From: a virus
Taxonomy: Duplodnaviria; Caudoviricetes
Virus record (IMG/VR): IMGVR_UViG_3300017913_000448
Span: 1 to 25,747 of that record
Reading direction: 5' to 3' (one strand)
DNA: 25,747 nucleotides
Shown: positions 1 to 25,747 of the stretch, one piece after another
Numbering within the stretch: the first letter of the stretch is position 1
Layout: every line of letters begins with the position of its first letter
Made by a program: the position numbers and the translations under genes
The notes under the pieces: generated by a model
What the model was told of the DNA's origin: nothing
Databases searched by the model: none
What the model saw: the letters and a program-made list of their open reading frames with translations, nothing else

Positions 1-28
1 ACAAATCGTAAGCCGTTTGATGCGCCCA

Positions 29-463
29 TTAAATCAGTCCTTTATTCCAAATGTCATCTGCAAGGTTGTCTTGCATCTCATAAGCCTCTACTTCCCAAGG
101 CAGGTCATAATATTTAGTATCAGCCTTTACAAGTTTTCCACGCCACTTAGCACGACCACTAGTAGTCAATTCATCAGTCATCTCTTTACGAGCATACTGC
201 TTTACATGAACCATTTCATGGCAGACAGTAGTGACAATATCTTTGACGCTCATACCCTTCTGAACTTCAATCTCAAACTGACGATTAGTGTCACCCATTA
301 AGCAATAGCCGACAGCATCATCTTTGATATTTTTGATTTTGATTTCTAGGTCTAGGGTGCGGTATCTAGGTAGCAAAGTTTTCAGACAGTAATCTACAGT
401 CTTCTGCACAATGATTTTTTCGGCTTTTGTGCCACCTTTGATTTCGATATAGTTCATAAACAC
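29..463 (-). CDS. Zincin-like metallopeptidase-domain protein (HExxH)
   Basis: 144 aa ORF; CHEMVHVKQY motif and downstream PWEVEAY typical of phage zincin/SprT-like proteins; GAGG RBS and own sigma70-type promoter upstream. Confidence 0.7.
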   Translation of the reverse strand: MFMNYIEIKGGTKAEKIIVQKTVDYCLKTLLPRYRTLDLEIKIKNIKDDAVGYCLMGDTNRQFEIEVQKGMSVKDIVTTVCHEMVHVKQYARKEMTDELTTSGRAKWRGKLVKADTKYYDLPWEVEAYEMQDNLADDIWNKGLI

Positions 464-480
464 CTCTCAATTACACAGTA

Positions 481-508
481 ATTATAGCACAAAATAGGTG
501 CTTGTCAA
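481..508 (-). promoter_or_regulatory. Sigma70-type (early) promoter TTGACA-16-TATAAT with extended -10 TG
   Basis: Minus strand reads TTGACAAGCACCTATTTTGTGCTATAAT, with an A-tract upstream. Confidence 0.8.
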
Positions 509-520
509 GGGTTTTTTTAC

Positions 521-558
521 AAAAAAAAGAGGCTACTGCCTCTCGACAATAGCCTCTT
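521..558 (-). terminator. Intrinsic terminator
   Basis: Minus strand GAGGCTATTGTC-GAGA-GGCAGTAGCCTC followed by T8 (GNRA loop). Confidence 0.85.
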
Positions 559-740
559 CAGGCGTTCTTGGATGAGGAGGATGAATCCCCTACATACGAC
601 TTCATGCGCCGCGACCTCCGTTTCCTCATGCGTTGATACCTGCTAAAGTATACCGCACTCTTACCTTACTAAGACCCAAGTTAGCAGTTGGTCTTATTTT
701 CACCCACGCCTGTATTCTTCGCCCACGCATACTATTGTAA
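559..740 (-). ncRNA. Putative structured late non-coding RNA with kissing-loop pseudoknot
   Basis: No ORF in the supplied track; lies between a TATAAATA promoter and a terminator; closing helix CAGGCGTGGGTGA/TCATCC-aaga-ACGCCTG, three internal stems, complementary loops CTGCTAA/TTAGCAG. Confidence 0.65.
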
Positions 741-743
741 TAA

Positions 744-751
744 TATTTATA
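744..751 (-). promoter_or_regulatory. T4-type late promoter (gp55-dependent) TATAAATA
   Basis: Exact TATAAATA on the minus strand, intergenic, just after the stop at 765. Confidence 0.75.
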
Positions 752-764
752 AGGCTTTTTGGCT

Positions 765-1079
765 CTAATCACCGATTAGAGTGATTTTTTTTAGGTTTAA
801 TTTGCTTATCATATCTGCTAGATATGGTATCAATGGGTCGGTGTAACCCATCTGCCAATTACCTATCGCCCTATGAATTCTGCCAATCAATGCCACCATT
901 TCAAGTGAAGATTTATCTGACATATCAAAGTGTGCTTGGTTTATAAGAGCAATGTTCTGAACAATCGTATCATAAACATATTGGTCAAGATACGCTTTAT
1001 CATCAAACTCTTTTATAGTATCTTCGATTTCTCTACCTTCTGCTGTTCTCTCAAAAGGAAAGTCTACAACATTGCTCAT
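765..1079 (-). CDS. Hypothetical protein
   Basis: 104 aa ORF with GGAGG RBS; N-terminal MSNVVDFP is common in phage proteins. Confidence 0.75.
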   Translation of the reverse strand: MSNVVDFPFERTAEGREIEDTIKEFDDKAYLDQYVYDTIVQNIALINQAHFDMSDKSSLEMVALIGRIHRAIGNWQMGYTDPLIPYLADMISKLNLKKITLIGD

Positions 1080-1087
1080 GTTACCTC

Positions 1088-1648
1088 CTACAAGTAGTGT
1101 AAATATCCACCTACTATGTATTTGGTCCCAGATTTAGGCATCATACCAGCATGTGGGTATGTCCACATTGGTGGGAACATTAGTAGTCTACCACGCTTTG
1201 GTTGAATGCCTTGTTCGATATCATGGAAGTAAGTTTCGCCACCTTCTTCAACATCATTTAGATACCAGAAGAAAACAAGATATCGTCTTGCAGATGCATA
1301 GTCTTGCACATCAACGTGATATGAAAACTCATCTTTACCGTTCGCTTCATAACGCTTCATACGAAATTCTTCGAATCCACTGTTTGCTTGCCACTGACCT
1401 TCTTGAATATCACAATCATTAACATACTGTTGAATTGACTGTTGTGCTTGTTTTTGCATCAGTTGAAACTCTTCACGGAATTCAGGATTTCGTGCAAGAT
1501 TGATTTCAGTAAAGTGACGCACACCTTCTAAGTCTGTAGATACTTGTTTATCTTTTAGCATCTCAAACTTGTCAATCAAGTTATCACAGAATGCACCATC
1601 AAGGGCGTCATCATATACTTTGATATATTTCACATATGGATTTTTCAT
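1088..1648 (-). CDS. 2OG-Fe(II) oxygenase, prolyl-4-hydroxylase-like
   Basis: HxD (YHVD), YLNDVEEGGET, distal H (YPHAG) and K; family common in marine T4-like phages. Confidence 0.88.
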   Translation of the reverse strand: MKNPYVKYIKVYDDALDGAFCDNLIDKFEMLKDKQVSTDLEGVRHFTEINLARNPEFREEFQLMQKQAQQSIQQYVNDCDIQEGQWQANSGFEEFRMKRYEANGKDEFSYHVDVQDYASARRYLVFFWYLNDVEEGGETYFHDIEQGIQPKRGRLLMFPPMWTYPHAGMMPKSGTKYIVGGYLHYL

Positions 1649-1851
1649 TTTTCTTCATACTTCCTGTCTAAATCAACTGCACCCGACTTCAGAATAAAAT
1701 CAGGAGTTCTACCTTCAAATGCACCACCGTATTTCAAGTGATTGTAAAACTTTCTTGCCGTCTGCTTACTTTTAGATTTACCTAACGGGTATCCTCTTTC
1801 GTACACGGTCCAAACACCGCTTGTGTCTTGTAGTTTATATTGCCCAGTCAT
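1645..1851 (-). CDS. Small hypothetical protein (start revised to MTGQYKL)
   Basis: The 5' part of track ORF 1645-1968 overlaps gp41; ATG at 1851 gives 68 aa with a GGAFEGRTPDF motif; 4-nt overlap with the next gene. Confidence 0.6.
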   Translation of the reverse strand: MTGQYKLQDTSGVWTVYERGYPLGKSKSKQTARKFYNHLKYGGAFEGRTPDFILKSGAVDLDRKYEEK

Positions 1852-3241
1852 CAGCCTTAACCTTCCTTTCACTTGCGAGACCATTACCAAAACTAGATTT
1901 GTCAAAAGCAGGTGTATCTGGTTGACCACTATCCACGATATCATCTTGTGCCTCCTGTTCGCAATCATATAGTCTCATTTTTGCTCTATCGATACCAACA
2001 ACAAATCTACGATTAGAGCCGGGGTCATTATAGCGATTTTTGAGTTGTTTCACCATAATCTGATTAAGTTCTTCCATCTCTTCAGTAGAGATTAACGCAA
2101 ACATTAAGTCGGCTGTGGCTGGAAGACCAAAGGATTCTGAGGTGTCTTCAAGACCAACATCAGTGTTCGAATAACCACTTCGTGTTGTCTGGGTTGCTGA
2201 TACAATCGGTAGATTAAACTCAACAGCAAGACCACGAATTTCTTCAGCAATCGACTTAACAATAGTATACGAATTCGCTTGTGTGTTTTTCACACGACTA
2301 GACGCACAGATATTCAAATAGTCAATATAGATGATATCTGGTTTGAAATTCTTCTTCAGATTTAGTTCATTTAGCAAATGACGAAAGTGACCTGCATGAA
2401 CACTAGCAGTCGGATATTCTTTGACAATCAACTTACCTTCGAACTTGTTCTTAATTCTGTTTACTTTCTTATCGAAAGTGTTCTTATCAATTTCTGGCAA
2501 CTGTGCAATAGGTACATCAAGTAAGTTCGCATCGATACGTTCTGCAATTTTCTCTTCTGCCATCTCAAGTGTTATGTACAGGACATTCTTACCTTGAGCA
2601 AGATTTGCCGCCGCACAGTGACACATGAATAGAGACTTACCAACGCCTGTACCTGCAAGTGCAATGTTCAATGATTTACGAGATAGACCACCTTTAGTAA
2701 TCTTGTTGAAATACTCAAGGTCAAAAGGTATCTTCTCTTCAACACGTTTGTAGAATTCAAATCGCTCATCGGTGTTATCAAGGTAATCGTGACCGATGTG
2801 TTGGTCAAAGTTCACACCCAAAGCATCAGACAGTAGTTTAGGAATTGCACCCTTGTCATTCTGCTTGTCACGCCCTTCCATGATACCAATAGATGACATA
2901 ATAGCATTGAAAATGGCACGTTCTTGACACCATTTTTCTGTGCTATCAAGCAACCATGTCACATTAGCATCTTCCATGTCTTTGAAAGATGCAATCATTT
3001 CAGAAGCCTCTGAGAAGATTTCTTCTGTAATGTCTTTGCGATTGTTTAGTTCAACAAGAATTGCTTCTTTTGTAGGTAAGGTATTATGCTTGTCTACAAA
3101 GTTAAACACCTCACGATAAACTTCACGCTCGGTTGCGTTTTCAAAATATTCGGGTTTTACAAACGGAAGTGTCTTCCTAGAAAAGTCTTCGTTAGTTAAG
3201 AGACTTTTCAGTAGGAGGTGTTCCAAGCGAGACGATACCAT
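1835..3241 (-). CDS. 41: Replicative DNA helicase (T4 gp41, DnaB family)
   Basis: Walker A AGTGVGKS, YITLEM, IYIDYLNI, SATQTTRSG, KQLKNRY; start taken at MVSSRLE (track start 3262). Confidence 0.95.
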   Translation of the reverse strand: MVSSRLEHLLLKSLLTNEDFSRKTLPFVKPEYFENATEREVYREVFNFVDKHNTLPTKEAILVELNNRKDITEEIFSEASEMIASFKDMEDANVTWLLDSTEKWCQERAIFNAIMSSIGIMEGRDKQNDKGAIPKLLSDALGVNFDQHIGHDYLDNTDERFEFYKRVEEKIPFDLEYFNKITKGGLSRKSLNIALAGTGVGKSLFMCHCAAANLAQGKNVLYITLEMAEEKIAERIDANLLDVPIAQLPEIDKNTFDKKVNRIKNKFEGKLIVKEYPTASVHAGHFRHLLNELNLKKNFKPDIIYIDYLNICASSRVKNTQANSYTIVKSIAEEIRGLAVEFNLPIVSATQTTRSGYSNTDVGLEDTSESFGLPATADLMFALISTEEMEELNQIMVKQLKNRYNDPGSNRRFVVGIDRAKMRLYDCEQEAQDDIVDSGQPDTPAFDKSSFGNGLASERKVKADDWAI

Positions 3242-3551
3242 CTTTATGTTTTTCCTTTTCACTTAAATCATTTTCGAGAATGTGTAGTAGAATATCACCG
3301 ACTAAACTCTCAAGTTCTTCTTTGTCAGTTTCATCTAATTGTTGGTCTGCAACATTCTTAGGTACCGTTACTATATCATACTCATAGCGAAATGTCAAGG
3401 TGCCATCTGGGTTTTCACTTTCACCAAACTGCACTCTACCATAACGGTAAGTGACTTCATCAAACTTCTCTGTATTTTTGAGTTTGATATGATATTCGTC
3501 ACCTACTGCATTCGGTACCATATCATAATAGGTTTCAATATTATCCCTCAT
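3192..3551 (-). CDS. Hypothetical protein at the gp40 position (between uvsX and 41)
   Basis: Start revised to MRDNIET (ATG 3551), 119 aa; synteny only, homology to gp40 not established. Confidence 0.65.
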
Positions 3552-4614
3552 TGACTTCAATCTCCTCTTCAAGTTCTGCTTCTGCATCCTCAAGTGAGAC
3601 TGAACCATATAGGAAGTTTGCCTTTACATACTTTTCAAGTTCATTCAGAACTTCTTCAGTAAAGAACTGTTCTGGGTTCTCATTGATTGTCTTACCAAAC
3701 TGCTTTGCGCCATCAGGCAATTCATATCGTGTAGAAACCTTTTTGAATACACCTGCATCTTCTGCAAGTTGTAGAAGACCATAGTAACGTGACAAGCCTT
3801 TGCTGTATGTTACAAGTGTCTCTACTTTCATATTCTCTTTTGTCAAACGTGATTTATGGTTCAGAACTTTGATGATGTTACCAACAATCTCTGTACCATC
3901 TTTTTCTTTCTTCTTTGACAAGAATAGAATATTTGATGCGGCATACTTCAGACCTGCACCGCCACCCATTTCTTTTGTCGGAACATATGCACCAACAACT
4001 TCATAAGTGTGATTAGTCACAAGCATTGGAATTTTTGCACGACCAAGTTTCAGTGTCAGTGTACGAAAGATACCACGGATTTTAGGTGCCCGTGTCATAT
4101 CACGCTTTTCTGAACCACTTTCAGTATCAGCCATCTCTTTGTTTGTTGAAAGCATACCCAAACTATCAAGCACTAACATTAGTGGCTTTCTATCGGCTGG
4201 GTCTTGCTCAAGGTATTTGTCTGCAACTTTAACTGCTTGAGTACCAAACTCTTCTACAGTTGCTACAGGTGCCATTGCGACACGCTTCGGGTCAATACCT
4301 CGTTCTTCAATAATCTTTTTAGTTAGTGCGGATTCACTCTCAAAGAAAATCACACCACCTTCTGGGTTGTCTTTTAGAAACTGTCTTACTGCCCCAAGAA
4401 TGAAGAAAGTTTTACCTGTCGCACTCTCACCAGCAAACGCTGTAATTTTGTTATTAGGAATTCCACCAAAGAGGCTTCCTGATACAAGAGCATTAAGAAC
4501 ATAACTACCAGTATCAATATATCCATCTACTTCTCCTGCTACAATGCCACCATCAACGGTACCAGCATATTCATTGCCTGTCGCTTTGACAAGACCATTT
4601 AGAAAATCACTCAT
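3541..4614 (-). CDS. uvsX: RecA-like recombinase UvsX
   Basis: [11 protein letters not shown], Walker [33 protein letters not shown]; GAGGAG RBS before ATG 4614. Confidence 0.95.
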
Positions 4615-4647
4615 TTTCACTCCTCACGTTTGTAAAGTATTCTAAAC

Positions 4648-4676
4648 ATAATACTATATTTCATAGCAAATGTCAA
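4648..4676 (-). promoter_or_regulatory. Sigma70-type promoter TTGACA-17-TATTAT upstream of uvsX
   Basis: Minus strand TTGACATTTGCTATGAAATATAGTATTAT with upstream A-tract. Confidence 0.75.
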
Positions 4677-4688
4677 GTATTTTTTTCA

Positions 4689-5909
4689 TTAAATATCAGA
4701 TGTGTACCCTTTTAATTTACCATCGTTGAATTTGAACTCATCTTTCTCTTTGTCATATTCAACGTCAGTTGTGTCAATTTCTACTTCTTTGAAGTTGGTT
4801 TTGACACGCACTTCTGAGGGCTTATATTCTGATTTCTTTTTCTTCGGTTTTGAACTATGTGTTACAGTCTTATTTTGCCTCTTCTTCTTTTGAACAAAAG
4901 TGTATTGTGATGCAATCAAAAGCAAAACTGCTAATGGGTCGAACACAAATATCAACGCAAGAATAACAATGCGTACAGCATTGTCCAACATTCCTTCAGC
5001 ATCAGAACCATAGATTAGTTCAGCGATATATTTAACAGGACCAAACTCTGCTTCAAGTTTTCTGTATTCAGTCTCTAACTCAAATTTTTCTTCTTCAAGA
5101 ACTGCTATTCTTTCAGATGCTTTTGCGATTGCTTCTCTGTCAACTGTGACTGTTCCAATCTCTTTCTGCAATCTACTGTTTGCGGAAGCAAGCGGAGAAA
5201 TCTCATCGTTTTGCAACTGACGCAATCTTCTAATCTCACCCCTGGCATCCTGCACAGTTCGTTGGGATGCGGTTGTCTCCCGTTCTCTGAATTCGTCAAC
5301 TGCCCTAGCAGTCCCAGGACCATACCTACCATCTGCCTTTACTCCAACTAATACTTGTAACGCTTCGATATTATTGTCTCTAATAAAGCCTTCAAGTAGT
5401 TCTAAGTTACCTCTTGATTGAGAAATTACTTCGTTCTGTTCTTCGACTAGTGCGTCATAACGAATATTGATTTGCTCAATCTGTTTCTCATTCTGTACAA
5501 TTTGTGCATTTTGTTGCTCATTTTGTACATTAGCAACATTCTCAAGTTCTGAAATTTTCTGTTCTTGACTTTCAATCTGTTCATTAATACGAACAATTAC
5601 ACTTGCATTTTGTTCAGCATCAGCCGTTTGTTGAATGTGTGCTTTTGATAGAAAACCAAAAATTCCCATACTAGTTATTAGCATGAGAACCACGACTGAA
5701 ATCGTTAAATATGTTTTAAGCCACCAAGTTGCTTTTTCCCAATATCGATGCAACCAAACAGTTGTTGTTAGTTTACCGATTTCGAGTACAGTACCCATTA
5801 CTGCCACAGGTAGAACCGCGGCAGAAAAGATTGTAACTAGACCTATAATTGAGTAGTATGCGGCGACCGCTGAAATCGATAGAGCAACCGCAAGTATTAG
5901 CCAAGCCAT
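4689..5909 (-). CDS. Membrane protein with long coiled coil and internal peptidoglycan-binding-like motif
   Basis: About 3 N-terminal hydrophobic helices, Q/E-rich coiled coil, LQVLVGVKADGRYGPGT, C-terminal TM IFVFDPLAVLLLIA, basic tail. Confidence 0.75.
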   Translation of the reverse strand: MAWLILAVALSISAVAAYYSIIGLVTIFSAAVLPVAVMGTVLEIGKLTTTVWLHRYWEKATWWLKTYLTISVVVLMLITSMGIFGFLSKAHIQQTADAEQNASVIVRINEQIESQEQKISELENVANVQNEQQNAQIVQNEKQIEQINIRYDALVEEQNEVISQSRGNLELLEGFIRDNNIEALQVLVGVKADGRYGPGTARAVDEFRERETTASQRTVQDARGEIRRLRQLQNDEISPLASANSRLQKEIGTVTVDREAIAKASERIAVLEEEKFELETEYRKLEAEFGPVKYIAELIYGSDAEGMLDNAVRIVILALIFVFDPLAVLLLIASQYTFVQKKKRQNKTVTHSSKPKKKKSEYKPSEVRVKTNFKEVEIDTTDVEYDKEKDEFKFNDGKLKGYTSDI

Positions 5910-5910
5910 T

Positions 5911-6306
5911 CTATCCCCTAGTTAACTCAAGTAGTTTGTCAATTTGTAACTTCACTGCTTCTTCACGGTTCGCCCATCGAATGTATTCTTTGTCAGAACT
6001 CTTCAATAGATTAACCAAAAGTGGCATCATTAACTTTTCTACTTTCTCAAGTTTTTCTTTAACTTCATCTTCAACAATACGCTTACGTTCTTCAATCTCT
6101 TGTGACTGACCAGCAATCGCATCTAGTAACATTTCAATCTTACCTTCTAGGCGACTTACACCTTCACTTGTTGATGAAAGTGATGTTGCGACTTCTTCAG
6201 AAATAGCAGAAGTCTCTTCTCTATCCACAGGGTCATCGACTGCACTAAAACCAAAATCGTGTGTGCTATCTAGGTATTCCTGTGGGATTCCATCTGTTCT
6301 ACTCAT
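5911..6306 (-). CDS. Hypothetical coiled-coil protein
   Basis: 131 aa ORF coupled to the gp43 stop; DFGFSAVD and KEYIRW motifs resemble a conserved T4-like hypothetical. Confidence 0.75.
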   Translation of the reverse strand: MSRTDGIPQEYLDSTHDFGFSAVDDPVDREETSAISEEVATSLSSTSEGVSRLEGKIEMLLDAIAGQSQEIEERKRIVEDEVKEKLEKVEKLMMPLLVNLLKSSDKEYIRWANREEAVKLQIDKLLELTRG

Positions 6307-8834
6307 ATGAATAAATCCTCCAGTGATGCCTTTTGTTCAGCCGACCATCCGATGACTTTTAGAATTGCATCTAGTGGCTCAACAAAAGATTTTGCGAACT
6401 GTTCGTCCTTATTCACATATTTAGTTAACTCAAACTCATCTGGTAGTGTGCCATCTGAGGGGAATGAAATACACCCGACAGTAGATGGGTTTGGCTCACG
6501 CAAATACAAGAACTTGATTTTGTCACCTTCATTGACGGCTTGATACTTACGACCTAGATTGTTGTCTTTGAGTAACTTGTTATAGACGATAGCACCTTTG
6601 ACATGCATAGGTGTACCTTTGATATACACCTGTGAACTATCAGAATACTTTTTGACACCGTTACAACCTCGTGGGAATGCAATGTCCCACACAGGCAAGG
6701 AATCAAACTCACTCTTAAAATCAGATACATATTTCTGTACAGTCTTCTCATCTGCGACCATGATAAGTTCAAGTGCTTCTTTAATTCGGTCACGACAAAC
6801 TGTAGGGGTCGATGACTTCACAGCCTCGATACCTGACATTTTCAGTTTTGCTTTTTCGTATCGAACACCTTCGTTATCCCAGATGTTTAGAATGTAGCGT
6901 TTCTTTGCGGTCCAGATTGCTTTTTCTGCAATCGCTTCACGCTTCATTTGCATCTTCTGGGCGTATGCGTTTACATAGTCGGCAAGGCTTTGATAACTTT
7001 TATCAATAAAAGGTTCAATTTTCTTTTCAGCCACTCGGTTGAGGAAGTCCACTTTCCGCCCGACACTCTCACTCTGCGATAGACCTGTTCCCTCTTCAAA
7101 CACGCTATTAACCAATTTGTCGAACACAATGTATATTGAATCCGTATCTGACGCCAAAACATAATCTTCTCCTTCCGTTTTCAAAAGATTATTGAAATAT
7201 TTATTGATGTCATTCGCAATCCAGCGAATACTAAACTGACCACCATATGTAATGGCTTCAGCCATTCTCAAATCATAGAAACGAAAGTATTGATTACCCA
7301 ACGCACCATAAGCACTGTTCAACTGAACTTTCTTTGCTAACTGAGTATTGTTATATGCAGAAGCCAGACGTTTATGTTCTGCTTTCTCTGCACCTGTTGT
7401 CTTCTCTGCTTTGTTCAACTCTTCAAGCATGAGTTTCTTATATTTCTTACGGTCGTCATACATGCGTTGCATCATTTCAGCAAGGAAACCTTGCTTGTCA
7501 GTTCTGAATAAAGAACCATTTGGTGCAACTGTCATGTTTGCAGACTTCAAACTTGACAAGTCATATTTCTTTTCAAGTAAACCTTCAACGTCAACTGGCA
7601 TTGTCTGACCATCAACCAATGTCTCTGGTGAGATATTGTATTGCATAATCAGGTGAGGATATAGACTGTTCAAGTCAAAAGACATAACCCAGTTGTGCAT
7701 ACCGACAATCGGGTCTTTCACATACGCACCAGCATAACGTGCAGACTTATCTGACTTACGCTTTGGTGGTAGAACCAGTTTCTTCTTCTTAAACTCATTA
7801 AAGATTAGTGTATCCCACATACGCACTTGAGCATATACGTCTTGGTAGTTAACCTTAGCGTCATATGCAAGAGACACAGCCATCTCAATCAACTTCATCT
7901 TGTCTTCAAGTCGGTCAACAAGGTCAACGTCTTTCACGTTATATTCGATAAACTTTTGATAGTCTTGTTGATACAATTTGTGTAGTGAACCAAACTCTGA
8001 ATAGTCTAGTTTACCTGTACCCAACTCATAGTTTGAGATGTAATCAAGTCGATAACTTTCATGGTTTGATACTGGTGCAAACTTACGATACAGTTCATAA
8101 TAATCAAGTGTACTGATACCGAGTAAGTCATAAACAATTTGTTCACGACCACCTGCATTTGTTCTGCGTTCACCAACCATACCCCAAGGTGACAACTTTC
8201 GTGTCATCTTCTCACCGACAATCTTGTTGCATCGATTAACGAGGTATGGAATATCAAAGAATTGAATGTTCCAACCAGTGATAATGTCTGGCTGAATTTC
8301 ATCCCACAAATCAAGGAACCGCATGAGCAAGTCTGCTTCATCACGGCAGTGAATCCAGTTTACATCGTCTTGGTGTGGAGTATAATCACCATAACCGAGA
8401 ACGTGATAAACGCCTTGTGATTTGATAGTGATTGAGATTACAGGCTCTAGTGCAGTATCGGGTTGTGGGAAACCATTATCAGAGCCAGTCTCAATATCGA
8501 AATTTGCTGTAACAAGTTTCGACATATCATAATCAACACGCTCTGGATATTCGTCTGCAACGTAACAGTATTGATAGTTTGTGTTGCCGTAAATCTCAAA
8601 GCCAGCAACATCTTCATACTGTTTCATAAACTGCCGTGCGTCATTGATACTGCCTTGTTCGACAGGTGAAACGTCACGACCATCTAGTGTTTTGAATTCT
8701 GTTTTCTTTGAACCGTTCGTAGGGACAAAGAGTGTAGGTTTGTATGGGATACGCAGATTGCGTCTTGCACCATTATCATACTCACGGACCAGAATGTTGT
8801 TTCCAATCATTGCAACATTCGTATAAAATCTCAT
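6303..8834 (-). CDS. 43: Family B DNA polymerase (T4 gp43)
   Basis: ExoI FDIET, ExoII GWNIQFFDIPY, DLNSLYP, KVQLNSAYG, SDTDS, KKRY. Confidence 0.97.
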   Translation of the reverse strand: MRFYTNVAMIGNNILVREYDNGARRNLRIPYKPTLFVPTNGSKKTEFKTLDGRDVSPVEQGSINDARQFMKQYEDVAGFEIYGNTNYQYCYVADEYPERVDYDMSKLVTANFDIETGSDNGFPQPDTALEPVISITIKSQGVYHVLGYGDYTPHQDDVNWIHCRDEADLLMRFLDLWDEIQPDIITGWNIQFFDIPYLVNRCNKIVGEKMTRKLSPWGMVGERRTNAGGREQIVYDLLGISTLDYYELYRKFAPVSNHESYRLDYISNYELGTGKLDYSEFGSLHKLYQQDYQKFIEYNVKDVDLVDRLEDKMKLIEMAVSLAYDAKVNYQDVYAQVRMWDTLIFNEFKKKKLVLPPKRKSDKSARYAGAYVKDPIVGMHNWVMSFDLNSLYPHLIMQYNISPETLVDGQTMPVDVEGLLEKKYDLSSLKSANMTVAPNGSLFRTDKQGFLAEMMQRMYDDRKKYKKLMLEELNKAEKTTGAEKAEHKRLASAYNNTQLAKKVQLNSAYGALGNQYFRFYDLRMAEAITYGGQFSIRWIANDINKYFNNLLKTEGEDYVLASDTDSIYIVFDKLVNSVFEEGTGLSQSESVGRKVDFLNRVAEKKIEPFIDKSYQSLADYVNAYAQKMQMKREAIAEKAIWTAKKRYILNIWDNEGVRYEKAKLKMSGIEAVKSSTPTVCRDRIKEALELIMVADEKTVQKYVSDFKSEFDSLPVWDIAFPRGCNGVKKYSDSSQVYIKGTPMHVKGAIVYNKLLKDNNLGRKYQAVNEGDKIKFLYLREPNPSTVGCISFPSDGTLPDEFELTKYVNKDEQFAKSFVEPLDAILKVIGWSAEQKASLEDLFI

Positions 8835-9118
8835 CTATCAACCACCTCAACAATTAAGCCATCATGCTCTGGACCGAGTATGATTTGGCAACTTAGACGA
8901 CTATTATATCGTACATCTTGCTCTAAGTCAAGGGTGTATTTTGAGAAATCGTCTAACTCAATTTCGTGTTCTGAGAGAATGCGAACATGACAAGTTCCGC
9001 AAACACAGTTACCACCACAGTCACCGAAGAGATTTGGAATTGCATCCATGAGGGTCTCTCCGATTTCTGCGGTGATATCTGAAATAATCCCGTTCGGGTA
9101 TTTTACACGAATATTCAT
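8831..9118 (-). CDS. 2Fe-2S ferredoxin, adrenodoxin/ISC type (auxiliary metabolic gene)
   Basis: CGGNCVCGTCHV and SRLSCQI (Cx5Cx2C...C pattern). Confidence 0.88.
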   Translation of the reverse strand: MNIRVKYPNGIISDITAEIGETLMDAIPNLFGDCGGNCVCGTCHVRILSEHEIELDDFSKYTLDLEQDVRYNSRLSCQIILGPEHDGLIVEVVDR

Positions 9119-9138
9119 ACTAAAAACTAACCGTTCGG

Positions 9139-9414
9139 TTATACGATGATTTTTTTCTTAGGTGGCGTCATTACTCCGCCATAGACTTTTTTGTAGTCGT
9201 TCAGAAGTTGTTCTTTTGCTTCAGTGATAAACATAATGTGATTATCTTTGAACTCAATTTTATCATAATCAGCATAAGGCATAAACTCCATAATCCCTAG
9301 ATTACCTTGCCCCTGTGGTATGATAATACAAACATCTTCAAATGTGGTTTCACTAATTTGTTTTGCAAGTAGTTCTTCACCTGTGCTTAGACGCACCAAT
9401 TTTATATCAGCCAT
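9139..9414 (-). CDS. Small conserved T4-like hypothetical protein (possible Sm-like fold)
   Basis: Start revised to MADIKLVRLSTGEELL (ATG 9414), 91 aa; ends TPPKKKIIV. Confidence 0.7.
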   Translation of the reverse strand: MADIKLVRLSTGEELLAKQISETTFEDVCIIIPQGQGNLGIMEFMPYADYDKIEFKDNHIMFITEAKEQLLNDYKKVYGGVMTPPKKKIIV

Positions 9415-9415
9415 A

Positions 9416-10252
9416 TTATATTCCCATTTTCTCCATTGTTTTAGGTCCGACAATGCCGTCTGCCATAAGTTCGTTTTCGGCTTGCCACGCTTTAACAGCG
9501 GCTTCAGTACCTGGACCAAAGTCACCATCTGCGGTGATACCAAGTGCTTCCTGCACCTTCTTCACTTGTTCACCTGTTGAGCCACGCTTGATTACTGTGT
9601 AACTATTTGGATTATCTTCTGGCACTTCTGGTGCTTCGCCAGTAAAAATCTCAATCGCTTCCGCCCAATGTTTCATTCTATCTGCTAGTCCGATTGTGCC
9701 ACCATTGATACGCTTAGTCATTCCAAGAATATCCATTTTGTCGCAATATCTGTTGATGCTGTTTTCTTGCCAGAACCAGCAAGCACTTTCAATTGCGCCT
9801 TTAGGTGTTCGTACATAGTCAGTTGCTTCTTCGGGTGACATACCAATGTCACGCCCAAATTCTGTGTAATTATATCGACCAGTTAGTTGAAGGTATCCCC
9901 CTCCTCTAAATCGCCAACCATCGCCAGTATCAGTATCCCCATTATGCATACGGTTTGCGTAAATAACATTCGCAATTTTTTCTGGTTGTCTGTGATATTC
10001 TTCTGCATCTCTACCTGCTCTGACAAAGTATTTTGGGAAAATCGCATTCAATGCTTTTGAACTGTAGTTTAGATTTTCAGAAAGCACTTTGAAACCTGCA
10101 CTTTCATGTCCACACTGAGCAATAAAACCAGCAACTCTTTGAGGTGTTGTGATGTCGTATTTTGGGAATATCTCCAGCATGGCTTCGAAAAGTTCACCAC
10201 TATCTCTGTGCAAGATAGCATCTAGGTGAGCCTTAGTAAAATCAAACTGCAT
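9416..10252 (-). CDS. GH19 chitinase-like endolysin with C-terminal peptidoglycan-binding domain
   Basis: FIAQCGHESAGF, ENLNYS, DGWRFRGGGYLQLTGRYNY, TKRINGG; C-terminal ADGDFGPGT...ADGIVGPKT repeats. Confidence 0.9.
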   Translation of the reverse strand: MQFDFTKAHLDAILHRDSGELFEAMLEIFPKYDITTPQRVAGFIAQCGHESAGFKVLSENLNYSSKALNAIFPKYFVRAGRDAEEYHRQPEKIANVIYANRMHNGDTDTGDGWRFRGGGYLQLTGRYNYTEFGRDIGMSPEEATDYVRTPKGAIESACWFWQENSINRYCDKMDILGMTKRINGGTIGLADRMKHWAEAIEIFTGEAPEVPEDNPNSYTVIKRGSTGEQVKKVQEALGITADGDFGPGTEAAVKAWQAENELMADGIVGPKTMEKMGI

Positions 10253-10270
10253 GAATTATCTCCTCTAATT

Positions 10271-10301
10271 AAAACTGAAGCGGGAAACGCTCCCGCTCCA
10301 G
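10271..10301 (-). terminator. Intrinsic terminator after hsp20
   Basis: Minus strand CTGGAGCGGGA-GCGT-TTCCCGCTTCAG-TTTT. Confidence 0.7.
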
Positions 10302-10313
10302 TTATATAGTTAC

Positions 10314-10757
10314 TTACTTGTCTTCGGTAAGAAACTCTTTGTCTGAGACTGTGCCAATCTCAATTTTACGAGGCTTTTTCTCTTCAGGAATGATGCGTTC
10401 TAGGTCAATTGATAGAATACCATTGTTAAGGTCTGCACCTTTAACAACTACATCATCTGAAAGAGTAAATGTGCGGGTGAAGGCACGAGTGCCAATTCCC
10501 TTGTGAACGAAAAATTTACTCTCATCTTCTGCTTTCTTACCTGTGATAGTAAGATTGCCTTCCTTCAACTCGATTTCAATTTCATCTTTGTTGAAGCCAG
10601 CAACAGCAAGTTCTACCTTATAGTTCTCATCATCTCTGATGATATTATATGGTGGGTAACCGCCAGATGTCTGTGGAATGTTTTGCAAACGATTAAACGC
10701 ATGGTCAAATCCGATTGCACGGTCGAGTAGATTTTCGATATGTTCGAAATGTGTCAT
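10314..10757 (-). CDS. hsp20: Small heat-shock protein Hsp20 (IbpA-like)
   Basis: YPPYNI, ELAVAGF, HKGIGTRAFTRTF, NGILSIDLERIIPEEKKPRKIEI. Confidence 0.95.
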   Translation of the reverse strand: MTHFEHIENLLDRAIGFDHAFNRLQNIPQTSGGYPPYNIIRDDENYKVELAVAGFNKDEIEIELKEGNLTITGKKAEDESKFFVHKGIGTRAFTRTFTLSDDVVVKGADLNNGILSIDLERIIPEEKKPRKIEIGTVSDKEFLTEDK

Positions 10758-10763
10758 ATTGCT

Positions 10764-10813
10764 ATCTCCTTAAATTAAGCAAGATTGATTTATGATACCC
10801 TTACGGCGTATCA
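10764..10813 (-). promoter_or_regulatory. ROSE-like RNA thermometer in the hsp20 5' UTR
   Basis: Minus strand hairpin ATCTTGCTTA-ATT-TAAGGAGAT places UUGCU against the AGGAG SD; upstream hairpin TGATAC-GCC-GTAA-GG-GTATCA. Confidence 0.7.
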
Positions 10814-10849
10814 ACATATATTTAGTCACTAAATCAAAAATTTCAAGGG

Positions 10850-11413
10850 TTACTCTGAAGTTTTTTCTTCAGTGACACCATCACCTGTTGAACCAAAACC
10901 ACCGATGCGGTCTGTCTTAGTTTCAGGTGCTTCTTCTCTCGGCTGTAGTGCGAAAGTCAAAGCCATTGTGAGGTCTGCTTGACAAACTCTTTCATTGTCA
11001 ATCACGTTCTGAATAACAGATGATGTATTCTGAACGATTGCAAACACTGGCTCGACATAATCACAATCTACAACACCCACACCGTTCGCTAGTGACAAAC
11101 CTTTTTTCAAGGCATGACCTGAGCGAGAGTATAAACGTAGAGAATATCCCACAGGAATATCGAAAATGATACCTGTTGGAATAAGGGCTCTATCGCCTGG
11201 GTTGAGATTAATCATATCAGTACGTTCATGGTCTTTACCGACTGTGAATGTACGCTTGATATTCTTACTGTCGTACACAGTAATTTCCATACCTTCTTTG
11301 ATGTACGCATGAAGGTCAAAGCAAGCAGATGCTTGTGTTGCTACTGTTGGGTCTGGAACATCTGCGGCTGTCTTATAAAATCCTAGCGGATGCGGAACAA
11401 TCATTTGTGTCAT
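10850..11413 (-). CDS. dut: Trimeric dUTPase
   Basis: ACFDL, SRSG, GVVDCDY, RIGGFGSTG motifs. Confidence 0.9.
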   Translation of the reverse strand: MTQMIVPHPLGFYKTAADVPDPTVATQASACFDLHAYIKEGMEITVYDSKNIKRTFTVGKDHERTDMINLNPGDRALIPTGIIFDIPVGYSLRLYSRSGHALKKGLSLANGVGVVDCDYVEPVFAIVQNTSSVIQNVIDNERVCQADLTMALTFALQPREEAPETKTDRIGGFGSTGDGVTEEKTSE

Positions 11414-11414
11414 A

Positions 11415-11816
11415 CTATACCTTCTTCTTTCCGATGTTATATTTTGCTACTAGTTCCCAATGGTCTTTCTCTTTGAAAGGTAAAATCTTTACTTGAGAAA
11501 TTGGTGCAAGTGGGTCTTGCGACATTTCTTTGTTTACAACTTTAATCAATCCCCATTCACTCAAAAGATTAGCAATCGTATTACGTCTTGCAATGTCTTG
11601 TTCACCAAAGTTCGATGGCTTACCATCTAGTGCGAACAGTTCTTTGAAATGCACAATGTAATACTTACCTTTCTTATGAAGAATATGACAAGACTGATAA
11701 AGTTTCTTTTCTTTTCTTGAGGCTACGCCAATGCGAGTTAAGGTCTCTCTTACTTTGAGAAAGTCGTCTTCGTTAACAAGGGTAACCTCAACCATATTTT
11801 CTGTTGAAGTCATCAA
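11415..11816 (-). CDS. regA: Translational repressor RegA
   Basis: DDFLKVRETLTRIGVASRK, LYQSCHILHKKGKYYIVHFKELF. Confidence 0.95.
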   Translation of the reverse strand: MMTSTENMVEVTLVNEDDFLKVRETLTRIGVASRKEKKLYQSCHILHKKGKYYIVHFKELFALDGKPSNFGEQDIARRNTIANLLSEWGLIKVVNKEMSQDPLAPISQVKILPFKEKDHWELVAKYNIGKKKV

Positions 11817-11827
11817 TTCACTCCTAA

Positions 11828-12217
11828 TTATCTACCACCCGTGAAGGTGTTCTTTTTAATTTGCTCAAAATCATCATCAGTCAATAAATCAACTACTGCT
11901 TCCGCTTGACGCTTAGAGTAGTTGAAATAACTCTGAACGATTTCTACTTTTGCGACCTTTTCGGGTTTAGCCCATTTGCTGAAACGCTTTCGTGGTCTAA
12001 TACTATTTAGTAAGAACTCATATTGCAACTTCTTGTCCAAGTGTGAAGACTTGTTCATTTCGTTGGCATGAGCCAATGTGTCCATATAGTAAGACAACGC
12101 ACGGTTCATTACAAATGGTTCATAAGCCTTTTCGGCTAACTCATCATTTTCAGTGTTACGCATCATATTCTCTTTTTTATGCGTAACACTACTGACATAT
12201 TCGAATGCATTACTCAT
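11828..12217 (-). CDS. 62: Clamp loader small subunit (gp62)
   Basis: YEPFVMNRALS, RKRFSKWAK; synteny 44-62-regA. Confidence 0.9.
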   Translation of the reverse strand: MSNAFEYVSSVTHKKENMMRNTENDELAEKAYEPFVMNRALSYYMDTLAHANEMNKSSHLDKKLQYEFLLNSIRPRKRFSKWAKPEKVAKVEIVQSYFNYSKRQAEAVVDLLTDDDFEQIKKNTFTGGR

Positions 12218-13155
12218 TATTCAAACTCGCAATTCATCATTACTTCAGTTAAGAAAGCAACAAAGTTAACTTCTTGGTCGGCAACAAATGCAGATTTATA
12301 TTGATAGTCTGCAATGTGTAGAACCAACTGTGGAATAGACGCCTTCTTAATATACTCATACGAACCATCATAGATGGAACGAAAAAGTACAGTAGGGTCA
12401 TTATCGATATTATGACCGACCCATTTACGCATCTCACCAAACTCTTTGGCTTTGAGATGACCCATCAAGGTCTTCATTGAAGCATCTGTCGTATTCGCCA
12501 GAATGCCAGCATCGATAGTACCACTAGTCCCGTATCTCTGTAGTTCATTCAAAACACGGCGAAAGTCTGGGAAGTGTTTTGTGATTACTTGAGCAATCAC
12601 ATTACGCTCGGCATAAACACCCTCTTTATTGAGAATGTCTAACACACGCTCAAAGAATTGAGCCGCCATCTTTGCTTTCGTCTCTTTACCGATTTTGAAA
12701 TCAATAACAGAACACCTACTATGTAGGGGTGCAATAATACGGTTCTTGAAGTTACAAGTCAGAATGAATTGACAGTTCTTAGAGAACTCTTCGATAAAAC
12801 CACGCAACGCAGGTTGTGTAGAGTTAGGGTTTAGATAATCAGCCTCATCAAGGATGACTACTTTACGACTACCAGTCAAAGAGACAGTAGAAGCAAAGTT
12901 CTGAATATCAGTTCTTAGGGTATCGATACCACCATTCATCGAACCGTTGATGATGATGTAATCAAATCCTAGTTCTTCACATAAGGCACGGGCGATTGTA
13001 GTCTTACCTGTACCTTGAGTACCTGAGAGTAGTAGATTTGGCACTGCACCAGCATCTACAAACTCTTGGAATGTTTTCTTCAACTCTTCGGGTAGAATAG
13101 TTTCAGAAATTGTTTTGGGTCGATACTTCTCAACCCAGAGAAAATCATCTCTCAT
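12217..13155 (-). CDS. 44: Clamp loader large subunit (gp44)
   Basis: LWVEKYRP, GTGKTT, ILDEADYL, SRC motif. Confidence 0.95.
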   Translation of the reverse strand: MRDDFLWVEKYRPKTISETILPEELKKTFQEFVDAGAVPNLLLSGTQGTGKTTIARALCEELGFDYIIINGSMNGGIDTLRTDIQNFASTVSLTGSRKVVILDEADYLNPNSTQPALRGFIEEFSKNCQFILTCNFKNRIIAPLHSRCSVIDFKIGKETKAKMAAQFFERVLDILNKEGVYAERNVIAQVITKHFPDFRRVLNELQRYGTSGTIDAGILANTTDASMKTLMGHLKAKEFGEMRKWVGHNIDNDPTVLFRSIYDGSYEYIKKASIPQLVLHIADYQYKSAFVADQEVNFVAFLTEVMMNCEFE

Positions 13156-13168
13156 AATATACCTCTCA

Positions 13169-13324
13169 TTATATAAAGTTTTGCATAACAGTATTTGTTA
13201 TGATAGCAAAGCAAGTAAGAATGTGCAGGACCACCCAACCAGTACGCAGTATTGCAACTCTGTCAGCCCTACGGTCATCCTCATATGCTTTTGTTCCAAT
13301 CGCTTTACACCAGTATTCCCACAT
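13169..13324 (-). CDS. Small 51-aa membrane protein missed by the ORF track
   Basis: Hand translation: MWEYWCKAIGTKAYEDDRRADRVAILRTGWVVLHILTCFAIITNTVMQNFI*; fills the 45-44 gap. Confidence 0.75.
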   Translation of the reverse strand: MWEYWCKAIGTKAYEDDRRADRVAILRTGWVVLHILTCFAIITNTVMQNFI

Positions 13325-13327
13325 GGA

Positions 13328-13993
13328 TTAACCATATGTCGAGCCAGTTTCGACCGCTACGAAATAGCGCAAGTCGACCTTGGTAGATGTAAACAAACCA
13401 TAGCGAGGTGTTAGTTTCACGTTATATGCACCAGGTAGCATCTTCAGATTTTCAGTTTTGAATACCATCTTGAATGGTGTATCTGAAGTGTGGTCAACTT
13501 CAACATCATAACTATTTGATGTATCGTTTTTGATGTCGGATGCTTTAACGATAGTTGGACCAGAACCAGTGCTTTCGACTACGATGTCTGGCGCACCAAG
13601 AACTGCGGCACCACGGAGAACCTCTGCCAATGTTTGTGCAGAGATTTCAAACTCAACATCTGCATCTGTTGGTAGGTCTTTGTCTGGTGGTGAAATTACC
13701 ATGCTCTCATCAGCATAGAAATATTTGATTTTTGATTTACCGTTACCAACTACAACTGAATTTGTACCGAAGTCAAATTCTGCATTCTCTTGGAATAGTG
13801 ATACTGCACCCAAGAATTGGTTCAAATCATAGATGGCGAAATCGCTATCGAAATTTTCAGGAACAGAACATTCTGCGAGAATGTTTTTCTGACCACTGAT
13901 TGTACGAAGGCGATTGCCCGTCTTCACCGCAATGCCAGTGTTGATTGTTGAAAAGTTCTTCAACACTGTCAAGGTTTCATTACTAATTTTCAT
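13328..13993 (-). CDS. 45: Sliding clamp (gp45)
   Basis: MKISNETLTVLKNFSTIN, FAIYDLNQFL, ENLKMLPGAY. Confidence 0.95.
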   Translation of the reverse strand: MKISNETLTVLKNFSTINTGIAVKTGNRLRTISGQKNILAECSVPENFDSDFAIYDLNQFLGAVSLFQENAEFDFGTNSVVVGNGKSKIKYFYADESMVISPPDKDLPTDADVEFEISAQTLAEVLRGAAVLGAPDIVVESTGSGPTIVKASDIKNDTSNSYDVEVDHTSDTPFKMVFKTENLKMLPGAYNVKLTPRYGLFTSTKVDLRYFVAVETGSTYG

Positions 13994-14421
13994 ACTTTAT
14001 CTCCAGTAAATTTAGTTGCTCTTTCAAGTTGAGTTTCAATCCACTTTGCACATTCTTTAGCAGTCATTGCTTCATCTTTTACAGGTGGAAGTCGGTCGTC
14101 TTGACCAATCTCTCTAATCACAGATGCAGTCAGCATCATAGCAGAGGACATAATCAAGGCAACGTGCGGCAAACCCGAACCGCCTTCAGCATCGTCATAT
14201 TCACGACCACGCTCAAAGTCTTCAATGTGTCTTTTCAGGCTATCAATCATTTGTTGCCAGGGCAGACCCTTTTCCCAATTTCGATTATCATATTTTTTCG
14301 CACCATATTCAAGTGCGGCGGCACCTGCCGCCAAAGCCTCAAGGGGCAACTGGCGAAAATAGGGAACACCAATGCATTCCCTCATCGCTCCAGTTTCAGA
14401 TTTATTCCATTCTTGCATCAT
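13990..14421 (-). CDS. dATP/dGTP diphosphohydrolase domain protein (DUF5664-like)
   Basis: ETGAMRE, YGAKKYDNRNWEKG, SLKRH, GLPHVA; start revised to ATG 14421 after AAGGAG. Confidence 0.8.
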   Translation of the reverse strand: MMQEWNKSETGAMRECIGVPYFRQLPLEALAAGAAALEYGAKKYDNRNWEKGLPWQQMIDSLKRHIEDFERGREYDDAEGGSGLPHVALIMSSAMMLTASVIREIGQDDRLPPVKDEAMTAKECAKWIETQLERATKFTGDKV

Positions 14422-14428
14422 ATCTCCT

Positions 14429-15616
14429 TTAGAATGGTGCATATTCACCATCTTCAGTTTTAGGTGTTTCGGCTGTCTCACCTTCAGCGGTCATCGCCCC
14501 GCCATCCACTTTAGTGTAGAGGTCGAGGAAAGACTGCTTGGTATCAGCATCGAAACGGTTCACACAAAGTTCGATGGCTTTCATTTTGTCACCGAAGATT
14601 GAGTAGGCTTTCGCAATGTGAACCAGACGGCGAGTTGCGATAATCTCATCAACACCACCTTCATAGAACGTCTTACGAATGATATCAGCCCAGTCAATCA
14701 ACTTGCCGATGAATTCATCATCATTCAGTGACAGGCTATCGAACACCTTCTTCAGGATTTTCTTTTCAACAGCATTGCTGGCATACTCTTGCTCAACAGT
14801 AATTGGGAAACGCTCAAGGAACGCTTCATCAAGGATTTGAGCGGCGATGAAACGACCGTCATCAGAACCCTTACCTTTAGTGTTAGCAGTGGCAACAATG
14901 TTGAACCCTGGAGCAGGATGAATAACTTCACCCGTCTTCTTATTGATGTAAGGCTTACCTTCTGCAATCGCCTGAAGCGCAAGCAACTTGTTAGAGCCAC
15001 GGTCAATCTCATCAAGGACAAGAACCGCACCCTTACGCATTGCATTCAGAACAGGACCTTCACGATAGACAACATTGCCATCGACAAGAGTGTTACCACC
15101 GATGAGGTCATCTTCATCAGTCTCGATTGAGATAGAGATTTTAATCATCTCACGGTTAGAAGCGGCACAGGCTTGTTCGACCATGAAAGTCTTACCGTTA
15201 CCAGAGAGACCAGTCACAAGAACTGGGTAGAACATCTTAGAAACAAGAATGTTCTTCAGGTCATTGAAGAAGCCGAAAGGCACATAAAGTGGGTCTTTCT
15301 CTGGGACAAAGTTCTTTGTCACAGTCTCGGTAATGGCTTGTGTCATAGGAACGACCTTTGCAACTGGTTGTAAGTTCATAGTGGTATCAACTACGGGAGC
15401 AGTTTGCTCACCAGCAATTCGATACATGCCTCGACCAACACGGGTCTCTTTATTTGTATAGATGAAGCGAGGACGGGCGGCACCCATCTCTTCAGCAAGG
15501 TCTACAATCTGTTGCTTGGTCACAACTGGACCGAACTTTTCAACAGCGGCTTCAACAAAGGCAGCCTGGGTAGAAGTTAGATTTTTCATAATATATTCTC
15601 CTTTCAGAGGGTTCAA
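14429..15616 (-). CDS. CobS/MoxR-family AAA+ ATPase
   Basis: GLSGNGKT, EDDLIGG, LDEIDRG, ATANTKGKGS, AFLERF; true start may be MKNLTST a few codons downstream. Confidence 0.9.
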   Translation of the reverse strand: MNPLKGEYIMKNLTSTQAAFVEAAVEKFGPVVTKQQIVDLAEEMGAARPRFIYTNKETRVGRGMYRIAGEQTAPVVDTTMNLQPVAKVVPMTQAITETVTKNFVPEKDPLYVPFGFFNDLKNILVSKMFYPVLVTGLSGNGKTFMVEQACAASNREMIKISISIETDEDDLIGGNTLVDGNVVYREGPVLNAMRKGAVLVLDEIDRGSNKLLALQAIAEGKPYINKKTGEVIHPAPGFNIVATANTKGKGSDDGRFIAAQILDEAFLERFPITVEQEYASNAVEKKILKKVFDSLSLNDDEFIGKLIDWADIIRKTFYEGGVDEIIATRRLVHIAKAYSIFGDKMKAIELCVNRFDADTKQSFLDLYTKVDGGAMTAEGETAETPKTEDGEYAPF

Positions 15617-15647
15617 ATTGTTGGACTCTCACCAACTCACAATACAT

Positions 15648-15675
15648 ATATTAACAGGTTCGAAATATATGTCAA
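15648..15675 (-). promoter_or_regulatory. Sigma70-type promoter TTGACA-16-TAATAT
   Basis: Minus strand TTGACATATATTTCGAACCTGTTAATAT preceded by two phased A7 tracts. Confidence 0.75.
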
Positions 15676-15697
15676 GGCTTTTTTTGGCTTTTTTTGG

Positions 15698-17860
15698 TTA
15701 AGCCGCAACTTTTTCCATTAGTCGGTTCAGAAGAACTCGGTTCGCTGTTTTCGCATTTGAAGCCTTCATAAATGCGCTACGAATTTTTGCTTTTGAAGCG
15801 TCGGCATCAACTTTCAGACCTTCATCAGTTCCAGTCAACATATCATCTCCACCAGGGAGTAAGAAGTAACTGTCATAACCAGCATTGTTCAGTTCTTTGA
15901 ACTTAGTTTTACGAAACTCACGGACATCAGCATTCCAGACACCGAACCGAGCGAATGCGCTACGAATTTCACGAGGGCGATTATCAACGATAAAGAAGCC
16001 AATCGTATTCACACCACAACGGTCTTTGATTGCTTTAATAAGGGCTGTAGTCAAAGTGTCAGTAACTTTGTAAGTCTTCTTGGTCACAGTGTCCTGCATA
16101 AAGCAGTCGGTGCGATATGAATTGCGATAGTAACTTACATGTCCCTCTGAATAATATTCACAAGGCGCTTTCTGAACACCACACTGATGGCTCTCACCAT
16201 CTGACAGAACTACAAAGTTCACAATCTGAGCCTTTGTCTTCTGACGGAACTTTTTGATAATCGCAGGTGCCATCAGCAATGCATCATCAAGAGGAGTACC
16301 GCCCAACTGCATCTGTTGTGGAATGTTCATACGATAGTAACGACCATTCTGAAGAGACTGTCGAACCAGCATCATGTTTTCAAGTTGCTGATTGAAATCT
16401 GCAAGGCTCATGTTTGTATCGAACAAACAAGCAAGACCTGGGTGACGGTCACCAACACAAAGTTCATCATTCGCAAACTGCTTTTCTTTAATCTGAAATT
16501 CTGTACTCGGAATGTGGTCGCTGAACATGTATGCCTCGAAAGGAATTTTAACTTTTCGACAGAAGACAACGAGGTTCAACAACTGGTCGATTGTAGCCGC
16601 CATGTTTGGTGCCATTGAACCAGACCAATCGATGTACATCACAAAGCCGTGGTTCTTACCACCTTGAACTGTCGCAACTTTTTTGAACAGGTCATCGTTG
16701 AACTTGTAACCGAAAACTTTTTTCATATCAAGTTCACCAGTCTTTGAAATCTGAACACGCTTGAATTCATCAGCCTTCTTACGCATCTCAAATTCTTTGA
16801 CCATGTAGTTGATAATCTTCTGGTTGTTTGCACGCCACTCTTTAGTCTTTTCAGCAACTTCAACTTTGTGAGAAGAAAGCAGATTTTCGTTACTCGCAAA
16901 CCATTCAATCACTCGCTTGTAACCGATAACACGGTCAGAGTAGTCATGGTCACCGAAGGTAACATATTCAACTTCACGACCATCTTGCTTAGTTAGTTGA
17001 CCTTCGTTGGCTCGCTGAGTTTCATCAGTATCACCACCCATCAATTCTTCGGCATCAACAGGCATCTCATCGATTTCTTCATCATCGAATTCATCATCCC
17101 ATTCATCACCGTAACCAGCGTCTTGGCTCTCTTCATCACCAGTGGCATCAGTAGGAGCAGGAGCAGAGTTTTGATTTTCTTCTTCTTCACCGTCATCATC
17201 ATTCTGACCATCGGTGTCAAACTCTTCACCTTCTTCATCATCACCAGCCTGACCAGACTGCTTTTGCTCTTCAGCCTCTTGCTCTAATTGCTCTTCGGCT
17301 TTTTCTTTTTCAGCCGCAAACAATTCTTCAGTCAGAGCCATGACCTCTTCGAAAGTATCAGTAGCACCAATCTTTTCAATCCATTCAGCCTCTTCTTCAT
17401 TGAACTGAAGATTTACAAGAGTACCGAGTTTGAAGTGAAGGTTAATTCTGTCGATGAAAGGCAATGCTTGAATGTCTTGACCACGCAAACCGAAGAAGTC
17501 CATATCAAGCAATTCTTTGTAGCCGTTGCGATATGCACCAGCAAGACCAGGGTACTTGAGTTTGATTTTCTTTTCGATGCGGGCATCTTCAACAATGTTC
17601 AAGAATGTTTTGAACTTGGGACCGTTAGCACAAACAGCGTCATGCCAGCCTTCTTCAGGCGTCCACAATGCGTGACCAACTTCGTGGCTAGTCATCAAAT
17701 CGTAAATATTGACGCTCAAGTCTTCTTTGAGAATAGGCAACGTCAACACACGGTTCTTAACATCGAAAGAAGCAGTTTGCGTCTTTTTATGCTGAACTGT
17801 GATGTTTTCTGTCGCCATCAACTTGGCTAACTGAGACTTTGTATTCGCTAAATTCATCAT
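15698..17860 (-). CDS. Metallopeptidase-like (HExxH) + acidic linker + VWA protein (CobT-like partner of the AAA ATPase)
   Basis: HEVGH and NIVEDARIE; D/E-rich linker; MIDAS DWSGSM, GGTPL, LSDGES. Confidence 0.85.
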   Translation of the reverse strand: MMNLANTKSQLAKLMATENITVQHKKTQTASFDVKNRVLTLPILKEDLSVNIYDLMTSHEVGHALWTPEEGWHDAVCANGPKFKTFLNIVEDARIEKKIKLKYPGLAGAYRNGYKELLDMDFFGLRGQDIQALPFIDRINLHFKLGTLVNLQFNEEEAEWIEKIGATDTFEEVMALTEELFAAEKEKAEEQLEQEAEEQKQSGQAGDDEEGEEFDTDGQNDDDGEEEENQNSAPAPTDATGDEESQDAGYGDEWDDEFDDEEIDEMPVDAEELMGGDTDETQRANEGQLTKQDGREVEYVTFGDHDYSDRVIGYKRVIEWFASNENLLSSHKVEVAEKTKEWRANNQKIINYMVKEFEMRKKADEFKRVQISKTGELDMKKVFGYKFNDDLFKKVATVQGGKNHGFVMYIDWSGSMAPNMAATIDQLLNLVVFCRKVKIPFEAYMFSDHIPSTEFQIKEKQFANDELCVGDRHPGLACLFDTNMSLADFNQQLENMMLVRQSLQNGRYYRMNIPQQMQLGGTPLDDALLMAPAIIKKFRQKTKAQIVNFVVLSDGESHQCGVQKAPCEYYSEGHVSYYRNSYRTDCFMQDTVTKKTYKVTDTLTTALIKAIKDRCGVNTIGFFIVDNRPREIRSAFARFGVWNADVREFRKTKFKELNNAGYDSYFLLPGGDDMLTGTDEGLKVDADASKAKIRSAFMKASNAKTANRVLLNRLMEKVAA

Positions 17861-17894
17861 AATATATGTAGTCCTCTCATCACCTTACATATCC

Positions 17895-17922
17895 ATAATA
17901 GCAGGATGACGATATATGTCAA
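17895..17922 (-). promoter_or_regulatory. Sigma70-type promoter TTGACA-16-TATTAT
   Basis: Minus strand TTGACATATATCGTCATCCTGCTATTAT preceded by three AAAATAA units. Confidence 0.75.
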
Positions 17923-17978
17923 GGATTATTTTGGTTATTTTCGCATTATTTTTCAGTGGTTTACGAAAAACCACCAAA

Positions 17979-18662
17979 TTATTTTATTGCGATAGCACCG
18001 ACAAAGAGATGATTTTGCCAGAATGTCTGAACACTTTCAAATCCTGCAACTTCTAACATTGTGTTCAACTCTGACCAAGTGTTTGGTTTCAACAGATTTC
18101 TCAATGTCTGTTCTTTGTCCATAATATCTTTTGCTTCGAAATTTTCACGTTTGAAATCGTAGTACATGAATGTCAGCATGTCCTGAACTTTTGGACTACA
18201 TGAATATGTCTTCTCTGCAAAGATGAAAGCACCACCTGGGTTCAATGCGTCATAGACATTATTCAGAACATCTTGTCTATCTTTGCGTGGCATGAACTGT
18301 AGTGTAAAGATAGAGGTGATAAGAGATGCGTTTTCCATCCATGCATCACGCACATCTTTCTGTACTAGTTCAAGATTGTCTTTGACATAATCTGCCATAC
18401 GCTTACGCATATCATTGACAAATCCATCTGCATACTCATAGCCATAGTAATTACAGTGAGGTGCAAATTCTCTGTTTTGGTCAATCATCGCCGCAAGCGT
18501 TTTACCTGTCGAACAACCTAAGTCATAAACATTCGTATCATCTTCAACGAAATACCGAGACATTTTCACAATGTCATCATGTAGTGTAGAGTAACCTCTA
18601 ATTGATTGGTCGATATGATTATCGAAACCCTCATCACGGTGTGCAAATGTAAAATCAGCCAT
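17979..18662 (-). CDS. cmoA: Carboxy-S-adenosyl-L-methionine synthase-like protein
   Basis: VYDLGCSTG, ENASL, FTLQF, LNPGGA..AEK, DFKR, AGFE..FWQ all track E. coli CmoA as I recall it. Confidence 0.85.
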   Translation of the reverse strand: MADFTFAHRDEGFDNHIDQSIRGYSTLHDDIVKMSRYFVEDDTNVYDLGCSTGKTLAAMIDQNREFAPHCNYYGYEYADGFVNDMRKRMADYVKDNLELVQKDVRDAWMENASLITSIFTLQFMPRKDRQDVLNNVYDALNPGGAFIFAEKTYSCSPKVQDMLTFMYYDFKRENFEAKDIMDKEQTLRNLLKPNTWSELNTMLEVAGFESVQTFWQNHLFVGAIAIK

Positions 18663-19797
18663 TGTTAAAACCTTTCAATACGTTTTCGTATATTGAACCT
18701 GCTACTGCTTTGTACATCAAAGGAGCAACGGCTCGCCCTAGTCGTTCAACCTGTTGGTCAAACTCACCTGTCAATTTATAATCTTCTGGAAAGCCCATCA
18801 AACGGATGCATTCTTTCACTGTCAGTTTTCTATTTTCAGAAGGATGAAAAACTCCACTCATTCCTCTCTTCTGACCTTGTTGTGTAAGGGTCGGGCTTGG
18901 CAGATGCGGTGCTGGTCTAATCATATTAAAACAAGATGCTTTCGGGTTCCAAGAACGGAACTGTGGGTCACTCGGTTTTGTATGTTTCTTAGGGTTAAAG
19001 GGAAGTGGCTCTAAGAACTTCTTCTGAAAAGAATTTTGTACAAAATCAAGGAGCATCTCGACCTCTTTCGGGTCGTTTTCAATATCAGCAATGGCATCGC
19101 CAAGCCCTATATGAGCCTCCACTGTTCTCTTTGGAAAGAGTGAGTGAAGGTTCAAAAATGATAGACCAACAGCATCACATACGTCATCACGAACACAGAT
19201 AAAAATCGTTCTCTCTCGTGCTTGAGGTACTCCGTAATCTGCGGCATTCAATACTTCGTATGTGACGCTGTAGCCTATCTTTTCAAACTCATTGACGAAT
19301 GCATTCAACTTTCCTCGTGCTTCACCAAACGTAATTCCTTTTACGTTCTCTGCTACGATTACTTTCGGTTGAACTTCTTCAGCAATGCGAATGAATTCAT
19401 AAAACAAGTCTTCGATTGCGACTTGCATTTTTCCGTCCGAATATGACTTCTCTTTGCCCCATCCCTTTTCTCGCTTTCCTGCAACTGAGAAAGCACTGCA
19501 AGGAGGTGAGCCGTCAAGTATGTCGAGTTCGCCCTTGGCAACTCCCGCCATATCAAGGAAATCTTGTCCTGTGTACTGTTTGATATCATCGACTAATACC
19601 TTTGTATCAGGGAAGTTAGCAGTATAAGTTTCAACTGCCGCCTCAACAAACTCATTGATTAGAAGAATATTACCACCAGCAAGACGATAGCCTGTAGAAC
19701 TACCACCGCCGCCAGCAAAGCAACTAATCGCCGTAAACTTTTTTGCTTCCGATGCTCTTCTAACATCATCGACATAATATTTTTCATATCTCATCAT
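18655..19797 (-). CDS. C5-cytosine DNA methyltransferase homolog, predicted carboxymethyltransferase
   Basis: Motif I FAGGGG, IV GSPPCSAFS, VI ENVKG, VIII QARER, IX RLMGFP, X LGRAV (N to R). Confidence 0.9.
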   Translation of the reverse strand: MMRYEKYYVDDVRRASEAKKFTAISCFAGGGGSSTGYRLAGGNILLINEFVEAAVETYTANFPDTKVLVDDIKQYTGQDFLDMAGVAKGELDILDGSPPCSAFSVAGKREKGWGKEKSYSDGKMQVAIEDLFYEFIRIAEEVQPKVIVAENVKGITFGEARGKLNAFVNEFEKIGYSVTYEVLNAADYGVPQARERTIFICVRDDVCDAVGLSFLNLHSLFPKRTVEAHIGLGDAIADIENDPKEVEMLLDFVQNSFQKKFLEPLPFNPKKHTKPSDPQFRSWNPKASCFNMIRPAPHLPSPTLTQQGQKRGMSGVFHPSENRKLTVKECIRLMGFPEDYKLTGEFDQQVERLGRAVAPLMYKAVAGSIYENVLKGFNNG

Positions 19798-19799
19798 AT

Positions 19800-19845
19800 C
19801 ACTTTTCTGCGGTTATTTTGTCCATACTAACACACTTTTCTGCGG
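19800..19845. repeat. 13-bp direct repeat CACTTTTCTGCGG x2
   Basis: Copies at 19800-19812 and 19833-19845. Confidence 0.85.
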
Positions 19846-19852
19846 ATGTCAA
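19824..19852 (-). promoter_or_regulatory. Sigma70-type promoter TTGACA-17-TAGTAT upstream of the MTase-cmoA pair
   Basis: Minus strand TTGACATCCGCAGAAAAGTGTGTTAGTAT; the -35 overlaps the upstream TGA stop. Confidence 0.7.
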
Positions 19853-20655
19853 GCAAAAAGTTGATTATCTATATCAATCCAGTCACGAACCAAATCCATA
19901 GTTCGAATTCTGTTTTTGTAATTCAATTCTTTATCTTCTAATAGCGTTTCAAAATGTTCTGGAATACCTGCGACAAGTTGAAGATTTGCGTGTCTACGTC
20001 TCTTAGGCATTTGCTTAAATTCTGGGTAGTCATTTACAATAGGTGCTTTCTGAAAAGGTTTATTAAAGAAATCCCAGTCGTGTTCCATCATATAATTTGC
20101 AACAGAACAACGAACATAAGGTGCAACTAGATTTGCTTCAATCTCTTCTGCAAGTTGCTCTTGCTGTCGAATACCTGCGGGATTCTCTGCACCAAAGTAT
20201 TGAGTACGAAACTCATCGAATAATTCTTTTGTATGTTTGTAATGCATATTCGCTTTCTTCGATACGCCATACCAACCATCTGCGGCAACGCCTGACAGAA
20301 CGTGCTTCTCTTTGATTTTTGGGTAGACATAGAGAAATGGAAATGTGCATTCAACATGTGTCTTTTTCTTGCAATCGTAATATCTCATTAGGCGCAAGAA
20401 ATCATCTTTCAAATTGTTGACAGGAACATCAATCTCGTGATGGTCCCAACCGTAAATCTCTGCGGCTGTTCTAGCCGTTAGATTGTCATCATTGTCAACA
20501 CCGTTGACTTTCATCGTGTATGTGTGAACTTTCTTACCTAATCTCATTGCTGAGAAAGCACAGGTCATGCTATCGATACCGCCAGACATAAGCACAGCAA
20601 CATCGTCAGATGGTGCTTCGTTGCGAATGATTTCTGTAATAATATTTGCAATCAT
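19849..20655 (-). CDS. Asparagine-synthetase-like (PP-loop) ATP-dependent amide ligase lacking a glutaminase domain
   Basis: LMSGGIDS PP-loop, VLSGVAADGWYG (compare AsnB LSGEGADE.FGG), APY. Confidence 0.8.
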   Translation of the reverse strand: MIANIITEIIRNEAPSDDVAVLMSGGIDSMTCAFSAMRLGKKVHTYTMKVNGVDNDDNLTARTAAEIYGWDHHEIDVPVNNLKDDFLRLMRYYDCKKKTHVECTFPFLYVYPKIKEKHVLSGVAADGWYGVSKKANMHYKHTKELFDEFRTQYFGAENPAGIRQQEQLAEEIEANLVAPYVRCSVANYMMEHDWDFFNKPFQKAPIVNDYPEFKQMPKRRRHANLQLVAGIPEHFETLLEDKELNYKNRIRTMDLVRDWIDIDNQLFA

Positions 20656-21083
20656 ATCTTCTCAACTTTCAGACCACACTTTTCTAAAAAGTCAATTCCG
20701 TCTCTACTTCTATATCCATTTTTATAGTAAACTGCACCGATGCCCGATTGATATATCAACTTAGCACAATCAATACAGGGTGCATGAGTTACAAAAAGCG
20801 TAGCATCTTTACCACTCTCTGAACTAGATGCTAGTTTTGCAATCGCATTGGTTTCTGCATGTAACACTTCTGGTTTAGATTTATACAACAATGAACCAAC
20901 TTCATCTTGTCCAACTACATCTTCACAGTTATTATCCCAACCGCTAGGCATACCATTATATCCAATCGATATAATTCTGTTATCTTTCACAATCACACAA
21001 CCGACCTGTAGCCTCTTAGCAGATGATAATTCTGCATAGACTTCTGCTACCTTCATGTGTGCGATTATGAACTTTTGTTTCAT
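20652..21083 (-). CDS. cd: dCMP deaminase
   Basis: GYNG, HAETNAI, PCIDC zinc motifs. Confidence 0.92.
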   Translation of the reverse strand: MKQKFIIAHMKVAEVYAELSSAKRLQVGCVIVKDNRIISIGYNGMPSGWDNNCEDVVGQDEVGSLLYKSKPEVLHAETNAIAKLASSSESGKDATLFVTHAPCIDCAKLIYQSGIGAVYYKNGYRSRDGIDFLEKCGLKVEKI

Positions 21084-21460
21084 ACAGGAACGCCTTCAAC
21101 TCGACCTGAGATATAGTCACGAACTACTACTGCCCAATCATTTGTATATTCGACTTCCCAATCTGGTGCAGGATATTGTGCATTTTTTTTTTTTTTTGCA
21201 TCACGAAACTCTGGGCAAACCCAATACATTTGATAATCTTCTTGTTCGTTCATATATGAGATTTCATATACTCTTTGGTCAAATGAACTGAAGACAATTG
21301 AGAAGTTACCTTCCCAGTCCAGATATCGACCCATTGGATAAACATCACGCCAGCCATGTTCTTCACCACCTGTAATATTGTATCCTACTTGTTCAAACAC
21401 ATCTTTCACTTTTGGGTGTTGTGTGTCTTTGTTACTAACAGCCATTGTTTTCATCCTCAA
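21080..21460 (-). CDS. Hypothetical phage protein containing an A15 run; start possibly at MAVSNK
   Basis: 126 aa ORF coupled to cd by ATGA overlap. Confidence 0.7.
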   Translation of the reverse strand: MRMKTMAVSNKDTQHPKVKDVFEQVGYNITGGEEHGWRDVYPMGRYLDWEGNFSIVFSSFDQRVYEISYMNEQEDYQMYWVCPEFRDAKKKKNAQYPAPDWEVEYTNDWAVVVRDYISGRVEGVPV

Positions 21461-21794
21461 AATTAAATTCTATTTGTTCTTCTCCGGGTTGTTCTAGTGC
21501 ATTAGCAATTCCATCTTGAATTGCTTTCAGAACACCAATCTGAAAGTACCCTTGCGCTTCTTGGTCAGATAAATCAACAGTTTTTGTCGCTGGACTACTC
21601 ATACCTTTGTCAACCCAATCATCCCATTCATCTTTTCTGACAACAACATACTTTTCTTCTAATTCTTCAAGTGCAACTCTTATACCTTGTCGAATAAACA
21701 AAGAAGTCATCTCTTCATTCATTTCAAAGTGTACGATGGCACCACCGTCTTCTTGGTCTACTACATCCAAAACCTGAATTGATTCCTTATCCAT
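21435..21794 (-). CDS. Hypothetical acidic protein
   Basis: 119 aa ORF, TAATG-coupled to the gp46 stop. Confidence 0.75.
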   Translation of the reverse strand: MDKESIQVLDVVDQEDGGAIVHFEMNEEMTSLFIRQGIRVALEELEEKYVVVRKDEWDDWVDKGMSSPATKTVDLSDQEAQGYFQIGVLKAIQDGIANALEQPGEEQIEFNFEDENNGC

Positions 21795-23500
21795 TATGCA
21801 ATCCTCGAATAATTTTTAACCTTTTCAAATTTGACAACACTATGAAACTTGTCATAGAGTTGGTCACCTTTGTGCGAAATGATGAATACATTTGTATCTG
21901 TATTCAGCGTATTGATGATTTTCAAGAATTCATCCGTACCACCCGTATCAAGTGAGCCATCAAACACTTCATCTAAAATCAACAGATTTGTGTTTACTGA
22001 ATTCTTCATCTTTGCGATTGTGCGCCATGTAAACAATAACGCCAAATCAATTCGCATCTTCTCACCTTCTGAAAATGATGCATATGAGAAATCATCACGG
22101 TAGCGTGAACGAATTGTCTCATTGAAAGTTGCATCTAGTTCAAACTGAACAAAGAAGTCCATTGACGCTAGATACTTGTTCACCAATTTGTTTATGATTG
22201 GCAAATACTGGTTAACAATGCGTGTTTTGATACCTGTATCTTTTAGAAGACCAGACGCAATGTCATACAAATACTTGTCTGATGATAACTTTTCTTTTGC
22301 TTTTTCAAGTGTAGAAACAGTACCATGAAGTTTTTCAAGTTTCGCCTTTTCTTCTTCGATTTTATCACTTTCATCAACAATTCTTTCATTCTGTAGTTTA
22401 GTGATGTACTGTTGTAGACCAGTGATAGAAGATTGCTCTACTCGTACTTTGGTTTGATTGTCCGAGATTTCCGATTGGACCTCTGTAATTTCGGCAAGTC
22501 TGATTGAGACTTCATCGGTCTGCGTTGTGATTTCTTCCAACGCTTTAGTGACTTCCACAATCTTGCCGTCAATGCTGGCAATAGTATCAGTCTTAAAGGC
22601 ATCTTCAATGTGCTGATGACAAGTCGGACAATTATCATTTTCAGTATAGAATTTCTTGTCGTTCTCATGTTTTGTGTTCGTTCTTTTCAACCGACCTCTA
22701 AGGTCGTTGAGTTTAGTTTGTTTTTCTCTGACTTTCTCAAAGTCTGATATATCTCCAGACAACTCTTCAATTCTTGCTCTGAGCCTTTCGATTGTTCCTT
22801 CGTGAAGTTCGATACTCTTTTTCGATTTGTCAATCTCATCGTTGTTGAGTTGAATTTTGGATTCATTGCCTGTCTCCAGAGTTTGTATAAAGTCCTTGAG
22901 AATTTCAATCTTCTCTTGGGCTTTAGAAAGTTGAAAGTCACACTGTTGAGTGTCTTCACGCATTCTCTTCTGCTTGTCTTTAAGCAGGTTGTTCATAGTT
23001 GTAAATATCTCAATATCTAGTAGGTTCTCAATCACCTCTTTTCGTGCAGATGAAGCCAACTGCATGAATGGTGTAAATGTAGCAGAACCAAGAATGACAA
23101 CCTGAGTAAACGATTTGAAGTTCAAACCTAGAATAGTATTTTCAAGAACCAGTTGTTGGTCTTTGATAGCCGCTTTCTGGTCGAGATTTTTTCCGTCCAC
23201 TATGATGTCTAAAACATTGGGTTTTATGCCTCTTCGGACAAGATATTGTCTCCTACCAATTGAGAATTCAACTTCAACAACTGCTTCACGTCCGTTGATG
23301 CTATTCACCAACTGACCTTTTTTGATTTTTCTGAATGGCATTCCAAACAGACCAAATGTCAGTGCATCAAGAATAGTGGATTTACCAGCACCATTCTCAC
23401 CGATAATCAGCGTTGATACACTTCTATCTAGTTGTATTTCTGTCCACGCATTACCAGTTGACAGAAAGTTTTTCCACCTAACATACTTAAATGTAATCAT
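21794..23500 (-). CDS. 46: Recombination endonuclease ATPase subunit (gp46, Rad50/SbcC-like)
   Basis: KNFLSTGN, GENGAGKS, zinc hook CPTC, FSEGE, LILDEVFD, ISH. Confidence 0.96.
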   Translation of the reverse strand: MITFKYVRWKNFLSTGNAWTEIQLDRSVSTLIIGENGAGKSTILDALTFGLFGMPFRKIKKGQLVNSINGREAVVEVEFSIGRRQYLVRRGIKPNVLDIIVDGKNLDQKAAIKDQQLVLENTILGLNFKSFTQVVILGSATFTPFMQLASSARKEVIENLLDIEIFTTMNNLLKDKQKRMREDTQQCDFQLSKAQEKIEILKDFIQTLETGNESKIQLNNDEIDKSKKSIELHEGTIERLRARIEELSGDISDFEKVREKQTKLNDLRGRLKRTNTKHENDKKFYTENDNCPTCHQHIEDAFKTDTIASIDGKIVEVTKALEEITTQTDEVSIRLAEITEVQSEISDNQTKVRVEQSSITGLQQYITKLQNERIVDESDKIEEEKAKLEKLHGTVSTLEKAKEKLSSDKYLYDIASGLLKDTGIKTRIVNQYLPIINKLVNKYLASMDFFVQFELDATFNETIRSRYRDDFSYASFSEGEKMRIDLALLFTWRTIAKMKNSVNTNLLILDEVFDGSLDTGGTDEFLKIINTLNTDTNVFIISHKGDQLYDKFHSVVKFEKVKNYSRIA

Positions 23501-24555
23501 GTATCAGTCGCCTGCAACGCCTCCGAATATAGGTTTCTCATAAGACTATCAAGTTTTTGCTTATCAACATTTACTTCCATTCCTTCGATATACTTCGAAA
23601 GAATAGTCACAGTGTCTTCAGCCTCGTCCACTATATCATCTTCATCGTAACTTGTCAAGTCTACATCTTCAACAATTGTCAGTTGAGACGGGTTATTTTT
23701 GTAGATTGCTTCAATAAACAAGTCAAAGTTATATGGGTTACTCTTCTCCCTTACAACTACTTTCACTTGTTTATTTGCTAGATGTTTGAAATTCTCTGGG
23801 TCAACATTGATGTCTTGTGCATCGTTGTACACAACTTTATGAAACATCTTGTTAGGGTTCTGAATAAACTCTAGTTCTCTCGTTTCTGTATCAAAGATAT
23901 GAAAGCCTCTAGGGTCGTTGTAGTCAGACCATGTAAGTTCATAAGGGTTACCCAGATAATAGATATGACCATTATCAGACTTATGATGATAGTGACCAGT
24001 GAATACCATATCAAATCTATTAAAAATAGAAGCGTCCATTCCGTGGTCGTTTTCATATCCTCGATACATTGCGAAACCGCTGAGTTCAAGGTGTCCCATA
24101 AGGACTTCTGCTTTTGCATTCTGAACAAACTCCATGCTTTGCTGATAGTTCTCTGTGCAAATCCACGGTAGAATTGCAATGTCTAGTCCACCAACATTGA
24201 TAACTGTTGCTTCTGAATATGTAATAATATTGTCATAATCATTCAACAGCAAGTCGGGACTATTTACATCATTCGTATTTTTGAAGTATGTGTCATGGTT
24301 GCCAATGATTGCATGTTGTGTAACACCACGCTCTTTCAGTGGGTCAAACCACATCTTCTTACTACGTTCTAAGGTGTGAAAATTGACATACTTGCGACGG
24401 TCAAATGTATCACCGAGATTAATGATAGTATCAATGCTATGCCTATCGATGTAAGGTATAACAGTATCTTTGTAAAACGCTTCATAGTAATCTAAAAATT
24501 GTACATTGTCGTTTCGGGCACCGAAGTGCTGGTCTGTTATCAACAAAACTTTCAT
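23497..24555 (-). CDS. 47: Recombination endonuclease nuclease subunit (gp47, Mre11/SbcD-like)
   Basis: TDQHFG, LGDTFD, GNHD, GHLE, GHYH. Confidence 0.96.
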   Translation of the reverse strand: MKVLLITDQHFGARNDNVQFLDYYEAFYKDTVIPYIDRHSIDTIINLGDTFDRRKYVNFHTLERSKKMWFDPLKERGVTQHAIIGNHDTYFKNTNDVNSPDLLLNDYDNIITYSEATVINVGGLDIAILPWICTENYQQSMEFVQNAKAEVLMGHLELSGFAMYRGYENDHGMDASIFNRFDMVFTGHYHHKSDNGHIYYLGNPYELTWSDYNDPRGFHIFDTETRELEFIQNPNKMFHKVVYNDAQDINVDPENFKHLANKQVKVVVREKSNPYNFDLFIEAIYKNNPSQLTIVEDVDLTSYDEDDIVDEAEDTVTILSKYIEGMEVNVDKQKLDSLMRNLYSEALQATDT

Positions 24556-25142
24556 TACTTACTCTCTTCATCATTTTCATCATCTGGGTAAAGTGCCGCT
24601 TCCAGCCCTTGTTTCTTTTTACGCTTCTTGCGCTTTTCTTCTTTTGCAGTCTCGTAATCTGAAATGAAACTTTCCATAACTTCATACATTGGACTATCAG
24701 GTGTTAACCCGATATCAAATTCATTATCACCAGATGTAGAATGCTCAACAAGTTCACCAAATAGGTCTTGCTTTTGCATCATCTTGTATTTGATGTAAGT
24801 TTGTCTTTTTTCTTTTTGAATTCTACGCAGGTATGCGTAGTAGATAATTTGTGTGAAATACGCAAACGGATTCTGCGACTTCTCTGGATTGAAGTTGTCG
24901 ATATAAAGAAGACAATTTTCAATTCCGTCTGAAATCATATCATCACGATATGTGTAGTTTATAAAATTGGGTTTATAAGAAAGTCTCTGTGCGATTAGTA
25001 GAAAACATGAGCCGATATAATCGGGTATTTTGGGCTTTGGGTCGCCACATTCTTCTGCCTCTCGAACCGCTGTGCGATAGTCAATCATCGCTTGCAGGAA
25101 CTTCTTATTGTCCACATAATGCTTTGGGTTCTGCTTGCTCAT
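24555..25142 (-). CDS. 55: Late-transcription sigma factor (gp55)
   Basis: HYVDNKKFL, NFINYTYRDDMISDGIENC, NPFAYFTQIIYYAYLRRIQKEK. Confidence 0.96.
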   Translation of the reverse strand: MSKQNPKHYVDNKKFLQAMIDYRTAVREAEECGDPKPKIPDYIGSCFLLIAQRLSYKPNFINYTYRDDMISDGIENCLLYIDNFNPEKSQNPFAYFTQIIYYAYLRRIQKEKRQTYIKYKMMQKQDLFGELVEHSTSGDNEFDIGLTPDSPMYEVMESFISDYETAKEEKRKKRKKKQGLEAALYPDDENDEESK

Positions 25143-25199
25143 TATAATTCCTGTTTCATATTAGTAATATATTCACTTTTTTCGCATAATAATAGTATT

Positions 25200-25228
25200 A
25201 TATTACACCATTTCGATGTATTTGTCAA
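25200..25228 (-). promoter_or_regulatory. Sigma70-type promoter TTGACA-17-TAATAT upstream of gp55
   Basis: Minus strand TTGACAAATACATCGAAATGGTGTAATAT. Confidence 0.72.
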
Positions 25229-25231
25229 CCC

Positions 25232-25657
25232 CTAATGTAGGGTGCCTTTAGCCTTTCTTGTTAACGCTTCGATAACATCAAGGCTTTCTTCTAACTCATC
25301 AACAGTTGCATGAGTGTCTTCCCTCTCTGGTTCTTCACTTGCAAATCCATTGGTGTATTTTATCACAACTTTGTTGTAATAGTCAACCATTTCCTGATTG
25401 ACCTTACTCATTGTGATAATTGTGTCTGTGTATACTTCATGCATGATATCTTTATCACCAAAAGGCATCCAAGGTGACAAAGACAACATTGTGTTGCCTT
25501 CTGGTCTCGGATAGAACTGAACCTCCATAGGGTTACTGAAGTGTACAACATCTCCGTTCTCACTTGGTTCGGAGTACACTGCACTGATTATACTTTCAGA
25601 AGAAACCATTCGAACATTGAATATCTTGAGATGGAAAATGAATATTGCTATAAACAA
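25232..25657 (-). CDS. Conserved hypothetical protein upstream of gp55; N-terminus uncertain
   Basis: NPM...LSPWMPF motif and C-terminal KGTLH; TTG start without RBS, 5' end may be chimeric or truncated. Confidence 0.65.
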   Translation of the reverse strand: MFIAIFIFHLKIFNVRMVSSESIISAVYSEPSENGDVVHFSNPMEVQFYPRPEGNTMLSLSPWMPFGDKDIMHEVYTDTIITMSKVNQEMVDYYNKVVIKYTNGFASEEPEREDTHATVDELEESLDVIEALTRKAKGTLH

Positions 25658-25747
25658 ATTTATTATTATCCGACATTTTATTTATATATAATATAAATAT
25701 AAAAAAACCCCACACAAATATTTATCATACATATTTAAAAAAAATAT

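Follow-up and report, generated by a model that had tools for sequence, protein, structure and literature searches.

A predicted structured late RNA gene behind gp41 in one clade of T4-like phages

T4 encodes two small, stable non-coding RNAs, RNA C and RNA D (139 and 119 nt), within its tRNA cluster (NC_000866). Marine T4-like phages are also described as carrying manA RNA, an element of about 190-200 nt with several stems and a proposed loop pairing that is found in 5′ UTRs (PMC2864571). Other phage small RNAs are abundant late and have no known role; these include those of LUZ7 (PMC9163698) and the orphan structured RNAs GOLLD and ROOL (PMC12286853). Both GOLLD and ROOL have quaternary kissing loops, and one ROOL kissing loop, assigned as a tertiary contact by covariation, turned out to be quaternary; raiA (205 nt), described in the same source, is a monomer (PMC12286853). 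The pRNA of phi29 (174 nt) carries two complementary loops on a three-way junction (PMC11476376, PMC10893049). As described in these sources, pRNA is reported only for phi29-like phages (PMC11476376), in which it is believed to stand in for an absent terminase domain; T4 packs with its large terminase and proheads alone (PMC10893049).

We analyzed a stretch of viral DNA of 25,747 nt, which we call the window. This 25.7-kb fragment of a T4-like phage (about 14% complete) contains genes that PHROGs names gp41, a UvsX-like recombinase, and a gp55-like late sigma factor, and its DNA polymerase is ~52% identical to cyanophage and Melnitz polymerases. Other sequencing runs from this study bear the label marine metagenome; no RNA dataset was listed as containing the sequence, and in three of the study's runs, which are probably DNA and so have no bearing on transcription, no contig covered the RNA. 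A 302-nt gap separates a 104-aa ORF from a 144-aa HExxH protein, all on the minus strand, and within it positions 751-522 (minus strand) form a stand-alone unit composed of a T4-type late promoter, a structured core of ~175 nt, and a strong terminator. The features of this unit and its surroundings are:

24555-25142, gp55-like late sigma factor (PHROGs name)
765..3262, minus strand, upstream context as a whole (gp41, oxygenase, 104-aa ORF)
1835-3262, minus strand, gp41 helicase
1088-1648, minus strand, 2OG-Fe(II) oxygenase
765-1079, minus strand, 104-aa ORF, confined to the window's subclade
744..751, minus strand, T4-type (gp55) late promoter TATAAATA, exact in 13/13 sequences
522..738, minus strand, predicted RNA of ~215 nt, whose 5′ end we take to lie ~6 nt past the promoter, as is presumably the spacing in T4
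522..559, minus strand, intrinsic terminator (hairpin and U tract)
481..508, minus strand, sigma-70-type promoter serving the downstream genes and lying beyond the RNA, 12/12 consensus match
29-463, minus strand, downstream 144-aa HExxH-motif protein, function not known

After removal of duplicates we obtained 13 distinct sequences, the window and 12 homologues. The homologue cores are ~57-80% identical to that of the window (L339 and L350 share an identical core), and all homologues lie behind gp41 and a 2OG-oxygenase-like gene. The late promoter that a preliminary description of the locus had placed at 751-744 on the minus strand is present as TATAAATA in 13/13 homologues. Because the same octamer precedes the capsid, scaffold, protease, portal, tail-tube region, and other structural genes of an RNA-bearing relative (G001), the late promoter is credible. 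The terminator, also anticipated after the structured stretch, lies at 559-522; it is kept in 13/13 as a hairpin of -23 to -26 kcal/mol followed by a U tract, although about six sequence types occur, and the promoter-to-U-tract distance is 224-241 nt among the 13 homologues. A sigma-70-type promoter (10-12/12 match) follows ≤220 nt past the terminator in 13/13 loci; thus, the downstream genes are independent of the RNA transcript. These genes vary from subclade to subclade, and a homologue of the 144-aa protein is the first or second ORF after the RNA in most loci. As no gene follows the RNA within its predicted transcript and a separate promoter serves the genes beyond it, action in trans is well supported.

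The fixed position behind the helicase gene in 13/13 loci, together with the G-rich tracts, could also suit an origin next to gp41, where the RNA would prime replication or form an R-loop. T4 replication origins, however, use middle promoters, no AT-rich unwinding element was noticed, and a late promoter and a strong terminator also argue against this explanation, which we consider very unlikely.

We also noted several other genes in these contigs. The window carries a dATP/dGTP diphosphohydrolase-like gene (13990-14481, minus strand) and a gene cluster (17979-21083, minus strand) whose products are a SAM methyltransferase, an Asn-synthase/QueC-like protein, and two further proteins that are likely a C5 DNA methylase and a deaminase. 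The diphosphohydrolase/methyltransferase cluster recurs in relatives G001 and G002, and it possibly represents a DNA-modification pathway. A 2Fe-2S ferredoxin (8831-9118) and a GH19 lysin with a peptidoglycan-binding domain (9416-10252) are also encoded on the minus strand. At the contig end (25679-25699), two TATAAATA sites overlap on opposite strands. Among the genes right downstream of the RNA, L353:3571-3954 (+) is an ORF with a cytidine-deaminase fold (PF00383), and similar ORFs occur in L330, L335, L342, and L350.

We compared the RNA with described families. At the Rfam 15 gathering threshold, the cmscan that the preliminary description had proposed matched no family in the window or in the 12 homologue loci, and E-value scans of three copies gave weak, short matches far under cut-off, mostly in the terminator. 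The preliminary description had also named manA as a possible identity. The RNA is like manA in its size, its multiple stems, its proposed loop pairing, and its presence in T4-like phages; unlike manA, which is described in 5′ UTRs (PMC2864571), its transcript holds no gene, since the RNA runs directly into a terminator and a separate promoter serves the genes beyond it in 13/13. The manA model (RF01745) gave no match in the window at E ≤ 10 but recovered the known copies in P-SSM2 (182 bits) and S-SSM4 (122 bits), and our model of the RNA, R1, did not match these two manA copies. Identity with manA is therefore excluded in both directions with working controls. ARAGORN detected no tRNA or tmRNA in the window or the homologue stretches, and at E ≤ 10 the alpha_tmRNA model matched 0/1 records and the tmRNA model 0/5, with controls detected; these results agree with the earlier impression that the RNA is neither. 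The negative tmRNA models also led us to reject a tmRNA-like elbow at helices P5-P6.

In an unrelated T4-like contig (L101:3542-3750, plus strand), TATAAATA stands right after a 2OG-oxygenase gene. The sequence that follows it matches alphaproteobacterial tmRNA over its tag-frame end and 3′ hairpin, without the tRNA-like part, at 35.9 bits (E 6e-9, under the cut-off of 50). It is a candidate for a late-expressed tmRNA fragment or a tag-ending mini gene.

RNA C and RNA D of T4 are likewise small, stable non-coding RNAs of a T4-type phage, but they are shorter, lie within a tRNA cluster, and have other folds, and R1 scores below 0 bits over both. GOLLD and ROOL are similar as phage-borne orphan structured RNAs with kissing loops (PMC12286853), but the new RNA is a third to a quarter of their size, has a single loop pair, lacks an Rfam match, and is not beside tRNA genes in the stretches seen. 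The preliminary description had drawn a loose analogy to phi29 pRNA. The two RNAs are similar in size and both bear two complementary loops on a junction, three-way in pRNA (PMC11476376, PMC10893049) and four-way here. The analogy is weak, as G001 does not have a phi29-like genome: it encodes large (545 aa) and small terminase subunits, a T4-type portal, capsid, scaffold, and protease.

Our full-text literature search, whose coverage leaves out most subscription papers, returned no description of this RNA. One study lists 8,495 candidate RNAs from IMG/VR (PMC10690425). As these are 29-151 nt long, they are too short to hold the whole RNA; the readable tables contain no match to the motif, and a fragment may be among the unnamed candidates. 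The RNA family is apparently uncatalogued.

The homologues came from several searches. A protein-anchored scan gave 3 true loci among 67 oxygenase loci (L053/L054 and L055), and a downstream-protein scan gave two true loci in the best 80 of 399 (L120, on the same contig as L055, and L198). Motif scans added L209 (4/10 loci true), L288 and L292 (at least six true among the 120 matches listed), and L333, L335, L337, L339, L350, and L351 (15/25 loci true). A pattern for the 3′ half that did not include the promoter (11/28 loci true) recovered L333, L337, and L351 again. In all, 10 of the 13 sequences were also found by searches independent of the promoter. The other three were found solely via the promoter and 5′ motif; therefore, these features are selected in them.

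Other searches returned no homologue. Five partial relatives contained no second RNA copy, and sister-clade loci had no such RNA behind the oxygenase. A loop-sequence pattern matched 52 loci in viral contigs, none a homologue; the 104-aa neighbor as query found no locus, the L353 oxygenase matched only itself, and three copies used as blastn queries hit no homologue among cultured phage records. R1 found no copy in nine whole phage records (Melnitz, AG-345-E15, S-SCSM1, Cr30, phiN3, DLP_6, P-SSM2, S-SSM4, and S-SZBM1), where the best score was 12.6 bits. A P-SSM2 match at 11.4 bits was rejected as coding sequence with broken stems, as were weak matches in L169 and L156, which we read as coding; a further weak match, in L163, scored 16.3 bits over 67 nt. 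In cellular genomes, the exact promoter and 5′ motif pattern gave three matches, none with the RNA body, and R1 found no copy in 151 genomes sampled from a single proteobacterial phylum, in each of which only 17 candidates were scored.

We built a gp41 tree with 42 rows, of which the 12 that bear the RNA make up one side of a branch with support of 100/98. On the opposite side are 18 rows without the RNA in the available DNA; the other 12, whose downstream DNA is <2 kb long, carry no label, and L288 and L339 contain too little gp41. The 13 sequences represent few independent events, falling into about five subclades. Compared with L339, L335, and L209, L350 combines the core of L339 with the terminator of L209, and its downstream region is different. 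Likely, L350 arose by recombination at the 3′ edge of the RNA (the P1/terminator boundary), which swapped the early-gene cassette.

From 5′ to 3′, the unit consists of TATAAATA, 11-16 nt, the motif AUGYGUGGGYGA, a linker of 6-10 nt, P1/P2, the junction, and the terminator. A four-way junction joins P2, P3, P4, and P5, and P5 bears the hairpin P6 and a 15-nt bulge. The elements of the core are:

719..730, minus strand, 5′ single-stranded motif AUGYGUGGGYGA
711-706/565-560, minus strand, closing helix P1; pair 4 is C-G in 3 and U-A in 10 sequences
705-700/575-570, minus strand, closing helix P2; two-sided changes in 4/4 counted pairs
670..696, minus strand, P3 (hairpin A) with loop A at 687-680; 5/5 pairs two-sided, 100% paired
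658..669, minus strand, J3/4 linker, purine-rich, 8-12 nt, GG then WAG/WUG-like
629..657, minus strand, P4 (hairpin B) with an internal loop and loop B at 647-640
640..687, minus strand, kissing helix of loop A (687-681) with loop B (646-640), from covariation
621..625, minus strand, GGAAA in J4/5, 13/13
619-615/580-576 (576..619), minus strand, P5; 4/5 pairs two-sided, 98.5% paired
612-608/600-596 (596..612), minus strand, P6 hairpin with loop GCAUGAA
581..595, minus strand, J6/5 bulge of 15 nt, GGGG (590-587) then WUYC; GGGG in 13/13

Two-sided changes back six helices around the junction. In the covariance-model (CM) alignment of the 13 sequences, 85.9% of cells pair and 18/34 pairs show two-sided changes; 0/500 shuffles scored as high and slid controls reached 31-45%, although hand-set segments and the CM-fitted alignment, used in part of the counting, both lean towards the model. 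On a plain MAFFT alignment, 82.5% of cells are paired and 19/41 pairs are two-sided when the kiss is included. RNAalifold alone recovered only P1, P3, and part of P6 from this alignment, in which MAFFT misaligns the variable arms. In the hand-fitted model, G-U cells outnumber A-C cells 26 to 4, which favors the minus strand as the RNA.

This covariation among homologues downstream of gp41, which the preliminary description had proposed as a check, bears out its multiway junction. The closing helix is present as 711-700 with 575-560, interrupted by an AAGA bulge (569-566). Hairpins A (696-670) and B (657-629) are where they had been drawn; 5/5 pairs of hairpin A covary, and the lower stem of P4 pairs in 52/52 cells, with 4/4 pairs two-sided by hand segmentation and weaker results on automatic alignments. 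For a third arm, stem C, the outer part (P5) is conserved, but the inner ATGAA/TTCAT pairs in only 35/65 cells and was rejected in favor of P6, which is paired in 64/65 cells with compensatory changes in two subclades. A G-tract hairpin that rivals P5 in the RNAalifold fold of the MAFFT alignment was also rejected, as P5 covaries better. P6, the 5′ motif, GGAAA, and the J6/5 bulge are additions to the earlier model. The folding z-score of 521-751 is -3.26, and seven cores without the terminator have z-scores of -1.1 to +0.8 versus shuffles. Because the value of -3.26 is due to the terminator, stability is no argument and the case rests on comparison.

In the window, loop A (CTGCTAA, 687-681) can form 7 bp with loop B (TTAGCAG, 646-640); in 200,000 draws of random 8-nt loops of the same composition, seven contiguous pairs occurred in 0.016%. 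The kissing loops proposed earlier are thus complementary and covary, but the stated length of 7 bp applies to the window alone: of the 12 other sequences, 11 have 6 bp and one has 5 bp. Position 1 is C-G in 3 sequences, G-C in 7, and A-C in 3; position 3 is G-C in 8 and A-U in 5; and position 5 is U-A in 2 and A-U in 11. Positions 2 (U-A) and 4 (C-G) are constant in all 13, position 6 is A-U in 10, G-U in 2, and U-U in 1, and position 7 pairs in 4/13. Covariation at positions 1, 3, and 5 falls on a different branch of the gp41 tree in each case, representing about three independent events rather than thirteen.

Several observations bear on whether the kiss occurs within one molecule. Hairpin A is 21-27 nt long and hairpin B 28-34 nt, or 41 nt with a 14-nt insertion, and the arm sizes stay matched, with larger loops accompanying short P3 stems. 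In the window and L055, A-B pairing (-8.0 and -6.1 kcal/mol) is kept though self-pairing is lost (A-A -1.7 and B-B -2.3 kcal/mol). Loop cores are palindromic in 11/13, making self-pairing possible, and A-A self-pairing is at least as strong as A-B pairing in 5/13 (L335, L339, L350, L337, and L351). From the matched arm lengths and the maintenance of A-B rather than self pairing, we infer that the kiss is probably intramolecular; the strong A-A self-pairing in five sequences and the ROOL precedent, in which covariation had suggested a tertiary contact (PMC12286853), count against this.

Alternatively, A-B contacts between neighboring molecules could build dimers or rings that would serve as an RNA-only particle or as a scaffold in the virion or prohead. 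Such an assembly would be consistent with the palindromic loop cores, the conserved heterotypic A-B complementarity, the late signal shared with structural genes, and the quaternary kissing loops of ROOL and GOLLD (PMC12286853). However, there is a single loop pair, on adjacent arms of matched length; raiA, of similar size, is a monomer (PMC12286853); and the phages of this clade encode a portal and terminases of the T4 type. For DNA packaging in T4, large terminase and proheads suffice (PMC10893049). We view pairing between molecules as unlikely.

The 5′ motif, GGAAA, and the GGGG bulge are near-invariant and have no covarying partner. Ten of the 12 positions of the 5′ motif are invariant across 13/13, and the other two change only between C and U. 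Position 4 of the motif and pair 4 of P1 change together across the two main subclades, which counts as a single event and falls on the deepest branch. The motif also recurs in near-identical form as the 5′ strands of P1-P2 in the window's subclade (730-719 and 711-700 are identical at 10/12 positions).

One explanation for these segments is that they form the site of a ribozyme or small-molecule binder (5′ motif, GGAAA, and GGGG-WUYC), closed by pairing of the 5′ tail with loop L6 and by a short GAA/UUC pseudoknot. The invariant unpaired nucleotides do cluster around P5-P6, and both contacts are possible in 10/13 sequences (AUGY of the motif with GCAU of L6, and GAA with UUC). Against this, neither contact shows compensatory change, both are out of register in the L335 subclade, and 5′-tail duplexes exceed shuffles in only 2/13. 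No Rfam ribozyme or riboswitch matched, and the 12 stretches scanned contain no tRNA gene as a substrate. On the sequence data, catalysis or ligand binding appears distinctly unlikely. Taken as one possibility, a new functional class of RNA, whether a ribozyme or ligand fold built on the 5′ tail, GGAAA, and the GGGG bulge or an intermolecular A-B ring, is doubtful.

The 5′ motif could instead be the seed of a base-pairing sRNA directed at an RNA of the host or the phage; the folded body would shield and display it, and an Hfq-like chaperone would bind the U-rich terminator and the A/G-rich linkers. The motif is a 12-nt single-stranded element that changes only between C and U, as is expected opposite G, and the unit has its own promoter and terminator. 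However, six contigs contained no complement common to the phages, the best being 10/12 Watson-Crick matches in unrelated places, and a far simpler body would do for carrying a seed. We regard an sRNA as about as improbable as the ribozyme.

We also considered a cis-acting attenuator or riboswitch, in which the open 3′ strand of P1 would pair with the 5′ arm of the terminator and permit late read-through downstream. Although a hairpin of 4-7 bp is possible in 13/13, with a central pair that is G-C, G-U, or A-U, 6-20% of shuffled terminator arms equal it, and the terminator fold is stabler by 7-11 kcal/mol. As the downstream genes also have their own promoter in 13/13 and differ between subclades, this explanation is quite improbable.

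The preliminary description was nearly right that the region lacks an ORF. A 34-codon frame starts at 730 in the window, but the AUG of the 5′ motif opens a frame of only three codons in 10/13. A small protein gene behind the conservation could draw on a TTG frame of 28-31 codons that starts in loop B, is preceded by a G-rich stretch, and stays open in the 10 homologues that do not belong to the window's subclade; within it, the lengths of several indels add up to multiples of three. The window, however, has a stop there and no start codon. Across eight representatives, codon differences in this 3′-half frame are 119 non-synonymous versus 31 synonymous, and variable columns are spread 4/6/5 over the codon positions. 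We rejected the small ORF, and a protein gene is hardly credible. The 13 sequences contain no conserved small ORF, which had been put forward as a finding that would undermine an RNA gene.

The locus thus has the features of a stand-alone late phage ncRNA: a late promoter, a terminator, covarying structure, and no conserved ORF. Covariation and the retention of promoter and terminator in 13/13 support the free-standing late structured RNA gene of the preliminary description. At the level of sequence, the comparison demonstrates selection on the promoter, the terminator, P1-P6, and the loop A-loop B pairing, and this is very probably a real, conserved, structured RNA gene of one T4-like clade.

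Our preferred reading, which we hold tentatively, is that the RNA is a monomeric late RNA that serves as a decoy or scaffold, its intramolecular kiss helping to expose invariant purine-rich strands to a protein. The late promoter would drive a predicted stable RNA of ~215 nt in late infection, and this RNA likely folds as a monomer. P1, P2, P5, and P6 would stack as a long axis, as the 0-1-nt spacing between P5 and P2 suggests, with P3 beside P4 and clamped by the kiss within one molecule. The clamp would gather the invariant purine-rich strands into a fixed surface. In the least certain step, this surface may hold a phage protein or titrate an RNA-binding protein of the host that acts in defence, decay, or translation. 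That step draws on the conservation pattern and on precedent. The cores are no stabler than shuffles, which would fit an RNA whose folding depends on a partner or on tertiary contacts. Purine and lysine riboswitch aptamers have two arms clamped by a loop-loop contact. The new RNA resembles them in the clamping of neighboring junction arms by a putative intramolecular contact and in its conserved junction strands, but it lacks an Rfam match, a controlled downstream gene, and a credibly switchable terminator.

The plan of this RNA is unusual, combining a conserved 5′ tail, a four-way junction, kissing loops, and a large invariant bulge. One phage clade kept it at one locus while gp41 diverged to ~65% identity and the neighbors changed. 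Because the RNA is ~180 nt long, has 13 natural variants, and has swappable loops, the role of an orphan late phage RNA becomes directly testable. If it has a protein partner, the RNA would represent a new route of host takeover or counter-defence. Catalysis or ring assembly, if true, would be a larger surprise; a ring acting in late assembly would place an RNA in a phage family with a packaging motor believed to be RNA-free.

Follow-up and report, generated by a model that had tools for sequence, protein, structure and literature searches.

A cmoY–cmoX–cmoA cassette in an uncultured T4-like phage and a possible CC target of its predicted DNA cytosine carboxymethyltransferase

The window analysed here, 25,747 bases long, is an entire linear viral record (completeness estimate, 14%) whose genes include a T4-like replication module (profile matches to gp55, gp47, gp46, gp45, gp44, gp62, regA, gp43, uvsX and gp41), with a DNA polymerase no more than 52% identical to that of any cultured phage. 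Three genes on the minus strand form the cassette under study: cmoY (19849–20655), encoding a 268-aa PP-loop, Asn-synthetase-like ATP-dependent amide ligase (PF00733); cmoX (18655–19797), encoding a 380-aa homologue of DNA cytosine-C5 carboxymethyltransferases (PF00145); and cmoA (17979–18662), encoding a 227-aa homologue of carboxy-SAM synthase (TIGR00740). A gap of 51 bases separates cmoY from cmoX, and cmoX and cmoA share 8 bases (18655–18662). The first-pass annotation had described these genes as adjacent and co-oriented, with the last two reading frames overlapping, and we recovered the same arrangement with the coordinates as first placed. Their location between gp46 (21794–23500) and gp45 (13328–13993) was likewise borne out, with further genes in between on both sides: a dCMP deaminase and two hypothetical ORFs upstream, toward gp46, and a 720-aa PHROG-459 protein, a CobS-like AAA protein and a PF18909 dATP/dGTP diphosphohydrolase downstream, toward gp45. 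An ORF upstream of the cassette contains a run of 15 A. The reported lack of a restriction endonuclease and of cmoB also holds for the 33 window proteins scanned, none of which matched either family, although this says little about the whole genome given that the record is 14% complete. The dCMP deaminase gene (20652–21083, minus strand; PF00383, E = 5e-23) lies directly upstream of cmoY with a 4-base overlap. It occupies the same position in close relatives and also precedes an N4-type methyltransferase in the genomes G016, G017 and G019; it bounds a swappable DNA-modification slot on the upstream side, and we claim no role for it in the candidate pathway. Contigs from DNA runs X1, a possible source, and X3 cover 27 of the 30 bins of positions 17400–21100 (X2, 10 bins), and X3 bridges the cmoY–cmoX junction (19646–20094); no single piece runs across the whole cassette.

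The grouping of cmoY, cmoX and cmoA is not due to chance. A survey of their co-occurrence, envisaged when the cassette was first described, was run on the best 80 of 427 viral CmoA loci (several of them near-identical genomes): 78 carry CmoX, with the Arg that binds the carboxylate of carboxy-SAM (Cx-SAM) present in 78/78, and 50 carry CmoY, with the order Y-X-A in 50/50. Of the 50 loci with over 1 kb of sequence preceding cmoX, 12 had no cmoY. A predicted sigma-70 promoter and a 13-base direct repeat (19800–19852, minus strand) precede cmoX–cmoA. The promoter (TTGACA-17-TAGTAT, 19852–19824) agrees with the consensus at 10 of 12 positions and includes a TG; it is weak when taken alone, as sites of equal quality number 39 compared with 28.3 expected in shuffles. 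The two repeat copies lie in the promoter spacer (19833–19845) and just before the cmoX start codon (19800–19812) and are the only ones in the window at up to two mismatches. The −35 box and both copies are kept in 5/5 aligned relatives, with at most one change each; the two copies were found at the same place in three of five genomes searched, with none in the two more distant ones, and the repeat occurs almost nowhere else in the contigs of the relatives. Among 14 further loci, promoter and repeat persist in 4, one of which is more diverged. The repeat pair is a possible operator, and these features suggest that cmoX–cmoA could be transcribed early from its own promoter and may be regulated.

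A pathway of this composition has been described in Synechococcus phage S-B43 (Yang et al., Nat Commun 2025;17:281, PMC12783734), the cyanophage precedent mentioned at first pass. According to the accessible text of that paper, CmoA makes Cx-SAM, SpCmoX carboxymethylates C5 of cytosine in GC (the wild type accepting Cx-SAM only) and SpCmoY adenylates and amidates the new carboxylate with glycine as the amine, the set yielding 5-carboxymethylcytosine and then its glycine amide. The same text places the glycine amide at approximately 75% of GC sites in virion DNA, shows protection against HhaI, gives 5,615 CmoX candidates, assigns a +57 Da ammonia amide to ligases with a glutaminase domain and leaves open which sequences other CmoX enzymes recognize (PMC12783734). 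The pathway is thus widespread. The window proteins are 54% (CmoA, 122/226), 54% (CmoX, 197/363) and 48% (CmoY, 129/267) identical to their S-B43 counterparts over aligned residues and, judged by sequence, are orthologues of S-B43 CmoY, CmoX and CmoA.

The CmoA homologue belongs to the phage rather than the bacterial form. It matches TIGR00740 (E = 1.9e-39) at 135.8 bits, below the 193.3-bit cut-off of the bacterial family; its matches in the PDB include E. coli CmoA (4GEK, E = 2e-31; 4IWN, E = 4e-30). In the accessible part of the structural report, Arg199 of E. coli CmoA forms a salt bridge to the cofactor carboxylate (PMC3663124). This residue aligns to E184 in the window protein, with R188 four residues on, where E. 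coli has Glu (numbering from a reading of the alignment), and E. coli Asn132 aligns to I118. The proven CmoA of S-B43 has E187 and L121 at the Arg199 and Asn132 positions, and its E187/R191 pair corresponds to E184/R188 of the window, the Glu being present in 68/70 and the Arg in 69/70 homologues. We therefore do not file the protein as a bacterial CmoA; with full-length orthology to SpCmoA at 54% identity and the Glu...Arg arrangement, it is assigned by its sequence to the SpCmoA type. Compared with the bacterial CmoA/CmoB pathway for tRNA cmo5U, as far as the accessible text describes it for E. coli (PMC3663124), the window shares the CmoA fold and keeps the SAM contacts Tyr39, Asp62, Gly64, Ser66 and Asp117 (Y24, D47, G49, S51 and D103, respectively), but it has no CmoB match, and the partner of CmoA is a DNA enzyme.

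For CmoX (379 aa if counted from the second ATG, the start as in relatives), the top PDB match is 8YF3, the SpCmoX structure (E = 7e-110), and the next is 86 orders of magnitude weaker (E = 3.5e-24). The SPPC catalytic motif is kept (SpCmoX S95–C98; S97-P98-P99-C100 in the window), as are the Arg for the Cx-SAM carboxylate (R350; R355 in the window) and the cofactor contacts F25, E47, F48 and D69 (F27, E49, F50 and D71). CmoX nevertheless exceeds the cut-offs of both PF00145 (E = 2.9e-60) and TIGR00675, as an ordinary SAM-dependent 5mC methyltransferase would, and CmoA lacks the E. coli Arg199 at the aligned position; on such an account, CmoA and the ligase would serve another purpose, for example tRNA modification. 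We consider this highly improbable, as Arg355 takes the place of the motif-X Asn, wild-type SpCmoX is described in the accessible text as accepting Cx-SAM only (PMC12783734) and the 33 window proteins include no member of the CmoB family. The C5 enzyme of phage Melnitz (43–47% identical) provides a discriminating control: it has Leu at the R355 position, a TET/JBP oxygenase lies beside it and no CmoA or CmoY match was found in the 10 kb examined, in contrast to the Arg seen without exception in the CmoA-linked homologues among the best 80 of the 427 loci.

CmoY matches PF00733 (Asn_synthase, E = 1.9e-15) over residues 18–154 only and carries an SGGIDS PP-loop; it aligns with SpCmoY over its full length at 48% identity. 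Profile searches found no glutaminase domain in its 268 residues, which comprise the synthetase domain only, as in the main CmoY cluster, and no relative was detected among solved structures at E 0.01. Its identity to SpCmoY, at 48%, leaves room for the attachment of a non-glycine amine (another alpha-amino acid or ammonia) after carboxymethylation as in S-B43. This variant seems unlikely: CmoY is identical to the S-B43 protein at 53 of the 55 columns conserved at ≥90% in 45 homologues, taken as a proxy for the glycine-pocket residues of the published ligase, and its best matches in cultured phages are ligases of the S-B43 type (S-B05, RB11-B and S-B43, 48.3% identity). Given those shared columns and the missing glutaminase domain, a glycine amide (m/z 343.1, +115 Da over dC) is likelier than the +57 Da carboxamidomethyl product that the first-pass annotation had named, and glycine is probably the amine that this predicted ligase joins.

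In the proposed mechanism, CmoA would make carboxy-SAM, CmoX would move the carboxymethyl group from it onto cytosine C5 of the phage's own DNA after replication and CmoY would join the new carboxylate to an amine, probably glycine; the modified DNA would likely be shielded from host restriction enzymes. Because the trio is clearly related to the published S-B43 enzymes, carboxymethyl followed by glycine on phage DNA cytosines is the likely outcome. The earlier proposals that carboxy-SAM is redirected to DNA to make 5-carboxymethyl-C, and that the ligase adenylates the new carboxylate to form an amide, both gain support from the apparent orthology to a set with the same proven chemistry. The chemical steps and HhaI protection have been demonstrated for S-B43 only; the evidence here consists of the identity of the genes, their linkage and the conservation of residues in the active sites, from which we conclude with high confidence that the cassette is a real, intact member of the published system, predicted to carboxymethylate DNA cytosine. 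That chemistry is already published, and the cassette by itself is ordinary. Both phages are T4-like and aquatic, and they share all three genes, the SPPC motif, the Cx-SAM-binding Arg and a ligase without a glutaminase domain. They differ in gene order (Y-X-A in the window; A-Y-X in S-B43), in place (between gp46 and gp45 in the window; beside a primase-helicase gene in S-B43) and in the predicted internal promoter and direct repeat before cmoX, which are features of the window. Furthermore, the window CmoX has a longer predicted DNA-reading loop, and the window shows a CC footprint and no GC depletion.

The loop that follows a conserved TL/TI reads DNA in C5 methyltransferases. Homologues of CmoX fall into at least three classes at this loop: TLTASGG (S-B43), TLTAMG (S-CRM01) and TLTQQGQKRGMSG (window; the loop region spans residues of about 300–318). 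The GpC odds ratio is 0.65 in S-B43 (composition from 164,783 of 213,993 bases) compared with 0.96–1.05 in the window and six relatives, and the G|C ratio at codon junctions is 0.36 in S-B43, 0.83 in the window and 1.01–1.47 in the relatives; two cyanophages without the cassette in the 50 kb examined gave 0.76 and 0.86. Across de-duplicated loci (background, 1.03), the median GpC was 0.99 in 22 loci of the window loop class and 0.88 in 19 loci of the two cyanophage-type classes (p = 2e-5, a value that ignores kinship). Sites that GC marking should protect have been purged in the window (AGCT, 0; GGCC, 0; GCWGC, 1) and across the clade as well, and the sites that survive in the clade follow no GC rule (8/39 in G001 versus 14.5 expected). 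On this indirect evidence, the target of the window CmoX is probably not GC, which is a property of the type enzyme, S-B43 CmoX, and lies outside the definition of the family.

The clade has purged GANTC, CGCG, GCWGC and other sites, save for copies that overlap CC; the rule among survivors is that the terminal C of the site belongs to a CC. All 13 GANTC survivors in the window overlap CC (2.4 expected). When avoided sites without an internal CC were pooled, survivors overlapping CC made up 27/37 in the window (9.9 expected; weakly avoided GCGC and CAATTG included), 109/110 in G001 (26 expected), 97/100 in G002, 43/43 in G003, 15/15 in G006, 41/43 in G022 and 5/5 in G021. Counted as distinct contexts, the rule was obeyed at CGCG (37/37), GCWGC (20/20), CTGCAG (9/9), CGWCG (8/8), GCATGC (6/6), CTTAAG (4/4), GANTC (214/261) and GTTAAC (14/19). 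Most exceptions arose in genomes where the word in question is not avoided: G021, which does not avoid GANTC (13/55 flanked), is the source of most of the 47 exceptions in the 261 pooled contexts, and the window does not avoid GTTAAC (3/8). At non-avoided sites the rule stood at 16–51%. The CC of a survivor may have any base after it and A, G or T before it. Applied to S-B43, the survivor test returned the known target (GC, 10/10 versus 2.3 expected; CC, 16/35 versus 14.9 expected). Genome G004 (80% complete), whose loop is related and whose one methyltransferase match is CmoX, gave 47/94 for CC versus 27.9 expected; no CC rule was found in G018 (2/10), G020 (11/29) or G015 (other loop class, 1/6). 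Because the surviving restriction sites of the clade almost only overlap CC, CC is the likeliest target, and we hold that this CmoX writes it with about as much doubt as confidence.

Several refinements of this footprint were rejected. A narrower A/T-C-C target does not fit the clade, in which G/C-C-C alone occurs in 20/20 GCWGC, 6/6 GCATGC and 18/37 CGCG contexts. Depletion of CpC offers no evidence for CC (0.78 in the loop class versus a background of 0.85, p = 0.11). Codon constraint was dismissed, by reasoning only, as the cause of the survivors, given that no codon pair forces GANTC with a chosen flank; it does account for the TGGCC sites (Trp-Pro) left in G018 and S-WAM1, and it may play a part where alanine codons run together. 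Nor do survivors or junction ratios decide which C of CC is marked, as the survivors include sites that end in C as well as sites that begin with it, and the ratios in the window (C|C, 0.65; G|G, 0.57) are matched by phages without CmoX (for example, 0.45 and 0.54 in G018).

Parts of the evidence run against CC marking by CmoX. Sites that contain CC are still avoided in the window (GGCC, 0 versus 28 expected; CCGG, 2 versus 24 expected), and GATC has no survivors there, even before C. The CC rule is also obeyed by G016 (73/73), a complete genome without PF00145, and by G017 (63/71), which lacks the C5 family; in both, the slot bounded by the dCMP deaminase and PHROG-459 genes holds a 533-aa SPPY amino-methyltransferase. 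The same mark can therefore be left by another enzyme or by ancestry, and since related genomes share ancestry, CC counts are not independent of one another. Genomes G012 and G013, with a loop similar to that of the window, obey the rule weakly (28/67 versus 22.4 and 39/127 versus 30.9 expected), and a mild CC excess appears in S-RIM8 (32/61 versus 20 expected) and in 16 slot loci without either enzyme (23/46 versus 11.4). These observations, together with a CC footprint at L218 and L229, which have yet other genes in the slot, and with the limited material (a 14%-complete record and clade contigs that together amount to about 105 kb of coding sequence once redundancy is removed), would allow CmoX to target GC as in S-B43 while the CC footprint stems from another, unseen enzyme or from an ancestor with an N4-type CC methyltransferase in the slot. 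This we regard as improbable: GpC is not depleted in the window clade, the GC sites counted above are purged rather than spared, the GC rule falls below expectation in G001 and the window loop is unlike that of S-B43. Moreover, searches of the window and the partial relatives yielded no SPPY homologue, and the partial relatives gave no match to a further C5 family, to N4/N6 families or to any other DNA methyltransferase. The SPPY phages G016 and G017 fit convergence on CC. Chloroviruses provide a precedent for a viral C5 enzyme that reads only CC, beside relatives that read GC: in the accessible text, M.CviPII and M.CviQIX methylate the first C of CC (PMC9636781). They transfer methyl from SAM (PMC9636781), and the parallel drawn here with the window CmoX is one of specificity.

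Taken together, we put forward, as a reading no more probable than its opposite, that the CmoX of this clade is CC-specific and the first non-GC CmoX, that one short loop of at least three classes switches specificity, that the target can be read from surviving sites and that unrelated T4-like phages reached CC through an N4-type methyltransferase in the same slot. Literature searches, which mostly lacked subscription journals, found no paper on a second CmoX specificity. If CC is marked, nature would offer a CmoX specificity besides GC, and with a solved structure at 54% identity, a loop swap could probe what determines it. Such an enzyme would also serve as a carboxylate-writing tool without CpG overlap, a property described as sought in epigenome mapping in the accessible text of PMC9636781. 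The survivor test, having recovered GC in S-B43, offers target prediction for uncultured phages.

The slot between the dCMP deaminase gene and the PHROG-459 gene, which holds cmoY–cmoX–cmoA in the window, is occupied in the phage genomes G016, G017, G019, G023 and G026 by a gene for an uncharacterised 533-aa amino-methyltransferase with the motifs DPSSGWGG ... SPPY (G016:C1:100307-101908, equivalent to L300:5307-6908, minus strand). No full-length relatives of this enzyme were found among cultured phages. The CC footprint (the overlap with CC of almost all restriction sites surviving in avoiding genomes) is near-perfect in G016 and G017, both of which carry the SPPY enzyme in the slot, making it a candidate CC-specific N4-cytosine methyltransferase. 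What is possibly another modification module lies upstream of the slot in G016, G017 and G019 (L300:7612-9469, minus strand): it combines a weak homologue of PLP enzymes (PHROG 7093) with a protein of 370 aa that has a domain of the Asp/Asn beta-hydroxylase type. The slot is swappable, given that two loci from close relatives of G016 and G019 hold other genes in it, encoding proteins of 263 aa (L218:2759-5884) and 311 aa (L229:3083-5417; possibly glycosyltransferase-like). The CC footprint is partial, yet still present, in both.

The cassette itself also varies. Loci with cmoX–cmoA and no adjoining cmoY homologue comprise L088, L090-L092, L126, L127, L139-L143, L146 and that of phage S-CRM01 (L002), and no cmoY homologue was detected within the 140 kb fetched for genome G004. 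Without a neighbouring cmoY, the end point at such loci may be unamidated 5-carboxymethylcytosine, or another ligase may act. In L132 and L148, cmoX is apparently divided between two ORFs, which may reflect a frameshift or an assembly error.

The promoter predicted ahead of cmoX in the window (19800-19852) is conserved and contains a direct repeat of 13 bases. Both copies of the repeat start with CC in the window, so feedback on this promoter by the modification itself is conceivable, although speculative. The coding strand of a hypothetical ORF (21080-21460) includes a run of approximately 15 A, across which the reading frame is kept (126 aa versus 124 aa in the related locus L011). Near the cassette is also a PF18909 dATP/dGTP diphosphohydrolase (13990-14481), similarly placed in many cassette-bearing relatives (66–92% identity). 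This family assists purine-modification pathways; none was seen in the partial contigs.

Restriction-site avoidance is extreme: GATC (expected, 108 in the window and 297 in G001) and AGCT (expected, 60 and 167, respectively) are both absent from the whole window and from the contigs of G001-G003, G006 and G022, pointing to hosts that are rich in restriction systems.

Follow-up and report, generated by a model that had tools for sequence, protein, structure and literature searches.

We found that a gene of an uncultured T4-like phage encodes what is very probably a CmoX-type enzyme, in which an arginine at the position of the motif X asparagine of C5 cytosine methyltransferases (Arg355) is predicted to hold the carboxylate group of carboxy-SAM; the enzyme would then likely transfer carboxymethyl, and not methyl, groups to the cytosines of phage DNA. 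The gene lies in a window of 25,747 nucleotides, the whole stretch of DNA analysed here, which makes up an entire IMG/VR virus record, a genome fragment with an estimated completeness of 14%. For the protein encoded in the window, the data presented below show which residue is present, how it aligns, that the cofactor contacts are conserved, that the gene is linked to its neighbours and that the arginine is kept across the family.

The system itself, the role of the residue and its use as a search signature have already been published (Yang et al., Nat Commun 2025, PMC12783734), in a study dated December 2025 that combines survey, structure and mutagenesis. The deduction made in the preliminary description of this DNA is correct, though not new. 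Our literature search for a natural CmoX, 5cxmC or 5gcxmC system returned no paper besides that one.

The cmoX homologue and its neighbours

The open reading frame of 380 amino acids that we name the cmoX homologue occupies positions 18655..19797 on the minus strand, and its translation includes QQVERLGRAVAPLMY. It belongs to the C5 cytosine methylase family (PF00145, E 2.9e-60, profile positions 1-323 of 324) and scores 177.6 bits against TIGR00675, for which the cut-off is 100.65. Its annotation as a DNA cytosine C5 (carboxy)methyltransferase homologue is based on PF00145, the match to the structure 8YF3, the identity to the enzyme of Synechococcus phage S-B43 and an AlphaFold2 (AF2) model. 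The preliminary description had proposed that an arginine replaces the motif X asparagine in a C5 methyltransferase whose catalytic PC, ENV and QxRxR motifs are intact, and both observations are borne out. The plus strand at 18727..18738 reads AACGGCTCGCCC, corresponding on the minus strand to GGG CGA GCC GTT and thus to G-R-A-V, with the codon of Arg355 at 18733-18735; the assignment to motif X relies on the translation and on the alignments to N304 of HhaI, to HaeIII and to R350 of SpCmoX.

The remaining motifs were all found at verified coordinates on the minus strand. Motif IV, S-P-P-C (S97-P98-P99-C100, 19498..19509), carries the catalytic nucleophile Cys100, aligns to S95-C98 of SpCmoX and is invariant in our alignments A1 and A3. 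The same invariance was observed for motif VI, E-N-V (E150-V152, 19342..19350), and for Q192, R194 and R196 of motif VIII, Q-A-R-E-R (19210..19224). The N-terminal cofactor-binding region (19585..19719, minus strand) comprises F27, within an FAGGGG stretch whose coordinates were verified as 19702-19719, together with E49, F50 and D71, and aligns without gaps to F25, E47, F48 and D69 of SpCmoX; the four residues are invariant in A1 and A3.

The cmoX homologue is flanked by two genes on the same strand. Directly downstream lies cmoA (17979..18662, minus strand, 227 amino acids), a carboxy-SAM synthase homologue whose start overlaps the stop of cmoX by 8 nt (ATGGCTGA), an arrangement of translational coupling. 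Its product is 53% identical to SpCmoA (E 9e-87), and along its entire length it matches 4GEK, the structure of E. coli CmoA (E 1.8e-31). The best family is TIGR00740, matched over the full length with an E value of 1.9e-39 and a score of 135.8 bits that stays below the cut-off of 193.3; the score against NF011995 is likewise below its cut-off (117.7 against 285 bits).

The third gene, cmoY (19849..20655, minus strand, 268 amino acids), is located 51 nt upstream of cmoX and encodes a homologue of asparagine-synthetase-like ATP-dependent amide ligases (PF00733, E 1.9e-15, residues 18-154), 48% identical to SpCmoY over 261 residues (E 6e-87). Its PP-loop, SGGIDS (residues 24-29), was verified at 20569-20586 on the minus strand; the PP-loop residues are conserved, and many residues are invariant, among 11 homologues. 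With 268 amino acids, the protein has no room for a glutaminase domain, and SpCmoY is likewise an asparagine-synthetase-type PP-loop domain devoid of it (Supplementary Table 1 of PMC12783734).

All the large genes of the window are on the minus strand and are of T4-like phage type, as determined by a family profile search of 28 large ORFs. They include DNA polymerase B, the gp45/gp44/gp62 clamp and clamp loader, RegA and a UvsX-like RecA, along with a DnaB-like helicase, a gp46-like SMC ATPase, Hsp20, a ferredoxin and a 2OG-Fe(II) oxygenase. The DNA polymerase shares no more than 52% identity with its counterparts in cultured cyanomyoviruses. Furthermore, the cmoY-cmoX-cmoA block gave no megablast match in 50,697 phage records, a set from which its own or a very near genome was possibly left out. 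Among the phage records searched, the closest cultured relatives of the three-gene block are detectable at the protein level only.

Arg355 and the carboxy-SAM contact of SpCmoX

The arginine does align with the motif X asparagine: residues 318-366 of the window protein match residues 267-315 of M.HhaI without a gap (phmmer), placing R355 on N304 in FGNSV. R355 was also aligned by phmmer to the asparagine of GNAV in M.HaeIII. The best Protein Data Bank match of the protein is 8YF3 (phmmer, E 7.2e-110, residues 7-375), the 1.9 Å structure of SpCmoX (PMC12783734), in which the GRMV motif aligns with GRAV of the window protein and R350 corresponds to R355. All six SpCmoX residues named in that paper (F25, E47, F48, D69, C98 and R350) are kept, as F27, E49, F50, D71, C100 and R355.

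The AF2 model, built on 19 sequences, has a mean pLDDT of 87.4, and its top Foldseek match is 8yf3 (E 8.5e-40, TM 0.94, target-normalised), entitled 'DNA cytosine C5-carboxymethyltransferase in complex with Cx-SAM'. The next matches are M.HhaI and DNMT1/MET1, the comparison with M.HhaI giving an E value of about 1e-20 and a TM score of 0.78 (HhaI-normalised).

SpCmoX of Synechococcus phage S-B43 is a DNA cytosine C5-carboxymethyltransferase that makes 5-carboxymethylcytosine from carboxy-SAM (PMC12783734). In its structure, Arg350 stands in place of HhaI Asn304 and directly contacts the carboxymethyl group, while F25, E47, F48 and D69 contact the adenine and ribose of Cx-SAM. The wild-type enzyme accepts carboxy-SAM as its sole cofactor, and the R350N variant is inactive with both cofactors (PMC12783734). 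The substitution therefore does not convert the enzyme into a methyltransferase, which indicates that the arginine is necessary and is not a simple switch. The direct contact, the cofactor exclusivity and the loss of activity in R350N all support the earlier proposal that the arginine salt-bridges the carboxylate of carboxy-SAM, and Arg355 would be expected to do the same. Since Arg355 is aligned to the arginine that holds carboxy-SAM in an enzyme 52% identical to it, the window enzyme likely writes carboxymethylcytosine.

An engineered enzyme points in the same direction. In a later paper by the laboratory that engineered the variant (PMC13288465), a cationic side chain at N374 of M.MpeI is described as the one that best supports carboxy-SAM use, rationalised as a salt bridge, and the Discussion of PMC12783734 states that the SpCmoX arginine 'strikingly mirrors' the engineered M.MpeI N374K. 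Both sources agree with the preliminary description, which had stated that N374K enables M.MpeI to use carboxy-SAM. The equivalence of the SpCmoX arginine position with M.MpeI N374 is taken here from the Discussion of PMC12783734. With phmmer, 4DKJ (M.MpeI) aligned over residues 90-220 of the window protein only, leaving the C-terminus without alignment, and it was absent from the matches of a C-terminal search with the window protein.

Distribution of the motif X arginine and limits of the signature

The arginine is conserved throughout the family and is not a chance substitution. It was present at the motif X position in 80 of 80 IMG/VR relatives sharing 47-84% identity with the window protein (75 GRMV and 5 GRAV), and an alignment of 19 sequences (mean column identity 58%) shows no other residue there. 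Among the best 150 representatives of 50%-identity clusters, drawn from 1.84 billion proteins, 143 cover the position and carry Arg (110), Asn (23), Leu (4), Asp (2) or Lys, Tyr, Gln and Met (1 each). Arginine in 110 of 143 of these best representatives indicates that the Arg form is a large family, with the window protein well inside it.

The co-occurrence of GR(A/M)V methyltransferases with cmoA, which had been put forward as a check, was observed in two scans of IMG/VR. In the first, cmoA was present in the fetched locus of 65 of the 80 Arg-type relatives and was not in the fetched DNA of the other 15, many loci being cut by contig ends; a cmoY-like gene was found in 49 of the 80 loci, 5 of these 49 being weak matches (22-27% identity). 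The second scan added 61 locus ids, which include contigs fetched more than once, and 57 covered the position. Arginine was read in 56 of these 57 and leucine in one, with cmoA accompanying 39 of the 56 Arg-type genes and absent from the fetched DNA of 17. Four Arg-type contigs without a nearby cmoA were searched whole: one has cmoA about 11 kb away, and the gene was not found on the other three, which are fragments (5-19% complete). As cmoA is missing from some Arg-type loci and contigs, we consider the linkage strong but not absolute.

A similar association is found in cultured phages, where 67 records hold a CmoA homologue (E <= 1e-10) versus 1,065 with any C5-methyltransferase match. The S-B43 group and S-CRM01 have a GRMV methyltransferase with cmoA adjacent, and in Pseudomonas phage PaBG a GRSV methyltransferase gene adjoins cmoA and an asparagine synthase gene. 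In Erwinia and Dickeya jumbo phages, cmoA and cmoY are about 15-17 kb from the C5-methyltransferase gene; among these jumbo phages, the reading of the arginine, in GRICV, comes from Dickeya phage AD1 alone.

The relatives with other residues at this position differ in their neighbours too. We did not find cmoA in any of four Asn-type loci (GNSV, 40% identical), which are short (2.2-6.7 kb). Leu-type relatives are represented by Methylophilales phage Melnitz, whose methyltransferase (GLMV) shares 43-45% identity with the window protein, and by locus L139, and in both the methyltransferase gene is followed by a Tet_JBP dioxygenase gene; cmoA was not found in the complete 141-kb genome of Melnitz-3. 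This pairing fits the phage methyltransferase-TET systems that act on GpC (Burke et al., PNAS 2021, PMC8256090).

Queries of IMG/VR with the single representatives P0051 (GNMV) and P0012 (GLMV) returned no relative, and a mixed Asn/Leu alignment query retrieved almost only Arg-type loci and one Leu-type locus. With the Lys-type (P0019) and Asp-type (P0080) representatives as queries, the relatives retrieved were all Asn- or Arg-type.

The published survey used the SPPC motif together with R350 as a search signature and obtained 5,615 CmoX candidates across IMG/VR v4, UniProtKB and MGnify; the contigs concerned also carry 4,257 CmoA and 2,251 ligase genes, CmoA being present on most of these contigs (PMC12783734). 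The sample numbers of the contigs of four close relatives of the window protein do not occur in the source-data spreadsheet of that paper.

GRAV had been suggested as a searchable signature, and the arginine does track cmoA, but not all cmoA-linked methyltransferases possess it. In Staphylococcus phages vB-SscS-F1 and SPbeta-like, a HhaI-like C5-methyltransferase gene (E about 1e-25) lies directly beside cmoA, accompanied in vB-SscS-F1 by a cmoY-like gene. Both proteins read GGVI where HhaI has GNSV, with glycine in place of the arginine, according to a MAFFT alignment and a HMMER alignment that was continued manually from the conserved AY shortly before this motif. They lack SPPC as well as the arginine, and the filter used in PMC12783734, whose main text makes no mention of Staphylococcus, would therefore miss them. 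The signature thus misses some probable carboxymethylases of this Gly-type, cmoA-adjacent kind, and the lack of a motif X arginine does not exclude carboxy-SAM use. On these alignments, we conclude that the arginine is a good positive signature and not a universal one.

Proposed pathway and comparison with known systems

By homology to the S-B43 system, we infer cofactor use, target motif, amine identity and biological role for the window enzymes. In the proposed pathway, CmoA would supply carboxy-SAM, made from SAM and prephenate; its counterpart SpCmoA is a highly active carboxy-SAM synthase (PMC12783734). CmoX would then flip a cytosine out of the DNA, probably in a GC motif such as the one SpCmoX requires (PMC12783734), and Cys100 would attack C6. 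While Arg355 holds the carboxylate of the cofactor, the C5 carbanion would take the carboxymethyl group, giving 5-carboxymethylcytosine. The window contains 993 GC dinucleotides, with an observed/expected ratio of 0.99, and sites would consequently be plentiful if the target specificity is that of SpCmoX. Finally, CmoY would activate the new carboxyl group by adenylation and couple it to an amine, most likely glycine. Such a pathway would yield a hypermodified cytosine, predicted to shield the phage genome from restriction. In S-B43, the asparagine-synthetase-like SpCmoY joins glycine to the carboxyl group, the resulting glycine amide 5gcxmC was found in phage DNA, and DNA treated with SpCmoX resists HhaI restriction (PMC12783734).

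The arginine could in principle be tolerated in an ordinary SAM-dependent 5-methylcytosine methyltransferase, next to which cmoA would stand by coincidence. The catalytic motifs of C5-methyltransferases are indeed all intact, and cmoA is missing from the fetched DNA of some Arg-type relatives. On the other hand, the closest characterised enzyme takes carboxy-SAM and not SAM (PMC12783734), the residue is arginine in every one of the 80 relatives, 65 of which have cmoA in their locus, cmoX and cmoA overlap by 8 nt in the window, and the Asn- and Leu-type relatives examined have no cmoA. We regard this reading as highly improbable. Even less probable, in our opinion, is that the phage CmoA serves the modification of wobble uridines in tRNA (cmo5U), as it does in bacteria, the methyltransferase being functionally unrelated to it. 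Modification of tRNA is the best-known function of CmoA, and in a fragment 14% complete a cmoB gene or other consumers of carboxy-SAM may be elsewhere in the genome. Against this, none of the 28 large ORFs scanned in the window gave a CmoB-like family match, and S-B43 has no CmoB (PMC12783734). Moreover, cmoA, cmoX and cmoY are linked in at least three gene orders, which argues for one pathway and against a separate role in tRNA modification.

A different question is which amine CmoY would attach to the product of a carboxy-SAM-dependent CmoX. Were it not glycine, the final base would differ from 5-glycylcarboxymethylcytosine, and this reading, compatible with the main explanation, is the sole route to something new in this system. 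Its arguments are that CmoY is 48% identical to SpCmoY and that the gene order is cmoY-cmoX-cmoA here as against cmoA-cmoY-cmoX in S-B43. However, the largest ligase cluster of PMC12783734, formed around the glycine ligase, was drawn at about 30% identity, so that a ligase sharing 48% over 261 residues would be placed within it, and many CmoY residues are invariant among the 11 homologues. We therefore consider another amine unlikely, and lean towards glycine as the final one. A narrower version, in which the GRAV subclade, in phages far from cultured cyanophage, produces an amide of 5-carboxymethylcytosine that is not the glycine adduct already published, draws on the 48% identity of CmoY to the glycine ligase and on Ala356, which stands for Met beside the carboxylate-binding arginine. 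It appears more doubtful still; if it were true, the phage DNA would contain a base not yet described.

With carboxymethyl transfer by a CmoX-type enzyme as the preferred reading, the replacement of the motif X asparagine by arginine represents a residue-level determinant that would turn a methyltransferase scaffold into a carboxymethyltransferase, and it makes phage 5-carboxymethylcytosine systems recognisable from sequence. The gene described here is probably one more divergent CmoX member, carried by an uncultured T4-like phage. To the published work, our analysis adds an independent check that the arginine tracks cmoA, the observation of Asn-type sister enzymes without cmoA and of Leu-type ones paired with a TET dioxygenase, and the caution that the signature is not exhaustive, given the glycine in cmoA-linked Staphylococcus phage enzymes.

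Among known systems, the closest is that of S-B43. Over 97% of its length, the window protein has 52% identity to SpCmoX (tblastn), and the two share the fold and length class, the SPPC, ENV and QxRxR motifs, the motif X arginine and the four cofactor-contact residues; both genes belong to T4-like phages and are linked to cmoA and cmoY. The two differ in that SpCmoX has GRMV and the window protein GRAV, Ala356 in place of Met being found in only 5 of the 80 relatives, and in an 8-residue insertion after motif IV that is present in SpCmoX and missing from the window protein. The gene order also differs, being cmoA-cmoY-cmoX in S-B43 and cmoY-cmoX-cmoA in the window. In addition, the window phage is distant, its polymerase being no more than 52% identical to those of cultured cyanomyoviruses.

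In M.MpeI N374K, from the Kohli laboratory, a cationic side chain placed close to the group that is transferred enables the use of carboxy-SAM (PMC12783734 and PMC13288465), as is predicted for the window enzyme. However, its lysine was engineered into a CpG-specific Mycoplasma enzyme, whereas the natural enzyme has arginine and SpCmoX targets GpC. M.HhaI and M.HaeIII have the catalytic motifs and the fold in common with the window protein, and motif X aligns without gaps, but they carry asparagine (GNSV and GNAV), use SAM and show no linkage to cmoA, while the window protein has arginine. Finally, the TET-associated C5-methyltransferases resemble the CmoX group as phage enzymes that act after replication and are GpC-directed where tested. 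The TET-linked relatives identified here differ in having leucine (GLMV), no cmoA and a dioxygenase partner, in contrast to the arginine and cmoA of the window system. In the TET-linked systems, to which Melnitz is likened by its Tet_JBP neighbour, 5mC serves as a handle for oxidation, whereas the CmoX-type enzyme of the window would provide a carboxymethyl handle.

Genes flanking the cmo block

On the minus strand of the window, the start of cmoY is overlapped by 4 nt (ATGA) by a dCMP deaminase gene (20652-21083), itself preceded by two small ORFs (21080-21460 and 21435-21794; 126 and 119 aa) for which we found no Pfam match. The genes on the other side (13990-14481 and 14429-17860, minus strand) encode a protein matching PF18909, the N-terminal domain of dATP/dGTP diphosphohydrolase (E 7.6e-22), then an AAA_5/CbbQ-like ATPase and then a 720-aa protein. 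The latter, located directly upstream of the cmo block, carries a long acidic stretch and matched neither Pfam nor NCBIfam.

Arg-type enzymes and their possible carboxy-SAM supply

Some IMG/VR contigs, namely L088 (at 4977 and 6122), L089, L090 and L099, have a single cmoA beside a tandem pair of Arg-type CmoX paralogues, which share about 50% and about 62% identity with the window protein. Such pairs may represent two target specificities. In Moraxella phage Mcat8 (L004:2945-5145), a ParB_N protein gene is followed by an Arg-type methyltransferase (GRMV in motif X) and a class-I methyltransferase with weak CmoA likeness (20% identity, E 2e-6), which may be a divergent carboxy-SAM synthase. 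The ParB association is recorded in PMC12783734.

For the Arg-type CmoX genes (GRMV) of loci L117, L122 and L129, no cmoA was found inside the fetched flanks (full or near-full 5-kb). These enzymes may be served by the host CmoA, as SpCmoX of Synechococcus phage S-B43 could be in E. coli, or by a cmoA elsewhere in the genome.

Relatives lacking the motif X arginine

HhaI-like C5-methyltransferases with an adjoining cmoA were found in Staphylococcus phages vB-SscS-F1 (L149:5950-8468), which additionally has a cmoY-like gene, and SPbeta-like (L150:5947-7646). Their motif X reads GGVI where HhaI has GN(304)SV, and GSPC replaces SPPC. Both are probably carboxy-SAM users without the arginine, and the published filter requiring SPPC and R350, the SpCmoX counterpart of Arg355 in the window protein, would overlook them.

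Leucine occupies this position (GLMV) in two C5-methyltransferases, one from Methylophilales phage Melnitz-3 (L003:3501-5685) and one from locus L139 (2233-4331), each followed by a Tet_JBP dioxygenase gene. Since these enzymes are 43-45% identical to the window CmoX, neighbour a Tet_JBP gene and, in the complete Melnitz-3 genome, occur without cmoA, CmoX appears to be sister to the phage methyltransferases that are associated with TET.

Among close family representatives, the Arg355 position is also held by Tyr (P0025, GYAV), Gln (P0126, GQSV), Met (P0141, GMSV), Asp (P0080 and P0138, GDAV) and Lys (P0019, GKSV). The Asp form would be expected to repel a carboxylate and might use another cofactor. 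The Lys form corresponds, as a natural variant, to the N374K change engineered into M.MpeI.
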